Origin: a bacterium
GTDB lineage: Bacteria; UBA8248
Assembly: GCA_965203325.1 (NCBI GenBank)
Contig: OZ241875.1
Coordinates: 2,592,001 to 2,656,000, forward strand
Reading direction: 5' to 3'
Length of the DNA: 64,000 bases
Positions 1 through 64,000 of this stretch are shown in pieces. The translations under genes were made by a program, and so were the position numbers. Positions within the stretch are counted from its first letter, which is position 1, and every line of letters starts with the position of its first letter. The notes below the pieces were generated by a model. It had not been told where the DNA came from, did no database searches, and saw only the letters and a list, made by a program, of their open reading frames with translations.

Positions 1-744
1 CATGGCCATCACGATGGACAGCATGGTGTACTTGATATCGAAAGCCGCGAACGGTTCGATGTAGTGCAGAAAGGTGGCATGGATGCCGCCCGCCGTTCCG
101 GCGAAGAAGGCGCTGCCGACGAACACGCTGACCTTCACGGCGGTGGTATTGACCGCGAGACCGCTCGCCGCGGCCTCGTCTTCGCGAACGGCGATCAGCG
201 ACAGGCCGAAGTACGAACGGGCGAAGAACATGGTCGCCAGCACGATGCAGACCGCGAGCGCGAAGATGGCGTAGTACTTCTGGTTCAGGTTTCCCGCGAG
301 GACGGGCATGCCGGCGCCGCCGCGCGTGAGCGGCGTCAGGTACTTGGTGGATATGAGCACCCGGGCGCCCTCGGCCAGCGCCAGCATGGAGATGGCGAAA
401 TAGGCCCCGCGAATGCGCAGCAGCGGATAGCCTATCACTGCCGCGACGAGGGCGGAGACGAGCCCGCCCGTCAGGTAGCCCGGGATTAGTCCCATTTTGA
501 AGTCGACGAAGCCGATCACCGATGCGTACATGCCGAGCCCGACGAACAGGACGAAGCCGAAATTGATATAGCCGGAAAAGCCGGAGAAGAAGTTCCAGGC
601 GCCGGCGAGGCAGGTGTAGTAGAGGATCAGGAACAGCAGGGAAATCGCCGCCGGGTCCAAAAAGAGCGGCGCAGTAGCCGCGAGGACCGCGTAGGCGATG
701 AGGCCCACGGCGCCGACGATAGGAATCGCTCGTCTCCAGGTCAT
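1..744 (-). CDS. Branched-chain amino acid ABC transporter permease (LivM-like), runs off the left edge
   Basis: Hand translation from ATG at 744: MTWRRAIPIVGAVGL...AWNFFSGFSGYINFGFVLFVGLGMYA, the typical LivM 'WN..SG..GY..FG' segment; hydrophobic; follows LivH-like gene. Not in the ORF track because it is truncated. Confidence 0.85.
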   Translation of the reverse strand, partial: MTWRRAIPIVGAVGLIAYAVLAATAPLFLDPAAISLLFLILYYTCLAGAWNFFSGFSGYINFGFVLFVGLGMYASVIGFVDFKMGLIPGYLTGGLVSALVAAVIGYPLLRIRGAYFAISMLALAEGARVLISTKYLTPLTRGGAGMPVLAGNLNQKYYAIFALAVCIVLATMFFARSYFGLSLIAVREDEAAASGLAVNTTAVKVSVFVGSAFFAGTAGGIHATFLHYIEPFAAFDIKYTMLSIVMAM

Positions 745-751
745 GGCCGGA

Positions 752-1627
752 TCAATCCTCCACGCCGTAGCCGAGCAACCCCCGCCGCCGGATGGCCAGG
801 ATCAGCACGATGATCAGGTAGGGCAGCACCTGCGCCATGCGCGTCGTCAGGAAATAGGTGCCGACGCTCTCGACGATGCCGAAGATATAGGCCCCCAGAA
901 ATGCGCCGGGCAGACTCCCGAGGCCGCCGATGACGACGATGGCGAAGGCCTTGGCCACGTAGATCAACCCCATTTGCGGATAAATCGTCCACACCATCGC
1001 CACCATGGTCCCGCAGGCGCCCGCGAGCGCGATGCCGAGGCTGAAGGTCACCGTCATGACTTGTTTGACGTTGATGCCGCAGGCTTGCGCCAGACTCCGG
1101 TTCTGCGCGGTGGCTCGGATGGCCTCGCCGTATGCCGTGAACCGGAGGAGGGCGAAGAAAGCGGCGAGCAGAAGCAGCGCCAGCACGAAGGCGACGAGAT
1201 ATATCTTGCTCGTGGTGAGGAACCCGACCGTGATCGGCTCGCCCAGATAGTCAACCGAGCGAAAGGTCGGCGTGAAGACCACCTCCGCCGTGTTCCAGAG
1301 GATCATGGAGATCCCGAAGGTCAGCATCATCGGCGGCATCAGCCCGCGGACGGCGACGACGTTGATCAGGAAATGCCCCAGTCCGAAGCCGATGGCGAAG
1401 AGCACCGCTATGGTGAGGGGCAGCGCCAGCAGCGGATTCATGCCGAGGAAAGCCCAGGCGCCGAAGGTGGTGAAGGCGCCGAGCATCACGAATTCGCCGT
1501 GGGCCGCGTTGACGACCCCGCAGACGCCGAAGATCAGGCTCAGACCGATGGCCACCAGCGCGTACATCGTCCCCAGGATGATCCCGAACGCGATCAGCTC
1601 GCCGAGGGCGCCGAGGGTTTCGAACAT
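752..1627 (-). CDS. Branched-chain amino acid ABC transporter permease (LivH-like)
   Basis: GTMYALVAIGLSLIFGVCGVVNAAHGEF and IVVIGGLGSLPGA motifs; start taken at MFETLG. Confidence 0.9.
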   Translation of the reverse strand: MFETLGALGELIAFGIILGTMYALVAIGLSLIFGVCGVVNAAHGEFVMLGAFTTFGAWAFLGMNPLLALPLTIAVLFAIGFGLGHFLINVVAVRGLMPPMMLTFGISMILWNTAEVVFTPTFRSVDYLGEPITVGFLTTSKIYLVAFVLALLLLAAFFALLRFTAYGEAIRATAQNRSLAQACGINVKQVMTVTFSLGIALAGACGTMVAMVWTIYPQMGLIYVAKAFAIVVIGGLGSLPGAFLGAYIFGIVESVGTYFLTTRMAQVLPYLIIVLILAIRRRGLLGYGVED

Positions 1628-1674
1628 GCCGGGTTTCCCTAACGAAGGGTGGTTGGCCGAAGCCGGCGACCCGG

Positions 1675-1721
1675 TGCAGCCGCCGGGAGCCCGCATCGTG
1701 GCGGACTCCCGGCGGTATGCA
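1675..1721 (-). terminator. Long intercistronic stem-loop downstream of the substrate-binding protein gene (mRNA-stabilising or attenuating)
   Basis: TGCA-GCCGCCGGGAG...CTCCCGGCGG-TATGCA inverted repeat between SBP and permease genes. Confidence 0.55.
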
Positions 1722-1745
1722 ACGGTTCCGACGGGGCGCTTTCGC

Positions 1746-3032
1746 TTACATGGCTTCCCACTTGAAGGGGTGCACGAACTTGGCGGAGGCGATCTTGCTC
1801 GGGTAGATCACCTCGGGCACCACCTTGCCGTTCTTGATCTGGTTCTGCAAAGCGAGTCGCGTGCCGCCGACCTGCAACCCGGAGTCGGGATGACCCAACG
1901 GGTTCACCCGGAAGCGTCCGAACACGGTGGCGCGGTCGAGCGAGAACATGGCGTCGCGGATGGCCGAGCGATTCTCCACCGAGCCGGCCCGTTTGACCGC
2001 CTCCTCGAGAATCTGGCAGCCGCCGTATCCGGCCGCCGCGAGCCAGTCGGGCGCCTTGTTGTACTCCTTGGCAAAGGCGTCGACGAACTTCTTGTTGCCG
2101 GGCCAGTCGGCCGTCGGGAGCCATTCGGTGTCGCTGCAATGCCAGGCCGCGTTCTTCCCGAGCGCCTGATTGAAGTCCACGTGGCCGAGAGCGGACATGT
2201 ACCAGATCGCCTTGGGCGCCCATTTCAACGACAGGGCGGCCTTGGCAATCAGGATGGAGTCGGCCGAGTAGCCGCCCCCGCAGAGCACCTCGGCACCGGC
2301 GTCCCGGGCCTTGCGGACCAGCGGCACCATGTCCTGAATCCCGATGGGATAGGCTTCGTCGAGGACGAGGTCGAGGCCCGCGTCCAGTATCCGCTTCCGC
2401 ACGCCCTCCGCCGCGGCGATAGGCATCGCGTCGTCGATGTGCAGCAGGGCGACCTTCTTCATCCCGGCGTTCTTGCACATCACTTCCATGCCGGCGAAGC
2501 GGTCGCGGCTCGGTACCATGAGCTGCACCTGCCAGTTAAGCTTCTGGCCCAGCCATATCTTCTGGCTGGAGGCGGTGGCGCTGACGGTGGGAATCTTCGC
2601 CGCGGCGACGATGGGCCGCACCGCCAGGTTGATGGAGCTGGCGTAGGGGCCGAGCAGCAGGTCGACCTTCTGGTTGTGGATGAGATGAAGCATGAGCCGC
2701 GCGCCCTGGGTGGGGTCGCTCGTATCGTCGAGAACGGTCAGTTCGACCTTGCGCCCGTTGATGAGCCCGGGCTCGCTGTGCGGAAGCTTCTCGTTGCCGT
2801 AGCTGTAGCCCTTCTCGTTGATGTGCTTGGCCCAAAGCTTGTAGCCTTCGACGCAGTAGAGCGCCTCGCGGGAATACCGCCCGGTGAGCGGCATCGGGCA
2901 GCCGATCTTGATGGGCTTCGCGGCGCGGGCCGACGTCAGGATTCCCGGCGCCGCCAGGGAGCCCAGGCCGGCCAAAGAACCAGCGGTCGAATACTTCAGG
3001 AACTCGCGTCTCGTGATCGTGCTCTTGGACAT
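1746..3032 (-). CDS. Liv-family ABC substrate-binding protein with Tat signal
   Basis: TRREFLK twin-arginine leader; IKIGCPMPLTG, DDTSDP, LLGPYAS periplasmic binding protein type 1 motifs. Confidence 0.9.
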   Translation of the reverse strand: MSKSTITRREFLKYSTAGSLAGLGSLAAPGILTSARAAKPIKIGCPMPLTGRYSREALYCVEGYKLWAKHINEKGYSYGNEKLPHSEPGLINGRKVELTVLDDTSDPTQGARLMLHLIHNQKVDLLLGPYASSINLAVRPIVAAAKIPTVSATASSQKIWLGQKLNWQVQLMVPSRDRFAGMEVMCKNAGMKKVALLHIDDAMPIAAAEGVRKRILDAGLDLVLDEAYPIGIQDMVPLVRKARDAGAEVLCGGGYSADSILIAKAALSLKWAPKAIWYMSALGHVDFNQALGKNAAWHCSDTEWLPTADWPGNKKFVDAFAKEYNKAPDWLAAAGYGGCQILEEAVKRAGSVENRSAIRDAMFSLDRATVFGRFRVNPLGHPDSGLQVGGTRLALQNQIKNGKVVPEVIYPSKIASAKFVHPFKWEAM

Positions 3033-3244
3033 TTCCGTTCCTCCCTGATGGGTGCGATTGGACCGTTACGCTTTGCGGGACATCACCGATGGACGTTCGA
3101 ACAAGCGGCATCGTGAGCCGACGATCTCTCACGCCGCAATTCAAACGCCGGGCGGTTCGTTACGCCCCGCACGATGGATTAAAAAGCCGATATGGATACC
3201 TCATGCTACCACCGGGACCCCGCCGAAGCAAACGAAAGTGCAGG

Positions 3245-3539
3245 GGGGTTGTTGAAAAACCCCTATCCGCCTCATCCTGAGTAGCGGCCCCTCGACTTCG
3301 CTCGGGGCAGGCTCCGCCGTTCCCCGACACCCCTCATCCTGAGTAGGCGCGTAAGCGCCGTATCGAAGGTCAAACGCGATTGATGAATGAGCGTTTGCTC
3401 TCGTCCCCGCGCGAGTTCCTCGCCCTTCGATACAAACGCTCCTTTCTCAGTCGCGTTTTACCTTCGGCGGCTACTCAGGGTGAGGAAAGAGGCGTTGGCG
3501 GTTTGCAGGGGTCGCAGACGAGGCTTTTTCAACAGCCCC
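3245..3539. mobile_element. MITE-like element: TIRs enclosing CTCATCCTGAGTAG-type REP palindromes
   Basis: GGGGTTGTTGAAAAACC at the left end, GGCTTTTTCAACAGCCCC at the right end; interior CTCATCCTGAGTAG x2, GTATCGAAGG/CCTTCGATAC and CTACTCAGGGTGAGG inverted copies. Confidence 0.75.
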
Positions 3540-3742
3540 GGCGCATACGAAATTTCCAATCTTGCGCTTCATTGGCGAATTAGGTAACATTTTTCCATAT
3601 CTTTTCTTCTTTATACCTGAAACAAATTCGAATATCTGAGAGCGGAGTTACGCGTCCGCGTTCAGCACGTCTCCGTATGGGGGTGAGTGCATATTCGTGG
3701 ATTTTCACTCACTAAAACGTAGTCAACAGGAGGACTTGCGAT

Positions 3743-4783
3743 ATGAGGTGCGCGTGGAAACGAATCAATATCATCATGCTCGTTGCGGTTGTGGCGGTCT
3801 GGGCCTTTGGCGCAGGCGTCTCGGAAGCGGCCAAGCACAAACTCGTCGTGGGATCGGGCGGCGGCAACATCGGGGCGCCCATCCACGTCGCCAAGGTGAA
3901 GGGGTACTTCACGCAAGAAGACCTTGCGATCGAACACAAGATATTCTCCTCCGGCGCGGCCATGGTCGAGGCGCTCGCGGCGGGCGGCGTCGAGTTGGGC
4001 CACTCGGGGGATCTGCCGTTTGTCTCGCTGGCTGCCGCCAACGTGCCCGCATGCATCATCGCCCAGAACGGGCAGGACAAGGATTATCTCGAGATTTTCG
4101 TCGGCAAGGACCTGGGCATGACGAAACCCACCGACTTCTACGGGAAAAAGGTCGGGTTGCGGTTTGCATCCGCGGCCCACATTCTGTGGATCAACTTTCT
4201 TCAAAAATACAACCTGGACGCCAAAAAGATCCGGGTGGTGAACCTGACGCCGAACGATCTCATCGCCGCCTACAAGAACAAGGACGTGGACGGCGGGGTG
4301 GTCTGGTATCCGCATCTGACGACCGCGGAGCAGGTCCGCCCGACGCATTTTGCGCATTCCCAGTTGCTCAACAAGTTCGGCAAAATGGCGAAGCCCGCCA
4401 ACATCCACCTTTCCTTCACCCTCATCAGCGCGCGGAAAGCGGCGCTCAAGAACAAGCCGGACGCCATGAAGGCGTATATGCGGGCGATGCTGAAGTCCTA
4501 CCGGTTCATGAACGATTCGGGAAATCGCGCAGAGTTTCTGAAAATCCTGGGCAAGGCATACAAAATGTCCGCTCCCGCGATGAAACCCATTCTTGACAAC
4601 ACTTTCTACAGGCTTGAGATTACGGATGAAATGGTGAACGCCGAACAAGCGGTGGCCAATAATATGAAACGGGTCGGCAGGAAGCTCAAAAGAACGCCGA
4701 ACATAAGAGAATTCGTCTATACGGATCTCCTGAAGTCGGTCGCGAAGGATCTGGCGAAGACCGAAGGGGCCTGCAAGCTTTAG
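3743..4783 (+). CDS. ABC transporter substrate-binding protein (SsuA/TauA/NMT1-like)
   Basis: Signal peptide; KGYFTQEDL..FSSGAAMVEALAAGGVE pattern; RBS AGGAGG upstream; adjacent ATPase and permeases. Confidence 0.88.
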   Translation: MRCAWKRINIIMLVAVVAVWAFGAGVSEAAKHKLVVGSGGGNIGAPIHVAKVKGYFTQEDLAIEHKIFSSGAAMVEALAAGGVELGHSGDLPFVSLAAANVPACIIAQNGQDKDYLEIFVGKDLGMTKPTDFYGKKVGLRFASAAHILWINFLQKYNLDAKKIRVVNLTPNDLIAAYKNKDVDGGVVWYPHLTTAEQVRPTHFAHSQLLNKFGKMAKPANIHLSFTLISARKAALKNKPDAMKAYMRAMLKSYRFMNDSGNRAEFLKILGKAYKMSAPAMKPILDNTFYRLEITDEMVNAEQAVANNMKRVGRKLKRTPNIREFVYTDLLKSVAKDLAKTEGACKL

Positions 4784-4835
4784 GGGGACAGTCTCACTTT
4801 ACCGGTTTGGGGTGTCTGTATCGTGAACTTCCGAT

Positions 4836-5648
4836 ATGACGGTTAATCTGCAGGTACATCGGGTCTCGAAAGAATTCGTCGACCGGCGCGCCAAGTCTAC
4901 GGTGCGGGCGCTGGATGAAATAAACCTCGAGGTCCAAAAAGGCGAAGTCATCTGCATCCTCGGTCCCAGCGGATGCGGAAAATCCACCCTCCTGAACATC
5001 GTCGCGGGATTCCTCCCCCCCTCGGGGGGGGAGGTTCGCGTCGACGGGCACCCGGTCATCGAGCCGGGGCCCGACCGGGGTTTCGTCTTCCAGGAATTCG
5101 CCCTTTTCCCCTGGCGGACGGTGCTCGAGAATATCGAATTCGGTCCTGTCCTGAAGGGGATGGAAAAGACCGGCCGCCACGCCCGCGCGCGGGAACTCAT
5201 CCAGCGCATCCACCTTACGGGATTCGAGGACAAATACCCCTTCGAGCTTTCGGGCGGAATGAAGCAGCGCGTCGGGATCGCCCGGGCGCTGGCGAACGAT
5301 CCCGAGGTGCTGCTGATGGACGAGCCTTTTGGGGCATTGGACGCCCAGACGCGCCGGGTGATGCAGGAAGAGCTCCTGAAGCTTCTCGGTGAAACGAAGA
5401 AAACCGTCCTCTTCGTGACCCACGCGATCGACGAGGCCATCGTTCTGGCCGACCGGGTGCTGATCATGACGGCCCGCCCCGGCCAGGTGAAGGCCCTTCT
5501 CGGCGTCGACCTCCCCCGTCCCCGGGAGAGGACTTCTCCTGAATTCAACGAACTGTACCGGACGATGGACGACCTCATCCGGGTCGAGGTGGAGAAGGCG
5601 TCGGAAGTGCAGGATTCGGATTCCGCGGCTCCGGGAGAGGGCGCATGA
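4836..5648 (+). CDS. ABC transporter ATP-binding protein (nitrate/sulfonate/taurine type)
   Basis: Walker A GPSGCGKST, LSGGMKQR signature, LLMDEPFGALD. Confidence 0.95.
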   Translation: MTVNLQVHRVSKEFVDRRAKSTVRALDEINLEVQKGEVICILGPSGCGKSTLLNIVAGFLPPSGGEVRVDGHPVIEPGPDRGFVFQEFALFPWRTVLENIEFGPVLKGMEKTGRHARARELIQRIHLTGFEDKYPFELSGGMKQRVGIARALANDPEVLLMDEPFGALDAQTRRVMQEELLKLLGETKKTVLFVTHAIDEAIVLADRVLIMTARPGQVKALLGVDLPRPRERTSPEFNELYRTMDDLIRVEVEKASEVQDSDSAAPGEGA

Positions 5649-6415
5649 ACAGAAGAATGGCGACGCGCGCCGCCTCTATCGGCGGATTGGTTATCCTCTG
5701 GTTCGTGGTTACGCATTACAAACTGGTCAATCCGCTCTTCCTGCCGCCGCCCAGGGAAGTCTGGGAGGGAGCGGTCGATCTTATTCAGGCGGGTGAGTTG
5801 CGGGAACACATTGCCGCCAGCCTATGGCGGATGTTCATGGGTTTCGTCGTCGGCTCCTTCACCGGCGTAGTCATCGGAATCCTGATGGGCCAGTTCCGGT
5901 TCTTCCACGCGGCCGTGGGGCCATTGGTCGAGATCATCCGGCCCATTCCCGGTCTGGCCTGGATCCCGGTGGCCCTTATCTGGTTCGGTATCGAAGACGC
6001 CTCCAAGGTATTCATCATATCCATGGGCGTGTTCCTCGCCGTCGTCACCAATACCTTCGTGGGAGTCCGCTCGCTGGATCCCGTTCTGGTGCGCGCCGCG
6101 CGCAGCCTGGGAGCCAACCGCCGGGACGTTTTCTTCCGCGTGGTCCTTCCCGGAACCCTCCCTCACATCTTCACCGGTTTTCGGCTGGGCGTTCAGGTCT
6201 CCTTCGCCTTGCTGGTCGCGGCGGAGCTGGTGGGTTCCACGTCGGGCCTGGGATTCCTGATCCAGGACGCCCGGAATTATTTCCGCGGGGATTTGGTCAT
6301 CCTGGGCATGGCCGTCATCGGCGCCCTGGGATTCAGCATCACGCGCCTCGTGGAAATCGCGGAGAGGTGGTTTCTCCGCTGGCATTCCACGAGCCGGGAA
6401 GGCGCTTTCTACTAG
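5645..6415 (+). CDS. ABC transporter permease (SsuC/TauC type)
   Basis: RPIPGLAWIP, AARSLGA EAA loop, LVAAEL; ATGA overlap with the ATPase gene. Confidence 0.92.
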   Translation: MNRRMATRAASIGGLVILWFVVTHYKLVNPLFLPPPREVWEGAVDLIQAGELREHIAASLWRMFMGFVVGSFTGVVIGILMGQFRFFHAAVGPLVEIIRPIPGLAWIPVALIWFGIEDASKVFIISMGVFLAVVTNTFVGVRSLDPVLVRAARSLGANRRDVFFRVVLPGTLPHIFTGFRLGVQVSFALLVAAELVGSTSGLGFLIQDARNYFRGDLVILGMAVIGALGFSITRLVEIAERWFLRWHSTSREGAFY

Positions 6416-6423
6416 GAGAGACC

Positions 6424-7197
6424 TTGCAAACGCAATCCGTTTCAGGCCGCTTCGGAATATCCGCCGTCTCGGTGGCGGGCTTCGTCGTCCTCTGGCAGCT
6501 CTCCGTCACCCTCGGGCTGGTGGACCCGCTCATCCTGCCCTCCCCCTGGATGGCCATCCAGTCCGGGATCAGGCGCGCCGAAGGTGGTGAGCTTCTCCGC
6601 CACATCATCGCCTCGGTGCTTCGTATCACCGAGGGGTTCTTCCTGGGCTCCGCCCTGGGCGTCCTGCTCGGTTTGCTCATGGGTCAGGTCCGAATCATCG
6701 GCGATGCGCTCGAACCGATCGTGGACATATTCCGGCAAATTCCCGAGGTTGCGTGGATTCCCCTCGCCATCCTGATGTTCCAGATGGGGGAGGGTTCCAA
6801 GGTTTTCATCATCACCTACGGCGCGTTGTTTCCCGCCATCATCTGCACCTTCGACGGCGTCAGGATGACCGAGCCCGCCATCATCCGCGCGGCGCGCTCC
6901 CTGGGCGCGAGCCGGAGCCAGCTTTTCTGGCGGGTCACGCTGCCCGCCACCCTCCCCCACATCATGACCGGGCTTTGGATCGGACTCGGCTATGCTTTCC
7001 GCGGGCTCATCGCGGCCGAGTTGGCGGGGGCGCAGGAGGGAATCGGGTTCATGATCATGCTGGCGCGCGAAGACAACCTGACCGCGGACGCTTTCATGGG
7101 CATGGCGCTCATCGGGGTGATTGGCTTTTGCGCCATTTACGGCCTGGGCGCTGTCCGCAACCACGTTCTCCGCTGGCACGAGAGCACGCAGGAGTAA
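6424..7197 (+). CDS. Second ABC transporter permease (SsuC/TauC type)
   Basis: C-terminal part of ORF 5824-7197; TTG start at 6424 after GGAGAG; RQIPEVAWIP, AARSLGA, LIAAEL. Confidence 0.88.
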   Translation: MQTQSVSGRFGISAVSVAGFVVLWQLSVTLGLVDPLILPSPWMAIQSGIRRAEGGELLRHIIASVLRITEGFFLGSALGVLLGLLMGQVRIIGDALEPIVDIFRQIPEVAWIPLAILMFQMGEGSKVFIITYGALFPAIICTFDGVRMTEPAIIRAARSLGASRSQLFWRVTLPATLPHIMTGLWIGLGYAFRGLIAAELAGAQEGIGFMIMLAREDNLTADAFMGMALIGVIGFCAIYGLGAVRNHVLRWHESTQE

Positions 7198-7477
7198 GGT
7201 TTTTCATTCGGCCCGTCCTCTCCTTCGGTTCGGACGCAGCGGCAAGACCCCGTCGGGCGTTAGTCCTTGCCAGTCATACCGGGGCGATACGCGCAGGGCC
7301 GACTCGTGAAACAGGGGGAGGTAGCGGAATCTCACAGACGTAGGAAATCCCCTGGTGTCTGAAAACGGGCGTAAGCTGAAGCCAAATTGAATCATGGGCC
7401 TGAATGATTCATTTGTCATACGAAAGTTGAAAAAAGGATTACGGGCTTTGACGCCAAACCAAAGCTTTTTCGCCCGA

Positions 7478-7506
7478 TTGACCTGCCATATTCTCAGTGT
7501 TACATT
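7478..7506 (+). promoter_or_regulatory. Putative sigma70 promoter of the TAXI/hydantoinase cluster
   Basis: TTGACC-17 bp-TACATT with TG extension in an AT-rich intergenic region. Confidence 0.45.
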
Positions 7507-7833
7507 GAGAATTCTTTAATATCTTTATACTTTTGACCACGCCATCAACGGTCTACCTGCGCTTTCCGAACCGCGAAAAGAGGTTCTCGATGGACGCGAA
7601 ACATGCGTGGTTTTTCCCGGCCGCTCGCGCCGATGACGTTCCCGAATCCAATGATAAAAAACCCCGAGAGGGAAACCGCGCACGGATATCTTTCGGAGGG
7701 AAGAGTTTTCGATGCCCCGACGCGCCGCCGCTACGCCGGCGTATCGGCCTACGCATCCGGGAAGCCTGACAAAGACGCGGAAGGCGCTGTTGCGCTTTCA
7801 TTTTCTTAAACCGAGAAACAGGGGAGGTCGGCT

Positions 7834-8871
7834 ATGTGGCGTAATCGAAGAGATGGAAAGCGTCTCGTTGAAAACCGGACCGTGAGAATTAGCGGGTTGT
7901 TCCTGGTGCTGGCGATATTCGGCTTTGTCGCCGTTCTCTCGACCCCCGTATTCGCCATGGACAAGCAGCTTACCTTCATGTCGGGCGGTGCGAAGGGCTC
8001 CTGGTACCGCTACCTGACGGCGATGAGCGAATGTATGCGGAAAAACAGCGACATCAAGGTCACCGTCGTCCCGACCTCGGGCGGCATGGAAGCCTTCAGG
8101 AAGCTCCAGGCGGGCAAGGCCGACGTGGGCTTCACCTTCCAGACCGTGGCCTTTCCGGCCTGGGCCGGCAAGGGAAGCTGGAAGGGAAAGAAGCTCCGGG
8201 AACTGCGCGCGGTCGGTTTCGGGATTTCTTCTTCGATATTCCACTTCGTCGTCCTGAAAAGCTCCGGCATCGAGAAGCTGGCCGATTTGAGCGGGAAGAA
8301 GTTCTCGCCCTGCCCCATCGGCACCACCTGCTACGCATCCGTCGGCTCCTTTCTCAGGCACATCGGCTTGTACAACAAGATCAAGGTCAGCAACCTCTCG
8401 CACGGTGAGCAGGTCAGTTACCTGAAGGACGGCAAGATCGACGGCTACGCCCTGCAGGGCGGTCTGCCGAACCCCTCGGTCACCGAGGCGGCCCTGACCC
8501 GGCCCGTCCGGCTGATCAGCGTCGATCAGGGGGTGGATTTCAGCGGTTTCCTGAAGGAGTTTCCCGGCTTCGAACCCACGACGATTCCGAAGGGGACCTA
8601 CAAGGGCGTGGACTATGACGTGTCCACCATGGGCCTGAGCGGTGTTCTGGTGGCGAACAAAAACACCTCGCCCGATTTGATTTACGAGATGACGAAGACG
8701 CTCTGGGGCAAGTCCTGCGTCGGTTACCTGACGAAGAACAACCGCGGCCTGGCCGGCATGAAGAAAGCCAATCCGACCGAAGGGCTGGTGATTCCGGTTC
8801 ACGCGGGCGCCGCCCGGTACTGGAAGGAAAGAGGGATCAAGAATATGGCGCCCGCCGAGGGCTCGATGTAA
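7834..8871 (+). CDS. TAXI-family TRAP transporter solute receptor
   Basis: SGGAKGSWY, TSGGME, LKDGKIDG, IPVHAGAARYWKE motifs; signal peptide; start may be GTG 7882. Confidence 0.9.
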   Translation: MWRNRRDGKRLVENRTVRISGLFLVLAIFGFVAVLSTPVFAMDKQLTFMSGGAKGSWYRYLTAMSECMRKNSDIKVTVVPTSGGMEAFRKLQAGKADVGFTFQTVAFPAWAGKGSWKGKKLRELRAVGFGISSSIFHFVVLKSSGIEKLADLSGKKFSPCPIGTTCYASVGSFLRHIGLYNKIKVSNLSHGEQVSYLKDGKIDGYALQGGLPNPSVTEAALTRPVRLISVDQGVDFSGFLKEFPGFEPTTIPKGTYKGVDYDVSTMGLSGVLVANKNTSPDLIYEMTKTLWGKSCVGYLTKNNRGLAGMKKANPTEGLVIPVHAGAARYWKERGIKNMAPAEGSM

Positions 8872-8909
8872 TTCCGGCGGGTGATTTTCGCGTTTCTATC
8901 CGGGGAAGC

Positions 8910-8960
8910 GTGGAGTTCGGGTAGCCTTCGTTATTCATTTGCGAAGGCGCCCGATTCCAC
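8910..8960 (+). terminator. Intercistronic stem-loop after the TAXI receptor gene
   Basis: GTGGAGTTCGGGTAGCCTTCG...CGAAGGCGCCCGATTCCAC long imperfect inverted repeat. Confidence 0.55.
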
Positions 8961-9039
8961 CTCCTGAGATAATCAGCGATGGACATGAATCGGGGTTTCC
9001 CGATCCCGTGCGGGACCCAAGAGGGCGGAGCCGTGTGCG

Positions 9040-10134
9040 ATGAGTTTTGAGAGAAAGACACTCGGGGTCGCCGTGGTCGGCGCGGGGCGCATGGGGACCC
9101 ATCGCGCCCGAATGGCGTCCAAACACCCCGCGGTCCGGTTTCTGGCCATTTCGGATATCGACCCCTCCCGCGCCAAGGCGCTGGGCGAAGAGGTGGGAGC
9201 GCATTTCACCACAGGCGACAACGAGGAGGCGATATCCCACCCCGACGTCACCGCCGTCATCGTGTCCACCCCCGAACCCAGGCACGTCGAGCCGATTCTG
9301 CAGACCATCGAGCGCGGAAAACGCGTCGTGGTCGAGACGCCCCTGGCCTTGAGCCTTGACGATGCGGACAGGCTTATCGATGCTTCCGCGCGCAGTGGCG
9401 TGGAACTGCACGTGAACTACAGCAAGCGTTACTCGCGCCACTACTTCCTCGGCAAGGAGCAGGTCGTGGAGGGACGGCTGGGGCGGCTCCTGGGTGGAAC
9501 GGCCCGGGTGTACAATTCGCGCGCGCAGGCCTTCGAGATCCTGAAACGAACGGACGAGGTCACCCCGGTGGTCGACGTACTGGTCTACTCGGTGGATATG
9601 ATTTGCTGGCTCATGGAGGGAATCCGCCCCGTGGAGGTTTTCGCCCGCGGTCACGGGATCGTTTTCGAAGAAGCCGGCTACCCCGGCATCGACGATACGA
9701 CCTGGGCGATTCTCACGTTCGAGGACGGCGCCGTCTTCAGCCTGGGAATCTGCTACGCTCTGCCCTACAAATATCCCACGCTGGGGCAAGGCACCCGCCT
9801 GGAAGTCATCGGAAAGGAGGGAGTGCTTCTCTTCGACGAGGACAAGAAGGAGAACCTCCTCTATACGGAGAAGGGCTATCCCCACGTCTACGTCCCCGAT
9901 CACCACATCAACACCGCGTTCCTGGGAACCAACTCCGCCGGCGACTGGGCGCTCGATCATATGTTCGGGCCCGTCGCCCACGAGACGCGCGCCTGGCTCG
10001 ATTACCTTTCGACGGGGAACCCCTGCCTGCATCCGACCGCCAAAGAGGCGCGGCAGACTCTGGAAATCACGCTCGCGATCGACGAATCCGCCCGGACCGG
10101 AAGGGCGATCGAGTTGCCATCGAGAGTCATCTGA
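9040..10134 (+). CDS. Gfo/Idh/MocA family oxidoreductase
   Basis: VAVVGAGRMG Rossmann motif, AVIVSTPE, VVETPLA (EKP variant). Confidence 0.88.
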   Translation: MSFERKTLGVAVVGAGRMGTHRARMASKHPAVRFLAISDIDPSRAKALGEEVGAHFTTGDNEEAISHPDVTAVIVSTPEPRHVEPILQTIERGKRVVVETPLALSLDDADRLIDASARSGVELHVNYSKRYSRHYFLGKEQVVEGRLGRLLGGTARVYNSRAQAFEILKRTDEVTPVVDVLVYSVDMICWLMEGIRPVEVFARGHGIVFEEAGYPGIDDTTWAILTFEDGAVFSLGICYALPYKYPTLGQGTRLEVIGKEGVLLFDEDKKENLLYTEKGYPHVYVPDHHINTAFLGTNSAGDWALDHMFGPVAHETRAWLDYLSTGNPCLHPTAKEARQTLEITLAIDESARTGRAIELPSRVI

Positions 10135-10198
10135 GAATCCCCCACCCTGCATATGACGCCCCTGACGCCATACGAGGCATGCCTGCGGAACGCAGGGG

Positions 10199-12148
10199 AT
10201 GGAGACAGTAGCCGTGCGCGATGACACCCGAAGTAACTGGCTCGACCGCTTCGTCACCCGGACCACGGCCATTCCGCTGCCCCGGGACTTGCGCTCGAAG
10301 GGACTCCGGGCCGTCGTAACGCTGGTTTCCGTCGCGTTTTCCCTGCTCTATATCTACTACGCCGGGTTCGGGTATTTCTCGCCCGAGAGCTTCATCTCGG
10401 GATACCTGGGTTTCACCTTCGTCCTGGTTTTCATCCTTTTTCCGGGGTCTGATAAATCGCCGCGCGACCGGATTACCACAGTCGACGGGATTTTGGTGTT
10501 GAGCACCATCGCGGTCACCTACCATTACAACGTCTACTTCCCCATCCGCTACATCGAGCGGTTCGGCGAGGCGCTCGCGCACGACGTGGTTTTCGGCATC
10601 ATGGCCATCGTTCTGGCCCTGGAGGCCTGCCGTCGCACGCTGGGCCCCGCCCTCCCGCTGATCTCGCTCGCCTTGATCGGGTATTCCCTTTTCGGCCCCT
10701 ACTTTCCGGGTCATCTGACGCACCAGGGGATCAGCGTCTGGGATACCGCGGCATGGCTTTACAGCAACCAGTCGATCTACGGCGTCATCACGCGGATTTT
10801 TGCGAGTTTCGTATTTCTCTTCATCGTGTTCGGCGCGATTCTGGAGATGTCGGGCGGCAAGGAGCTCTTCCTCAATCTCCCGCTCTCGATTATCGGGCGG
10901 ACGCGGGGAGGCTCGGCGAAGCTGAGCGCCGTGGCGAGCGCGCTCTTCGGCATGATATCCGGGAGTCCCACGGCGAACATCGTGGGCACCGGAACGCTCA
11001 CCATCCCGCTGATGAAGCGCTCCGGGTTCCCGCCGCACGTCTCGGCCGCTTTCGAGGCCACGGCCTCGACCATCGGGGTGACCATGCCCCCGCTGATGGG
11101 CGCGGCCATATTCCTCATGGCGGATTTCACGGGAATTCCCTATCTGGAAATCGTCAAGGTATCCATACTGCCCTCGCTGCTGTTCATGCTCTCCCTCCTG
11201 GCGGTGGCCCACGTGTACGCCCGGAAGGCGGGCATCGAGGGGTTGCCGCCCGAGGAGCTGGGGGATCCATGGGAGATACTCAAAAACTACTGGACCTTCG
11301 CGGTTCCCCTGGGTCTCATCTTCTACATGCTCGGATCGGGCTACAGCCCGGATTACGCCGTGTTCGTCGCTATTCTGGGAGTGGCGGGAGCGAGTCTCCT
11401 CTCCAGGCACACGCGCCTGACGATTCCCCAATGGGGCAAAATCCTGGAAGTCGGCGCCCGGAGGTCGCTCACCGTCGGCGGATTGGCCGGATGCCTGGGC
11501 ATCATCATCGGGATCGTGTTCCGAACGGGAATCGGGACCAAGCTCTCGATTCTGGTGGTCGACCTGTCCGGCGGATATCTCATTCTCGCTGTTTTGCTGA
11601 CCGCCCTGGTGACGTTCGTGCTGGGGATGGGCGTCTCCTCCATCACGGCAGACTACCTCCTCCTTTCGGTGCTGATCGCGCCGGCGCTGATTGAACTCGG
11701 CGCCACGCCCATGGCGGCCCACCTTTTGATCATCTGGTATTCGCAGACCTCGAACCTGACGCCTCCGGTCTGCGGCGGCGCCTTCACCGCGGCCGCCATC
11801 GCGGGCGCTCACCCCTGGAGGACGGGGTTTTTCGCCTTCCGGATCGGGCTGTTCATCTACCTCATCCCCATCGCCTTCGTTTTCGGCGACCTCCTGAATC
11901 CGGGGCTGAATTTTTCCTTCTTCTGGACGCTTCTGACGGCGGCCCTCTCGGCGATTTGCTTCGGCGGCGCCGTCATCGGCTACCTGACGGGCACCTTGAA
12001 TCTATGGCAGAGGTTCCTGCTCGCGGCGGCGACGATCGCCTTGTTCGAACCGCACCTGCTCCTGGATTTCATCGGGGTGGTCCTCCTGGCGCTGGTGATA
12101 GGGTGGCAAATTCTCGGGAGTAGGGGGGAGAATCAGGAGGCCGCATGA
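10199..12148 (+). CDS. TRAP transporter fused 4TM/12TM permease (TAXI type)
   Basis: GMISGSPTANIVGTGTLTIPLMKRSG, EATAST, PPLMGAAIF, TPPV motifs; highly hydrophobic. Confidence 0.93.
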   Translation: METVAVRDDTRSNWLDRFVTRTTAIPLPRDLRSKGLRAVVTLVSVAFSLLYIYYAGFGYFSPESFISGYLGFTFVLVFILFPGSDKSPRDRITTVDGILVLSTIAVTYHYNVYFPIRYIERFGEALAHDVVFGIMAIVLALEACRRTLGPALPLISLALIGYSLFGPYFPGHLTHQGISVWDTAAWLYSNQSIYGVITRIFASFVFLFIVFGAILEMSGGKELFLNLPLSIIGRTRGGSAKLSAVASALFGMISGSPTANIVGTGTLTIPLMKRSGFPPHVSAAFEATASTIGVTMPPLMGAAIFLMADFTGIPYLEIVKVSILPSLLFMLSLLAVAHVYARKAGIEGLPPEELGDPWEILKNYWTFAVPLGLIFYMLGSGYSPDYAVFVAILGVAGASLLSRHTRLTIPQWGKILEVGARRSLTVGGLAGCLGIIIGIVFRTGIGTKLSILVVDLSGGYLILAVLLTALVTFVLGMGVSSITADYLLLSVLIAPALIELGATPMAAHLLIIWYSQTSNLTPPVCGGAFTAAAIAGAHPWRTGFFAFRIGLFIYLIPIAFVFGDLLNPGLNFSFFWTLLTAALSAICFGGAVIGYLTGTLNLWQRFLLAAATIALFEPHLLLDFIGVVLLALVIGWQILGSRGENQEAA

Positions 12149-12185
12149 AGTTCCCGGATATGGCTGAACCAATGTTCCGTGGAGG

Positions 12186-14237
12186 GTGTATCGGTTGTTT
12201 ACGTTAGGCGTCGACATCGGTGGGACGTTTACCGATCTGGTGGCGGTCGATCCCGAGCGCGACGAGGTGCGGACGGGAAAGATCCCCTCGGTTTCGGATG
12301 AACCCGCAGGGGCCATCCTGGCGTGCCTGCGGGACCTCGGGCTCGAAGGCGAGGAACTGGAGCGGATGATCCATGGAACCACCGTCGCCACCAATGCGCT
12401 CCTGGAGCGGCGCGGCGCCGTGACGGCGCTGGTGACCACGCGCGGGTTCCGGGACGCCGTCGAAATCGGAAGGTGCCGACGGCTGGTCGAGGGCGGCATG
12501 TTCAACATCGGGTTCCGCCGCCCGCCGCCTCTGGTTCCCCGGAACCTCAGGGAAGAGGTGGACGAGCGCCTCCGGGCGAACGGAAGCGTCGAAGCCTCGC
12601 CCCGGCCGGAAGAGTTCCAGAAAGTAGTGGAAAATTTGAAGCGAGAAGGCGTCGAGGCGGTGGCGGTGTGTTTTCTTCACTCCTACGAGAACCCGGAGCA
12701 CGAGGAAGTCGTCGGGCGGTGGTTGCGGGACCGGTTGGGGCCTGAGGTCTACATCTCGCTTTCAAGCTCCGTGAACCCCCAGTACCGCGAGTTCGAGCGG
12801 TTCTCCACGACTGTGGTGAACGCCTATGTCGGTCCGGCGGTGGGGCGGTATCTCTCGAAACTCCGGGACGAAGATATCGGGAAGCTGGACAACCGGAGCA
12901 TTTACATCATGGGTTCGGCGGGCGGCGTGATGGATATCGACACGGCGGAGGACTTTCCGGTGCGGACCATCTTTTCGGGCCCCGCCGGCGGGGTCACCGC
13001 GGGGCGCTTTATCTCCGGGGAACTCGAACTGCCGAATCTCATCACCTGCGACATGGGCGGAACGAGCGCAGACGTCGCCCTGCTCCTCAGAGACCGGATT
13101 CTGTACGCCGGAGACGCCGTCATCTCGGGGGTACCCGTCCGCGCCGCCCAGCTCGAGATTAAAACCGTCGGCGCGGGAGCCGGTAGCATCGTGTGGGTCG
13201 ACGTCGACGGGGCGCTTTGCGTGGGACCCAGGAGCGCGGGCTCCTCGCCGGGTCCCGCCTGTTATGGATTCGGGGGAGTGGAGCCCACCGTCACCGACGC
13301 GAACGTCATCCTGAACCGGATCGGAGACGGCGCCCTTCTCGGCGGGAAAATACGGGTGGACGCCTCGCTGGCGCGAGAGGCAATGGCCCCGGTGCGGGAG
13401 GGGCTCGATTTCGGCTCGCCCGAAGAGCTGGCCGAAGGGGCGCTGAAAATTCTCGTGGCCCGGACGGTTCGGCTCATCCGCGAGATCTCGCTCGAACGGG
13501 GATTCGACCCGCGCGAATTCGCTTTCGCGGCCTTTGGCGGCGCAGGTCCCATGCACGCCGCGGCCATCGCGGATGAACTCGATATGGAAACGGTCGTGGT
13601 TCCGTCTCACCCGGGGAATTTTTCCGCCCTGGGACTCGTGATGGCGAAGATGCGCCGGGATGCGACCGCCACCTACCTCGAACGCTCCTCCACCCTCGAC
13701 TTGGCGGACCTGCGCGGCCGGCTCGGGGAGATGGCCAGGAGGGTCGAAAATCGCCTCCTTGCAGACGGCGTGCGGGAGGAGAGTATCTCCTTGTCGTGTT
13801 TTCTGGAGATGCGCTGTCTTGGGCAGGCTCACGAGATTCCCGTTCCCTTAGGATCGTCACCGGAGCGGGTGGATCTGCCGGCCATCGAGGGCGCCTTCGG
13901 CAAGATTTATGCCGAGCGCTACGGCCGCGACCCGGACCCCGCGACCGAATGGGAGGTGATCTCCATCCAGATCATCGGCGAGGGAGAAGTCCGGGCGTAT
14001 CCGGCGAATACCTGGCGGGCAAAGTGCGGAGGCGGCGAGAGTCCCAGGGAGATCAGGGAAGTCTGGTTTGAGGGGAAGTGGCGCGAAACTTCCGTATATG
14101 AGCGAAGCGAGGTTGGGCCTGGAGCGGTTGTGGAAGGTCCCGTCATCATCGAGGAGAGTGGAGCCACGACGGTAATTCCACCGGGGTGGCGCGCCACGAC
14201 CCACGAGAGCGGGCATCTTCTGCTGCAACGCCGGTAG
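12186..14237 (+). CDS. Hydantoinase/oxoprolinase subunit A (N-methylhydantoinase A-like)
   Basis: GVDIGGTFTD, HGTTVATNALLER, SGPAGG, DMGGTSAD, GGAGPMHA. Confidence 0.95.
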   Translation: MYRLFTLGVDIGGTFTDLVAVDPERDEVRTGKIPSVSDEPAGAILACLRDLGLEGEELERMIHGTTVATNALLERRGAVTALVTTRGFRDAVEIGRCRRLVEGGMFNIGFRRPPPLVPRNLREEVDERLRANGSVEASPRPEEFQKVVENLKREGVEAVAVCFLHSYENPEHEEVVGRWLRDRLGPEVYISLSSSVNPQYREFERFSTTVVNAYVGPAVGRYLSKLRDEDIGKLDNRSIYIMGSAGGVMDIDTAEDFPVRTIFSGPAGGVTAGRFISGELELPNLITCDMGGTSADVALLLRDRILYAGDAVISGVPVRAAQLEIKTVGAGAGSIVWVDVDGALCVGPRSAGSSPGPACYGFGGVEPTVTDANVILNRIGDGALLGGKIRVDASLAREAMAPVREGLDFGSPEELAEGALKILVARTVRLIREISLERGFDPREFAFAAFGGAGPMHAAAIADELDMETVVVPSHPGNFSALGLVMAKMRRDATATYLERSSTLDLADLRGRLGEMARRVENRLLADGVREESISLSCFLEMRCLGQAHEIPVPLGSSPERVDLPAIEGAFGKIYAERYGRDPDPATEWEVISIQIIGEGEVRAYPANTWRAKCGGGESPREIREVWFEGKWRETSVYERSEVGPGAVVEGPVIIEESGATTVIPPGWRATTHESGHLLLQRR

Positions 14238-14270
14238 GATGAGCAAAGGCGAGATTCACACCCCCTTGAG

Positions 14271-14482
14271 GGGGTTGTTGAAAAAGCCTCGATTGCGCAC
14301 TTCGGCGTATGGATGCCGAAGATTCGCCACCGACATTGTAGGTCGGACATATATGTCCAACATATTATGCGACCCGTGGTTTGTCGGCGAAAGACAGGGC
14401 CGCATATATGCGGCCCCTACGGGGCGAACCCGTTCAGTGCGAGAGGGTCAAACCCGACTGGGAGGGCTTTTCCAACAGCCCC
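14271..14482. mobile_element. MITE-like element: TIRs enclosing GTAG-type REP palindromes
   Basis: GGGGTTGTTGAAAAAGCC ... GGCTTTTCCAACAGCCCC; interior GTAGGTCGGACATATATGTCCAAC and GGGCCGCATATATGCGGCCCCTAC. Confidence 0.75.
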
Positions 14483-14566
14483 GCATGGAAGGATTTCAAA
14501 CATTTTCGAGGCCGGCCGGAAAATTTCGCTGGAATTGCGGCCTGCCATGAACGAAGAGGTGGAGAG

Positions 14567-15856
14567 ATGACTTCAAAAAAAGGGACGGACTTCCTCGAAA
14601 GGGCCCGTGCTTCACTACCTGGCGGCTGGCTCGGGGACCTGACGCTTCCAGAAGAGATGATGCTCATCGCTTCCCGCGGAGAAGGGAGCCGTCTGTATGA
14701 CGTGGATGGGCGCGGTTACCTCGATTTCACGATGGGCGGGGGGTCCCTGATTCTGGGCCACGCGCACCCGGCCATCCTCGAGGCGGTGCGAAGGCAGATG
14801 GAACTCGGCTCCACCTACTATACGCTGAGTGACCGCTCCATCGAGTTGGCCGAGGAACTGGTGAAGGCGATTCCCTGCGCGGAACTGGTGCGTTTCGCCT
14901 CAACGGGCGGGGAGGCCACGTTCTACGCGCTGCGGCTGGCGCGCGCCTTCACCGGCAAGGAGAAAATTCTGAAATTCGAAGGGAGCTACATCGGCCACAG
15001 CGACTACGGAATGATGAGCGTTTCCCCTCCGCGCCCGAACCTGTATCCGTCTCACCATCCCGATTCGGCCGGAATTCCCGCAGCGATTCAGGAACTGGTC
15101 ATCACGGCGCCCTTCAATAACGCCGATATCGCCTGCGGGCTGGTGGAAGAGCACGCCGGGGAACTTGCCGCCGTGATCGTCGAGCCCGTTCAGCGCGCCA
15201 TTCCCCCGGCCCCGGGTTTTCTCGAGCAGCTTCGACAGGTGACGGCCGAGCGCGGGGTGCTGCTCGTATATGATGAGGTGGTGACCGGATTCCGGCTGGC
15301 CTACGGCGGGGCGCAGGAGTATTTCGGCGTCGTTCCCGATCTGGCGGCTTACGGCAAAGCCGTCGCGTGCGGATTTCCCTTGTCGGCGGTCGCGGGACGG
15401 GCGGACGTGATGGAGCTGGCGGATCCCGCCCGAAAGGGGGAGCCCGAGTACGTCTACATCAGCGGTACGCTCTCGGGTAACCCGGTGTGCGCCGCCGCAG
15501 CGCTCGCCACCCTGGAAGAATTGTCCCGGCCCGGCGTCTACGACGGCTTGCGCGACATGGGGGACAGGTACCGCGGGGAGCTTGCGGCGTTGTTCGACGA
15601 ACACGGAGTTCCGGCCTGGGTGCAGGGAGTCGGGCCCTTTTTCCAGGTATTCTTCACGCCGAATCCGGTTACGGACTACCGGGGGCAGACGCAGGCGGAC
15701 AGGAAGCGGTTCGAATCATTCGTCCGAAAAATGTTCGCGCAGGGTATTTTCATGAGCCGCAGGGCCAAGAACTATCTTTCCACGGCCCACGGCGAACCGG
15801 ACCTTGGCGAGTTCCTCGAAGCGGCGCGAGCCGTATGCGCCGGAGGCCTCGATTGA
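14567..15856 (+). CDS. Class-III PLP aminotransferase (glutamate-1-semialdehyde aminomutase-like)
   Basis: YDVDGRGYLDF, ILGHAHP, YDEVVTGFR, YGKAVACGFP (PLP lysine), GTLSGNP; ATG 14567 after GGAGAG. Confidence 0.9.
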   Translation: MTSKKGTDFLERARASLPGGWLGDLTLPEEMMLIASRGEGSRLYDVDGRGYLDFTMGGGSLILGHAHPAILEAVRRQMELGSTYYTLSDRSIELAEELVKAIPCAELVRFASTGGEATFYALRLARAFTGKEKILKFEGSYIGHSDYGMMSVSPPRPNLYPSHHPDSAGIPAAIQELVITAPFNNADIACGLVEEHAGELAAVIVEPVQRAIPPAPGFLEQLRQVTAERGVLLVYDEVVTGFRLAYGGAQEYFGVVPDLAAYGKAVACGFPLSAVAGRADVMELADPARKGEPEYVYISGTLSGNPVCAAAALATLEELSRPGVYDGLRDMGDRYRGELAALFDEHGVPAWVQGVGPFFQVFFTPNPVTDYRGQTQADRKRFESFVRKMFAQGIFMSRRAKNYLSTAHGEPDLGEFLEAARAVCAGGLD

Positions 15857-15858
15857 TC

Positions 15859-17919
15859 ATGAGCGACAGCCGGACGATTCATGAGAACGCCTCGGCCGAC
15901 GCCGTCACCATCTCGGTCATTCAGGAACTCCTCGTCTCCGTGGTCCGCGAGATGCGGGTTACTTTTTCGAGAAGCGCCTTCTCGTCGATCATCAACGAAG
16001 GACACGATTTCTCCTGCGCCCTTCTTTCGCCGGAGGGAGATTTGGTCGCCCAGTCGGAAGATCATCCCGGCCACATCTTCCCGATCTCCTACGCCGCCAG
16101 AGCGGTTTTCGAGCGCTACGCCGGCGACGTTCATCCGGGCGACGTTTTTCTCCTGAACGACCCCTATATTTGCGGAACCCACATGAACGACATGGCGATG
16201 TTCTGCCCCCGGTTTCACGATGGCCGCGCGCTCGCCTTCCCGGCGCTCCGCGCGCATTGGGGGGATGTCGGCGGCTCGGTGGCCGGCAGTCTCTCCGGTG
16301 ACGCCTCCCACATCTTCATGGAGGGAATGATCGTCCCGCCCATCCGCCTCTATTCCCGGGGCGAGCTGAACCAGGAATGCTTGGAGGTCGTTCTCCGGAA
16401 CATGCGGGGCCGCGAAGACAGGCATGGCGACCTGATGGCCATGCTCGGCACCTGCCGGCTGGCGCAGCGGCGCCTGGACGAAATCGAGGAGCGGTACGGA
16501 CGCGAAACGCTCCAGGCGGTGAACGACAATCTCATAGGCAGGGCGGAGAAACGGATGCGGGCGGCCATCAGCGCGCTGCCGGACGGGATATTCCACTACG
16601 AGAATTATATCGACAACAGCGGGACGGGCGCCGAGCCGCTCAGAATTTCACTTCGCCTCCAGATTAAAGAAGATCAAATCCACTGTGATTTCAGCGGTAC
16701 TTCCGGGCAGGTGAAAGGGCCTACGAATGCAGGCCCCGCCACGGTGGCCACGTCATGCTTCATGGTGCTGAAATCGCTTCTGGATCCGGCGCTTAGCGTA
16801 AATGCGGGTTGTTTCCGCCCGCTCACGATGGAAGCCCCGGAAGGGTCTATCCTCAATGCGGAATTTCCCGCTCCGTTCGGCGGCGCTTCCGACGTGCGGC
16901 GCACGATTGAATCGTGCGTTCTGGGCGCGGCGGTTCAGGCGATGCCCGACCTTGCGGCGGGCGACACGAAGGGGGCGGCCAACCACTGCTACATCGCCGG
17001 CAGCCAACCCGACTCGGGCGAAGCCTTCCTCTACTATGAATATCCGGCGGGGGGCACGGGCGCACTCGCGGGAAGCGATGGGGACCACGCCATCCGAACC
17101 TACACCGAAGGGGACTTCAACGCCGTCCAGCCGGTAGAGAGCCTGGAAGCCACGCTTCCGGTCCTCGTGGAGGAGAGCGGCCTTCGGGTCGGCTCCTGCG
17201 GCCACGGGGAGCGGCGTGGCGGTCTCGGAATGGAGCGGAGGGTCCGCCTGGAGACCGGCGGCGCAGGCCTCACCGTTTTGACGGACCGCGTGATCATTCC
17301 GCCCTACGGAGTGGACGGCGGGACCTCGGGTGGAGGAAACCGGTTCACGGTGCACCGGGAGGGTTCAGAGGTGGAGCCTTCAGGCGTCCCGGGGAAGGCC
17401 ACGGCCTTTCCGCTCAGGGAAGGCGACGCTGTCGTGCTGCGCTCCGCGGGTGGAGGAGGCTGGGGAGATCCGATCGTCCGCACGCCTGAGGCGGTGCTCG
17501 CCGACCTCCGGCTGGGATACATCACCGTGGAGGATGCGCGGGATGTCTATGGCGTGGTCCTGAAGGACGGGGCGATCGATGTGGCCGCGACCTCCTCTGC
17601 GCGGGAGCGGCTCAGAGAATCCAGGATTTATCTCACCGTCCGCCTGAATGACGAGGACGCCTACGGCGGCGCCAGGCGGCTTTGCCCGATGTCTCCCGAG
17701 ACGGCGAGCGAAGGCGGATTTTCAGAGGGGATGCTCGTAGAGTATGTCCCGGCGCGGGGAGCGCCGCTCAGAGCCTGGGTGAAGATCACGCCGGGGCTGC
17801 CCACGGGGGAAACTCCCTTCGGACCCGTCGCGGCGAGCATCCTGAAACTACGGGAGGAGGAGCGAATATGGCTCCGGCCGGTCCTGACGCCCTATTCGCA
17901 CCCCCCGTTGGCCTCGTGA
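15859..17919 (+). CDS. Hydantoinase/oxoprolinase subunit B with C-terminal extension
   Basis: NDPYICGTHMND, AHWGDVGG, SAGGGGWGDP motifs; ATG 15859 immediately after the aminotransferase stop. Confidence 0.93.
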   Translation: MSDSRTIHENASADAVTISVIQELLVSVVREMRVTFSRSAFSSIINEGHDFSCALLSPEGDLVAQSEDHPGHIFPISYAARAVFERYAGDVHPGDVFLLNDPYICGTHMNDMAMFCPRFHDGRALAFPALRAHWGDVGGSVAGSLSGDASHIFMEGMIVPPIRLYSRGELNQECLEVVLRNMRGREDRHGDLMAMLGTCRLAQRRLDEIEERYGRETLQAVNDNLIGRAEKRMRAAISALPDGIFHYENYIDNSGTGAEPLRISLRLQIKEDQIHCDFSGTSGQVKGPTNAGPATVATSCFMVLKSLLDPALSVNAGCFRPLTMEAPEGSILNAEFPAPFGGASDVRRTIESCVLGAAVQAMPDLAAGDTKGAANHCYIAGSQPDSGEAFLYYEYPAGGTGALAGSDGDHAIRTYTEGDFNAVQPVESLEATLPVLVEESGLRVGSCGHGERRGGLGMERRVRLETGGAGLTVLTDRVIIPPYGVDGGTSGGGNRFTVHREGSEVEPSGVPGKATAFPLREGDAVVLRSAGGGGWGDPIVRTPEAVLADLRLGYITVEDARDVYGVVLKDGAIDVAATSSARERLRESRIYLTVRLNDEDAYGGARRLCPMSPETASEGGFSEGMLVEYVPARGAPLRAWVKITPGLPTGETPFGPVAASILKLREEERIWLRPVLTPYSHPPLAS

Positions 17920-17944
17920 GCGGGCTGACAAACTTACCCCGTCT

Positions 17945-17970
17945 TCGGGCTTCCCCCTCGGGAAGCCCGA
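17945..17970 (+). terminator. Hairpin after the hydantoinase B gene
   Basis: TCGGGCTTCCC-CCTC-GGGAAGCCCGA perfect 11-bp stem; no U-tract. Confidence 0.5.
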
Positions 17971-17977
17971 CCTTCAA

Positions 17978-18237
17978 GGGGTTGTTGAAAAAGCCTGCTC
18001 CGGTCGGGGTTGCGGTTTTCCGCCGTCGTAGAGGGGACGCCCCTCTCGGCTTGAAAACCAACCCCCCCTACCCCCCCTTATCAGGGGGGTATGAAAAGGC
18101 GACGCCCGCCGCCGGCAGAGGGGCTTTTGTTTTTTCTTGCCCCCCTGATAAGGGGGGGTAGGGGGGGTGCCTTTATCCCCTGACAAGGGGGGTTTGGGAG
18201 TTACTCCCTTGACAAAGACTTTCTCAACACACCCCCC
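17978..18237. mobile_element. MITE-like element with CCCCCCTACCCCCCTT-type REP doublet
   Basis: GGGGTTGTTGAAAAAGCC ... GACTTTCTCAACAC; interior CCCCCCTACCCCCCCTTATCAGGGGGG / CCCCCCTGATAAGGGGGGGTAGGGGGGG inverted pair. Confidence 0.7.
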
Positions 18238-18335
18238 GGATCAAGGTTCCATGGCACTCCGTACACAATGAAGTACAATTCCTCCACACATCGAACCCAG
18301 CCAATAGAGACTTGATATTTCGGGAGGAAATGAAG

Positions 18336-18554
18336 ATGCCTCAGAAAGCGGATTATCTTGTAAGCGGGGGAACCGTTATCAAGGTGGACGAAGAGCGCCG
18401 TATTATTCGGGACGGGGCGGTCGCCATTCGAGGGGACCGAATCGCAGCCGTCGGGAAGGCGGAGGAGTTGAACCGGGAATTCACCGCTGGCCGCATGATT
18501 GACGCCAAGGGGAAACTCATCATGCCCGGTTTCGTGAATTCCCACATGCATTTT
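18336..18554 (+). pseudogene. N-terminal fragment of a metal-dependent amidohydrolase (deaminase-like)
   Basis: RBS GGAGGA; IIRDGAVAIRGDRIAAVG..IDAKGKLIMPGFVNSHMH, then amidohydrolase character stops right after the HxH motif. Confidence 0.8.
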
Positions 18555-18819
18555 CATCGATTCGAATGCGAACGGTGCAGAAGAACACGAAGCCGAAGCG
18601 AACCGGTGGGCTGCGGATTTCCTGATTCCGAGCGAGGATTGGGAGCGGTTCGTCGACATCGGTCCGAAAAGTGTCACTATTGTTCGGCGATTCGCGGAGG
18701 AACTAGGCATCGCTCCGGGCATCGTGGTCGGCAGGCTGCAGCATGAAGGCCGCCTGCCCTGGGGGCATCCTCTGAACAGGTTGAAGAGGCGCCTTAAATG
18801 GGCCAATGCTGATAGTTGA
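18550..18819 (+). pseudogene. C-terminal fragment of a HigA-like/ImmA-IrrE metallopeptidase-domain protein
   Basis: Hand translation in another frame: IFIDSNANGAEEHEAEANRWAADFLIP...FAEELGIAPGIVVGRLQHEGRLPW..LNRLKRRLKW*; no start codon of its own. Confidence 0.75.
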
Positions 18820-18866
18820 CCGAAGGTGGCGATAGGCGCGCACGGGATACAGGGTCACGGGAAGGT

Positions 18867-20253
18867 GAGTTACGCTCAAAACTTGTGTATGGGCTGAATT
18901 GAAGAAGGCGGCGCATCCTGCTGAAATAGGGTTTGCCAAATAGCCCGGTCATTCAGCACAAGGAGATGCGCCACCATGAGAGAAGATACGACGATTCCCA
19001 TGAAGAATCCAGCCCTACGGGACGAGTTGAGCGAACTGTTGCGCGCGGGCGCGCGACGAATCATCCGCCAGGCGGTGGAAGCGGAGTTGGCGGCGTTTCT
19101 CGAAGAATATGCGGGCGATCGTGACGCGCAGGGCCGCCGCGCGGTGGTTCGCAACGGGTATCTGCCGTCGCGGGAGGTGTTGACGGGAGTGGGTCCGGTG
19201 CGTGTCCAGGTGCCCCGGACGCGGGACAGGTCGGGGTCGGGGCGGCGTTTCCGCTCGGAGTTGCTGCCGCCGTATCTGCGCAAGACGCGGCGCGTGGAAG
19301 CGGTGATACCGTGGCTGTACCTGAAGGGGGTATCGACGAACGACTTCGGCGAGGCGCTCACGGCGCTGTTCGGCGAGTCGGTGGGGGGCTTGTCCCCGGC
19401 GAGCGTCTCGCGGCTCAAGGAGGGCTGGGAGCGCGAGTACGCGCAGTGGCGCGAGCGGGCGTGGCACGGGGAGGAGTTCGCGTATCTGTGGGCGGACGGC
19501 ATCTACGTGAACGTTCGCAGCGGGGAGCGGCGCTGCCTTCTGGTGGTCGTGGGCTGCGACGCGCGAGGCCGCAAGCGCTTCCTGGCCCTGGAGGCGGGGT
19601 TCCGTGAATCGAAGGAGAGCTGGAAGGCGGTTTTGTTGCGCCTGCGGGAGCGGGGCGTGAAGGCGGCGAAGCTCGCCGTGGGCGACGGGGGGCTGGGGTT
19701 GTGGTCGGCGCTGGCCGAGGTGTACCCCGGGACCCGGGCGCAGCGCTGCTGGGTGCACAAGACGGCGAACGTTCTCGACAAGCTGCCCAAGAGCGCTCAG
19801 GTCGAAGCGAGGCCGATGCTGTATGAGATGTGGAGGGCGGAGACCCGCGCGCATGCGGAGAAGGCGTTCGAACGCTTTCTCGCCACCTGGGAGGCGAAGT
19901 ATCCCAAGGCCGCCGCGTGCCTGTCGAGGGACCGCGAGGAGTTGTTCGCCTTCTACGACTTCCCGGCGGCGCACTGGCGGAGCATTCGGACGACGAACCC
20001 GATCGAGTCGACCTTCGCCACGATCCGGCTGCGAACGGCGAAGACGAGGAACTGCCTGAGCGAGAAGACGGCGCTGAGCCTGATTCACCAACTCGCCATG
20101 AGCGCCGAGAAGCGATGGGGGCGGCTGGGCGGCTTGCGCCAGCTGGCCGACGTGATCACCGACGTGAGGTTCATCGATGGGATGAACGAAAAACAAACCG
20201 GCAGGGAGGCCGCTGAACTCAAGACGGCCATACACAACATTTGACAGTAACTC
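18867..20253 (+). mobile_element. Complete IS256-family insertion sequence
   Basis: Imperfect TIRs GAGTTACGCTCAAAACTTGTGTATGG / CCATACACAACATTTGACAGTAACTC; 9-bp direct repeat CGGGAAGGT at 18858-18866 and 20254-20262. Confidence 0.95.
18976..20244 (+). CDS. IS256-family DDE transposase
   Basis: RNGY, VPRTRD, YLWADG, VGDGGLG, QRCWVHK, RTTNPIES motifs. Confidence 0.96.
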   Translation: MREDTTIPMKNPALRDELSELLRAGARRIIRQAVEAELAAFLEEYAGDRDAQGRRAVVRNGYLPSREVLTGVGPVRVQVPRTRDRSGSGRRFRSELLPPYLRKTRRVEAVIPWLYLKGVSTNDFGEALTALFGESVGGLSPASVSRLKEGWEREYAQWRERAWHGEEFAYLWADGIYVNVRSGERRCLLVVVGCDARGRKRFLALEAGFRESKESWKAVLLRLRERGVKAAKLAVGDGGLGLWSALAEVYPGTRAQRCWVHKTANVLDKLPKSAQVEARPMLYEMWRAETRAHAEKAFERFLATWEAKYPKAAACLSRDREELFAFYDFPAAHWRSIRTTNPIESTFATIRLRTAKTRNCLSEKTALSLIHQLAMSAEKRWGRLGGLRQLADVITDVRFIDGMNEKQTGREAAELKTAIHNI

Positions 20254-20363
20254 CGGGAAGGTCTGCGCTCCCCACCCCATTGCCGCGGTGCGGACGGCGG
20301 TGCTATTTTCAGCGGACCGGAATCACTCGTTTTCAGAAGCAGCTTTCCAGGAGGATCACCCGC

Positions 20364-20723
20364 ATGAAAGTCCTCATCAAGAGTCCCTGGGGGTCGGACG
20401 AGTCCACCAAGGCGTCGTTCGCCTTTTTGCACGCGAACGCGTTTGCCGAAGCCGGCCACGAGGTGCGGCTGTTCCTGCTCGGCGAGGCGGCGAACCTGAT
20501 GAAGGACGAGGTGATGAGCGCGATTACGCCCGTCGGCTGGCCGCCTCTCAGGGAGACGTTCGCGCAGACGATGGCGCACGCGATTCCCGTCAACATATGA
20601 ACGGCGTGCGCGCGGGCCCGTGCGGTCACCGAAGCCGATCTCGAAGGCAAGAGCGCGCGTTTCGTGACGCCTCCGGACCTTGTGGCCCTCGTCGAATGGG
20701 CCGACAAGGTCCTGAGCGAGTAG
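20364..20723 (+). CDS. DsrE/DsrF-like protein, probable selenoprotein (UxxC)
   Basis: MKVLIKSPWGSDESTKASFAF..GHEVRLFLLGEA..IPVNI-TGA(20598-20600)-TACARARAVTEADLEGK..LVEWADKVLSE*; the frame continues 40 codons with a DsrE-type C-terminus; RBS AGGAGG. Confidence 0.85.
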
Positions 20724-20767
20724 ATCGATTCCGTAATGCCTCCCAAGCCGGGAATGAGCTGCAAAGT

Positions 20768-20936
20768 CGTCATTCCGGCGCGAAACCATATTCGCCACTC
20801 GGAAAAAGTCGGGTCGCATATATGTCGGACATATATGTCCGACCTACACCAAAACCATGCGCGATGATTGTAGGGCCCGCATATATGCGGCCCATCTGTC
20901 TTGCCCGCCTCGGTCGGAATTAACACCGGAATGACG
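20768..20936. repeat. REP cluster: CGTCATTCCGG/CCGGAATGACG pair enclosing GTAG-type palindromes
   Basis: GTCGGACATATATGTCCGACCTAC (20824-20847) and GTAGGGCCCGCATATATGCGGCCC (20870-20893) inside an inverted CGTC pair. Confidence 0.75.
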
Positions 20937-21074
20937 AACAAAACCGCGCCACCCCTTGTAGTGGGTCGTTCTGGTGAACGGCCCAAGGCCGCGACCTGTC
21001 CCTGAAGGTTTCACCACGGCAAAAACTTGAACGGAGCCCGAAACGGGGGTAACCTGTCCGCGACTCGATAACGT

Positions 21075-22562
21075 ATGGAGGCGCGCATGGACACGGGGGC
21101 GGAGCCGCTCGCTCAGGCGGAGGGCGGGAGGCCTTTCGCGGGATACGATCTGGATTCGCGTTTTTATGACGAGATGTTCGACGCGGAGGGCGCTCCGCAC
21201 GATGCGTGCGGACGGCTGAAAGACGCGCTCTCGGAACTCACGCCCGAGGACCTGGAAAAACTCCAGGAGGGCGTCTACCGCCGTTTTCTCTACGAGGGCA
21301 TCACCTTCACGGTGCTCGACGCGGAGGAAGCCACCGAGCGAATCATCCCCATCGACTGCGTGCCCCGGCTGCTGACGGCGGCGGAGTGGGACCACATCGA
21401 ACGCGGCCTCAAGCAGCGCCTCGCCGCGCTCAACCTCTTCCTGAAAGACGTCTACGGCGAGGGCCGCTGCCTGCGCGAGGGGCTCGTGCCCGTCGACCTC
21501 GTACTCGGCTGTCCGCAATACCGCATGGAGATGCGCGGCCTCAAAGTCCCCCACGACGTCTACGTCGCCGTGTGCGGGACCGACATCGTCCGCACCCACG
21601 AGGGGTTCGCCGTCCTGGAGGACAACCTGCGCGTCCCCTCGGGCGTCTCCTACATGCTCGCCTGCCGGAACGCCATCAAGGACGTGCTGCCCGGGCTCTA
21701 CCGCGAGCACCGGGTGCGCGAGGTGGCCGACTACGCCGAGCATCTCCACTCGGCGCTCGTCTCCCTGGGCCACTCGCCGCGAGAGCCGAACGTGGCGGTG
21801 CTCACGCCCGGCATCTTCAACTCCGCCTACTACGAACACGCCTTCCTCGCCGGCGAGATGGGCGTCGACCTCGTGGAGGGGCAGGACCTGATCGTCCGCG
21901 ACGCCGCCCTCTACGCGCGAACGACGGCGGGGCTTCGGCGGATCGACGTGCTCTACCGCCGCGTGGACGATGATTTTCTCGATCCCCTCACGTTCCGGAG
22001 CGACTCGGCCCTGGGCGCGGCGGGGCTTTTCCACGCCTACCGCGCGGGGAACCTCGTGCTCGCCAACGCGCCCGGTACCGGCGTGGCCGACGACAAGAGC
22101 ATCTACGCCTACGTGCCGAAGATCATCCGCTATTTCCTGGGCGAGGAGCCGATACTCGCCAACGTCGAGACGCACCTGTGCCGCGAGCCCGAAGGGCTGG
22201 CCTACACGCTGGAGCACCTGGGCGAACTCGTGGTGAAGGAAGTGGGCGGCTCGGGCGGCTACGGGATGCTGGTCGGCCCCCACGCCACGTCGGCCGAGCG
22301 CGCGGAATTCGCCGGGCGGCTGCGCGCGGACCCGGCGAACTTCATCGCCCAGCCCACGCTCGCGCTCTCGCGCTCGCCGTGCTTCGTCGAGGGGGGCATC
22401 GAGCCGCGCCACGTGGACCTGCGCCCCTTCGTGCTCCAGGGGCGCGAGGAGCAGCACGTGGTTCCGGGCGGGCTGTGCCGCGTCGCGCTCCGGCGCGGCA
22501 GCCTCGTGGTGAACTCGAGCCAGGGCGGAGGCTGCAAGGACATCTGGGTGCTGGAGTCGTAG
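21075..22562 (+). CDS. Circularly permuted type 2 ATP-grasp protein
   Basis: VLEDNLRVPSGVSY, YRRVDDDFLDP, NAPGTGVADDK, GSGGYG, RHVDLRPF, VVNSSQGGGCKD. Confidence 0.95.
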   Translation: MEARMDTGAEPLAQAEGGRPFAGYDLDSRFYDEMFDAEGAPHDACGRLKDALSELTPEDLEKLQEGVYRRFLYEGITFTVLDAEEATERIIPIDCVPRLLTAAEWDHIERGLKQRLAALNLFLKDVYGEGRCLREGLVPVDLVLGCPQYRMEMRGLKVPHDVYVAVCGTDIVRTHEGFAVLEDNLRVPSGVSYMLACRNAIKDVLPGLYREHRVREVADYAEHLHSALVSLGHSPREPNVAVLTPGIFNSAYYEHAFLAGEMGVDLVEGQDLIVRDAALYARTTAGLRRIDVLYRRVDDDFLDPLTFRSDSALGAAGLFHAYRAGNLVLANAPGTGVADDKSIYAYVPKIIRYFLGEEPILANVETHLCREPEGLAYTLEHLGELVVKEVGGSGGYGMLVGPHATSAERAEFAGRLRADPANFIAQPTLALSRSPCFVEGGIEPRHVDLRPFVLQGREEQHVVPGGLCRVALRRGSLVVNSSQGGGCKDIWVLES

Positions 22563-22582
22563 CGTTCGATACCGATCGGAGC

Positions 22583-22781
22583 GTAGGGGAGGACCCGTGT
22601 GTTCTCCCGCTGAGTGTTGTTTTGATTGTCAACCCAGGTGTAGGGGCCGCATACATGCGGCCCATGTAGTGGGTTAAAAAAATCAGGGTCGCATATATGC
22701 GACCCCTACAGTCCAACGGCTCGGTTGACCCGGAATGACGGCCAAAACGGGAAACGGGAGGACACACGAGTTCTCCCCTAC
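22583..22781. repeat. Nested REP doublets (one REPIN inside another)
   Basis: Outer inverted pair 22583-22608 / 22756-22781 (GTAGGGGAGGAC...); inner inverted pair 22640-22663 / 22686-22709 (GTAGGGGCCGCAT...). Confidence 0.8.
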
Positions 22782-22813
22782 GGGCATCATCGGGTCGTAC
22801 AGGAGAGAGAATC

Positions 22814-23788
22814 ATGCTGGCTCGGGTCGCCGCCGATTTCTACTGGATGGGCCGCTACGTCGAGCGCGTCGAGCAGACGGCGCGTCTTCTCGAATACCAG
22901 CTCAACCGGCTCGTCGATCGCTCCGTCGATGAGCTGGCCGTCGGGTGGGCGGCGATATACCGGGCGCTGGGCCAGCCCCCGCCCGGAGCGGTTTCGGGCG
23001 CTGAAGAAGCGGAGGCGTATGTCATTCCCGACGCCTACACGCTCGCGGGCAACCTCGTGGAGGAGGGCGCGCACCCCGACTCCATCCTCTCGTGCTGGCG
23101 CCAGGCGCGCGAGAACGGCCAGCGCGTGCGGGCGCAGCTTCCGCTCGCGATATGGACGCGGCTCAACCAGGGCTACCTCTGGATGCGGGAGGTGAATTTC
23201 GCCAGGGAGTGGGAGCAGGCCCCGGCGCGGCTCGCGCTCGACATCATCGACCGCATGCGGCTTTTCGCGGGCGTCGTGCACTCGACGATGCCGCGCGACG
23301 ACGCCTGGCGCTTTCTCGAACTGGGCCGCTTCATCGAGCGGGCGCAGCACCAGGCCGCGCTCCTCGAGGCATGGGTCGAGTTCACGCGCGCAAGGGAGGG
23401 CGTCGCCGCGCTCTCGTGGGCGGATCTGCTTCACGTGTGCCGCGCGTACGAAACCTACTGCCGCCGCCATTCGATGAAGATTCAAAGAGAGAACGTGCTC
23501 GGTTTCCTCGCCCGCGACCCCGAGCTTCCCCGCTCGCTTCGCTTCTCCGTGCAGCGGATCGAGGAGGCGCTCGCCGGCATCGACCCGCTCGGCGCGCGCT
23601 ATCCGCTCGCGCCGCCGCACCGGATGGCGCTTCGCCTCACGGCGGCCATCGAGATGGATGCGGCGGGTTCGGCGGAGGTGGATCCGGGCGCGTTCTGCCG
23701 CGCGGTAGGGAGCGACACCCGCGCGCTCCACGACCTCGTGATGGCGTCCTACGTCAACCGCTCCCTGGCCGAGGAGGTTTCGGCGTGA
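22814..23788 (+). CDS. Alpha-E domain protein (DUF403-like)
   Basis: MLARVAADFYWMGRYVERVEQTAR, ARENG, LGRFIERA, PRSLRF. Confidence 0.92.
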   Translation: MLARVAADFYWMGRYVERVEQTARLLEYQLNRLVDRSVDELAVGWAAIYRALGQPPPGAVSGAEEAEAYVIPDAYTLAGNLVEEGAHPDSILSCWRQARENGQRVRAQLPLAIWTRLNQGYLWMREVNFAREWEQAPARLALDIIDRMRLFAGVVHSTMPRDDAWRFLELGRFIERAQHQAALLEAWVEFTRAREGVAALSWADLLHVCRAYETYCRRHSMKIQRENVLGFLARDPELPRSLRFSVQRIEEALAGIDPLGARYPLAPPHRMALRLTAAIEMDAAGSAEVDPGAFCRAVGSDTRALHDLVMASYVNRSLAEEVSA

Positions 23789-24648
23789 TAGTGAGCTACA
23801 CGGTCGAGCACGCCATGCGCTTCGATTACGCAGAGCCCGTGCAGGCTTCGGTGATGACGCTCTACCTGTGCCCGCTCCGCGACCGCGCCCAGACCCTGTG
23901 CGAGTTTTCGCTGCGCACCGACCCCGAGGGGCGGCTCTTCGAGTTCACCGACCCGTTCGGCAACACCGCGCACTTTCTGGACCGTCCCCGCTCGCACCCG
24001 CGCTTCGAAGTCAAGGCGCGCTCGCGCGTGGAAGTGGGTCCCCTGGTCTCCGCTCCCGAGCGGCTCGATCCCGGCGCGCCCGAAGCGCTTTCGAGCGCCG
24101 TCCGCACGCCCGAGCTCTGGCCGCTGGCGCACCCGAGCCGCTTCGTTCGCCCGAGTCCGGCGCTGGATGCGTTCGTGACGAAACACGGCATCGCTCCGGG
24201 GGACGACCCTCTCGTGAGCGTGCGCGCGCTTTGCGCGAAACTCCATGACGTCTTCGAGTACATTCCGGGCCATACCCGGGCGGATTCGCCCATCGAGGAC
24301 ATCCTGGAGACCGGGCGGGGGGTCTGCCAGGACTACGCGCACGTGATGGCCGCCATCGTGCGCGGCTGGGGGGTTCCGTGCCGCTACGTGTCGGGCTATC
24401 TGGGGCCCGAAACCGCGGGCGCGGCCACGGGCGAGAGCCACGCATGGGTGGAGTGCTGGTTTCCCGGCGTGGGGTGGACGGGCTTCGACCCGACGAACAA
24501 CACCGAGGGCGACGAGCGCCACGTCCGCGTGGCGGTGGGCCGCGACTACGCCGACGTGCCCCCGAGCCGGGGCGTTTTCCGGGGAAACGGCGGCTCGGAG
24601 CTCACCACCGAGGTGAAGATAGAGCGGCACCCGGGCGATCGGGGCTGA
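23785..24648 (+). CDS. Transglutaminase-like protein
   Basis: GVCQDYAH, RYVSGY, SHAWVE, FDPTN, GRDYADVPP; GTG start overlapping the alpha-E stop (GTGA). Confidence 0.93.
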   Translation: MIVSYTVEHAMRFDYAEPVQASVMTLYLCPLRDRAQTLCEFSLRTDPEGRLFEFTDPFGNTAHFLDRPRSHPRFEVKARSRVEVGPLVSAPERLDPGAPEALSSAVRTPELWPLAHPSRFVRPSPALDAFVTKHGIAPGDDPLVSVRALCAKLHDVFEYIPGHTRADSPIEDILETGRGVCQDYAHVMAAIVRGWGVPCRYVSGYLGPETAGAATGESHAWVECWFPGVGWTGFDPTNNTEGDERHVRVAVGRDYADVPPSRGVFRGNGGSELTTEVKIERHPGDRG

Positions 24649-24653
24649 CGCAC

Positions 24654-24841
24654 GGGGCGGTTGAAAAAGTCTCGCTTCTCAGGGGATAAAGGCACCCCCC
24701 CTACCCTCCTTGTCAGGGGTCAAAACCGACCGAAGAGGGAGGTTTTGCAAGACGATGTGTTTCTCGTCAATGGCTCATGCAAACGCTCGTTCATCACTCG
24801 CGTTTGACCCCTGTCAAGGGGGGGTAGGGGGGGTTGGTTTT
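24654..24841. mobile_element. MITE/REP-doublet element flanked by an 11-bp direct repeat
   Basis: GGGGCGGTTGAAAAAGTC left end; CCCCCCCTACCCTCCTTGTCAGGGGTCAAA / TTTGACCCCTGTCAAGGGGGGGTAGGGGGGG pair; CTGACGCACGG at 24645-24655 and 24842-24852. Confidence 0.7.
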
Positions 24842-24922
24842 CTGACGCACGGCGGCCGCCCCCCGAAGATTCGCTCATCGGGTTTCTGCGTCGAATTATC
24901 GAATCGTCGAATGGAGGAGAAA

Positions 24923-25801
24923 ATGCGATTTTCATTAAAAAAACTTTGTGCCGTCATGACCGCGCTGGCGGTATGCGCGATCTTGAGCATGGCGGGTACG
25001 AGCGCCGCCCAGGAGGCGAAGCCCACCGGCTGGTACGTGGGCGCGAGTGTTGGACTCAACAAGACTTCAGGAATCGAGCAGGCGGGCTGGAACCGCGACA
25101 ACGTCTGCTACCCCGGAGATGACTGCAGCCGCCTGGAAGGCGGCAGGCCCGGCGGCTACCGGTGGTATTACGATCTTGATGCGGACGAGGGCGCCGCGCT
25201 GGAGATTTCTGTCGGCCGCACCCTGGGCGCGTTCCGCCTGGAACTCGCGCTGGCCCAGCGGAAGAACGACCTCGATCAGAAATTCACCGGCATCACCTAT
25301 CTGGACGGCTCCTCCCGGACGCCCGCCGCAAGCAGCGACTACCAGAGCGACTCCGCCGCCGGGGTCGACGATCTGACGACGCGCACCCTCTCGCTGAACG
25401 CCTACTACGACTTCTCCCTCCCGGAGAGCCGCTTCACGCCTTATCTGGGCTTGGGCGCAGGCGTTTCTTTCGTCGAGGTCGGCGGGGTGTATTACGAGGG
25501 CCGATACTCGTGCAAGCCCTCCGCGCCCGACTGCGACAGGCCCGAACAGTACGACGGCCTCCAGGACGAGGACTTGACCGACACGGTCTTGTCCGCGCAC
25601 CTGCACGCCGGTCTCGACTACCGCGTGAGCGAGCGGGTGCTTCTCGGCGTGAAACTCACCTATTCCATGGTGAGTGACATGAAGGACGTCAAGGGCGAAT
25701 ATATCGAGCATGCCATTTCCGGCCTTCCCAACTTCACCACGATCAGCGGCATGAACCACTGGTCGGTGATGTTCGGCGTGAAATATTTTTTCGGGGAGTG
25801 A
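24923..25801 (+). CDS. Outer-membrane beta-barrel protein (Opa/Msp2-like surface antigen)
   Basis: Signal peptide; GWYVGASVG, FRLELAL, LNAYYDF, FTPYLGLGAG, C-terminal GVKYFF; Cys pairs in loops. Confidence 0.8.
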   Translation: MRFSLKKLCAVMTALAVCAILSMAGTSAAQEAKPTGWYVGASVGLNKTSGIEQAGWNRDNVCYPGDDCSRLEGGRPGGYRWYYDLDADEGAALEISVGRTLGAFRLELALAQRKNDLDQKFTGITYLDGSSRTPAASSDYQSDSAAGVDDLTTRTLSLNAYYDFSLPESRFTPYLGLGAGVSFVEVGGVYYEGRYSCKPSAPDCDRPEQYDGLQDEDLTDTVLSAHLHAGLDYRVSERVLLGVKLTYSMVSDMKDVKGEYIEHAISGLPNFTTISGMNHWSVMFGVKYFFGE

Positions 25802-25863
25802 TGGGGGGTCTCCCGGACCACGATAACGAGATAAGCGGCGCACACGAGTTGAGGATATGACTG

Positions 25864-26937
25864 ATGACCGGAATCTGGACGAATAGCGGCGAAAAATGGG
25901 AGTGGGGCAAACCTCGCGCATTCGAGGACGAGGCCACTTTGCATGAACTCATCAAAGAGAATCCGCAATTCCTGCCCTTAAGCGGTTCTCCTCGCCTCGT
26001 GGTTCTGGGTTCTGAAATCCAGTTGGGAAACGGATACGCGGACATCCTTGCGGTCGAATCCTCTGGTCGTCCCGCGATCATCGAAGTGAAGCTGGAGCGC
26101 AACCCCGAGGCGCGGAAAGCCATCGTGTCGCAGATTATCGCGTATGCGGCCTTTCTCCAGGGATTCAGTATTGAGGATCTTGAGCGGGGTCCTCTTCACA
26201 GGTTTCTTACAGATGCGGGCCATGTGTCCATATTCGACGCGGTGAAAGCCCAAGATCAGGAAGGGGCGGTGGATGCCGATTCGTTCACGGCCTCGTTGCA
26301 GGACTACCTTCAGCGAGGCAGCTTTAGATTGGTTCTTGTGTTGGACGACGTTCCAACCGAACTGGAAAGAGTCGTCGCTTATCTGGATGCAATCACCGTC
26401 CAGGCGTTGACGATCGATCTGATCACGCTCAAGGTCTATGAAGTAAATGGCGCGCAGGTCGCTCTGCCCCAGCGTGTCTCGCCCGATCTAAGTGCATCTG
26501 TCCCGTCTGAGGGCTCAAGACCTGCTGCGTCCCGAGGAAAGCTCACTGATGGTTCTGATGTATTTCGAGCATCAATCGAAGAGACTACCGGCGAGACCCG
26601 CAAGGCGTTCGATGAATTGATTGCATGGGCGGAAGGGTTGGACTCGTTACCGAACGTGCGTCTCTCCACTTATATGGGCGTCGAAGGCGAACGCTTCACC
26701 CTCCTGCCTCGCATCATGCCGGACAATGCCGGCTTCGTGACCATCTGGAATGACAAGCATCAGCCCTATATATCTGTGTGGCGGACGGTGTTCGAGCGAC
26801 GCGCTCCCAAGGCGCTCGAAACTGTGGAACAAGCCGTCCAGCCAGGCAGAATCGGGCAGGGAAATGTGCTTAAGGAAATCACGCCTGAAATCCTCGAAGC
26901 GTTGACGCAGGCGTATCAAGAGGCGAATGGGGACTAA
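25864..26937 (+). CDS. PD-(D/E)XK nuclease, NucS/DUF91-like
   Basis: E..LHELIKENP, EIQLGNGYADILAV...IIEVKL, ...QIIAYAA; lower GC than neighbours. Confidence 0.75.
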   Translation: MTGIWTNSGEKWEWGKPRAFEDEATLHELIKENPQFLPLSGSPRLVVLGSEIQLGNGYADILAVESSGRPAIIEVKLERNPEARKAIVSQIIAYAAFLQGFSIEDLERGPLHRFLTDAGHVSIFDAVKAQDQEGAVDADSFTASLQDYLQRGSFRLVLVLDDVPTELERVVAYLDAITVQALTIDLITLKVYEVNGAQVALPQRVSPDLSASVPSEGSRPAASRGKLTDGSDVFRASIEETTGETRKAFDELIAWAEGLDSLPNVRLSTYMGVEGERFTLLPRIMPDNAGFVTIWNDKHQPYISVWRTVFERRAPKALETVEQAVQPGRIGQGNVLKEITPEILEALTQAYQEANGD

Positions 26938-26955
26938 GCACACCCCCCACCCGCG

Positions 26956-26984
26956 TTGACATCCCTCAATCCAGCCTACAGAAT
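26956..26984 (+). promoter_or_regulatory. Putative sigma70 promoter of the mqnE operon
   Basis: TTGACA-17 bp-CAGAAT upstream of mqnE. Confidence 0.55.
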
Positions 26985-27044
26985 GCGCTCGTGCGTCACC
27001 GGGCAGTTCGATTCTCCGATGAGACGAAAAACGGAAGGTGAACC

Positions 27045-28184
27045 ATGAGCCGCGACTTCATGCGCTCGCGCGTCCAGGGCGGCCCTCTGGGCGATATCCT
27101 CGAAAAGGTCGAGGCGGGGCTGCGTCTCACTTTCGAGGAGGGTGTGCGCCTCTACGAGGCCGAGGACATCAACGCCGTGGGCTATCTGGCGAACATCGCC
27201 CGCGAGCGGCTGCACGGGAACCGCACCTACTACAACGTGAACAGCCACATCAACTACTCGAACATCTGCGTGCTGTGGAAGGCGTGCAAGTTCTGCGCGT
27301 TCGGCAAAAAAGAAGGCCAGCAGGACGCATATGCGTATTCGCTGGAGGAAATCTTCAAGATGGCGGAGACGCTGGGCCGGGGCCGCACCGAGTTCCACAT
27401 GGTGGGCGGCCTGCATCCCGATCTCCCCTTCGACTACTATCTCGAAATGATACAGGGCATCAAGGAGATCCACCCCCAGCTGCACCTCAAGGTCTTCACG
27501 GCGACTGAGATCCGCTTTCTCGCCGATCACATCGCGAAGATGAGCGTCGAGGAGACGCTGGATCATCTCGTGCGCTCGGGGCTCGGTTCGCTCACGGGCG
27601 GCGGGGCGGAGATATTCGCCGAACCCACGCGCTCTAAAATCTGCAAGGGCAAGCACTCGGGCGAGGACTGGCTCGAGATCCACCGCATCGCCCACAACAA
27701 GGGCATCCGCAGCACGTGCACCATGCTCTACGGCCACGTGGAATCGAACGAGGACCGCGTGGACCACATGCTCAGGCTCCGGGAGTTGCAGGACGAGACC
27801 GGCGGCTTCACCACCTTCATCCCGCTCGCGTTCCATCCCGAAAACACGCAGATGGACGACATCCCCCCCACGGGCGGGATGCTCGACGTCCGGAACTACG
27901 CGGTCGGCCGCCTTCTGCTCGACAACATTCCCCACATCAAGGCCTACTGGATTATGGTGGGCCAGCCCGTCGCGCAGATATCGCAGCGCTTCGGCGTGGA
28001 CGATCTGGACGGCACCGTCGTTCAGGAGAAGATCTACCACATGGCGGGCGCCAAGACGCCGCACGAACTCACCGTGAACGACATCCGCCGCCTCATCCGT
28101 GAGGCGGGGCGCGAGCCCGTCGAGCGCGACACGCTCTACCGGGAAGTCACGCGCCAGGGAGATCAATGGGCAGTCCACGCCTGA
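27045..28184 (+). CDS. mqnE: Aminofutalosine synthase (radical SAM)
   Basis: NYSNICVLWKACKFCAF, HMVGGLHP, GGGAEIF, TMLYGHVE, NIPHIKAYW, DLDGTVVQEKIYHMAGA; mqnA and mqnC nearby. Confidence 0.93.
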   Translation: MSRDFMRSRVQGGPLGDILEKVEAGLRLTFEEGVRLYEAEDINAVGYLANIARERLHGNRTYYNVNSHINYSNICVLWKACKFCAFGKKEGQQDAYAYSLEEIFKMAETLGRGRTEFHMVGGLHPDLPFDYYLEMIQGIKEIHPQLHLKVFTATEIRFLADHIAKMSVEETLDHLVRSGLGSLTGGGAEIFAEPTRSKICKGKHSGEDWLEIHRIAHNKGIRSTCTMLYGHVESNEDRVDHMLRLRELQDETGGFTTFIPLAFHPENTQMDDIPPTGGMLDVRNYAVGRLLLDNIPHIKAYWIMVGQPVAQISQRFGVDDLDGTVVQEKIYHMAGAKTPHELTVNDIRRLIREAGREPVERDTLYREVTRQGDQWAVHA

Positions 28185-28192
28185 GCACCGCC

Positions 28193-30442
28193 ATGAAGCT
28201 CGGCACCGTTCCCTTCCTGAACGCCAGACCCCTCACGATTGCGCTGGAGGGAAACCCGGCGGTCGAACTCATCGTCGAACCCCCCTCGAAGCTGGCGGAA
28301 ATGCTGGCGCGCGGAGAACTCGACGGCGCGCTCGTCTCCTCGTTCGCCCTTTTCGGGATGCGCGGCGCGCGCTTCGCACCCGGCGTCGGCATCGCGAGCA
28401 AAGGCCCGGTGGAGAGCATCCGGCTCTATTGCCGGAAGCCTGCGGATTCGCTGCGCCGCGTGGGGCTGGACAGCTGGTCGCTCGCCGCGACGAACATGGC
28501 CCGCGTCTATCTCAAACACCGCTGGGGGGCGGAGCCCGAGTTCGTCCCCATCGACCCGACGCGCCCGCCGCGTGCGGACGAGTCGCTCGACGCCTTCTTG
28601 CTCATCGGCGACAACGCGCTCAGGGAGCCGCCGGGCGATCACTACGTGCTCGACCTGGGCGAGGAGTGGCAGAATTTCACCGGGCTTCCCTTCGTCTACG
28701 CGCTCTGGGTGTTCCGGCAGGGAGTTGGGAATTCCGAGGCCGCCGCGCTTCTGCAAAGCGCGAAAAAAGAGGGTGTGGGCCGGATAGAGGAGATCGTGAA
28801 CGGGGCGCTCCCGCCCGGCGTCGACAGGAACACGGCGTGGTGTTATCTCACCGAGTGCATCCGCTACGACGTGGGCGATGAGGAACTGGGAGGCCTGGGG
28901 CGTTATTATGAGCTTCTCGTCGAGGACGGCCTGGCGCCCGAAGGCTGGGAGCCCCGCCTCATCGATGAGCCGGGCGCCCGCGTGGAGGTAGTGGAAGAGA
29001 ACGCCTCAAAGGAGGACGACATGAGCGACGACCTTTGCTTCGCAAGCATACACGACCTCTCGGGGATGATCCGCAAGAAGGAAATCTCGCCCGTCGAGGT
29101 GGCGGAAGCGCACCTGCGCCGCATCGAGGCGCTGAACCCGAAGCTCTTCGCCTACCAGACGGTCACGGCGGAACTCGCCGTGGAAGCGGCGCGCGCCGCC
29201 GAGGCCGAGATCATGAGCGGCCGGTGGCGCGGCCCCATGCACGGGATTCCCTACGGGGCGAAGGACATCGTCGAGACGGCGGGCGTGCTCACCACGCACG
29301 GCTCTTCCTTTCACCGCGACAACGTGCCGCGTGCGGACGCGGAGATCATCAGGCGCTTGAAGGACGCGGGCGCCGTGATGCTCGGCAAGACGGTTACGCA
29401 CGAGTTCGCGGCCGCTGCGGTGAGCATCAACCCCCACTACGGCACGGTGCGGAACCCCTGGGATACGGAGCGCATCGTGGGCGGGTCGAGCGGCGGCTCG
29501 GGCGCGGCCTGCGCGGCGGGCCTGGCGCCTTGCGCCATCGGCACGGACACGGGCGGCTCCATCCGCAACCCCGCCTCCCTGTGCGGGGGCGTGGGCTTGA
29601 AGGCCACCCACGGCCGGGTGAGCATTCGGGGCATCTGCCCCAACGCCCTGAGCCTCGACCACGCGGGCCCCATGACGCGGGCGGCTCGTGATGCCGCGCT
29701 CATGCTTCAGGCGGTGGCGGGCTATGACGCGAAGGATTCCAAATCGCAGAACGTCCCCGTTCCCGACTACACCGCAGGCATAGAGGACGGCGTGCGCGGC
29801 AGCCGTATCCTCGTGTGTCCTGATTTTCACGGGGGCGTCGAGGTGGATTCCGAGATCACCGCGGCGTTCGAGGCGGCTGCCGAAGTGTTCCGCGCTTTGG
29901 GCGCCGAGGTGGAAGAAGTCTCCTTCGCGCACCATAAGAGGCTCATGGATTTCTTCCCGCTCATCTCGGGGCCGGAGTTCAGCGAGTTCCACAGGCCGTA
30001 TTTCGAGCAAAACCCGGCCGGCTACGGCGAGGACGTGCGCGAGCGCCTGGAGTGGTCGCTCGAGATCGCGCCTGATGATTACGTGCGTGCGCTCAGGGAA
30101 CGCGTTCTGGCCCAGCGCGAGGTCGCCGCGTTCTTTGAGGGCGCGGATGCCCTCATCCAGCCCGCCATGCCCTGCGTCGCCCCGCCGATTGCGACGCTCA
30201 CCGCCCGCATGAACGGGCGCGACGTATCTTACAAGAACATCCACAGGCCGTTTCTGGCGCCGCACAACGCCACGGGCTTCCCGGCGCTCGTCACGCCGAT
30301 GGGCCGGAACTCGGAAGGCATGCCGATGTCGCTCCAGATCGCGGGCGGCCCCTGGCGCGAGACCGACGTTCTGCGCGCCGCGCACGCGTATGAAGTGGCC
30401 ACGCCCGAACTCAGGAATGAGCGGCCGTCCGTGGGGGCGTGA
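28193..30442 (+). CDS. mqnA: Chorismate dehydratase MqnA fused in frame to an amidase-signature (GatA-like) enzyme
   Basis: N-part: VPFLNARPL, GPVESI, LLIGDNAL, DLGEEW..TGLPFVYALW. From internal ATG 29021 (RBS AAGGAGG): HGIPYGAKD, GGSSGGSGAA, GTDTGGSIRNPA. No stop between them. Confidence 0.88.
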   Translation: MKLGTVPFLNARPLTIALEGNPAVELIVEPPSKLAEMLARGELDGALVSSFALFGMRGARFAPGVGIASKGPVESIRLYCRKPADSLRRVGLDSWSLAATNMARVYLKHRWGAEPEFVPIDPTRPPRADESLDAFLLIGDNALREPPGDHYVLDLGEEWQNFTGLPFVYALWVFRQGVGNSEAAALLQSAKKEGVGRIEEIVNGALPPGVDRNTAWCYLTECIRYDVGDEELGGLGRYYELLVEDGLAPEGWEPRLIDEPGARVEVVEENASKEDDMSDDLCFASIHDLSGMIRKKEISPVEVAEAHLRRIEALNPKLFAYQTVTAELAVEAARAAEAEIMSGRWRGPMHGIPYGAKDIVETAGVLTTHGSSFHRDNVPRADAEIIRRLKDAGAVMLGKTVTHEFAAAAVSINPHYGTVRNPWDTERIVGGSSGGSGAACAAGLAPCAIGTDTGGSIRNPASLCGGVGLKATHGRVSIRGICPNALSLDHAGPMTRAARDAALMLQAVAGYDAKDSKSQNVPVPDYTAGIEDGVRGSRILVCPDFHGGVEVDSEITAAFEAAAEVFRALGAEVEEVSFAHHKRLMDFFPLISGPEFSEFHRPYFEQNPAGYGEDVRERLEWSLEIAPDDYVRALRERVLAQREVAAFFEGADALIQPAMPCVAPPIATLTARMNGRDVSYKNIHRPFLAPHNATGFPALVTPMGRNSEGMPMSLQIAGGPWRETDVLRAAHAYEVATPELRNERPSVGA

Positions 30443-30512
30443 AACATTGAAGCGTCTAAAGAACGACAGAGTCGATTATTAATGAGACGTGGCGAAACAT
30501 AAGGAGAAAACC

Positions 30513-31304
30513 TTGCCGAAAGCGCATGTGAACGGAATCGACATCCACTACATCGAACGAGGCGAAGGAACGCCGCTCCTTGCGGTGCACGGGTTCCAGA
30601 ACTCGCACTTCAGCTTTACCCCTCTCTTCGACTGGCTGGCGGCGCGCTTCCATGTCTACGCGCTCGACTTGCGCGGCCACGGCGATTCGGACAAGCCGCG
30701 CGGCCCCTACACCATCCAGACCTTCGCGGACGACGTCGTGGGCTTTCTGGACGCGCTCGGCATCGAGCGAACCGATTATCTCGGACACAGCATGGGCGGA
30801 CGCACGGGCACCATGGTGGGGATACAGCATTCCGGGCGACTGAGCCGCCTCATGCTCTCCGCCTCGTCCGCAGGCCCGCCGTCCGGCGCGTACCGGCAAA
30901 TGTTCGAGGAGCACCTGAAAGTGGCCGAAGCAGAAGGCATGGAAGTGCTGCACGAATTCAAGCTGCGCCGCGACGAAGTCCCCGAAGGCCTGCGCGAAGG
31001 CCCCCTGGCCGAGGAATACAGGAAAAATTTCCTCAAGAACACGCCGCAGACGTTCGCCGATACCGCGCACGCGCTGTTCACGATGCCGGTGTTAAGGGAC
31101 GAGCTTCACAGAATCTCCGTCCCCACCTGGGTGTGCCACGGGGAGAACGACGCCGGCCCCATCGATTTCAGCGAGGTGTACGCGAAGCACGTGCCCGATT
31201 GCACGACTTCGATCATCCCCGATGCGGGCCACAGCTCCTTCTGGGATCAGCCCGAGGCCTTCATCGCGCAGATGGAGAAATTCCTGGAGAACAACCCCCT
31301 CTGA
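30513..31304 (+). CDS. Alpha/beta hydrolase
   Basis: VHGF, DLRGHGDS, GHSMGG nucleophile, GENDA, AGHS; TTG start after AAGGAG. Confidence 0.9.
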   Translation: MPKAHVNGIDIHYIERGEGTPLLAVHGFQNSHFSFTPLFDWLAARFHVYALDLRGHGDSDKPRGPYTIQTFADDVVGFLDALGIERTDYLGHSMGGRTGTMVGIQHSGRLSRLMLSASSAGPPSGAYRQMFEEHLKVAEAEGMEVLHEFKLRRDEVPEGLREGPLAEEYRKNFLKNTPQTFADTAHALFTMPVLRDELHRISVPTWVCHGENDAGPIDFSEVYAKHVPDCTTSIIPDAGHSSFWDQPEAFIAQMEKFLENNPL

Positions 31305-31328
31305 GCCGCCAGCCTGGAGATTGGTTTG

Positions 31329-33068
31329 ATGACCACGGAAGCGCCTGCCGCCGCCTCGAAAATCGAACACTGGCGCAGACGCATGAGTCTCGTGACCGGC
31401 TGCGTCCTTTTCCTCTTTCTCATCACGCATCTTGCAAATCACGCCCTGGGTCTGGCCTCGCTCGCCGCGATGGACGCGGGCAGGTTCTGGTTTCTGGGGT
31501 TCTGGCGAAGCGTTCCGGGTTCGGTGCTCTTTTACAGTTCGCTCATCCTGCATACGGCGCTCGCGATGTACGGCCTGTTCAACCGCCGCAGCCTCCGGAT
31601 GCCGCTCTGGGAGGCGGCCCAGATCGTCCTGGGTCTTTCCATCCCCCTGTTCATGATCTCACACGTCGTCGGCACGCGCCTGGCCCATGAGTGGTTCGGC
31701 ACGATCGATACCTATGAGCGCCTGATGTACCTCTACTGGGAGCGCTCGCCGGACGTGGGCCTCAAGCAGTCGATTTTTCTGCTCATCGCCTGGACGCACG
31801 CCTGCGTGGGCCTCCATTACTGGCTGAGGCTCAAGCCCTGGTACTCGAAATGGTTTCCGGCTTGTCTGTCCGTCATGGTGCTGGTGGCGGCCCTCTCGCT
31901 GGCGGGCTTCAGCCAGGGCGGGCGCGAGGCGGCGAGGCTGTCGGCGGATGCGGAGTGGCGGCGCGGGATGCTCAGCCGCTCCGGTTTGCCGAACCGCGCC
32001 CAGAGGGGAGAACTCCACCTCGCGCGCGACGCGCTCTGGTGGGGCTACCTGGGTCTGGTCGCGCTGGTGTTCGCAGCCAGGGGAGCGCGCTCTGCGCGGG
32101 AGCGGATGCGGAAGACGTTCCGAGTCGCCTATGCGGGCGGGCGCGAGGCCGTAGCGCCGGTGGGCTCCACCGTGCTCGAGGCGAGCCGCGCCGCAGATAT
32201 ACCGCACGCCTCCGTATGCGGGGGGCGCGGGCGGTGCTCCACCTGCCGGGTGAAACTTCTGGGCGGTATGGACGCCCTGCCGCCCGCGCAAGTGGAGGAG
32301 CAGCGCGTTCTGGAGCGCATCAAGGCGGCGCCCGACGTTCGCCTGGCGTGCCAGTTGCGCCCGGGGGCGGACCTCTCGGTTCTGCTCCTGCTGCCCGCAG
32401 GCGCGGACGCGGCGCAGGGTTTCGCGCAAAAGGACTACGCCGCAGGCCAGGAGCGCGGCGTGGCCGTCCTGTTCGCCGATTTGAGAGGCTTCACCCGCAT
32501 CGCCGAGAAGAAACTCCCCTACGACGTCGTGTTCTTCCTCAACTGCTACTTCGACGTGATGGGCAAGGCGATCACGAAGGAGGGAGGACTCATCAACCAG
32601 TTCGTGGGAGACGGCGTCATGGCGCTGTTCGGCGTGGAGGAGGGTCCCGAAGAAGGCTGCAGGCAGGCCTTGGCGGCGGCCTGCGCCATCGTGGACGCGA
32701 TTGAGGAGATGAGCGAGACGTTCGCCGATGAACTCGAAGAGCCTCTTCGCGTCGGGGTCGGCATACACACCGGCCCCACCGTGGTGGGCCACATGGGCCG
32801 GGGCGTGGCGAAATACCTCACGGCGGTGGGCGATACGGTGAACACGGCCAGCCGCTTACAGGATCTGACCAAGGAATACGGTTGCAGGCTCGTCATCTCC
32901 GCCCAGGTGGCGGAGCGCGCGGGCGCGGACGTCTCCGCCTTTCCCGCGCACCAGATCGAGGTGAGAAACCGCGCAGCGCCTCTCACCATCCGCGCGATCG
33001 AGAATCCACACGACGTGGTATTGGGCCGGGGGAACGATTCGCACCGCCGGTTTCATCTGTTGACCTGA
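31329..33068 (+). CDS. Membrane adenylate/guanylate cyclase with 2Fe-2S ferredoxin domain (CyaC-like architecture)
   Basis: His-containing TM helices (THLANH, ILHTA, SHV, THAC); CGGRGRCSTCRV..RLACQ; FADLRGFT, GDGVMALF, GDTVNTASRLQ. Confidence 0.9.
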   Translation: MTTEAPAAASKIEHWRRRMSLVTGCVLFLFLITHLANHALGLASLAAMDAGRFWFLGFWRSVPGSVLFYSSLILHTALAMYGLFNRRSLRMPLWEAAQIVLGLSIPLFMISHVVGTRLAHEWFGTIDTYERLMYLYWERSPDVGLKQSIFLLIAWTHACVGLHYWLRLKPWYSKWFPACLSVMVLVAALSLAGFSQGGREAARLSADAEWRRGMLSRSGLPNRAQRGELHLARDALWWGYLGLVALVFAARGARSARERMRKTFRVAYAGGREAVAPVGSTVLEASRAADIPHASVCGGRGRCSTCRVKLLGGMDALPPAQVEEQRVLERIKAAPDVRLACQLRPGADLSVLLLLPAGADAAQGFAQKDYAAGQERGVAVLFADLRGFTRIAEKKLPYDVVFFLNCYFDVMGKAITKEGGLINQFVGDGVMALFGVEEGPEEGCRQALAAACAIVDAIEEMSETFADELEEPLRVGVGIHTGPTVVGHMGRGVAKYLTAVGDTVNTASRLQDLTKEYGCRLVISAQVAERAGADVSAFPAHQIEVRNRAAPLTIRAIENPHDVVLGRGNDSHRRFHLLT

Positions 33069-33120
33069 TTCTGTCTCTCCCGCATTATTCCCAGGGCTTG
33101 AACGAACCTTGAGGAGTTCC

Positions 33121-34200
33121 ATGACCACGGCGACGACGGCGTTCTACGAGGCGATTGAGAAGGCGGCGGGAGGTGAGCGGCTGTCATTCGAGGAGGGACT
33201 CGCCCTGCTCGAAGGCGACGACTTGGTGGCGCTCGGCGCCGCGGCGGACGACGTGCGCGCGCGACTGCATCCCGAGGGTTACGCCACCTACTGCGTGGAC
33301 AGGAACATCAACTACACGAACGTGTGTGACGTCTACTGCACGTTCTGCGCGTTCTACCGCCCGCCGGGCGATCACCCCGAAGCCTACATCCGCACGCGCG
33401 ATGAGATAAGGCAGAAACTCGATGAACTCTACGCCGTCGGCGGCAGGCAGATCCTGCTCCAGGGGGGTCACCACCCGGACTTGCGGATCGAATGGTACGA
33501 GGAGCTTTTCACCTGGATGAAGGGGGAATTCCCGGACCTCCATCTCCACGCTCTGAGTCCGCCCGAGATTCACCACATCGCGAGGCTTGAGGACATGCCC
33601 TATGAGGTGGTGCTCACGCGCCTGCGCGCGGCGGGTCTCGATTCGGTGCCGGGCGGCGGCGGGGAGATTCTCGTCGACCGCGTGCGGGAGAAGATATCGA
33701 GGCTGAAAGTCGACACCGAGGGCTGGCTCGAGGTCATGCGCGTCGCCCACAACCTGGGGATTCGCTCCTCCGCCACGATGATGTTCGGCCACGTGGAGAC
33801 GGATGCCGAGCGTATCGAACATCTCCACCGCCTGCGCGGGCTTCAGGACGAGACGGGCGGATTCACGGCGTATATCTGCTGGACGTTCCAGAACGACGGC
33901 GCAGCACCGCTCAAGGCGCAGACGGTGGGCAGCAGCGAGTATTTGAGGATGCTGGCCATCAGCCGCCTGTATCTGGACAACATCTCGAACTTCCAGTCCT
34001 CCTGGGTGACGCAGGGCATGAAGATAGGCGAGATATCGCTCCACTACGGCTGCAACGACATGGGCTCCACCATGCTGGAGGAAAACGTCGTGAGCGCCGC
34101 TGGCACGACTTACGCACTGAACGAGGACGACCTCCACCGCATGGCGCGGAATGCGGGCTTCACGCCCAGGCGGCGCAATTTCTTCTACGAATTGATCTAG
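33121..34200 (+). CDS. mqnC: Cyclic dehypoxanthine futalosine synthase (radical SAM)
   Basis: DRNINYTNVCDVYCTFCAFYR, LLQGGHHP, TMMFGHVE, QSSWVTQG, STMLEENVVSAAG. Confidence 0.93.
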   Translation: MTTATTAFYEAIEKAAGGERLSFEEGLALLEGDDLVALGAAADDVRARLHPEGYATYCVDRNINYTNVCDVYCTFCAFYRPPGDHPEAYIRTRDEIRQKLDELYAVGGRQILLQGGHHPDLRIEWYEELFTWMKGEFPDLHLHALSPPEIHHIARLEDMPYEVVLTRLRAAGLDSVPGGGGEILVDRVREKISRLKVDTEGWLEVMRVAHNLGIRSSATMMFGHVETDAERIEHLHRLRGLQDETGGFTAYICWTFQNDGAAPLKAQTVGSSEYLRMLAISRLYLDNISNFQSSWVTQGMKIGEISLHYGCNDMGSTMLEENVVSAAGTTYALNEDDLHRMARNAGFTPRRRNFFYELI

Positions 34201-34212
34201 CAGCGCTCTCCC

Positions 34213-35496
34213 GTGACGACGGAACCGCCCCGAACGCCACAGACGCAGAAGATGGAGCTTTGGCTGGCGGACCTGGTCTGTCCGGTGGACGGACCGCCCA
34301 TCCGGCGCGGCGCGATCCTGACTTCCGGGGGCCGCGTCCTGGCGGTGGGGGAGGAGGCCTTCGTTCGTCCCGCGGCACCCGTGGCCGAGGAGCGCGATTT
34401 CGGCCGCGCGATTCTGATTCCCGGCCTCGTGAACGCGCACACGCACCTCGAACTCTCGGGCCTCAAGCGCGAGGCCGGACCGATAGAAGAGTGGATAGTC
34501 TCCCTCGTGCGCGAGATGCGAGGCTGGCCCGCGCACCTTTTTCTGGCCTCGGCCCAAATCGGCGCCGCCGCGAGCCTGGCGGCGGGCGTCACCTGCGCCG
34601 GCGACGTCTCGGCCTCGGGCGAGAGCGCCACGGCGATAGCGGGCGCCGGCATGCGCGGGGTGGTGTTCCACGAGGTGCTGGGGCTGGATCCGGCGCGTGC
34701 CGACGAGATTCTTACGGAAAAAATGAAAGCCTGCGACCTTTTCCCTGAATACGAAGGCCCCGTTCCGGGCGCCGTGCGGCACGGCCTGAGCCCCCATGCG
34801 CCTTATAGCGCATCGCTCGCCCTCTACCGCGCCGCGTGCGATGAGGCGAGAACGAGAGGCTGGCCCGTAGCGACGCACCTGGGCGAGAGCGCTGAGGAAG
34901 TCGAATTCTTACAGGGCGGCGGCGGCGCGCTCGCAAGAGTCCACCGGACGCTGAACGGCTCTCTGGACGGCTTCAGGCCCTCGGGTCTCCGGCCCGCCGC
35001 CCATCTCGATCTGGCGGACGCGCTGGGCGGCCTCACCCTCGCCGTGCACGCGAACCAGACGAACAATGAGGACTGGGCGGTCCTCAAAAAGAACGGGGTG
35101 CGCGTTTGTCTCTGTCCGCGATCGGCGCGTTTTTTCGGCCACCCCTTCGCCGATGCGGCGCGCATGCGCGAGGCGGGGCTGGAGCTTTGCCTGGGAACGG
35201 ACAGCCTGGCGAGCAGCCCCTCGCTCTCCCTTCTGGATGAGGCCCGCGCGCTACGCAAGGCGGATGCGGAGATCAGCGATAGTGAGTTGCTCGAGATGTG
35301 CACCCGCTCAGGGGCCGAGGCGCTCGGTTTCGAGGATCTAGGCGTCCTGAAGCCCGGCGGCGCGGCCGATTTCTGCGTCGTCTGCCCGCCGCGCGGGGTG
35401 GGCGGTTTGCACCTCGGCGACGTGTTCGAGGAGGACGCGTTCGTCGTCTGCACCGTCACGAACGGGGAGGTACGCTACGAGGCGCCGGGCGCTTGA
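34213..35496 (+). CDS. Amidohydrolase, probable aminodeoxyfutalosine deaminase
   Basis: PGLVNAHTHLE, SPHAPYS, THLGES..E, LCPRS, GTDSLAS; directly follows mqnC; start may be ATG 34252. Confidence 0.75.
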   Translation: MTTEPPRTPQTQKMELWLADLVCPVDGPPIRRGAILTSGGRVLAVGEEAFVRPAAPVAEERDFGRAILIPGLVNAHTHLELSGLKREAGPIEEWIVSLVREMRGWPAHLFLASAQIGAAASLAAGVTCAGDVSASGESATAIAGAGMRGVVFHEVLGLDPARADEILTEKMKACDLFPEYEGPVPGAVRHGLSPHAPYSASLALYRAACDEARTRGWPVATHLGESAEEVEFLQGGGGALARVHRTLNGSLDGFRPSGLRPAAHLDLADALGGLTLAVHANQTNNEDWAVLKKNGVRVCLCPRSARFFGHPFADAARMREAGLELCLGTDSLASSPSLSLLDEARALRKADAEISDSELLEMCTRSGAEALGFEDLGVLKPGGAADFCVVCPPRGVGGLHLGDVFEEDAFVVCTVTNGEVRYEAPGA

Positions 35497-35547
35497 GGCG
35501 GGTTCGCCGCGTGTGCCCCGATGCGGAATGCGCGCCGGGGGCCGGTG

Positions 35548-35556
35548 TGGTATAAC
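35548..35556 (+). promoter_or_regulatory. Extended -10 promoter element upstream of the PPC-domain gene
   Basis: TGGTATAAC (TGn-TATAAC). Confidence 0.4.
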
Positions 35557-35627
35557 CCCGAAAATTTCGTGCTCAGCGCATCTTTTCACATACGAGGCGG
35601 TATGCCTCTCAGGGAGAATGAGTATCC

Positions 35628-36233
35628 ATGGCGAGAAAACTGACGAGTTTCGATAATTCCAACTGGAAGACCCGCAAGGCCCGCTACGACGTGGCCGAGG
35701 CGGGCATCGGCCGCGTCCTGGCCATCCGCATGGCGCCCGGCGATGATCTGTTCGGCACCACGCTCAAGATTTGCCAGGAGAAGGGCGTGAAGGCGGGCGT
35801 CATCCTGAGCGTGGCGGCGAGCCTGCAAAAGGCGGTGCTCAGGAACGTCTGGCAGTTCCCCAACCCGTTCCCCATCAACGACGAGTGCCGCATCTTCACG
35901 CCGATCAACGGCCCGCTCGAACTCCTGCAGATGAGCGGCAACATCACCGAGACAGAAGCGGGCGAGCCCTACCTCCACGCCCACGTCACGATTTCGATGG
36001 GCCGGCCCGAGGCGACGTGCTTCGGCGGCCATCTCGTGGAGGGGTGCACCATCTTCAGCACCTGCGAGATGGTGATCGCGGAGCTCTCCGACATCTCCTT
36101 CATGCGCCTGATGGACAAGCACACCCGCGTGGGCGAGGTCTTCGGCATCGAGACGAACGGGAAATCGGACGCCGCGATCAAAAAAGAGATCACCAGGCGC
36201 AAGGCGCGCCCCAAGCCCAAAGGGGTGCGGTAA
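35628..36233 (+). CDS. PPC domain (DUF296) protein
   Basis: IRMAPGDDL, ELLQMSGNI, YLHAHVTI, GGHL motifs; basic C-terminal tail. Confidence 0.88.
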   Translation: MARKLTSFDNSNWKTRKARYDVAEAGIGRVLAIRMAPGDDLFGTTLKICQEKGVKAGVILSVAASLQKAVLRNVWQFPNPFPINDECRIFTPINGPLELLQMSGNITETEAGEPYLHAHVTISMGRPEATCFGGHLVEGCTIFSTCEMVIAELSDISFMRLMDKHTRVGEVFGIETNGKSDAAIKKEITRRKARPKPKGVR

Positions 36234-36268
36234 TTTTATCGGGGATCAACCTGGTTCATCTTCAAGGG

Positions 36269-36298
36269 GCCGCTCCGCATGGGGCGGCTTCTTTTTTT
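36269..36298 (+). terminator. Rho-independent terminator
   Basis: GCCGCTCC-GCAT-GGGGCGGC followed by TTCTTTTTTT. Confidence 0.8.
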
Positions 36299-36316
36299 CG
36301 AGTGAGCTGCCTTGGA

Positions 36317-36792
36317 GGGGTTGTTGAATAAGTTCCGTGGAACGATTTTGGTTGCGTGTACTCTTTTGAATTTCACTCCCCCCTTGAGGGGTTGTTAAAA
36401 ACCCCATCGAGGAGGAAGTAACGCCTCCGCCCGGTTTCGGGTTTTGACCGTCATTCCGGCGAAAGCCGGAATCCATTTTCGCCTTTGCCTTTTCGCCTCC
36501 TCGCTTGGACGTCTTTACTCCCGGGCGGGGAGGAACGGAATCGAACACAAAATCGAAAAGCGAATCCTCTGGATTCCGCATCCGGACGCCGCGCGACAAC
36601 AAGGTCGTGGCTGCCCCGCCCGGTAAAAAGTCAAAATGGATTCCAGCTTTCGCCGGAATGACGGCGGTGGTCAATTCCGACCGAGGAGGGCTATTTCAAC
36701 AACCTTTCCCCGCTCGCGACTACCCCGTAGGGACAGGCCTCCGTGCCTGTCCGACACCCCGACGAAGGACAACCACGGAGGATTGTCCCTGC
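36317..36792. repeat. Composite repeat cluster: two left TIRs, a CGTC-type REP doublet, a right TIR and GTAG-type REPs
   Basis: GGGGTTGTTGAATAAG (36317), GGGGTTGTTAAAAACC (36388), CCGTCATTCCGGCGAAAGCCGGAATCCA / TGGATTCCAGCTTTCGCCGGAATGACGG, GGCTATTTCAACAACC (36689-36704), GTAGGGACAGGCCTCCGTGCCTGTCC. Confidence 0.75.
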
Positions 36793-36814
36793 AGGTTACC
36801 CCCCCACTGCCGCG

Positions 36815-37366
36815 CTACAGCCAGCGGCGCACGCTCTGGCAGTATTCGCCGTATTCCTCGCCGAATTTCTCCGTGAGGTAATCCTCCTCGCGCGTGACGA
36901 TAGCCACCTGCACCGTGGCGAGGAGCGGCGTGCCCAGGACGAATATCCACAGGTTGTTGAGGAAAATCCCGAGTCCCAGGAAGAGGCATATGTAGCCGAG
37001 ATAGATGGGGTTGCGCGAGAAGCGGTAGGGGCCGTCGGTGATGAGGACGCGCGCGGGCTTGTCCGTCTCGTGGTTCGTGCGGGCGTTCCTGTAGCAGACG
37101 AGGGAGGTCGAGTTCATCACGGCGCCTGCGAGCACCATTCCCGCCCCGAGCGTGAAGCGTACGCTCTCCGGGAAGGCGTAGGTGGGGAACAGGGTGTCGA
37201 ACCCCACGCCCATGATGAAGTACATCGCGAAATACCAGACGGGCTTGATGGGGATTTGGGGATGATCCTCGGGCGTCTCCCCCTGGGGTTCGGGGCTTTT
37301 GTTCTTCCAGGGCATGAGCTTGTTCGGATCGTCGAAATCCGTGAATCTCCTGAACCAGTCTTTCAT
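36815..37366 (-). CDS. Isoprenylcysteine carboxylmethyltransferase/PEMT-family membrane methyltransferase
   Basis: LITDGPYRFSRNPIYLG, REEDYL..KFGEEY..Y..SVRRWL. Confidence 0.88.
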   Translation of the reverse strand: MKDWFRRFTDFDDPNKLMPWKNKSPEPQGETPEDHPQIPIKPVWYFAMYFIMGVGFDTLFPTYAFPESVRFTLGAGMVLAGAVMNSTSLVCYRNARTNHETDKPARVLITDGPYRFSRNPIYLGYICLFLGLGIFLNNLWIFVLGTPLLATVQVAIVTREEDYLTEKFGEEYGEYCQSVRRWL

Positions 37367-37375
37367 AGGGGGACT

Positions 37376-37648
37376 CTAGCTATCGCTCTGGTTGCGAGAA
37401 GCCTTGTAACGCTGGTTCATGCTCTGGGCGACCCCCGCCATGACGGCGGCGGTGAGGTCGAATGCGGCGTCGAGCGTCTCCTCGGAGAGGCCCGCTTTCC
37501 CGGCGTCCGCCAGGCGGCGGTCCACTCACGGCTGGCAGTTGCGCACGATGGCGACGGCGAGGCCCATCAGGATTTTCTCGCGGTCGGTGAGCAGGTCCAC
37601 TTTATGGGCGTCGCGGTAGAACTGGCGAAAATCGGCGCGCTCCGTCAT
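37376..37648 (-). CDS. CMD/AhpD-like protein, probable selenoprotein (CxxU)
   Basis: Hand translation MTERADFRQFYRDAHKVDLLTDREKILMGLAVAIVRNCQP-TGA(37528-37526)-VDRRLADAGKAGLSEETLDAAFDLTAAVMAG..*; RBS AGGAG; hairpin 11 nt after UGA. Absent from the ORF track. Confidence 0.85.
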
Positions 37649-37759
37649 ATTTTCTCTCCTCGGGTGGCGAACGGCGGAATCGGTGGATTATAAGGGGGCG
37701 TATGCGCATTCTCAAACATTCGGGGGCTTGTGAAGCCTTTCATCAATAAAGGATAAAAA

Positions 37760-38545
37760 ATGGATTTGGGACTTCACGGAAAAGCCGCCATCGTCACCGG
37801 CGGGAACTCGGGCCTCGGCCTTGCGGTCGCCAGGGAGCTCGCGCGTGAGGGCTGCGACGTCTGCATCTGCGCGCGGAACGAGGAGCGCCTGGCGGCGGCG
37901 AAACAGGAAATCCAGTCGGTCTCGGAGGGCGTGGTGCGCGCGATGCGCTGCGACGTGAGCGTAGCGGAAGACATCGCCGCCGTGGTGGAGGAGACGGTCG
38001 CCCTTTTCGGCACCGTCCACATCCTCGTGAGCAACGCAGGCGTGAGCACGACAAAGGATTTTCTCGACGTCGAGCGCGCGGACTGGGATTACTCGATGCG
38101 CAGCATTCTCTTCGCGGCGTCGGAGCTCAGCCGCCTGGTGATCCCCCATATGCAGCGACAGAAGTGGGGCCGCATCATCATGACGGGCTCCACGAGCAGC
38201 CGCCAGCCCCGGCCCCGCCGCGCCGTCTCGAACGCGTCGAAGGCGGCGCTGCTCAACTTCACGAAATCACTCGCCGGTGAGTTCGTGCGCGACGGGATTC
38301 TGGTCAACATCGTGAACCCGGGGCGCTTCAACACCCACTGGCCCGAGCGCATCGCGAAGATGGCGGCGGAGAGCGGCCGCAGCGAGGAGGAAGTCTACGC
38401 CGAGGTGACGAAGGACATCGCGATAGGCCGCCTCGGAGAAGCGGAGGAGTTCGCGGCGGCGGTGGCCTTTCTCGCCAGCGAGCGCGCGAGCTACATCACG
38501 GGCGCTGCGCTGCAGGTCGACGGGGGCGAGATGTCTTCGATCTAA
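37760..38545 (+). CDS. SDR-family oxidoreductase
   Basis: TGGNSGLG, SNAG, SNASKAA (YxxxK variant), VNPG, YITG. Confidence 0.92.
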   Translation: MDLGLHGKAAIVTGGNSGLGLAVARELAREGCDVCICARNEERLAAAKQEIQSVSEGVVRAMRCDVSVAEDIAAVVEETVALFGTVHILVSNAGVSTTKDFLDVERADWDYSMRSILFAASELSRLVIPHMQRQKWGRIIMTGSTSSRQPRPRRAVSNASKAALLNFTKSLAGEFVRDGILVNIVNPGRFNTHWPERIAKMAAESGRSEEEVYAEVTKDIAIGRLGEAEEFAAAVAFLASERASYITGAALQVDGGEMSSI

Positions 38546-38803
38546 AGATTCACGCGGCGCGCATCCGCTTTCGCCGGGCCGCTCGTGGATAAGATGTGGA
38601 CAAGGTGTGGGTTATCGAGTATTTTCATCGAGCTACCCATCAGGCTTGTCTGGTGGTCCCCGTTGCCCTGCGGCGCGGGGAATTTTTTTAGGGGTATCCA
38701 ACCGGGAAATTTCGTGTTATTATCGTTTTATATTCGCGCATTGAAATTTTGAATGTTCACGTCCAGAATGGGTGAATACAGAAAGGCGAAAGGGGAGGGA
38801 GAC

Positions 38804-39235
38804 ATGACGTCGGTTTATGATGTCGCGGAATATATTCTATCGAAAACCGGCAGGACCACGACGTGGAAACTTCAAAAGCTCGTTTATTACGCCCAGGCTT
38901 GGCATCTCGTTTGGGATGAAGAGCCTTTGTTCCCCGAAGAGATTCAGGCGTGGGCGAATGGACCGGTGTGTCCCGATTTATACAAAAGGCATCAAGGGTT
39001 TTTCCATGTCTCCACGGTCCGGGCGAACCCCGACGCATTGTCCGAGAGCGAGTGCGAGACCGTTGATGTCGTGGCGGCTCATTACGGGGAATACAGCGGT
39101 CAGCAACTGAGCGATCTCACGCATTCCGAACCCCCATGGATGAACGCAAGGAAGGGTATTCCGACCAGGGAAAGAGGCAATCAGATTATTTCACATGAAT
39201 CACTGGCGGAATATTATGGCTCCCTCCAGGAATAG
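38804..39235 (+). CDS. Panacea (DUF4065/SocA-like) antitoxin
   Basis: DVAEYIL..TTWKLQKLVYYAQAW, IQAWANGPV.PDLY, LSDLTHSEPPW. Confidence 0.88.
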   Translation: MTSVYDVAEYILSKTGRTTTWKLQKLVYYAQAWHLVWDEEPLFPEEIQAWANGPVCPDLYKRHQGFFHVSTVRANPDALSESECETVDVVAAHYGEYSGQQLSDLTHSEPPWMNARKGIPTRERGNQIISHESLAEYYGSLQE

Positions 39236-39713
39236 AGGTAGGCGGCGAAAAACAATTCCCCGACAATCCAGCCCCTCAAGCAGGGAATCTGTCAAGGAAG
39301 TTCGTCAGGAAATAAGCCAATCTCATGATCACCTGGTGATTTGCTGGCACGTGGGCAAGATCGACTGGGATGGCCCGTGGGGCATGAGGGCTTGCGAAAA
39401 TCTCGATTTCAGGCGCCTCGTCGACGAAACGATTTCAAACTGGGAAACCATGACCTGGGCCGAGTTGTATCGGGCGAGTGGCGGTAGAAGGCGAGGCACC
39501 AACCATCATCCTATCCTCGTTTCAAAACTTTCCTCGACCGCAAAGAAAAGACTCAAGGACATCGAAGAAGACGACATAGAGACAATCGTGTCATTGCGGA
39601 TCAACTCCAGGGAAAGGCTGTATGGAATCAGGGCCGGTCAGGTGTTTGAAGTGCTCTGGTACGATCCGTGGCACGACAATCGCAACAAGGCCGTCTGCCC
39701 GACCAGAAGATGA
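39216..39713 (+). CDS. Putative cognate toxin (RelE-like fold suspected)
   Basis: Overlaps the antitoxin 3' end; TW.EL..., SLRINSRERLYGIR....FEVLWYDPWH; basic N-terminus. Confidence 0.65.
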   Translation: MAPSRNRGRRRKTIPRQSSPSSRESVKEVRQEISQSHDHLVICWHVGKIDWDGPWGMRACENLDFRRLVDETISNWETMTWAELYRASGGRRRGTNHHPILVSKLSSTAKKRLKDIEEDDIETIVSLRINSRERLYGIRAGQVFEVLWYDPWHDNRNKAVCPTRR

Positions 39714-39743
39714 GGAAACCCCGCCAAGGAAGTTTTGGATGCG

Positions 39744-40118
39744 TTATGTAAGTGCTGCGGTGAACTGAAACCCCGCCCAGACGGCGAGGAGACAGCCGAC
39801 GACCGATAGCGCGACGTAGAGCGCCGCGAGGAGCCAGTCGCCCTCCTGGAACATGAGGAAGGTCTCGAGGCTGAAGGCGGAGAACGTGGTGAACCCGCCC
39901 AGCAGTCCTATCATCGTGAACAGGCGGACCTCCTCGCTGAACACCTCCCTCGCGACGAGCAGCTCGTAGGCACACCCGATAACGAACGAGCCGATGACGT
40001 TGGCCGCCAGGGTGCCGAAGGGCCAGCCTGCGCCCAGCGATCGCTGCACGAAGAGCGCCAGTCCGTAGCGCAGCGCGCTGCCGAGCGCGCCGCCGCCCGC
40101 CACCAAAAGCCAGTTCAA
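39744..40118 (-). CDS. crcB: Fluoride efflux channel
   Basis: GGALGSALRY, PFGTLAANVIGSF, GLLGGFTTFSAFS; TTG start after AAGGAG. Confidence 0.93.
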   Translation of the reverse strand: MNWLLVAGGGALGSALRYGLALFVQRSLGAGWPFGTLAANVIGSFVIGCAYELLVAREVFSEEVRLFTMIGLLGGFTTFSAFSLETFLMFQEGDWLLAALYVALSVVGCLLAVWAGFQFTAALT

Positions 40119-40251
40119 GTGAGGCTCCTTTCCGCCGGGTGGAATCCGAACCGTCTCGGTACCCGGAAAAAATGACACCATTGCGGGGGCGGCGCAAGAG
40201 TTTCGCTGTCCCTCGCTTTTCGGGCGCGTCTTTGTCTCCTAAAATGAGCGG

Positions 40252-41487
40252 ATGGATGAGACGCGCGTTAGCAACGCCCAAGAGGACTGGAAGGCGCAGC
40301 TGGAAGATGAGTTGCGCGAACTCACCGAAGCCAACCTGCGCCGGGGGCTGCGCACGGTCGAGGGAATGCAGGGCCCGACCATGCGTTATGGCGGGAGAAC
40401 CCTCGTCAACCTTTCCAGCAACAACTACCTGGGCCTCGCGGGCTATCCCGCCATCATCGAGGCGTCCGTGGAGGCTGCCAGAACCGCCGGCGCGAGCGGG
40501 GCCGCCTCCCCGCTCATCTCGGGCCACATGAGTGCCCACGAGGAGCTGGCGCGCGCGCTGGCCGCCTTCAAGCGAAAAGAAGCCGCGCTCGTCTTCGGTT
40601 CGGGTTTTCTGGCGAACCTGGGATTGATCACCGCCCTGGCTGGTGAGGGAGACGCCGTTTTCAGCGACGAACTCAACCACGCGAGCATCGTGGACGGCTG
40701 CAGGCTCTCCAGGGCGCGCGTCCACATCTATCCGCATGCGAATCTCAATCGTCTGGAAGACGCCCTGAAAAAGGATTCCCGAGCCCGCCGGAAGCTCATC
40801 GTGACGGATGGCGTGTTCAGCATGGACGGGGATCTGGCCCCTCTGCCCGGCATCTGCGACCTCGCGGATAAATACAATGCCATGCTCGTGGTGGACGACG
40901 CGCACGGCACGGGGGTCATCGGCGAGGGGGGCAGGGGGAGCGGCGCTTATTTCGGTGTGGAGGAGGGCGTTTCGGTCTCGATGGGCACGCTGGGCAAGGC
41001 GCTCGCCTCTTACGGCGCGTTTGCCTGCGCGGATTCGGAAGTCGTGGATTACCTCATCAACAAGGCGCGGCCCTATATTTACTCGACGAGCCCTCCGCCC
41101 GCCGTGGCCGCCGCCTCTTGCGCCGCCGTCCGGGTCGTAGAAGGCGCCGAGGGGGAGCGCCGCCGGGAGAGTCTGGCGAACCTCTGCGCGCGCTTTCGCG
41201 CGGGGCTTCGCTTCATCGGCGTGCGCGTGGGTGAACCGCCGCAGGGGGCCGAGATACCGATTTTCCCCATCATCATCGAGGACACGGAAAAAACGCTGGC
41301 CCTGGCAGAGTATCTGATGGAAGCGGGCGTCTACCTGCTCGCCATCCGCCCGCCCACGGTGCCCGAGGGCACCAGCAGGCTCAGGGCCACCCTCATGGCG
41401 ACGCACACCGAAGCGCAGATCGACCGAACGCTCGACGCTCTTGAGGCGGGACTTAAAAAGCTGGACCTTGCTCCCGGCGGCTGTTGA
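40252..41487 (+). CDS. bioF: 8-amino-7-oxononanoate synthase
   Basis: SSNNYLGL, SGFLANLG, DELNHASIVDG, TDGVFSMDGD, DDAHG, GTLGKA, AIRPPTVP. Confidence 0.9.
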   Translation: MDETRVSNAQEDWKAQLEDELRELTEANLRRGLRTVEGMQGPTMRYGGRTLVNLSSNNYLGLAGYPAIIEASVEAARTAGASGAASPLISGHMSAHEELARALAAFKRKEAALVFGSGFLANLGLITALAGEGDAVFSDELNHASIVDGCRLSRARVHIYPHANLNRLEDALKKDSRARRKLIVTDGVFSMDGDLAPLPGICDLADKYNAMLVVDDAHGTGVIGEGGRGSGAYFGVEEGVSVSMGTLGKALASYGAFACADSEVVDYLINKARPYIYSTSPPPAVAAASCAAVRVVEGAEGERRRESLANLCARFRAGLRFIGVRVGEPPQGAEIPIFPIIIEDTEKTLALAEYLMEAGVYLLAIRPPTVPEGTSRLRATLMATHTEAQIDRTLDALEAGLKKLDLAPGGC

Positions 41488-41668
41488 AAAAGGCCCTTTT
41501 CATGGGGTAGCACCCCTCTCGACTGGAAAGGCAACCCCCCCTACCCCCCCTTGTCAGGGGGGCAAGAAAAAGCAAAACCCCTCAGCCCGGTGGGGGAGCA
41601 TCGCCTTTTTATACCCCCTGACAAGGGGGGGTAGGGGGGGTTGCCTTTATGGGGTTTCCCTTTCAGGG
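41478..41668. mobile_element. MITE/REP-doublet element overlapping the bioF stop codon
   Basis: CGGCTGTTGAAAAAGGCC; CCCCCCCTACCCCCCCTTGTCAGGGGGG / CCCCCTGACAAGGGGGGGTAGGGGGGG; right flank TATGGGGTTTCCCTTTC shared with the 57.6 kb copy. Confidence 0.7.
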
Positions 41669-41704
41669 AGTTGCCATCCTCCCCGGCGCCGCCTGTTTCC
41701 CGCT

Positions 41705-42709
41705 CTAGTCGATTTCCACAATCACGTTGCCCACCGCCTCACCCGCTTCCACGGCCTCGTGCGCGCTGGCGAGTTCATCGAGCGGAAAGCACTCGGCGAT
41801 GTGGTGTGTGAGCGCGCCTGCGTCCAGGGCGCGGGTGATATCCGCCGCCGCATGGAGCAGGGCCTCCGGCGGACAGCAGTGGACCATCACGAGGCGGATG
41901 GTGATGTTGTTCAGCATGAGTTCGTAATGGGGAAAGGGGGGATTGCGATCCCCCATGGAGGAATAGGAGGCGATGACCCCGCCGATTTTCAGGATCTTGT
42001 AGTTCGTCTCCCAGTTCACGCCCAGGTTCACGTCCACCACGCGGTCCACGCCCGCGCCGCCCGTGATCTCCAATATCCTTTCGGCGACGTCCTCTTCACG
42101 GTAGTTGATGACGTGCTCGGCTGCCGCCGCGCGCGCCGCCTTGGCCGCCGAACTCACCGTGGCGATGACTTCCGCTCCCGCCCATTTGGCCAGTTGCACC
42201 CCGTAGACGCCCACGCGGCCCGCACCGCCCGTCACCAGCACCGTCTTGCCGTCGATGGGGCCGTCCGCGAACAGGCAGCGGTGGGCCGTCATGGCGGGAA
42301 TGCCGAGGCACGCGCCCTCTGCGAAGGTGGTTCCCTCAGGCAGACGCACCAGAAACTTCTCCGGCAGGCAGACGTATTGCGCCGAGGTGCCGAACGCGCG
42401 TTTGTAGCGCGCGTTGTAGACCCATACGCGGTCGCCGGCTTCATGGCCGACAGCGCCCGGTCCGATCTCCTCCACGACGCCCGCGCCGTCGTTGTGGGGG
42501 ATGATTCGCGGGAAATCGGGGAAATGATCGAAATAGCCCCAATCCTCGGCCCCAAGGCCCCCGCGGCGCTTGCAATCCGTGGGATTCACGCCCGAGGCAT
42601 GGAGCCGCACCCTTATTTCCCCGGGACCGGGTTCGGGCGTCGCCGTCTCGCCGACTTCGACCACCTCGCGCGGCGCGCCCTTGCGCTCGTACCAGCCCGC
42701 TCGCATCAC
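41705..42709 (-). CDS. NADPH:quinone reductase (MDR family)
   Basis: ASGVNPTD, IPHNDGAG, VLVTGGAGRVG. Confidence 0.9.
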   Translation of the reverse strand: MMRAGWYERKGAPREVVEVGETATPEPGPGEIRVRLHASGVNPTDCKRRGGLGAEDWGYFDHFPDFPRIIPHNDGAGVVEEIGPGAVGHEAGDRVWVYNARYKRAFGTSAQYVCLPEKFLVRLPEGTTFAEGACLGIPAMTAHRCLFADGPIDGKTVLVTGGAGRVGVYGVQLAKWAGAEVIATVSSAAKAARAAAAEHVINYREEDVAERILEITGGAGVDRVVDVNLGVNWETNYKILKIGGVIASYSSMGDRNPPFPHYELMLNNITIRLVMVHCCPPEALLHAAADITRALDAGALTHHIAECFPLDELASAHEAVEAGEAVGNVIVEID

Positions 42710-42730
42710 TTGCGCTCTCCTTTGCCTGCC

Positions 42731-43159
42731 TTACCCGTGGGTGAACGAAACGCCCAGGTAGACGACGATGAGGGCGAGGATGAGGTTGAAGAGAAGCCAC
42801 GTCTTGCGCTGCGCTTTCATCCCGTCAAAGCCTTTCGGGATGGTGAGCGCTACGCCCACGAAGATGATAACGAGCGCCAGGACGATTTTCACGATCAGCG
42901 ATCCCGGAATGACGAGGCCGCTGCGCACGAGGCGGGTTAAGTGGTGAAGCCCCGTCAGCAACAGGATCAGGAACGAGCCGTGGAGAATCGGGATGAACCG
43001 TTTCTGGATTTTCGCCATGAACGGCCCGCGCTCCGCTTCGGGCAAATCCGCCGCCGTGGGTATGACCACGAAACGAAGAAAAGCCACGCCGCCGACCGCA
43101 AGTATCGCGCTCAGGACATGAAGGGTCGTGATGATGATGCTTCCCGTGCTGTATCCCAT
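42731..43159 (-). CDS. Four-helix membrane protein (CopD/DUF4149-like)
   Basis: LHVLSAILAVGGVAF, LLLTG, LIVKIVL hydrophobic segments; ATG 43159 with GGAG upstream. Confidence 0.7.
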   Translation of the reverse strand: MGYSTGSIIITTLHVLSAILAVGGVAFLRFVVIPTAADLPEAERGPFMAKIQKRFIPILHGSFLILLLTGLHHLTRLVRSGLVIPGSLIVKIVLALVIIFVGVALTIPKGFDGMKAQRKTWLLFNLILALIVVYLGVSFTHG

Positions 43160-43197
43160 AAGACGCACTCCCGTGGATGATGAGGAAATTCTTTTCC

Positions 43198-44418
43198 TTA
43201 AGCCGTGTCCTCTCCCAGCAGAACGAGGACGCCGGAATACTGGTGGAGATGGTCGATTTTGCCGATGGGCGCAATCTCGGAACCCGTGAAGAACCCCGCG
43301 ACGGGCAGCCCGCCCATCTTCTCTCTGATCGCTTCGGCGTCCACCTCCATCTCCCCGTAGAGGGAACTGCCCCGGCCCGCGCAATTGAAGTAAAGGCCGA
43401 ACGCGCTTGCGTCTGAATCCTCTGAAGCGCCGAAACGGCGCGCGCCTTTTTCCAACATGGCGCGGAGGTCGTCGCGCGCGCGCGACCCGTCCCGCTTGGC
43501 GAAGGTGATGGCCTGGCCGGTCTTGACCGGCGTCGGCAGCGCGATGACGCCGCGCTCCTCGTCCGCGCCCACGATGGGCCGCACGATGTACTCGCCGTGG
43601 TCGAGGGTGACCTTGTCCGGGTCCCCCGGAATGCCGATGAACAGGTTCATGGCGGCGAAGCGGATGTTCTCCATCCATTCGGGGCCCGCCGCCTCGGCGT
43701 AGGCGTCATACGCGCGTTCGCCCGAAATCTCCCAGACCACGTTCTCCTCCGCCCGGGTGATGAGCCGGGGCTCGCCCACCGGCAGATAGGCCTGGGATAT
43801 CCCGATGAACCGCCTGGGCGCGCCCGCGAATACGACGCCCGAGACGGCGTTTGTCTGCACCTGCCCGTCGAGGAACTGGAAGGTTCTCCCCGCAGAACCG
43901 TCCTCCGCGGCGCCGCCTCCCACGATGATGGCCTCATCCCCGAGTTCCTCGTGAATCCCCTCGAAAAGCGCGTCGGCCTGGAGGTGATAGCTGTCGGGCA
44001 TGATGACGACCAGGGGCGGGTTCCCGCGGGCGAGCGCGTCGCCCAGTTCTTTTTTCGCCGCCCGGCCGATGGCGCGTCCGCATTCCGCCGGTGTGTCGGA
44101 GAGGCCCTCGACGAGAAACGGCGCTGCGGGCGGGGCGTCGCCGCCGACCGCCAGGACCGAGATTCCCGGCGTCCGCTCGATTTCGCCCTGCGCCGTCATG
44201 ACGCCGAAGCCGGTGCAGCCCACGACCCGCGCGCCGCCCGTTCCCTCGGCGACGGCGGCGACCACCTCGGGCCATCGTTGCAGATGCCCCGGCGTCGCGA
44301 ACAGGAAGACGAGAGAAGCCGCGTCGAGCTTTGCCTCCGCCATGGCCTCTTCTATCGCCTCTTGCGCGGCAGCGGCGGAGTCTGCGTTCGCGGAAAGGCC
44401 GCTGCCCGCGCGCGTCAT
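43198..44418 (-). CDS. FIST domain protein
   Basis: VVGCTGFGV, IVGGGA, FNCAGRG, LPVAGFFTGSEI; ATG 44418 overlaps the upstream stop. Confidence 0.88.
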   Translation of the reverse strand: MTRAGSGLSANADSAAAAQEAIEEAMAEAKLDAASLVFLFATPGHLQRWPEVVAAVAEGTGGARVVGCTGFGVMTAQGEIERTPGISVLAVGGDAPPAAPFLVEGLSDTPAECGRAIGRAAKKELGDALARGNPPLVVIMPDSYHLQADALFEGIHEELGDEAIIVGGGAAEDGSAGRTFQFLDGQVQTNAVSGVVFAGAPRRFIGISQAYLPVGEPRLITRAEENVVWEISGERAYDAYAEAAGPEWMENIRFAAMNLFIGIPGDPDKVTLDHGEYIVRPIVGADEERGVIALPTPVKTGQAITFAKRDGSRARDDLRAMLEKGARRFGASEDSDASAFGLYFNCAGRGSSLYGEMEVDAEAIREKMGGLPVAGFFTGSEIAPIGKIDHLHQYSGVLVLLGEDTA

Positions 44419-45110
44419 GGAGATTCCTCGCGCGTGAGCGCGCCGGGCGTCCCGTTCGTGATGAGTTTCGGTTCGCTCACCGCCTGTACGTCTTCGATGG
44501 CGAGGCCTTCGGCCACTTCTCTTAAAAGAGGGCCGTCCGGCGTGAACTCGATGAACGCGATGTCGGTGAACAGCTTGGTGACCACCCGCCGCGCGGTGAG
44601 GGGATAGCTGCAATCTTCCAGGAGCTTCAGGCCGCCGTCCTTCATGGTGTGGGTCATGATGGCGTAGACCTCGCGCGCGCCCGCCGCCAGGTCCATCGCG
44701 CCGCCGATGCCGCCCTTGCCCAGCCCCGGCACCGTCCAGTTGGCGAGGTCGCCGCGGGCGGAAACCTGCAGCGCGCCCATGACGGCGATGTCGATGTGGC
44801 CGCCGCGTATCATGGCGAAGGCGTCGGCGTGACCGAACACCGATGCGCCCGGAAGCGTGGTGATGGGTTCGCGCGACGCGTTGATGTAGTCCTTGTCCTC
44901 CTGGCCCTCCTCCGGCCTGGGACCCGCGCCGATGATTCCGTTTTCGGCCATGAACAACACGCCGCGCTCCGCTTCCACGTAATTGCCCACCAGCGTGGGG
45001 ATGCCGATGCCCAGGTTCACCACCGCGCCGTCTGGCAGTTCCGCCGCCACGCGACGGGCGATGTCGGCCGGCTCGAGAGCGCAGCTTTCAAGTTTCGGAT
45101 CGGAGGTCAA
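44415..45110 (-). CDS. 3-oxoacid CoA-transferase subunit B
   Basis: VNLGIGIPTLV, AENG, MIRGGHID, GGAMDLA. Confidence 0.93.
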   Translation of the reverse strand: MTSDPKLESCALEPADIARRVAAELPDGAVVNLGIGIPTLVGNYVEAERGVLFMAENGIIGAGPRPEEGQEDKDYINASREPITTLPGASVFGHADAFAMIRGGHIDIAVMGALQVSARGDLANWTVPGLGKGGIGGAMDLAAGAREVYAIMTHTMKDGGLKLLEDCSYPLTARRVVTKLFTDIAFIEFTPDGPLLREVAEGLAIEDVQAVSEPKLITNGTPGALTREESP

Positions 45111-45777
45111 GGTCTTCTCCTCTGACGACTCTTTGCACGTATATCGAGGGCGTGTGCACGCTCTCGGGCGCGATGACGCCGGGTTCCACGATTTCCTCCA
45201 CCTCGGCGATGGTGAGCGGCGCCGCCGTCGCCATGACGGGGTTGAAGTTCGCCGCCGTACCCCGGTAGGTGAGGTTTCCCGTGCGGTCGGCCCGGTGCGC
45301 CTTGATGACGGCCACGTCGCCGGGCAGGGGAAATTCGAGCACGGCTTCTCGTCCGTTGATCGTGCGGGTCTCCTTGCCCTCGGCCGCCTGCGTGCCGACG
45401 CCGGTGGGGGTGAAGAAGGCGGAAACGCCTGCGCCCGCCGCCCGGATCCTCTCGGCCATAGTCCCCTGGGGGAGCTGTTCGAGCTCGATTTTCCCCTCGA
45501 GATACAACTCCCGGAACACGAACGCGCTCCTGTGGAAGGCGTAGCTGCAGATGATTTTCTTCACCTTCCCCTGCCGGAGCAGAACGGCCAGGCCGCGCTC
45601 GCCAAAGCCCGCGTGGTTCGTGACGACGGTCAGGTCGCGTGCGGGGTGATCGGCCATGGCGACCAGGAGGTTTTCCGGGATGCCCGCGCCGCCGAACCCG
45701 CCCAGCAGGATGGTGGCGCCGTCGGGGATGTCGGCGATGGCGGCTCTGGATGATGGGTATACCTTGTCGGAGGCCAA
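45088..45777 (-). CDS. 3-oxoacid CoA-transferase subunit A
   Basis: DGATILLGGFG..GIPENL, PQGTMAERIRA, NFNPVMA; probable TTG start at 45777. Confidence 0.92.
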   Translation of the reverse strand: MASDKVYPSSRAAIADIPDGATILLGGFGGAGIPENLLVAMADHPARDLTVVTNHAGFGERGLAVLLRQGKVKKIICSYAFHRSAFVFRELYLEGKIELEQLPQGTMAERIRAAGAGVSAFFTPTGVGTQAAEGKETRTINGREAVLEFPLPGDVAVIKAHRADRTGNLTYRGTAANFNPVMATAAPLTIAEVEEIVEPGVIAPESVHTPSIYVQRVVRGEDLDLRSET

Positions 45778-46000
45778 ATCGTCGTTCTCATGTTGAGGAA
45801 AAGTCCACGGTGCGCCGCTCGGCGCGAATTTCATTCTATTTATGCGGCATCGACCCGAAAAAATCCAGGCGGACCCCGGCTTGCCACCGGCCTTTCAGTG
45901 CCATAGAGTGCGGATTCATTTTTGCCGGGTGTGGTTTTCTTTTTTCGAGGAGTGCGTGGTGGCCAGGCAGCCCAGGCGAGCGCCGCAGGCCAAAGAGCAG

Positions 46001-47554
46001 GTGAGCAAAGAGAGGGGTATTGCGGGTTTCTATCTCTATTTCTCGGTCTTTCTCTCGGGCGGCTCGATTCTCGTCATGGAGATCGCGGCGGGGCGCGTGC
46101 TCGCCCCCCACTTCGGCAACACGCTCTACACCTGGACCTCGATGATCGGCATCATCCTCGCCGCACTGAGCCTCGGCTATTCCATCGGCGGGAGGCTCGC
46201 GGACCGGAATCCGTCGACCAGGCTGTTTTTCTCCCTCATGCTGGGCGGCGCGGGCCTCGTGGCCCTGGTGCCCGCCCTGCGGGGTATCCTGCTGCCCACG
46301 ATGGAGGAGAGCCTGAGCCTCCAATCGGGGCCGGTGTTCGCCGGTCTCCTGCTCTTCGCCGCTCCGGGTTGCGTGCTCGCCACACTCACCCCCTTCGCGG
46401 TGAAACTCGCAGCAAGGGGAGAGGGGAGCCTGGGAGCGGTGACGGGCAACCTCTTCACCTGGTCCACGGTCGGGAGCATCCTCGGCACGTTCGCGACGGG
46501 CTTCGTCTTCATTCCCTTTTTCGGACTGAACGGCATCTTCCTGACGACGGCGGCGGCGCTCACGCTCACGGCGACGCTGGGGCTCTACCTCAGCGGCGAC
46601 CTCGCCAGATTGTTCTCGAAACGAAAGGCGCGGGCGAACCTGCTTCTCGCGGCGTTCCTCCTGGCCTCGATGGGGACGGGCGCCGCGTGGCTGGGCGTCA
46701 TCCCCGGCGTGGATAAGGATACGGTGTGGGTGCGCGAGAACATGTACCACATGATCCGCATATTCGAGAGGGAAGAGGCGGGCGGCGTGCGGGTGCGCGA
46801 GATGTTTCTGGATCACCAACCCGAAGGGGCGATGGTCCTGGGCGACGACAGAAAGTTCTTCTATGAATACACCCGTTTTCTGGAACTTGGCCCTCTGTTC
46901 GTGCCCCACATGAAGCGCGCGATCTTCATCGGCGGCGGCGCTTTCACGATGCCCAAGGCGCTGCATCTCATGAGGCCGGAGATGTCCATCGAAGTGGCCG
47001 AACTCGACGCGGAAGTCGTCGATGCGGGGCGTAAGTTTTTCAGGCTGGGGAATTTCCCGAAACTGAAAAATCTGGTGGGAGACGGCAGGCGCATTCTGCG
47101 CTCATCGAAAGAAAAATACGATCTCATCGTGGGCGACGCCTACCGGGGCTTGCGGAACATACCGCCGCATCTGGTCACGAAGGAGTTTTTCGAGGAAGCG
47201 AGCGAACGCCTCTCACCCGGCGGCGCCTTCATGCTGAACCTCATCGGCTACCGCGCAGGGGCTGGCGGGGCGATATACGCGTCCGTCTACCGGACGATGA
47301 AAAGCGTGTTCCCGGAGATTTTCATTTACAGCACCGACCCCGCGAATCCCTACACGGCGCAGAACATTCTGTTCTTCGCGTTCCGGGACGAGGACCCGGG
47401 CCGTTTCCGCCGCGTGAGCGAGGCGATGCGCCGGGAGCCCGGGTTCGCGTTCGCCGCCCGCGCGCGCGTCTCGCCGCCGGGCGCGCGCCTCTACGGCCCG
47501 GTTTTGACGGACGACTACAATCCGGTGGAATATCTGATCGAAAGGGGACTTTAA
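46001..47554 (+). CDS. Fused MFS/spermidine synthase-like protein
   Basis: MEIAAGRVLAPHFG...WTSMIG TM region; IGGGAFT, ELDAEV, GDGR, DLIVGDAY, LTDDYNPVE. Confidence 0.88.
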   Translation: MSKERGIAGFYLYFSVFLSGGSILVMEIAAGRVLAPHFGNTLYTWTSMIGIILAALSLGYSIGGRLADRNPSTRLFFSLMLGGAGLVALVPALRGILLPTMEESLSLQSGPVFAGLLLFAAPGCVLATLTPFAVKLAARGEGSLGAVTGNLFTWSTVGSILGTFATGFVFIPFFGLNGIFLTTAAALTLTATLGLYLSGDLARLFSKRKARANLLLAAFLLASMGTGAAWLGVIPGVDKDTVWVRENMYHMIRIFEREEAGGVRVREMFLDHQPEGAMVLGDDRKFFYEYTRFLELGPLFVPHMKRAIFIGGGAFTMPKALHLMRPEMSIEVAELDAEVVDAGRKFFRLGNFPKLKNLVGDGRRILRSSKEKYDLIVGDAYRGLRNIPPHLVTKEFFEEASERLSPGGAFMLNLIGYRAGAGGAIYASVYRTMKSVFPEIFIYSTDPANPYTAQNILFFAFRDEDPGRFRRVSEAMRREPGFAFAARARVSPPGARLYGPVLTDDYNPVEYLIERGL

Positions 47555-47615
47555 TACTTGGCGGCCCGGATGTGCTCGACACACCTGCCGCGTATGGAAT
47601 CATGAAGGAGAAGCG

Positions 47616-48677
47616 ATGGCGAAGCACAGCATCGGTTTGATACCGGCGGACGGCATCGGGCCCGAAGTCGTCACACAGGCGGTGCGCGTCCTGCGCGCGC
47701 TGGCGAAGAGCGAGCGCGGCCTCGCGTTTTCTTTTACGAAATACCCTTGGGGGAGCGATTTCTATCACGAGACGGGCCGGATGTGCCCGGAGAATTTCCT
47801 GAACCGCGTGAGAAAACACGACGCGATCCTGCTCGGCGCCGTGGGCCGGCCCGACATTCCCGACCACATCACGCTCAACCAGCTCCTGCTTCCGCTGCGC
47901 CGGGGGTTCGACCTCTACGTCAACATGCGGCCCATCGTCCTGTACGAGGGGCTGGAGTCGCCGCTGCGCGGCTACGAGCCGGGAGACATCGACATGCTCT
48001 TCTTCCGCGAGAATACCGAGGGGGAATACAGCCCCATCGGCGGCAGGCACTACGAGGGGCACCCGTCGCAAATGGCGGCCCAGATAACGGTTTTCACGCG
48101 CATGGGCTGTGAGCGCATCATCGAGGCGGCGTTCGAGGCGTCGCTCAAGAGGAAGAAGCACGTCACGAACGTCACAAAATCGAACGCGCAGGGCCACACG
48201 CTGGTGATGTGGGATGAGATTTTCGAGGAAGTCGCGGCCAGACCCCGCTACAGGAAAGTCGAGACGGCGAAGTATCTCGTCGACGCCGCCGCCTTGGAGT
48301 TCGTGAGGAGGCCCGAGCATTTCGACGTCGTGGTGTCCACGAACCTCTTCGGCGACATCCTGACGGACCTGGGCGCCGCCATCGTCGGCGGGCTGGGGGT
48401 CGCCGCGAGCGCCAACACGAATCCCGCCGGCGACGCGCCCGGCCTGTTCGAGCCCGTGCACGGCTCGGCGCCCGACATCATGGGCAAGGGAATCGCCAAC
48501 CCGGTGGCGGCGCTCATTTCCGCCGCCCTGATGCTCGATTACCTGGGCGAGGAGCGCGCGGCGAAGCGGCTCGACGACGCGGTCCGCGCGCATCTGGCTC
48601 ACGGGAACCGGACGGCGGACTTAGGGGGAACCGGGACGACGCGCTCCGTCGCCACCGACGTCATCAAGAGACTCTAG
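47616..48677 (+). CDS. Tartrate dehydrogenase/decarboxylase-like (isocitrate/isopropylmalate dehydrogenase family)
   Basis: ADGIGPEV, RENTEGEY, TKSNA, NLFGDILTDL, FEPVHGSAPDI. Confidence 0.9.
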   Translation: MAKHSIGLIPADGIGPEVVTQAVRVLRALAKSERGLAFSFTKYPWGSDFYHETGRMCPENFLNRVRKHDAILLGAVGRPDIPDHITLNQLLLPLRRGFDLYVNMRPIVLYEGLESPLRGYEPGDIDMLFFRENTEGEYSPIGGRHYEGHPSQMAAQITVFTRMGCERIIEAAFEASLKRKKHVTNVTKSNAQGHTLVMWDEIFEEVAARPRYRKVETAKYLVDAAALEFVRRPEHFDVVVSTNLFGDILTDLGAAIVGGLGVAASANTNPAGDAPGLFEPVHGSAPDIMGKGIANPVAALISAALMLDYLGEERAAKRLDDAVRAHLAHGNRTADLGGTGTTRSVATDVIKRL

Positions 48678-48694
48678 CCTGGAGGAGTGACGCG

Positions 48695-49222
48695 ATGTCC
48701 ATCGTCACGAGGAGGGGAGACGACGGGAACACCGATTTGTGGTTCGCCGACAGGGTTCCCAAGTATCATCCCCAGGTGCAGGCCTACGGCGCGCTCGATG
48801 AGGCGAAGGCGGCGCTCGGCCTCGCCCGCTCGACCGCGCCCGAGTGGCTGAAGCCCGAAATCCTCAAAATCCAGAAAGACCTCTACCTCGTGAGCAGCGA
48901 CCTGGCGACGCTGCGGGGCAAGCTCGGCAGGCTCAAAGAGCGCGTGGGCGCAGAGCAGGTCGCGTGGGCCGATGCGCAGGTGGCGCGCTATGAAAAGGAG
49001 ATTCAGATCACCGACTGGGTCATCTCGGGCGACTCGCCCTGCGGCGCCGCGCTGGACATGGCGCTCACCATCATCCGCCGTGGCGAGCGATGGTCGGTGA
49101 AGCTGCGGGACGAAGGCTACATCGACAACCCCGACCTGCTTGTATATCTCAACCGCGTCTCCGACCTCCTCTTCCTGATGGCGCGCGCGGTGGACAGGGG
49201 AGTCGAAGTTCCCGCTGATTAG
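48695..49222 (+). CDS. PduO-type cob(I)alamin adenosyltransferase
   Basis: IVTRRGDDGNT, YGALDE, IRRGER, YLNRVSDLLFLMAR. Confidence 0.92.
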   Translation: MSIVTRRGDDGNTDLWFADRVPKYHPQVQAYGALDEAKAALGLARSTAPEWLKPEILKIQKDLYLVSSDLATLRGKLGRLKERVGAEQVAWADAQVARYEKEIQITDWVISGDSPCGAALDMALTIIRRGERWSVKLRDEGYIDNPDLLVYLNRVSDLLFLMARAVDRGVEVPAD

Positions 49223-49285
49223 ATTCGAAAAACGCGAAACGCTCTACGGGTTTATTCAGCCTTCGTGCTCTGTCTGTAGGACGCT

Positions 49286-50011
49286 ATGCCCCAAAACCAA
49301 TCGTTATCTCCTCAACGCCTCGATGATGTGAAGCGGTTTTACGCTTCTCTCTTTACTCTTGAAGAACGTCTCGGAGGAGCGCGGCGATTGTCCGGTTGCT
49401 CCGGTCGAATGAAATGGCCGAAGCGCGGAATATATTTTTTTATGGAGGAGGGTGAAGTCCGCACCGAAACCGGGGATGGCCCTCGCATCGTGCGGGTCGG
49501 CACACATGCCCTGAAAGCCGGTTCCAAAACCAAACTATGGTCGCGCCTGAAACAGCATAAAGGCACAGTTCGATCCGGCGGCGGCAATCACCGGGGGTCG
49601 ATCTTCAGACTCATCGTGGGAGCGGCCCTGATGCAGAGAGATCGTCTCGATTTTCCCTTCTGGGGCAAGGGCGGCACGGCGCCGCGTGAAGTGAGAAAAC
49701 TCGAACAACCCTTGGAAAGAAAAGTAAGCACGATGATCGGCGACATGCCCTTTCTCTGGCTCGACATCGAGGACGAGCCGGGACCCGACAGCCTGCGCGG
49801 ATACATCGAGCGAAACGCAATCGCCCTGTTGAGCAACTATGGCAAGCATCCCATCGATCCGCCTTCCGCGTCATGGCTCGGCCGTCGTTGCGACAGGGAA
49901 AAAGTGCGGATTTCCGGCCTCTGGAACTCGAACCACGTCGATCAAGACTACGCCCCGGCTTTTCTCGACGTTCTGGAGCGCCTGATCGATGAAATGGAGA
50001 TACCCGCATGA
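49286..50011 (+). CDS. GIY-YIG-like nuclease (hypothetical)
   Basis: GIYFF...IVRVG...LWSRLKQH...GNHRGSIFR...IERNAI..LWN pattern resembles GIY-YIG motif order. Confidence 0.6.
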   Translation: MPQNQSLSPQRLDDVKRFYASLFTLEERLGGARRLSGCSGRMKWPKRGIYFFMEEGEVRTETGDGPRIVRVGTHALKAGSKTKLWSRLKQHKGTVRSGGGNHRGSIFRLIVGAALMQRDRLDFPFWGKGGTAPREVRKLEQPLERKVSTMIGDMPFLWLDIEDEPGPDSLRGYIERNAIALLSNYGKHPIDPPSASWLGRRCDREKVRISGLWNSNHVDQDYAPAFLDVLERLIDEMEIPA

Positions 50012-50661
50012 TCGTCGTCATCCAATGCGCTGCCCGGAAAAATCCCGAAGCCGGGTATTTGCGCATCCGCGACGGACGAAAGGTGATGTTCGTCGCCGAC
50101 CCCGGCCTCGCGACCAACGACTCAAATCTCTCTTTTGCGCGACCGGATGATGTTTCCGACACCGGGAGGCCGTGGCGAACCACCCTCCGTGAATACAATG
50201 CCGAGCCTCGCGGCAACCCGCGCGGCCTTCTTCCCGCCTGGCGGCTTTATGAAAACCCGGTCTACGAACTCTTGAAGAACCATTGCGGGCCGGAGCGACT
50301 CTATATCCTCTCCGCGGGGTGGGGCCTGATTCCGGCCGGTTTCCTGACGCCCGCTTATGACATCACCTTCAGCCCCAGAGCTGACGCGTACAAACGCAGA
50401 CGCAAGAAAGATTCGTATGACGATTTCAACATGCTGCAAGAACAAACAGAGGAAGACATCGTGTTCTTCGGCGGCAAGGACTATGCGGGCCTGTTTTGCG
50501 GGTTGACGCAGAACGTCAAAGGGACGCGATACATCTGGTTCAATTCCAAAAGCCCGCCCAAAGCGACTGGCTGCACGCTTCGGCAGTTCCATACGAAGAC
50601 CAGAACCAACTGGCATTACGAGTGCGCCAAAGCCTTCATCGAAGGAAATATCCAGGTTTAG
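50008..50661 (+). CDS. DUF6884/YaaA-like hypothetical protein
   Basis: IVVIQCAARK, PAWRLY, YILSAGWGLI, YDITF, FFGGKDY; ATGA overlap with the upstream gene. Confidence 0.6.
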   Translation: MIVVIQCAARKNPEAGYLRIRDGRKVMFVADPGLATNDSNLSFARPDDVSDTGRPWRTTLREYNAEPRGNPRGLLPAWRLYENPVYELLKNHCGPERLYILSAGWGLIPAGFLTPAYDITFSPRADAYKRRRKKDSYDDFNMLQEQTEEDIVFFGGKDYAGLFCGLTQNVKGTRYIWFNSKSPPKATGCTLRQFHTKTRTNWHYECAKAFIEGNIQV

Positions 50662-50681
50662 ACGAGGATGCGGACGATTTG

Positions 50682-50808
50682 GCTCACCATCATCCGACGG
50701 GGTGAGCGATGGTCGGTGAAGCTGCGGGACGAGGGCTACATCGACAACCCCGACCTCCTCTTCCTGATGGCGCGCGCGGTGGACCGGGGCGTCGAAGTGC
50801 CCGCATGA
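50682..50808 (+). pseudogene. Displaced duplicate of the adenosyltransferase 3' end
   Basis: Near-identical to 49063-49215; synonymous differences and a 30-nt in-frame deletion between CCGACCT repeats. Confidence 0.9.
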
Positions 50809-50812
50809 GCGG

Positions 50813-51296
50813 CCTTTGAAAAAGCCCTCTCCTCAGGGGATAAAGGCAACCCCCCCTACCCCCCCTTGTCAGGGGGGCAAGAAAAAACAAAACCCCCGCT
50901 GTCGGCGTCTGGTGTTGCCTTTTTATACCCCCCTGACAAGGGGGGGTAGGGGGGGTTGGTTTTGTAGGGACAGGCCCCCGTGCCTGTCCGAGGTTCCCAC
51001 GAGGCAGTGCGGTTTTGTTCGTCATCCCGGCAATCAATGCCGACTGAGGAGGGAGGGATTGCCCGGAATCCAGAGACTTTGTTTTTGAATTTGCCTTTTC
51101 GCTTAATCGTTTTTCTTGGCCTTTCTGTGATTCGGTATCCCCGTCTGCTCTGGATTCCGGCATGCGCCGGAATGACGAACCAAGGCGGATGACGTGTGTG
51201 CCTGTAGGGGTCGTTCGCGAACGACCCCTACGATCAGGTTGACGAACAACCAGAACCGGGCGGACACACGGTCAGACATATATGTCTGACCCCTAC
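50813..51296. repeat. Composite REP cluster (CCCCCCTACC doublet, GTAG and CGTC palindromes)
   Basis: CCTTTGAAAAAGCCC; doublet at about 50850-50955; GTAGGGACAGGCCCCCGTGCCTGTCC; TGGATTCCGGCATGCGCCGGAATGACG; GTAGGGGTCGTTCGCGAACGACCCCTAC; GGTCAGACATATATGTCTGACCCCTAC. Confidence 0.8.
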
Positions 51297-51387
51297 GGGA
51301 AACCCGTTCCCTGCTTCCGGGGATTTTTCCTACAGCCCCCTGATCCGCGTTGCAGTTCGTTATCTTTCCAGAAACGTCCGGGAGAAC

Positions 51388-52434
51388 TTACGTCAGGTAG
51401 TAGTCGCTGATGGCCTCGAGGCCCACCTTGATGGCCGCCGCGAGCGGAACGGCGAGGAGGATTCCCGCGAAGCCCATCAACTCGCCCCCTATCATGATGG
51501 CCGCGAGCACCACCACGGGGTGAAGCCCGATTCGGTTGCCTAGGATGCGGGGAACGAGCGCCATGCCCGCTATGGGCGAGATGACTCCGAACACGGCCAG
51601 CGTTCCCAGCGGGTGAAGCCAGTCCTGATGGGCGAGCCCCGAGAGAAGCAGTGCGATCGGCAGGGCCACTATCCATTCCACATAGGGGAACATGCAGGCG
51701 ATACCCGTGAAGATGCCCATCACCAGCCACAGCGGCATTCCCACGATGAAGAAGCCCAGCACGTAAAAGGCGGAGAGGATGCAGGCGATCAGCAGTTGCC
51801 CCTTGATGAACGAGCCGAGGAGCTCGTCGAGACGGAAGACCCTTTTCTCCACCTCTTTGCGGTAATCGCGGTGCACGTAGGCGAAAAACCCCGCCCATAG
51901 CTCTTTCCAGTCCCTCAGGATATAGAAGGTCATGACGGGGATGAGGACGAGATAGACGATACCGATGGCGATGGAAAAAATGCCGCTGGTCGTTCTCAGC
52001 AGAAACCTGAGCGCGGTAACGGGAAACTGTCCCAGGGGGGAGAGGTTTTCGGTGAAGTATTTCTTGAGTTCGGCGGTCTGGGGGAGTTCGAACCTGTCGA
52101 GCGTGGCGATGAGCCACGATTGGGCGACGGTGACGTAGCCGGGAAGTTGTTGGGCGAACGCCCTCACCTGCTCCTGCACCACGGGCGATATGCTGACCCA
52201 CAGGATGAACAGTCCCAGTCCCAGCCCCAGCAGGGGGATCAGGACGGCGAGGGGGCGCGGTATCTTCCATCTCTCCAGCGCATCGACCAGCGGCTGGAGC
52301 AGATAGGCGAGGATGAACGAAGCCGCCAGGGGGACCAGCGCCGCCCGGGCGCTCACCAGGAGCCAGACGGCGGCGATGAGTATGAGAATGAGCCAGATTC
52401 TCTTCCACGTGAGGATTTGGGATGGGTTGTCCAT
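51388..52434 (-). CDS. AI-2E family transporter
   Basis: AYLLQPLV, FYILRD, FIKGQL, PRILG..IGLHP, GILLAVP. Confidence 0.9.
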   Translation of the reverse strand: MDNPSQILTWKRIWLILILIAAVWLLVSARAALVPLAASFILAYLLQPLVDALERWKIPRPLAVLIPLLGLGLGLFILWVSISPVVQEQVRAFAQQLPGYVTVAQSWLIATLDRFELPQTAELKKYFTENLSPLGQFPVTALRFLLRTTSGIFSIAIGIVYLVLIPVMTFYILRDWKELWAGFFAYVHRDYRKEVEKRVFRLDELLGSFIKGQLLIACILSAFYVLGFFIVGMPLWLVMGIFTGIACMFPYVEWIVALPIALLLSGLAHQDWLHPLGTLAVFGVISPIAGMALVPRILGNRIGLHPVVVLAAIMIGGELMGFAGILLAVPLAAAIKVGLEAISDYYLT

Positions 52435-52450
52435 GTCGGGTCGCCTGGCC

Positions 52451-53056
52451 TCAGTTCCGGGCCGCGGAGGTGGGTTTTTCCGCCTGATCGTCGTCCGGTT
52501 TCTCGTAAATCATCCGGGTGCCCACAAAGAAGAGATAATGAACCCCCGAGGCGAGCGTCAGCCCACAGGTGATCAGGTACATGGACAGCAGCACGACGTT
52601 CTGCTCCGCCGCCAGCGCCGCCGCCAGAAGAGCGGCCCCCGCGGTGACCATCTGGGCGGTCGTCGTGGTTTTCCCCAGCATGGATGGAGACGGCGTCTGA
52701 AAGCCCACCGTCATGAACAGCATCAGGCAGCCGATGGACAGCAGCAAATCCCGGCTCACCACGGAGACGGCCAGCCAGATCGGGATTTGTCCAGAAATCC
52801 CCATCATCATGTAGGCGGTGAACATGAGCAGTTTGTCCGCAATGGGGTCGAGCATGGCGCCCAGCTCCGTCATCTCGCCGCGCCGTCTCGCGATATAGCC
52901 GTCAACGCCGTCTGCCACGCCCGCGATGATGAAGACGGCCAGGGCGATTCCCGGCTTCCTGTAGGCGAGACACATGACGAAAACGGGGATCAGGATAACC
53001 CGGACCAGCGTGATCTTGGTCGCCAGCGTTAATCTGTTTGAAGCAGGTGCGCTCAT
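52451..53056 (-). CDS. CDP-alcohol phosphatidyltransferase (PgsA-like)
   Basis: ITLVR, DGVDGYIARR..TELGAMLDPIADK, GKTTT. Confidence 0.92.
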   Translation of the reverse strand: MSAPASNRLTLATKITLVRVILIPVFVMCLAYRKPGIALAVFIIAGVADGVDGYIARRRGEMTELGAMLDPIADKLLMFTAYMMMGISGQIPIWLAVSVVSRDLLLSIGCLMLFMTVGFQTPSPSMLGKTTTTAQMVTAGAALLAAALAAEQNVVLLSMYLITCGLTLASGVHYLFFVGTRMIYEKPDDDQAEKPTSAARN

Positions 53057-53154
53057 CGTTTAAGCGGCCTTTTCCTTCTCTTAAGTGTGTTGCCGCATCA
53101 TAACACAGGAACCCCGCGGTTTCCCTCGTCCGGTTTGCTCGTCGAGCGAGTGCT

Positions 53155-54024
53155 TCATGAAGAGGCGGGTTTCCCGGGTTCTCTCGTCTGCTGTTTCGCG
53201 GACCCTTTGCGCGCGGCGCGTTTCGGGTTCACCCTGGCCTTGGCCCAGCCCGTCCTGGAAGCCGGGCGCCTGGATGCGTTGGGAATGATGTTCGTCATCA
53301 TTTTCAGCTTTTCGACCTCATCGCGGGTGAGTGTCCTCACCTTGGCGCCGGGAAGGCCTCTGGCCGTGACCCCCCCGTAGGCGCGCCGGACGAGTTTGAT
53401 GACGGGATGCCCCACGGCCTCGCACATTTGCTTGACCTGGTGCTGCCTGCCCTCTCGGAGTTCGATTCTGAGCCAAGCGTTCTTCTCCGTCTTGCCCCGG
53501 ACGATCCGCACGCCGGCCGGCTGGGCTTTTCTGCCCCGCCCGCGCATCCACGATCCGTCCGCCATCCGGGCGAGGGCGGTCTCGGAGGGCGTGCCCTTCA
53601 CCTTCGCCTCATATACGCGGGGTATCCCGTATCTCGGGTGGGCGAGGCGGTTCGCCATCTCGCCGTCGTTGGTGAGTAGCAAGACGCCCTCGACGTCGAA
53701 GTCGAGCCTGCCGACGGGGAATACGCGCCGAAGACCCTGGGGCAGCAGGTCCGCCACGGTGGGCCTGTCCTTCCCTTCCTCGTCGCGCATGGTGGTGAGA
53801 ACGTTCTTCGGCTTGTTCAGCACGAGATAGACGGGCGGCTCCTTTTTGGTGATGAGCTTTCCGTTCACCTTGATGGCATCGGCGAGCGGATCCGCCTTGG
53901 CGCCCAGGGTGAGTACGCGCACTCCGTTCACCTGCACGCAGCCCTCTGTGATCAGGCGCTCCGCCTCCCGGCGCGATGCGATGCCCGCCTGGGCGATGAT
54001 CTTCTGAAGCCGGATAGCGGCCAT
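53155..54024 (-). CDS. rluB: rRNA pseudouridine synthase (RluB/RsuA family)
   Basis: RLQKIIAQAGIASRREAE S4 domain, PVGRLD, LLLTNDG, EGRQHQVK. Confidence 0.85.
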   Translation of the reverse strand: MAAIRLQKIIAQAGIASRREAERLITEGCVQVNGVRVLTLGAKADPLADAIKVNGKLITKKEPPVYLVLNKPKNVLTTMRDEEGKDRPTVADLLPQGLRRVFPVGRLDFDVEGVLLLTNDGEMANRLAHPRYGIPRVYEAKVKGTPSETALARMADGSWMRGRGRKAQPAGVRIVRGKTEKNAWLRIELREGRQHQVKQMCEAVGHPVIKLVRRAYGGVTARGLPGAKVRTLTRDEVEKLKMMTNIIPNASRRPASRTGWAKARVNPKRAARKGSAKQQTREPGKPASS

Positions 54025-54161
54025 CTCTGGTTCTTCCCCCACGGTTTTCTCCGATAACTTCGAGCCAAGCGATTATAGCCATTCGGGGACGAACAAGGTA
54101 ACCTGTCGAGCAAACGCATGAACAGGGCGACATCTCACACTCTTTGCGAAGGAGGTCCGTT

Positions 54162-55271
54162 TTGCCGTCTTCTCAAACCATCATCAGCATGACGCCGGCG
54201 CACGTTTGCGTGCCGCTGGAGCGGCCGCTCAAGGTGGCCACGTTCGAGGTGCACGCCGTCGACACCTGCTGCGTCACCCTCCGCACGAAAGAGGGTCTCA
54301 AGGGCCACGGCTGGTGCTTCGCCTTCGGGCCCGAGCGCACCCGCGCGATGATAGCGATGGTGCGCGATCTGTTCGCCAACCTGCTGGGCAAAGACCCGGC
54401 GGACACGGATACGAACTGGGAGGCGATGCGCAAGGCGGTGAGCTTCGTGGGCCGCGACGGCATCAGCGCCCTGGCGATGTCTGCACTCGACACCGCCTGC
54501 TGGGACCTGGCGGCCCAGGCGGCGGGACAGCCGCTGTGGAAGTACCTGGGCGGTGAGAAGCGCGAGATTCCCTGCTACGCGAGCGAGGGACTATGGCTGA
54601 ATCTCTCGATAGACGAACTCGTAGAAGAAGCCGCCGCCCTCAAGGCGCGCGGATTCAGGGCCATGAAGCTCCGCGTGGGCGGAATGGTGGATGAGGACGT
54701 AGAGCGAATCCGCGCGGTGCGCGAGGCGATAGGCGATGAAGTCGCGCTCATGGTGGACGCCAACCAGGCCTGGGACGTGGAAACCGCGATAAGCGCGTGC
54801 AGGGCGTTCGAGCCCTTCGGCCTCTACTGGGTGGAGGAGCCGGTCGATCACGAGGACATCAGGGGGTGCGCGGAGGTCGCGGAGGCCAGCAGCATCCCCA
54901 TCTGCACCGGGGAGACGAACTACAACCCGCGCGGGATGCGCCACCTGCTCGTCGCGGGCGCGGCCGATATCCTCATGCCCGATCTGGAGCGCTGTTCGGG
55001 CGTCACGGGCTGGCGCCGCGCGGCGGCGATGGCGAAGGAATTCGGAAAGCCGGTGACCCCGCACCTGTTCCACGAGGTGTCGGCGCACCTTCTGAGTGCT
55101 GAGGAACACGGCGTCTGGTGCGAGCACATGCCCTGGTGGGAGTGCATCATCGAGGAGCCGATGGCGTTTCAGGACGGGAATCTGGTGCTCACCGACAAGC
55201 CCGGACTCGGGCTGGAATGGAAAGAAGAGGCGCTCCGGGAGTTCGCGCCGCCCTCGGGAGGGTCTCTGTAG
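54162..55271 (+). CDS. Mandelate racemase/muconate lactonizing enzyme family protein
   Basis: ALDTACWDL, AMKLRVG, LMVDANQ, WVEEP, TGET, KPGLG; TTG start after AGGAGG. Confidence 0.9.
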   Translation: MPSSQTIISMTPAHVCVPLERPLKVATFEVHAVDTCCVTLRTKEGLKGHGWCFAFGPERTRAMIAMVRDLFANLLGKDPADTDTNWEAMRKAVSFVGRDGISALAMSALDTACWDLAAQAAGQPLWKYLGGEKREIPCYASEGLWLNLSIDELVEEAAALKARGFRAMKLRVGGMVDEDVERIRAVREAIGDEVALMVDANQAWDVETAISACRAFEPFGLYWVEEPVDHEDIRGCAEVAEASSIPICTGETNYNPRGMRHLLVAGAADILMPDLERCSGVTGWRRAAAMAKEFGKPVTPHLFHEVSAHLLSAEEHGVWCEHMPWWECIIEEPMAFQDGNLVLTDKPGLGLEWKEEALREFAPPSGGSL

Positions 55272-56605
55272 TGGGGGGGACGCTCCTGCGCGGGGGGAGC
55301 ATCCTCACGCTCGACCCCGTGCTCGGCGATATCGAAGGCGGCGACCTGCTCATTGAGGACGATGAGATAAGGGACGTCGGCCGGAGCGTCCACGCCCCCG
55401 AAGCCGAGGAGGTGGACGCGGGCGATTTCATCGTCATGCCCGGTTTCGTGAACGCGCACCAGCATACCTGGCAGACGGGCATCCGCGGCGTGGCGGGCGA
55501 CTGGACGCTGGTGGAGTACATCCGGCAGATGCACGAGGGTTTCGGCCCCCGGTTCGGGCCGGAGGATATATATCTCGCGAACCTCGTCGGCGCACTGAAC
55601 CAGCTCAACGGCGGCGTCACGACGCTGTTCGACTGGTGCCACAACAACCCCACACCCGAGCACACCGACGCAGGTTTAGACGGCCTGGAGGAAGCGGGGA
55701 TCCGCGCGGTTTTCGGCCACGGAACGCCCAAGCCCAAAATCGCGGAAGGCGAGACGCCGCTCAGTCACAGGCCGCATCCACCAGAGGAAGTCAGACGCCT
55801 GCGCTCGGGGCGGCTGGCATCGGACGGCGGCCTCATCAAGCTGGCCCTGGCCACGAGAGGCCCCGATCTCTCCACGCTCGATATGTGTGTGCACGATATC
55901 TGCCTGGCCCGCGAGTACGATCTGCTCTGGAGCGCGCACATCGGCGGCGGGTTCCACCGGGTGACGCCCGACGGGATACGGCAGTTGGCGCGGAAGGGGC
56001 TTCTGGGGCCCGATTTCAACGCCGTGCACGCGAACCAGTTGAGCGGAGAGGAGTTGCGGATACTCGTCGATTCGGGCTGCTCGGTCACCTCCTGCCCCGA
56101 GGTGGAGATGCAGATGGGCCACGGCGAGCCCGTCATCGGGCGGGTTCTGGCCCTGGGCGGCAGGCCGACGCTGGGGATCGACGTGGAATCGAACATCAGC
56201 GGCGACATGTTCACCATGATGCGGGCGGGGCTTCAGTTCGCCCGCGCGCAGGAGAACCAGAAGATACTCGACGGGCGAACCTCGCTGGCGCAAATCGCGA
56301 TTCCCGCGAGGCGCGCGCTGGAGTGGGCGACGATAGACGGCGCCAACGCCCTGGGGCTCGGGTACAAGGCGGGCACGCTCAAGCCGAGCAAGCAGGCGGA
56401 CGTCGTCCTGATCAGAAAGAGCGACCTGAACCTCTTCCCCGTGAACGACCCGCTCGAGACGGTCGTTTTCCAGGCGTCGCTCGCCAACGTGGACACGGTG
56501 TTCGTGGCCGGAAAGGTCGTGAAGAAAAACGGGAAGCTGCTCTACCCCCGCCTGCGGGAGAAGATGGAGGCGTTGGCGGAATCGGGGAGGAGATTGCTAC
56601 ACTAG
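55271..56605 (+). CDS. Amidohydrolase family protein
   Basis: PGFVNAHQHTWQ, SAHI, AVHAN, LGIDVE, ATIDGA, KQADVV; GTG overlaps the upstream TAG. Confidence 0.9.
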   Translation: MGGTLLRGGSILTLDPVLGDIEGGDLLIEDDEIRDVGRSVHAPEAEEVDAGDFIVMPGFVNAHQHTWQTGIRGVAGDWTLVEYIRQMHEGFGPRFGPEDIYLANLVGALNQLNGGVTTLFDWCHNNPTPEHTDAGLDGLEEAGIRAVFGHGTPKPKIAEGETPLSHRPHPPEEVRRLRSGRLASDGGLIKLALATRGPDLSTLDMCVHDICLAREYDLLWSAHIGGGFHRVTPDGIRQLARKGLLGPDFNAVHANQLSGEELRILVDSGCSVTSCPEVEMQMGHGEPVIGRVLALGGRPTLGIDVESNISGDMFTMMRAGLQFARAQENQKILDGRTSLAQIAIPARRALEWATIDGANALGLGYKAGTLKPSKQADVVLIRKSDLNLFPVNDPLETVVFQASLANVDTVFVAGKVVKKNGKLLYPRLREKMEALAESGRRLLH

Positions 56606-56655
56606 CGCGTACATCGTCATATACCGGTATTCATACATCATCATGGAGAAAGAAC

Positions 56656-57396
56656 ATGAGACTGGCGTTTTATTCTGACATTCATGCCCAACTCGCACCT
56701 CTGGACGCCGTTCTGGCGGAAGTCGACAAGCACGACGTGCACTGGGAGATCGTCCCCGGCGATCACGTCATGGGAGGACCCGAGCCGGGCGAGGTGGTGG
56801 ATCGCCTCCGCTCCCGGAAGAACTGCCTGCCCATACTGGGGAACTTCGACCGCTGGGTCATCGATCACGTGGATGAGGGGGAAAACGATTTCCCCGCGCG
56901 AAACGAGAGCTCCCGCCTGACGCGCGAGCACCTGACGGATGAGCAACTCGACTGGCTGAGGGGCCTGCCCCGCGAGATGACGATTACGCCAGAACCCGGA
57001 CACGATCTGCGCATCTTCCACGGCTCGCCGGGGAACGACGAGGGCGCACTCCCGCTCAGGCTTACCGACGACGAGATACTCGAACGACTCGCGGGCGAGA
57101 AATCTGAAGTCGTGGCCTTTGGCCAGTGCCACGGCCCCTACATCCGCCAGGTCGGGAACCAGACGCTCGTGTGCTCCGCTTCCGCCGCGGTGAACTGGGA
57201 CGGGGACAACCGCCCCGCCTACGTCCTCCTCGAATACCAGGGGGGCGGGAACTGGGAAGGGGAGATTCACCGCGTCGAGTATGATTTCGAAGAACAGGCG
57301 CGCAAGAACGAAGAGAGTTGGGACCCCGGCGGGGACAAGCAGGCCCACACGATTCGCACGGGCGAGTTCTGGAACCCCGCCCACATGCCCCACTAG
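56656..57396 (+). CDS. Metallophosphoesterase family protein
   Basis: SDIHA, GDHV, GNFD, FHGSP, FGQCH (GHTH variant). Confidence 0.85.
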   Translation: MRLAFYSDIHAQLAPLDAVLAEVDKHDVHWEIVPGDHVMGGPEPGEVVDRLRSRKNCLPILGNFDRWVIDHVDEGENDFPARNESSRLTREHLTDEQLDWLRGLPREMTITPEPGHDLRIFHGSPGNDEGALPLRLTDDEILERLAGEKSEVVAFGQCHGPYIRQVGNQTLVCSASAAVNWDGDNRPAYVLLEYQGGGNWEGEIHRVEYDFEEQARKNEESWDPGGDKQAHTIRTGEFWNPAHMPH

Positions 57397-57397
57397 A

Positions 57398-57641
57398 GGG
57401 GGCTGTTGAGAAAGTTCTCGTCGGGGGATATTGCCTTTAGGGGGAAGGTCGATTTCGCGCGAACCCCCGACCTCCCTCTTTGAAAGCAACCCCCCCTACC
57501 CCCCCTTGTCAGGGGGGTATAAAAAGGCGATGCGCCCCCGCCGGGCTGAGGGGTTTTGCTTTTTCTTGCCCCCCTGACAAGGGGGGGTAGGGGGGGGTGA
57601 CGTTATGGGGTTTCCCTTTCAAGGGCTTTCTCAACAACCCC
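57398..57641. mobile_element. MITE-like element with CCCCCCTACC REP doublet
   Basis: GGGGGCTGTTGAGAAAG ... GGCTTTCTCAACAACCCC; interior inverted pair. Confidence 0.75.
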
Positions 57642-57918
57642 TGAAGGAGCGGAAAGAAACCGCCTCTTCGGCGGATGAGGGATGGGCGGGGGTTTTCTTC
57701 TCATTTTTCCCGGAAAATACAGTCTTTCTCAAATAAAGGCGGAGCGTATTTTGTGGCATGTTTTCAAAGTTGGGGGTATCATCTATTATAGAGAAGGAAG
57801 AATCCGGTGCATTGATAATGGCATGACATGGGTGGCCGGCGATTTATTGATATGATGTAGACGAAGAAATTTCAAATTCTGTCCGATTCCCGTTGAACAC
57901 TGCCTGGAGGGCCAGAAA

Positions 57919-59337
57919 ATGAACAAACCTTCTTCAGAGAATCCCGTTCCTGCCGAGGCGGGGACTGCAAAAGCCCAGAACGGCGGCCCGAACGGCCAGA
58001 ACCTGTTGTCCATCGACCCGCCTCGCTACAAGCCCATCGTGGTCCAGCAGATAGACAAAGTCCCCGAGTTGCAGAGCCTGCCCGAGGACATACGCTTCAG
58101 CATGAAGGTGGTGGGGCACGTGCTGCCCTTCCGCACGAACCGCTACATGGTGGAGAATCTCATCGACTGGGACAACGTGCCCGAGGATCCCCTGTTCCAG
58201 CTCTCTTTTCCCCAGGAGGGGATGATCTCGAAAGAAGATTTCGATTCCGTGGCGGCTCTCTTGAAGCGGGACGCGCCCAAGGAGCAACTCAACGCCGCCA
58301 TCCACGAGATCAGGGCCGGCCTGAACCCCCACCCCGCCGGACAGCAGACGCTGAACGTGCCCGTCCTCGACGAGGAGCACGTGGAAGGCATGCAGCACAA
58401 ATACCACGAGACGGTGCTCTTCTTCCCGGGCCAGGGGCAGACCTGCCACGCCTACTGCACCTTCTGTTTCCGCTGGGCGCAGTTCGTGGGGGACAAGGAG
58501 CTTCGCTTCATCTCCACAGACGCGGACATCCTGCACAGGTATCTCTCCGAACACAAAGAAGTGACGGACGTCCTCTTCACGGGCGGTGATCCCTTGATCA
58601 TGAAGACCAAGGCGCTCGAGGGCTATATGCAGCCCCTGCTGGATGATTCGCGCTTCGCGCACATCCGCGACATCCGCATCGGCTCGAAGGCGCTGACCTT
58701 CTGGCCGTATCGCTTCACCACCGACGCCGACGCGGACGATCTGCTGCGTCTGTTCGAGAAGATGGTGGAAGGCGGCAAGCACATCGCCATCATGGCGCAC
58801 TTCAATCACGAGCGTGAAGTCCAGACCCCGATGGCGCGCGAGGCCATCAGGAGGGTGCGGGATACGGGCGCCGTCATCCGGACGCAGGCGCCGCTTCTCA
58901 AGCACATCAACGACGACGCGGATATGTGGGCGCGCATGTGGAAGGAGCAGGTGCGGCTGGGCCTGATCCCCTATTACATGTTCGTGGAAAGGGACACGGG
59001 CGCCAAGCGCTACTTCGAACTGCCCCTGGTGGAAGCTCACGCGATCTACCGGAAGGCCTACTCCCAGGTGTCCGGTCTGGCGCGAACCGCGCGGGGTCCC
59101 TCGATGAGCGCGGCGCCCGGCAAGGTGCAGGTCCTGGGAATCGAGGAGGTCCGCGGCGAGCGCATCATCGCGCTTCAGTTCCTCCAGGCGAGAAACCCCG
59201 AGTGGCTGGGCCGCGTCTTCTTCGCCGAGTACAACGAAAACGCCACCTGGCTCACCGGCCTCAAGCCGGCCTTTGGAGAGAAGGAGTTCTTCTACGAGGC
59301 GGACTTCGAGGCGATGAAGCAGCGCCTGGCGAGTTAG
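57919..59337 (+). CDS. KamA-family radical SAM protein (lysine 2,3-aminomutase-like)
   Basis: HKYHETVL, CHAYCTFCFR, FTGGDP, HFNH, QAPLLKHIND, PYYMF. Confidence 0.9.
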   Translation: MNKPSSENPVPAEAGTAKAQNGGPNGQNLLSIDPPRYKPIVVQQIDKVPELQSLPEDIRFSMKVVGHVLPFRTNRYMVENLIDWDNVPEDPLFQLSFPQEGMISKEDFDSVAALLKRDAPKEQLNAAIHEIRAGLNPHPAGQQTLNVPVLDEEHVEGMQHKYHETVLFFPGQGQTCHAYCTFCFRWAQFVGDKELRFISTDADILHRYLSEHKEVTDVLFTGGDPLIMKTKALEGYMQPLLDDSRFAHIRDIRIGSKALTFWPYRFTTDADADDLLRLFEKMVEGGKHIAIMAHFNHEREVQTPMAREAIRRVRDTGAVIRTQAPLLKHINDDADMWARMWKEQVRLGLIPYYMFVERDTGAKRYFELPLVEAHAIYRKAYSQVSGLARTARGPSMSAAPGKVQVLGIEEVRGERIIALQFLQARNPEWLGRVFFAEYNENATWLTGLKPAFGEKEFFYEADFEAMKQRLAS

Positions 59338-59508
59338 GCTCACGAACAACTACAGCCCTCAAAAAATGAAAATCAAGAATCTGGTTGCGCAATCGCGCAG
59401 ATATTTCGTTATTTGATCGCATTCATCCGGCGCTACCATTGTCTTTTCGCAATCGTTGAAATATCATTCAGGAGTTCATTTGAACTTCAAGGAGCTTGGG
59501 TGGTGCCT

Positions 59509-60234
59509 ATGGGAAATGAATCTCCATATAAGTTGGTTGGCAGGGGAATTTACACACCCGCCGAAGCCGCCTTTTATGCGCGTGTCCAGACGCGTCTCAT
59601 CAACAGATGGTTTTTCGGAAACAAGCAGGGTGAAAAAATATTTTCTCCCGAATTGGAGTTGAAAGACGAGCGGGTAATTTCATTTCTTGATTTCGTTCAA
59701 ATGTTGGCCGTTCGAGAATTGCGTTACAAGTATAAAGTTCCGCTGCAGAATATCCGTGATGGCATCCAAGAGTTTCAAGACAGATACGGGATCGGTCATC
59801 CTTTTGCGCGTGAGCATGTGGCCTACCTGTTTCAAAAGACCCTTTATATTCGCCAACAGGATGAATCCGAGGACAATATTTACACTGCTGTATCCGGCAA
59901 TTCTAAAGGTCAATATGCTTTGAGGCGGGTTGTCGAAGTTTATATGCAGGACCTGAAATTCAAGCCCGATGGATTGGTAGAGTTCTATACTGCATTTAGT
60001 CGACCTTATAAAAACAAGGTCAAGAAGATTGTTTTGCATCCAGAAAAAAGATTTGGTGAGCCGTTAGTGGAATCGTGTGGGATCACGCCACAAACGCTTT
60101 ATGAAGCCAGTATTACGGAAGGAAGCATCGAAGCTGCTGCCGATATGTATGAGGTTGAGCCTGAAGATGTGGATATTGCTTGTAGATATATCGATCACTT
60201 AACACCATCGACAGCACACAACATAGCCGCGTGA
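59509..60234 (+). CDS. HTH plus DUF433 antitoxin (VapB45-like)
   Basis: GIYTPAEAAFY N-terminal HTH, ISFLDFVQ, HPFA, C-terminal P.KRFGEPLV..GI; low GC; start could be GTG 59500 or 59503. Confidence 0.78.
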   Translation: MGNESPYKLVGRGIYTPAEAAFYARVQTRLINRWFFGNKQGEKIFSPELELKDERVISFLDFVQMLAVRELRYKYKVPLQNIRDGIQEFQDRYGIGHPFAREHVAYLFQKTLYIRQQDESEDNIYTAVSGNSKGQYALRRVVEVYMQDLKFKPDGLVEFYTAFSRPYKNKVKKIVLHPEKRFGEPLVESCGITPQTLYEASITEGSIEAAADMYEVEPEDVDIACRYIDHLTPSTAHNIAA

Positions 60235-60665
60235 GAAACTCCCTCAAATTGTTTTTCGATGAGAATATCGGCGCGCGCCTTTACAGAGCGATTTCAGCTT
60301 TATTGAAACTCTCGAAAACCAGAAATATAGAAACTGCGCACCTGATTGTTGATTATTCTGGAGAAGGTTTGCGAGATGAGTCCTGGGTGCCAAGACTTGC
60401 CGGTGAAGGTTGGATAGTTATCTCTGCTGACAGAGGTTCTGGTAGTCGAAGAAAGGGCACGCCCTTGCCTATTATGTGCAGGGAGAATGGCATTACTCAT
60501 GTATTGATAAGTGGAAAACTTCACAATAAAGAGCAGTTGGAGAAGGCATGTGCGATTTTAGACGTAAGGGAAAAGCTGTATGAATTGGACGATGCGCCCA
60601 AAGGTACGCGTTATTTGCTTTATGCGGGCCCGGGCAACTCCGCAGCCAGACTCAAGAAAAAGTAA
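60231..60665 (+). CDS. PIN-like toxin (VapC45/PIN_10-like)
   Basis: FFDENIG, G..DESW, WIVISADR; GTGA overlap with the antitoxin. Confidence 0.78.
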   Translation: MRNSLKLFFDENIGARLYRAISALLKLSKTRNIETAHLIVDYSGEGLRDESWVPRLAGEGWIVISADRGSGSRRKGTPLPIMCRENGITHVLISGKLHNKEQLEKACAILDVREKLYELDDAPKGTRYLLYAGPGNSAARLKKK

Positions 60666-60697
60666 GGTTTTCTTTCTTAAAAATTTTTTCTTAGACG

Positions 60698-61165
60698 TTA
60701 CTTCTTCGCCATGCGCAGCACTTCGTCGAATTCCTTTTTCGTCACAGGCTGAACGCTCAGGCGCTGGCCTCGCTGGGTGACGCGCATCTCGGCGAGCCTG
60801 GGATTTTCTTTCAGTTCATTGAGCGAGACGGGCCGGGGGAGTTTTTCCATCGCCTGCAGATCCACCATCTGCCAGCGCGGGGCGTCGGCGGGGGCTTTCG
60901 GGTCGTAGTACTTGGATTTCTTGTCGTATTGGGTGTGATCGGGATACGACTCCCGCGCCACCCGCGCGGTGCCCGCCACATGGGGCGGCTTCGTGCTCGA
61001 ATGGTAGAAGAGAACGTAGTCGTCCACCTTCATCTCCATCATGAAATTTCTGGCCTGGTAGTTTCGGATGCCGTCCCAGCAGGCGGTCTGCTCGGGCTCC
61101 GCCATCAGGTCGTCGAACGAGTATGCGTCCGGTTCGCTCTTCATGAGCCAGTATTTTCGGGCCAT
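60698..61165 (-). CDS. EVE domain protein
   Basis: YWLMKSEP, WDGIRNYQARN, FYHS, YYDPK, RLSVQPV. Confidence 0.95.
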   Translation of the reverse strand: MARKYWLMKSEPDAYSFDDLMAEPEQTACWDGIRNYQARNFMMEMKVDDYVLFYHSSTKPPHVAGTARVARESYPDHTQYDKKSKYYDPKAPADAPRWQMVDLQAMEKLPRPVSLNELKENPRLAEMRVTQRGQRLSVQPVTKKEFDEVLRMAKK

Positions 61166-61260
61166 CGAAAGCGTATCTCCATGGTTGGCGTGGATGAATT
61201 CAGGATTACGGTGAGCCTACCACGTCGCGGCTGGTGGTGAAATATGGGTGAGCGAACCGC

Positions 61261-62205
61261 TCAGGATGCCGGCTGCACCTCGCCCGCGATTTTGAGGTCG
61301 GCGAGTTTCAGGGTGTGCGAGATGAAATCGTTGCACGGCGTCTCGACGCCCACCTCCGCCCCGATGCGCGAGACCGTTCCGCACAGCGCGTCAATCTCGA
61401 GGCGTCTGCCCGCCTCCAGATCATGGCACAGGCTGCCCTTGCTGGCCGGGTTCTGCTCGTCCAGAAAGCGGTAGCGATCCTCATCCGCGTCCTCGGGAAG
61501 GTTCACGCCCTTCGCCCGGCCCACGAGGTAGACCTCGCGCATCGTCTCGCGGAGCATGTTGTTCGTGCCCTCATAGGCCATGATTTCGCCGAGGGTGGAG
61601 CGCGTGAGCGCCGTCACCCCGCCGACCGCGCAGATGAAGATAAACTTCGTCCAAAGCTCCGCTTCGATGTCCTCTGAATATACCGCGTTGATCTCCGCGT
61701 CTTTCAGATCGGCCAGTACCGCATCGCCGCGTACGCTCGCGCCGCTGCCCATCTCGCCGAAAACCACCCGTCTCGGGCCGCCGATTTGCCGGATGAGGCC
61801 CGGCTCTGCGATGGAGGTGAATATATAGGCCGCACCGCCCATCACGCGCTCGGCGCCATAGACGGCCGCGAGTTTCTCTTCGCCCGCCACGCCGTTTTGC
61901 AGGTTGATGATGACGGTGTCCGGGCCGACCATGGGCGCGATGGCGGGAACGGCTGCGTCGTCGGCGGTCGTCTTCACGCAATAGAGGATGACGTCGCATA
62001 CGCCCGCCTCTGCCGGAGAGTCCGTAAACACCCCATCGCGCACGCTGAATCCTCCAGGCGCGACGCTCTCCACGCGGAGCCCCTCTTTTCGCATGGCTTC
62101 CAGATGTTCTCCGCGCGCGATGAAGGCGACGTCCTTGCCGCCCCTCGCCAGCATGGCGCCGAAATAGCCGCCCACACCTCCTGTCGCCATGATGCCGAAA
62201 CGCAT
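61261..62205 (-). CDS. panE: 2-dehydropantoate 2-reductase
   Basis: TGGVGGYFG, LQNG, WTKF, SLCHDLEAGRRLEID. Confidence 0.88.
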   Translation of the reverse strand: MRFGIMATGGVGGYFGAMLARGGKDVAFIARGEHLEAMRKEGLRVESVAPGGFSVRDGVFTDSPAEAGVCDVILYCVKTTADDAAVPAIAPMVGPDTVIINLQNGVAGEEKLAAVYGAERVMGGAAYIFTSIAEPGLIRQIGGPRRVVFGEMGSGASVRGDAVLADLKDAEINAVYSEDIEAELWTKFIFICAVGGVTALTRSTLGEIMAYEGTNNMLRETMREVYLVGRAKGVNLPEDADEDRYRFLDEQNPASKGSLCHDLEAGRRLEIDALCGTVSRIGAEVGVETPCNDFISHTLKLADLKIAGEVQPAS

Positions 62206-62253
62206 GTTCCATCCTTCCTGGAAAGACCCGGTTCTCGCCGTGCACGGAAAAAG

Positions 62254-62285
62254 AAAAGGAGGAAAGCCCAAGCTCTCCTCCTTTT
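62254..62285 (-). terminator. Hairpin terminator downstream of scpB
   Basis: AAAAGGAGGA...TCCTCCTTTT stem with A-tract on the + strand (U-tract on the - strand). Confidence 0.6.
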
Positions 62286-62312
62286 GGTTGTACCAGAACC
62301 TCGGGGTTTTCG

Positions 62313-63323
62313 TCAGGAGGTGGTATCCATTTTCTTTTCCGGTTCTTGGGGCGTCGTCGTTTCCGTGGACATCTCGCCTTGCTCCGTGCTCTCGTGCGCG
62401 TGACCGTTGGAATGACCGTTAGCTCCGTTTGTATGGCCGTTTGAACCGTTTGCGTGGCCGTTCGACCCCGTTGCCTGCTCTTCGGCATCCAGGGAGATGA
62501 TCTCCTCTTGACCGCCCACAGGCCCCAAATCGAGGTCTTCGGTCGCCTCGAACTCCTCGGGTTTCGGCATGTCCGATAGGCTCTTGAAGCCGAAATGCTC
62601 CAGGAACAGGGGCGTGGTGCCGTAGACGATGGGCCGGCCCACGACGTCGCGCCGCCCGAGGATGCGGATGAGGCCGCGCTCGAGCAGAGTGTGCAGCACG
62701 CCGCCGCAATCCACCCGCCTGATTTCCTCGATCTCCGCTTTGGTGATGGGCTGCTTGTAGGCCAGTATGGCCAGGGTTTCGAGCGCCGCCTGGGAGAGCT
62801 TGGTTTTTCTCTCCCTCTTGGAGAAGCGCTTCACCCAGGGAGAGAACTCCGCCCGCGTGCAAAGGCGAAAGCCCTCGGCCACTTCGATGATCTGCAGGGT
62901 CTTGTCGCCATATTCCTCGACCAGCTCGCCCAGGAGTTTCCGGACGACCTTGACGTTCACGTTCGAGACGCCCTTGAACAGAAAAGAAATATCCCGGGGC
63001 CGGAGCGGCTCGCTCGCGACGAAGAGGATGGATTCGACGATTTTTTTCGCTTCGTCCAGGTCCATGACGAGTGGCGCGTCCTTGTCGATTACTCCGGCTT
63101 CCTCCGCATCGGACGCCTCTTCGGCCATCCCGGCGCCTTCCTCCGGCTCCTCGATCTCGAAGAGCGTCTCCTGGCGAGGCTCCTCCATGGCCTCCAGTTG
63201 ATGTTCCGCCAGCGCCCTGGCCGCGGCGTCCGGAGACGACGCTCCATCCTCGGCGAGCTCGAAGGGAACTTCCGTTTCCGCCCGCGCTGTTTCCTGATTT
63301 TCCGTTTGGGGGTCATTCATCAC
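62313..63323 (-). CDS. scpB: SMC-Scp complex subunit ScpB with acidic N- and C-terminal extensions
   Basis: VESILFVASEPL, LSQAALETLAILAYKQPITKAEIEEIR, GRPIVYGTT. Confidence 0.95.
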   Translation of the reverse strand: MMNDPQTENQETARAETEVPFELAEDGASSPDAAARALAEHQLEAMEEPRQETLFEIEEPEEGAGMAEEASDAEEAGVIDKDAPLVMDLDEAKKIVESILFVASEPLRPRDISFLFKGVSNVNVKVVRKLLGELVEEYGDKTLQIIEVAEGFRLCTRAEFSPWVKRFSKRERKTKLSQAALETLAILAYKQPITKAEIEEIRRVDCGGVLHTLLERGLIRILGRRDVVGRPIVYGTTPLFLEHFGFKSLSDMPKPEEFEATEDLDLGPVGGQEEIISLDAEEQATGSNGHANGSNGHTNGANGHSNGHAHESTEQGEMSTETTTPQEPEKKMDTTS

Positions 63324-64000
63324 TCACCGCCTTTGTAATTCGGATTTCACCGAAATTGGACGCCTGTTGCGCCACGACAAGATTTCCCTTGATGAGTTCC
63401 AGAAGCGCCAGGAATATGGCCACCACTTCGAGCACGCGCCTCGTCTGGAACAACGAGTGGAAGAGCACGCCGTCTCCGCCTGCGTCCTCCAGGGTGTCCA
63501 TGAGCATGGTTCTCATGTCGGCGACTTCGAGCTCGTCGATGTCCACGAGGTGGACGCCTTCTTCCCCGATGGATTCGATGAGGTGCTGCATGGCGCTGAT
63601 GAGGTCGAACACCGTGACTTGCAGCTTGGGCGCTTCTTCTTCCTCGTCATCCTCTATAAGGAGAGGATCGGCGCCTCTCGTATAGAGCCAGGATTGCTCC
63701 TCTTCGGCATGGCGGAATACCTGGCTGATTTTCTTGAACTTCTGGTATTCGATGAGCTGGCGCTGGAGCTCCTGGCGCAGGACTTCGGGGTCTTCCTCTT
63801 CCGCGTCGTCCTCGGTCCGGGGCAGAAGCGTTCTGCTCTTGATGTAGACCAGGTAGGAAGCCATGACGAGGTATTCCGACGCCAGGTTGATGTTCAGCTT
63901 TTTGAGCAGTTCCACGTATTTCAGGTATTGATCCGTGATGAAGGCGACCGGAATATCGTTTATGTCCAGCCTGTGCTCGCGCACCAGATGGAGAAGGAGT
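63313..64000 (-). CDS. scpA: Segregation/condensation protein ScpA (start lies beyond the window)
   Basis: LDINDIP..ITDQYL, ASEYLVMAS.L..IKSR.LLP, FLALLEL. Confidence 0.93.
   Translation of the reverse strand, partial: LLLHLVREHRLDINDIPVAFITDQYLKYVELLKKLNINLASEYLVMASYLVYIKSRTLLPRTEDDAEEEDPEVLRQELQRQLIEYQKFKKISQVFRHAEEEQSWLYTRGADPLLIEDDEEEEAPKLQVTVFDLISAMQHLIESIGEEGVHLVDIDELEVADMRTMLMDTLEDAGGDGVLFHSLFQTRRVLEVVAIFLALLELIKGNLVVAQQASNFGEIRITKAVSDE

Follow-up and report, generated by a model that had tools for sequence, protein, structure and literature searches.

A stand-alone DsrE/YchN-fold gene with an in-frame UGA predicted to encode selenocysteine, in a bacterial genome rich in candidate selenoproteins

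The window, that is, the whole 64,000-nucleotide stretch of bacterial DNA analyzed here, contains a gene of the DsrE/YchN fold that is interrupted by an in-frame TGA (Table 1). The ATG (20364), the TGA (20598-20600, codon 79) and the terminal TAG (20721-20723) all belong to one frame, and the read-through product is a protein of 119 amino acids with the motif I-U-T-A-C. The match to the Pfam DsrE domain (PF02635) covers residues 12-117 and thus spans the TGA, with an E-value of 1.8e-12 and 47.9 bits against a cut-off of 22.7, and the window gene is the only one with a PF02635 match in the genome (4.39 Mb, a single contig, 95.5% complete, 3.25% contamination). A promoter/terminator scanner reported no sites at this gene, the promoter-like element in Table 1 being under its threshold; a GGTG(C/T)TAT(T/C)TT box is present upstream of the gene in 10 of 12 close relatives. 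In an independently assembled contig that covers 20254-20839 and may come from the source sample, no difference at the TGA is found among the differences listed. Contigs from RNA libraries of relatives, ∼92-93% identical and obtained in two runs (X1 and X2), span the TGA as well; such contigs cannot show transcription.

Table 1. Features at the DsrE-like locus (positions in the window)
Feature	Position	Strand	Details	Basis
IS256/Mutator-type insertion sequence	18867..20253	+	9-bp target duplication 18858-18866, 20254-20262	
Promoter-like element, TTGCCG-18 nt-TATTTT	20280..20309	+	TG ahead of -10	read by eye
Shine-Dalgarno AGGAGG	20349..20354	+	9 nt 5' of ATG; like motif in 12 closest relatives	sequence
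DsrE/YchN-fold gene	20364..20723	+	119 aa, U79-T-A-C82, no signal peptide	Pfam, structural model, Foldseek
In-frame UGA, codon 79, predicted selenocysteine	20598..20600	+	in register with Cys 1 of the YchN CxxC and with the conserved TusD and DsrE3A Cys	
SECIS-like upper hairpin, GGCC-CGUGC-GGUC	20615..20627	+	loop begins 18 nt after UGA	

The IS256/Mutator element ends 26 nt before the promoter-like -35 and is not a part of the DsrE-like gene; the promoter-like box and the Shine-Dalgarno sequence lie 3' of it and are intact in the window, and one close relative (L029) has an empty insertion site. Six further copies of the element in the genome are 100% identical, which marks it as recently active. 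The short open reading frame at 18312-18746 (+) is an N-terminal fragment of an amidohydrolase, with Pfam matches up to residue 87 only, and is probably a gene remnant. Downstream, at 21075-24648 (+), lies a trio of genes for a circularly permuted ATP-grasp protein, an Alpha-E protein and a transglutaminase, an operon that adjoins the DsrE-like gene only in the closest relatives (L024, L025 and L029). Clustering of the 442 neighbor ORFs of 141 loci yielded 280 clusters, with no neighbor gene shared beyond small lineages, and for lack of a shared partner across the loci, gene neighborhood was dropped as a clue to function.

The UGA codon is conserved far beyond the window. Among the best 120 of 810 matching proteins, 86 end exactly at residue 78, and the remainder have Cys (29), Trp (3), Phe (1) or Arg (1) in the next column. 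A scan of species genomes yielded 62 loci, one of which stops short of this column and another is a fragment; in the 61 loci that cover it, the window counted among them, the codon is TGA in 57, TGC or TGT in four and TGG in none. In 56 of the 57 TGA loci, the tail after the TGA is exactly 40 codons long, the exception being the frameshifted L080. By their record titles, the loci come from Nitrospinota, Alphaproteobacteria, Rokubacteria/Methylomirabilota, Binatota and Acidobacteriota, the closest named ones being from Nitrospinota (89-93%). One locus titled as the archaeon Nitrosotalea (L061, genome G032) carries both the DsrE-like gene, whose SECIS is of the bacterial type, and a complete bacterial selA; this record is probably mislabelled or mis-binned. 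Starting from Cys homologues, a scan of metagenomes, with 80 of 580 loci kept, added 71 Cys and nine TGA loci, so that TGG is absent from this column in all 141 DNA loci. Within the genus, the gene was found in 13 of 22 genomes (60 relatives sampled), with TGA in every match that covers the codon. Plasmids yielded two matches, both distant (33-35%). Because nearly all homologues either end at this position or have Cys there, the TGA is not a chance event. A sequence-only reading of this DNA had claimed a 119-residue DsrE-like protein read through UGA, and the frame, the Pfam match across the TGA and the conservation among homologues all agree with that claim. The same reading had named Cys, as opposed to a non-Cys residue such as Trp, as the deciding observation in this column: the homologues that lack the TGA nearly all have Cys, and the four genome loci without TGA all have TGC or TGT.

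The same reading had further pointed to a GC-rich stem-loop downstream of the UGA, GGGCC-CGUGC-GGUC. The hairpin is present, but the conserved stem consists of 4 bp only (GGCC/GGUC, 20615-20618 with 20624-20627), and the extra G of GGGCC opposes an A in this copy. In the consensus fold, positions +15 to +18 pair with +24 to +27 around a 5-nt loop, which closes to GUG/GGG if +23 is a G; the four pairs are kept in 55, 56, 54 and 56 of 56 sequences. A longer stem of 10 bp was ruled out, the upper four pairs alone holding. The geometry fits the bacterial SECIS model (loop of 3-9 nt placed 16-37 nt past the UGA, stem of 4-16 bp, G in the first two loop positions; PMC13188914), with the loop CGUGC located 18 nt past the UGA on a stem of 4 bp, the model minimum. 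How strongly this segment is conserved can be seen in codons 84-88, which have the five lowest third-base entropies among 55 four-fold codons (0.00-0.56 bits, with at least 0.74 for the rest; 53 in-register sequences, three dropped). Among TGA loci, the exact 13-nt motif occurs in 52 of the 56 from genomes and in all nine from metagenomes, as opposed to three of the 71 metagenome Cys loci, although at the peptide level most of the Cys loci have RARGV or a close variant of it.

Thermodynamics is less telling. The folding energy is no better than that of shuffled sequences (z from +0.02 to +0.94), so that folding fails to single out the hairpin and the support for it comes from conservation. Covariation is thin, with a single both-sides change in the upper stem; of 500 shuffles, 10 reach its covariation score and 32 its percentage of paired bases. 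The probability of the hairpin fold exceeds 0.5 in 38 of 56 TGA loci; in the free 45-nt fold of the window's own copy, the conserved hairpin has a pair probability of 0.02, a competing helix wins, and forcing the hairpin costs 2.3 kcal/mol (-15.1 vs -17.4). On its own, the segment from +11 to +32 folds into the conserved hairpin at -6.8 kcal/mol (the threshold for a stable SECIS is MFE ≤ -7.5). The stem-loop of the sequence-only reading agrees with a SECIS in geometry and in frozen sequence, but is not the lowest-energy fold of the window copy. The competing helix uses nucleotides +6 to +14, and during decoding, the first ∼11 nt 3' of the UGA would lie inside the mRNA channel of the ribosome. 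A ribosome positioned on the UGA could thus melt the competing helix and free the GUG-loop hairpin, to which SelB would bind just downstream, so that the UGA would be read as selenocysteine.

A quick tree of the DsrE subfamily (119 columns, midpoint root; L078, the frameshifted L080 and L081, and L083-L085 left out) implies six changes between Sec and Cys, at least four of which are forced by the starred branches. Given the midpoint root and the quick tree, neither direction nor donor is claimed for these changes. The three Cys loci that carry the 13-nt motif in full (L145, L156 and L163, all with TGT) are nested among Sec forms in this tree, and are likely recent reversions from Sec to Cys that have kept a fossil SECIS.

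The AlphaFold2 model of the protein (built with 35 sequences, pLDDT 94.6) shows a strand that ends in U79 and is followed by a helix; in the UxxC motif, C82 is invariant across the 35 aligned sequences. The top Foldseek matches are YchN (1jx7, E-value 3.6e-8), SSO1125 (3mc3), DsrE (2hy5_A), a Syntrophomonas DsrE, BT1422, DsrF and TusD, whereas the sequence search of the PDB gave weak matches only. In sequence alignments, U79 shares its column with the first Cys of the YchN CxxC; in TusD and 3mc3, this column is occupied by their conserved Cys. Escherichia coli YchN is the best structural match (TM 0.72), with its CxxC aligned to U79 and C82, but it has Cys in place of Sec and is only 20% identical; a literature search found no functional paper on YchN. 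DsrE3A (SSO1125, 3MC3; Metallosphaera Mcup_0681), DsrE (2hy5) and TusD (2d1p) share the fold and have their sulfur-carrying Cys at the position of U79; on this Cys, DsrE carries a persulfide and DsrE3A, a homotrimer, binds a thiosulfonate (PMC11094781, PMC4175335). These proteins differ from the window protein in having Cys-X7-Cys or a single Cys rather than UxxC, and their genes are located in hdr, dsr or tus clusters, whereas the window gene stands alone. DsrE3A in particular is characterized by Cys-X7-Cys and a link to hdr and lipoamide genes, in place of which the window gene has UxxC and no conserved neighbors.

Many relatives of the window protein, which itself is leaderless, start with a twin-arginine-like leader (recognized by pattern only): most of the metagenome clade and four of the genome TGA loci. 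Such leaders occur in Sec forms (L062, L063, L068, L073, L105, L116, L121, L149-L152, L159 and L165), which are candidate exported small selenoproteins by this pattern.

The IS located 110 nt upstream, the weakness of the hairpin in the window copy and the Trp found in three of the best 120 database proteins would each fit a nonsense pseudogene or an alternative code in which UGA stands for Trp. The Trp entries probably reflect a gene caller's reading of TGA as W. None of the 141 DNA loci has TGG at this column, and loci from many phyla share the TGA, followed by an intact tail of 40 codons. In this genome, TGA is the commonest stop codon, ending 726 of 1689 long gene-like ORFs, and Trp is encoded by TGG (used 9535 times), which implies that the code is not reassigned; tRNA-Trp(CCA) and tRNA-Sec(UCA) are separate genes. 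The tRNA-Sec scores 75.9 bits, and selA, selB and selD are all over their cut-offs, selD with an in-frame TGA of its own, so that the lack of tRNA-Sec or SelB, which the sequence-only reading had linked to a pseudogene, is not observed. Beyond the host, 50 carrier genomes drawn from the 62 loci were tested, and 40 of them have a selA over cut-off; among the other 10, tRNA-Sec is found at >66 bits in six and at a marginal ∼51 bits in two, which leaves two of the 50 in which neither selA nor tRNA-Sec was found. A pseudogene or a Trp codon is thus extremely improbable, and decoding of the UGA as selenocysteine, judged from the sequence, appears nearly certain. The gene is, on the same evidence, intact, conserved and not cut short, and it belongs to a selenoprotein family that is already catalogued.

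With respect to function, a place in a canonical sulfur relay, be it DsrEFH of sulfur oxidation or TusBCD of tRNA thiolation, would fit the alignment of U79 with the TusD Cys and the single tusA-family gene found elsewhere in the genome. This option is largely refuted and very unlikely: the TusD/DsrE2-type NCBIfam models score 15.9 and 15.3 bits against cut-offs of 92 and 89.25, no NCBIfam model matches the protein at cut-off, there is no second PF02635 gene, the partners dsrF/dsrH (tusC/tusB) were not found, dsrA does not reach its cut-off in this 95%-complete, single-contig genome, and the DsrE-like gene was found in only 13 of the 22 same-genus genomes. These failures, together with the absence of conserved neighbors, lead to the reading of a stand-alone UxxC redox protein: it is highly likely that this is a stand-alone DsrE/YchN-fold gene with Sec at codon 79, whose product is predicted to be cytoplasmic and likely attacks S-S bonds. 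The same recoding could serve mainly for the reduction of peroxide or oxidants in general, in a peroxiredoxin-like manner, as suggested by the JGI label ‘predicted peroxiredoxin' on many homologues, the resolving Cys in the UxxC motif, the numerous AhpD-, OsmC- and Trx-like selenoprotein candidates in the genome and the twin-arginine-like leaders of many relatives, which fit an exported redox role. However, the JGI name is automatic, the fold is that of DsrE and not Trx, and the characterized DsrE proteins transfer sulfur (PMC11094781, PMC4175335), which makes this option, the main rival, rather unlikely. There is about an even chance that the stand-alone UxxC protein is a handler or reductase of reactive sulfur. 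In such a role, U79, at the sulfur-carrying position, would attack a persulfide, polysulfide, thiosulfonate or disulfide, the resulting Se-S bond would be resolved by C82, and the protein would be re-reduced by thioredoxin- or glutaredoxin-type proteins of the cell. By analogy with YchN and DsrE3A, the protein is probably a homo-oligomer.

Selenocysteine-containing DsrE-like forms had been taken by the sequence-only reading as already reported, and rightly so: a ‘DsrE-like protein, PF02635, UxxC' appears in tabulations of selenoproteins since 2005 (PMC1088965, PMC9312934, PMC13188914), in the last of which the family is represented by WP_014524487.1 and its function is called largely uncharacterized. 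The listed proteins resemble the one in the window in the Pfam domain, the UxxC motif, the in-frame UGA and the bacterial SECIS-like hairpin; the window subfamily, marked by WGSD...PVGWP, was matched to them by the family description and not by the sequence of WP_014524487.1. In the sister branch of this subfamily, twin-arginine-like leaders accompany Cys forms as well as Sec forms; neither ‘twin-arginine' nor ‘signal peptide' occurs in the available text of the 2026 review (PMC13188914). SaoD is described in Haft's preprint as a relative of DsrE that is never a selenoprotein.

The suggestion of a selenoprotein-rich organism, made in the sequence-only reading from two candidates, is upheld at the genome scale. 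From script scans for TGA read-through, which were incomplete, 60 candidates were picked by eye, and 50 of these match a family across the TGA (37 of 40 and 13 of 20); the 10 rejected ones either match no family (seven) or are two adjacent genes (three). Together with selD and the window gene, this amounts to at least 52 candidate selenoprotein genes, with conservation checked for the DsrE and CoA-transferase genes only. The AhpD/CMD-like and UGSC groups are expanded. The candidates include 13 AhpD/CMD-like, eight UGSC, five OsmC-like, five Trx/AhpC-like, four PrdB/GrdB-like, four DsbA-like, three deiodinase-like and two rhodanese proteins, and single representatives of SelW/Rdx, glutaredoxin, ArsC, GrdA, DUF3179 and CoA-transferase. 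The published highs for a bacterial genome are 57 and 63 selenoproteins, the latter possibly from a co-assembly (PMC13188914). A narrow literature search on selenoproteomes of sponge symbionts and UBA8248 found no paper. In the window itself, a 90-aa AhpD/CMD-like gene at 37376-37648 (-) has C-Q-P-U (CxxU), its TGA being 37526-37528, and a hairpin in which 6 bp close a GGAC loop; it is probably the other selenocysteine candidate of the sequence-only reading. Elsewhere in the genome, at G000:C1:1154213 (+), a candidate frame with gene-like codon use and no Pfam match (L217) has C-TGA in the context AALNC*SQATF.

The CoA-transferase subunit (PF01144; L224, G000:C1:3929747-3930442 (-), outside the window) has an in-frame TGA in the context EHA-U-ASV. 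Of 18 genomes from the same genus, 16 share this TGA (83-97% identity), and the codon is aligned with Cys in three of the four homologues without TGA; 3' of it, all 15 loci that were folded form a conserved, strong hairpin whose loop is GGC. No CoA-transferase is found among the three ‘CoA' passages of the 2026 review (PMC13188914), and none was found by literature search. This is possibly an uncatalogued selenoprotein family.

Taken together, these observations would describe a distinct DsrE subfamily, covered by no model, in which Sec and Cys have replaced each other repeatedly, with fossil SECIS hairpins and Tat-exported selenoproteins, in a lineage with a near-record complement of at least 52 selenoproteins and an uncatalogued selenocysteine CoA-transferase, a joint reading whose chance of holding in full is put at somewhat below even. 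The genome-wide richness and the CoA-transferase are of more interest than the DsrE-like gene itself. For the DsrE-like family, the annotation is corrected, given that 86 of the best 120 homologues in the database end at residue 78 and lack the active site, and the function of the family can readily be tested on matched natural Sec/Cys pairs, which occur both with the hairpin and without it.

Follow-up and report, generated by a model that had tools for sequence, protein, structure and literature searches.

The window, by which is meant the whole stretch of 64,000 nucleotides that was analysed (contig OZ241875.1, positions 2,592,001 to 2,656,000), carries a cassette of two genes behind an intact host gene of the pduO type (Table 1). 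As had been predicted from the sequence, the two genes are translationally coupled, their open reading frames overlapping in an ATGA (50008-50011), and their codon style is unlike that of the neighbours: GC3 is 0.63 for gene 1 and 0.71 for gene 2 versus 0.80-0.88 for the neighbours (12 in-frame genes; two out-of-frame rows and a low-GC gene at 59.5 kb were excluded). Each of the two genes is present in the genome as a single copy. A sigma70-like promoter match (47576-47603) precedes the dehydrogenase-family gene, which is the first host gene of the run, and no promoter or terminator match was found in the 63-bp spacer before gene 1. Read-through from the dehydrogenase-family gene into the cassette is likely.

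Table 1. Features around the two-gene cassette (positions in the window)
Feature	Position	Strand	Remarks
Isocitrate/isopropylmalate dehydrogenase-family gene	47616..48677	+	PF00180, E 1.3e-93
pduO-type cob(I)alamin adenosyltransferase, intact host gene	48695..49222	+	PF01923, E 3.8e-42; TIGR00636 above cut-off
Upstream copy of the ~153-bp direct repeat (pduO 3' end)	49063..49215	+
Cassette-specific spacer, 63 bp	49223..49285	+	Missing from empty-site relatives
Gene 1, GIY-YIG-fold putative nuclease, PDC-M57B family	49286..50011	+	241 aa
Gene 2, long-form YaaA/DUF6884/DpdC-like, putative base reader	50008..50661	+	217 aa
Right junction	50662..50681	+	Common to the four repeat-bearing genomes
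Downstream, decaying copy of the pduO 3' end	50682..50809	+	30-bp deletion
Palindromic dispersed repeat, 126 bp	50840..50965

The 126-bp palindromic repeat, MITE- or REP-like by its appearance, folds as a long hairpin (-92 kcal/mol) and occurs at 164 loci genome-wide, within the window also at 41528-41650 and 57483-57606. It lies outside the cassette, because two genomes (G010 and G016) have it at the empty site. At the pduO site it is accompanied by other short repeats that differ among sister genomes. Farther downstream in the window (59413-60665) there is a two-gene unit of low GC content (45%), in which the gene for a DUF433-like protein (E 0.0015, below the cut-off; no PADLOC match at 1e-8) overlaps an ORF of 144 aa that we take to be PIN-like; the unit is a probable toxin-antitoxin pair. 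The ORF at 60698-61165 may, to judge from a motif, encode an EVE-domain protein.

The duplicated pduO end and the fate of the cassette in the genus

The host gene whose end had been said to lie on both sides of the cassette is pduO. Its 3' end is duplicated (49063-49215 versus 50682-50804) with 94-95% identity over two blocks. The junction of cassette and repeat is no assembly artefact, since it is found in contigs of other sequencing runs (X7 record 26, X5 record 21, X2 record 15), which fit a chromosomal repeat and an excised circle alike.

Among 23 genomes of the genus, eight have the cassette behind pduO, including one with a frameshifted gene 1 and one with a remnant; 14 genomes are without it and one is cut at the site. 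The cassette is accompanied by the repeat in four genomes (G000, G011, G012, G020) and is found without it in two. Genome G022 has lost gene 1 and kept gene 2. This patchy presence supports the predicted mobility. The four repeat-bearing genomes have one common junction, the sequence beyond each downstream pduO copy agrees with that of the empty allele in relatives, and a tree of rpoB from 22 genomes places carriers beside sisters whose site is empty: G011 with G010 (100), G000/G012 with G016 (99), G022 with G007 (100) and G005 with G003 (100). The shared junction together with the interleaved empty-site relatives suggests that gain and loss of the cassette go by way of the duplicated pduO end, with homologous recombination and without an integrase; indeed, no recombinase is encoded in the cassette unit. 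It is likely that the cassette inserted once behind pduO, that one event created the repeat, and that recombination across its 153 bp then led repeatedly to loss or re-entry; gain and loss are indistinguishable from these data.

Flanking repeats are not a general trait of such cassettes. Outside the genus a comparable repeat directly borders the cassette only at locus L019, and shorter flanking repeats are found at L010 and L055. In another genome of the genus (G006, locus L103) about 1.2 kb of unrelated DNA lies at the same site downstream of pduO, which suggests a cargo hotspot.

A fixed site and repeated gain and loss would also be expected of a selfish, homing-type element whose nuclease cuts the empty pduO site so that the cassette is copied in, and gene 1 has its GIY-YIG fold in common with I-TevI. 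However, other lineages use unrelated sites, the target sequence is duplicated and not disrupted, and of 78 testable loci only a few have a flanking repeat that adjoins the cassette, so that homing is highly improbable.

Folds and conserved residues of the two proteins

Gene 1 matches the PADLOC profile PDC-M57B (PDLC04714) at model positions 3-234 of 238 with E 1.5e-88. Its family comprises 6053 proteins at E <= 0.001, and PF26468 was found on 120/120 of the homologues among the matches listed. Pfam, NCBIfam and PDB sequence searches with gene 1 itself gave no useful match, and its predicted model (pLDDT 85) found nothing at E <= 0.001 with Foldseek. In a structural search with this model the top 7 of 32 rows were all GIY-YIG proteins. 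The best match was T4 EndoII (Z 5.7, rmsd 3.9, 111 aligned) and the second UvrC-N (Z 4.8); the matches include I-TevI (Z 4.4), the 5hmC-specific PD-T4-3 (Z 4.2), Eco29kI (Z 3.6), Hpy188I (Z 2.6) and the N-terminal domain of a plant glutaredoxin (Z 4.8), which we take to be a GIY-YIG domain. The next unrelated row had a Z-score of 2.5. These middling but concordant scores support GIY-YIG as the core fold of the predicted model.

The residues from whose order a GIY-YIG protein had been predicted are indeed present (G48-I49-Y50, V69-R70-V71-G72, R87..H91, E175 and N214). In the best 150 of 2775 representatives, which are diverse, seven of them are kept in 95-99%: Y50 (144/146), R70 (142/149), G72 (148/149), R87 (147/149), H91 (145/148), E175 (139/147) and N214 (134/136). 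The GIY tyrosine, the YIG glycine, the helix arginine, the metal-binding glutamate and the asparagine would be Y50, G72, R87, E175 and N214, an assignment from order and motif rather than from residue-level superposition. The tyrosine of YIG is absent, its place being taken by Arg70; in the active Hpy188I a lysine is described at this position, which is a precedent for a basic residue (PMC3045582). We infer that gene 1 encodes a nuclease.

Gene 2 carries the motifs C7xxxK11, L80-Y81, ILSAGWGLI (100-108) and Y117-D118, which had been read as those of a DUF6884/YaaA-type protein. Its profile matches are weak: DUF6884 (PF21818) with E 4.4e-5 and 24.1 bits, under the Pfam cut-off of 30; PDC-M57A with E 2.9e-5 at positions 23-107 of 138; and DpdC with E 7e-5 over about 40 of 300+ model positions. 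PDB sequence searches gave chance matches only, and the ESM Atlas led to clusters without names, 10-22% of whose members bear DUF6884. The predicted model (pLDDT 94) had E. coli YaaA (5caj) as top fold match (Z 6.7, rmsd 5.2, 163 aligned). YaaA was also closest in Foldseek (E 5.7e-3), where again nothing was found at E <= 0.001. A Z-score of 6.7 is middling, and it supports a YaaA/DUF6884 fold for the model. For both proteins the structural search thus led to folds related to those expected and not to unrelated ones. C7 (119/119), K11 (118/118) and S102 (120/120) are invariant, and the cysteine presumably has a functional role.

In a tree of 54 rows gene 2 falls into a long clade (100/98), separate from a clade of short DUF6884 proteins (96/97). 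The other groups are a third YaaA-like group and domains that are DpdC or fused to DpdA. The long form is not placed as sister of DpdC, the relations between the groups being an open fork, and the long-form profile gives 41.6 bits for both a Dpd-fused domain and a short DUF6884. CxxxK is kept in 54/54 rows, among them a canonical DpdC adjoining DpdB (L160) and DpdA-fused domains from que clusters of haloarchaea, cyanobacteria and Paenibacillus; together with SAGxG-type motifs it is common to gene 2 and 8/8 DpdC or Dpd-cluster domains. Gene 2 also resembles DpdC in a PxY motif, in LY and in an insert after CxxxK. It represents a distinct long subfamily that is absent from the PADLOC catalogue.

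Partners, fusions and neighbours

The cassette had been put forward as a candidate undescribed system. This it is not, because PADLOC already lists the pair as the predicted candidate PDC-M57, of which gene 1 matches the B profile strongly and gene 2 the A profile only weakly. In PADLOC-DB 2.0 this entry belongs to the PDC set of Payne et al. (bioRxiv 10.1101/2024.01.29.577857), predicted candidates that were defined by lying within BREX, DISARM or type I RM loci. The main text of that paper does not name PDC-M57, and a search of openly accessible literature found no study of this gene pair and no mention of PDC-M57. The cassette is a variant of this candidate: the PDC-M57B gene is matched near full length and the partner has the DUF6884/YaaA fold, but the partner is of the 217-aa long subfamily instead of the 138-aa PDC-M57A type, has an insert of ~65 aa and is encoded downstream, whereas the short form is upstream in the loci seen.

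The two genes also occur together elsewhere. In the best 80 of 576 genome loci, a set skewed to close relatives, a long gene 2 lies within about 400 bp of gene 1, or is fused to it, at 75 loci. At 73 of them it follows gene 1 on the same strand, in a few cases split or truncated by a contig end; at one it is fused and at one inverted. At the other five of the 80 gene 1 is without an intact partner nearby, two of these five holding short remnants. In an even sample of 401 genomes (the class of G102) gene 1 is present in 12 (about 3%), with the short partner in six, the long in two, of which one is the sample's own centre, the third form in two and none seen in two. Fifteen viral-contig loci have gene 1, with the short partner at 10, the long at one and none seen at four; in the annotated phage collection gene 1 had no match. 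Across lineages no third gene was seen to be conserved with the pair.

Of the best 150 of 2775 gene 1 representatives, 67 are at least 300 aa long; in 39 of the 67 gene 1 is joined to a YaaA-like domain (short 29, third form six, long four). The fusion partner in three representatives is the N-terminal domain of ScoMcrA, a type IV enzyme, and relatives fused to DUF7662 also exist. Both genes are under purifying selection as judged from dN/dS, which is 0.15-0.37 in 30/30 pairs (both genes, six genomes); dS of the cassette genes exceeds that of the adjacent host gene in every pair compared.

Some loci deserve mention in their own right. At L064:5829-7805 gene 1 and a long gene 2 form a natural fusion of 658 aa, and at L019:6375-8696 a gene 1 copy ends an open frame of 773 aa. 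L007 and L017 (about 4000-6500) have an extra long-form gene 2 about 3.3 kb upstream of the cassette, which at L007 adjoins Thoeris-like TIR and SLOG genes. At L016 a long-form cassette is followed, after about 800 bp, by a third-form YaaA-like gene (L016:10164-11195), so that two partner types are found at one locus. On Roseomonas plasmids (L147:6001-6672) a long gene 2 lies beside an HNH gene and a DUF1156 gene; these plasmid records have no gene 1 match.

For the neighbourhoods, 230 flanking ORFs at 57 loci were chosen by a crude script; 150 were scanned with Pfam, and the remaining 80 plus 26 chosen ones with PADLOC. Defence genes were seen near some of the loci: at 17/57 (a raw count made by reading annotations) there are, no more than about 3.5 kb away, genes of defence or restriction, such as Thoeris-like, type I, ISP and III RM, GmrSD, Avs2 and AbiE genes and others, and one of the 17 sits among type I RM-like genes. 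The other 40, window included, have no clear defence neighbour: many are flanked by genes for transposases, integrases or toxin-antitoxin systems, and the remainder, to which the window belongs, by housekeeping genes. A sulfur-binding-like motif in P0256 and a nitrilase-like fold in P0278/P0283, both tentative labels, were not confirmed by the searches.

The frequency of toxin-antitoxin and AbiE genes among the neighbours, as well as the coupling of the two genes, could mean that gene 1 is a toxic nuclease that is restrained by gene 2 and freed when infection occurs or the cassette is lost. The retention of gene 2 in G022 after loss of gene 1, and on Roseomonas plasmids with no gene 1 nearby, points in the same direction. 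Such a toxin-antitoxin or abortive infection function is nevertheless unlikely: single-chain fusions are frequent, some loci have an intact gene 1 without partner, sister genomes show many clean losses, and the cleft of gene 2 is invariant and enzyme-like.

TGT and deazaguanine genes, which had been named as neighbours to look for, and dpd or que genes were found beside the cassette at none of the 57 loci. DpdA was matched in 0/23 genomes of the genus (the cassette's own genome is 95% complete), and a full DpdC in 0/50 cassette genomes, 0/50 genomes of the same phylum and 1/401 of the background sample. The 38 weak DpdC matches in cassette genomes span only model positions about 32-116, partial as is expected for gene 2-type proteins. 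A Dpd system requires dpdA and dpdB together with dpdC, a combination not found here. There is no methyltransferase inside the two-gene unit, though gene 2 itself could modify DNA. In that case gene 2, which has the same motifs as the modifying enzyme DpdC, might mark self DNA and gene 1 cut what is unmarked, as in restriction-modification. This is very unlikely, however, since DpdC depends on preQ0 inserted by DpdA and DpdB, and neither DpdA in the genus nor dpd/que genes beside the cassette were seen.

A putative modification-dependent restriction system

The original prediction of a nuclease paired with a modified-base sensor is also our best explanation, while its alternative of a DNA-modification role is disfavoured by the lack of TGT/deazaguanine genes beside the 57 loci. 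We consider the chances somewhat better than even that the cassette is a modification-dependent, type IV-like restriction system. Gene 2 would bind invading DNA and inspect it for a non-standard base, which may flip into the CxxxK/SAGxG cleft, and the GIY-YIG nuclease would then cut the inspected DNA, the two proteins cooperating in an anti-phage role. The system is type IV-like by architecture; by membership it is PDC-M57B with a non-canonical partner. In favour of restriction are the folds of both predicted models, the conserved catalytic-type residues, the motifs shared with DpdC, the tight linkage of the two genes and their fusions, the fusions to the ScoMcrA domain, the signs of purifying selection, the defence or restriction neighbours at 17/57 loci and the patchy occurrence at a single site. 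Against it are the middling Z-scores (5.7 and 6.7) without a significant Foldseek match, the open fork in which the long form is not sister to DpdC, the 40/57 loci without a clear defence neighbour, and gene 1 without partner in 5/80 loci and 2/12 genomes of the even sample.

Type IV restriction by a GIY-YIG nuclease with a modification-sensing partner domain is described for CMoRE / PD-T4-3, which differs from the cassette in being a single protein with 5hmC and 5ghmC as targets (PMC12923530); the likeness in fold is in the GIY-YIG part and weak (Z 4.2). The most specific candidate target would be a 7-deazaguanine (preQ0, ADG or archaeosine), since among the relatives of gene 2 that were found only DpdC has been characterised biochemically, and it acts on preQ0 in DNA; this is a guess that may well be wrong. 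DpdC is reported to convert preQ0-DNA to ADG-DNA (PMC10164549) and is annotated as DUF328 or DUF6884 (PMC12839542, PMC12235509). Unlike DpdC of Dpd systems, gene 2 is without DpdA, DpdB and preQ0 genes, is coupled to a nuclease and belongs to a separate clade. Defence against 7-deazaguanine phages is a real niche, as described for the glycosylases Dag1 and Dag2 with named modified phages and an unmodified escape mutant (bioRxiv 10.1101/2025.10.29.685425), which are single genes of the HhH glycosylase fold without a GIY-YIG nuclease. Against a reading specific for 7-deazaguanine are the reported enrichment of YfjM on lesions and the finding that, of seven phage DUF6884 genes inspected, only three lie beside TGT, DpdA or DndB genes. 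In Myxococcus phage Mx4 (L154:4199-5605) DUF6884 is in frame with a DndB/DpdB-like domain, and the annotated start appears to trim the DUF6884 N-terminus.

Gene 2 has the fold of E. coli YaaA and B. subtilis YfjM, which stand alone and are linked to oxidative stress or DNA lesions. YfjM (DUF6884) is reported to be enriched on abasic sites and ribonucleotide lesions (PMC10220248), and the Pfam curators propose a repair role for DUF6884 and model base flipping (PMC11701544). With UvrC-N as second fold match of gene 1, the pair might process lesions, gene 2 binding abasic sites or embedded ribonucleotides and gene 1 incising beside them in a UvrC-like manner, be it as accessory repair or in finishing DNA made abasic by a glycosylase. 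We regard this as rather doubtful in view of the patchy gain and loss within one genus, the foreign codon usage, the presence in only about 3% of the even sample, the fusions to a type IV restriction domain and uvrB adjoining the cassette in only 1/57 loci.

If modification-dependent restriction is the function, it is possible, though only tentatively proposed, that the DpdC "writer" fold has turned into a reader: the invariant cysteine of CxxxK would attack or trap the nitrile of preQ0, or a related 7-deazaguanine, in phage DNA and license the GIY-YIG cut, the three YaaA-like subfamilies would serve as exchangeable specificity modules, and the cassette would toggle in and out of the end of a housekeeping gene through a short repeat without an integrase. 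As the pair itself is already catalogued, it is the mechanism and the long subfamily, which is unlisted, that give the finding its value. Phage DNA is protected from ordinary restriction by 7-deazaguanine and other base modifications. If the proposal is true, a widespread nuclease family that reads bases via a DpdC/YaaA fold would be a new type of reader, DUF6884 would gain a function, and the protein may become a reagent for mapping modified bases.
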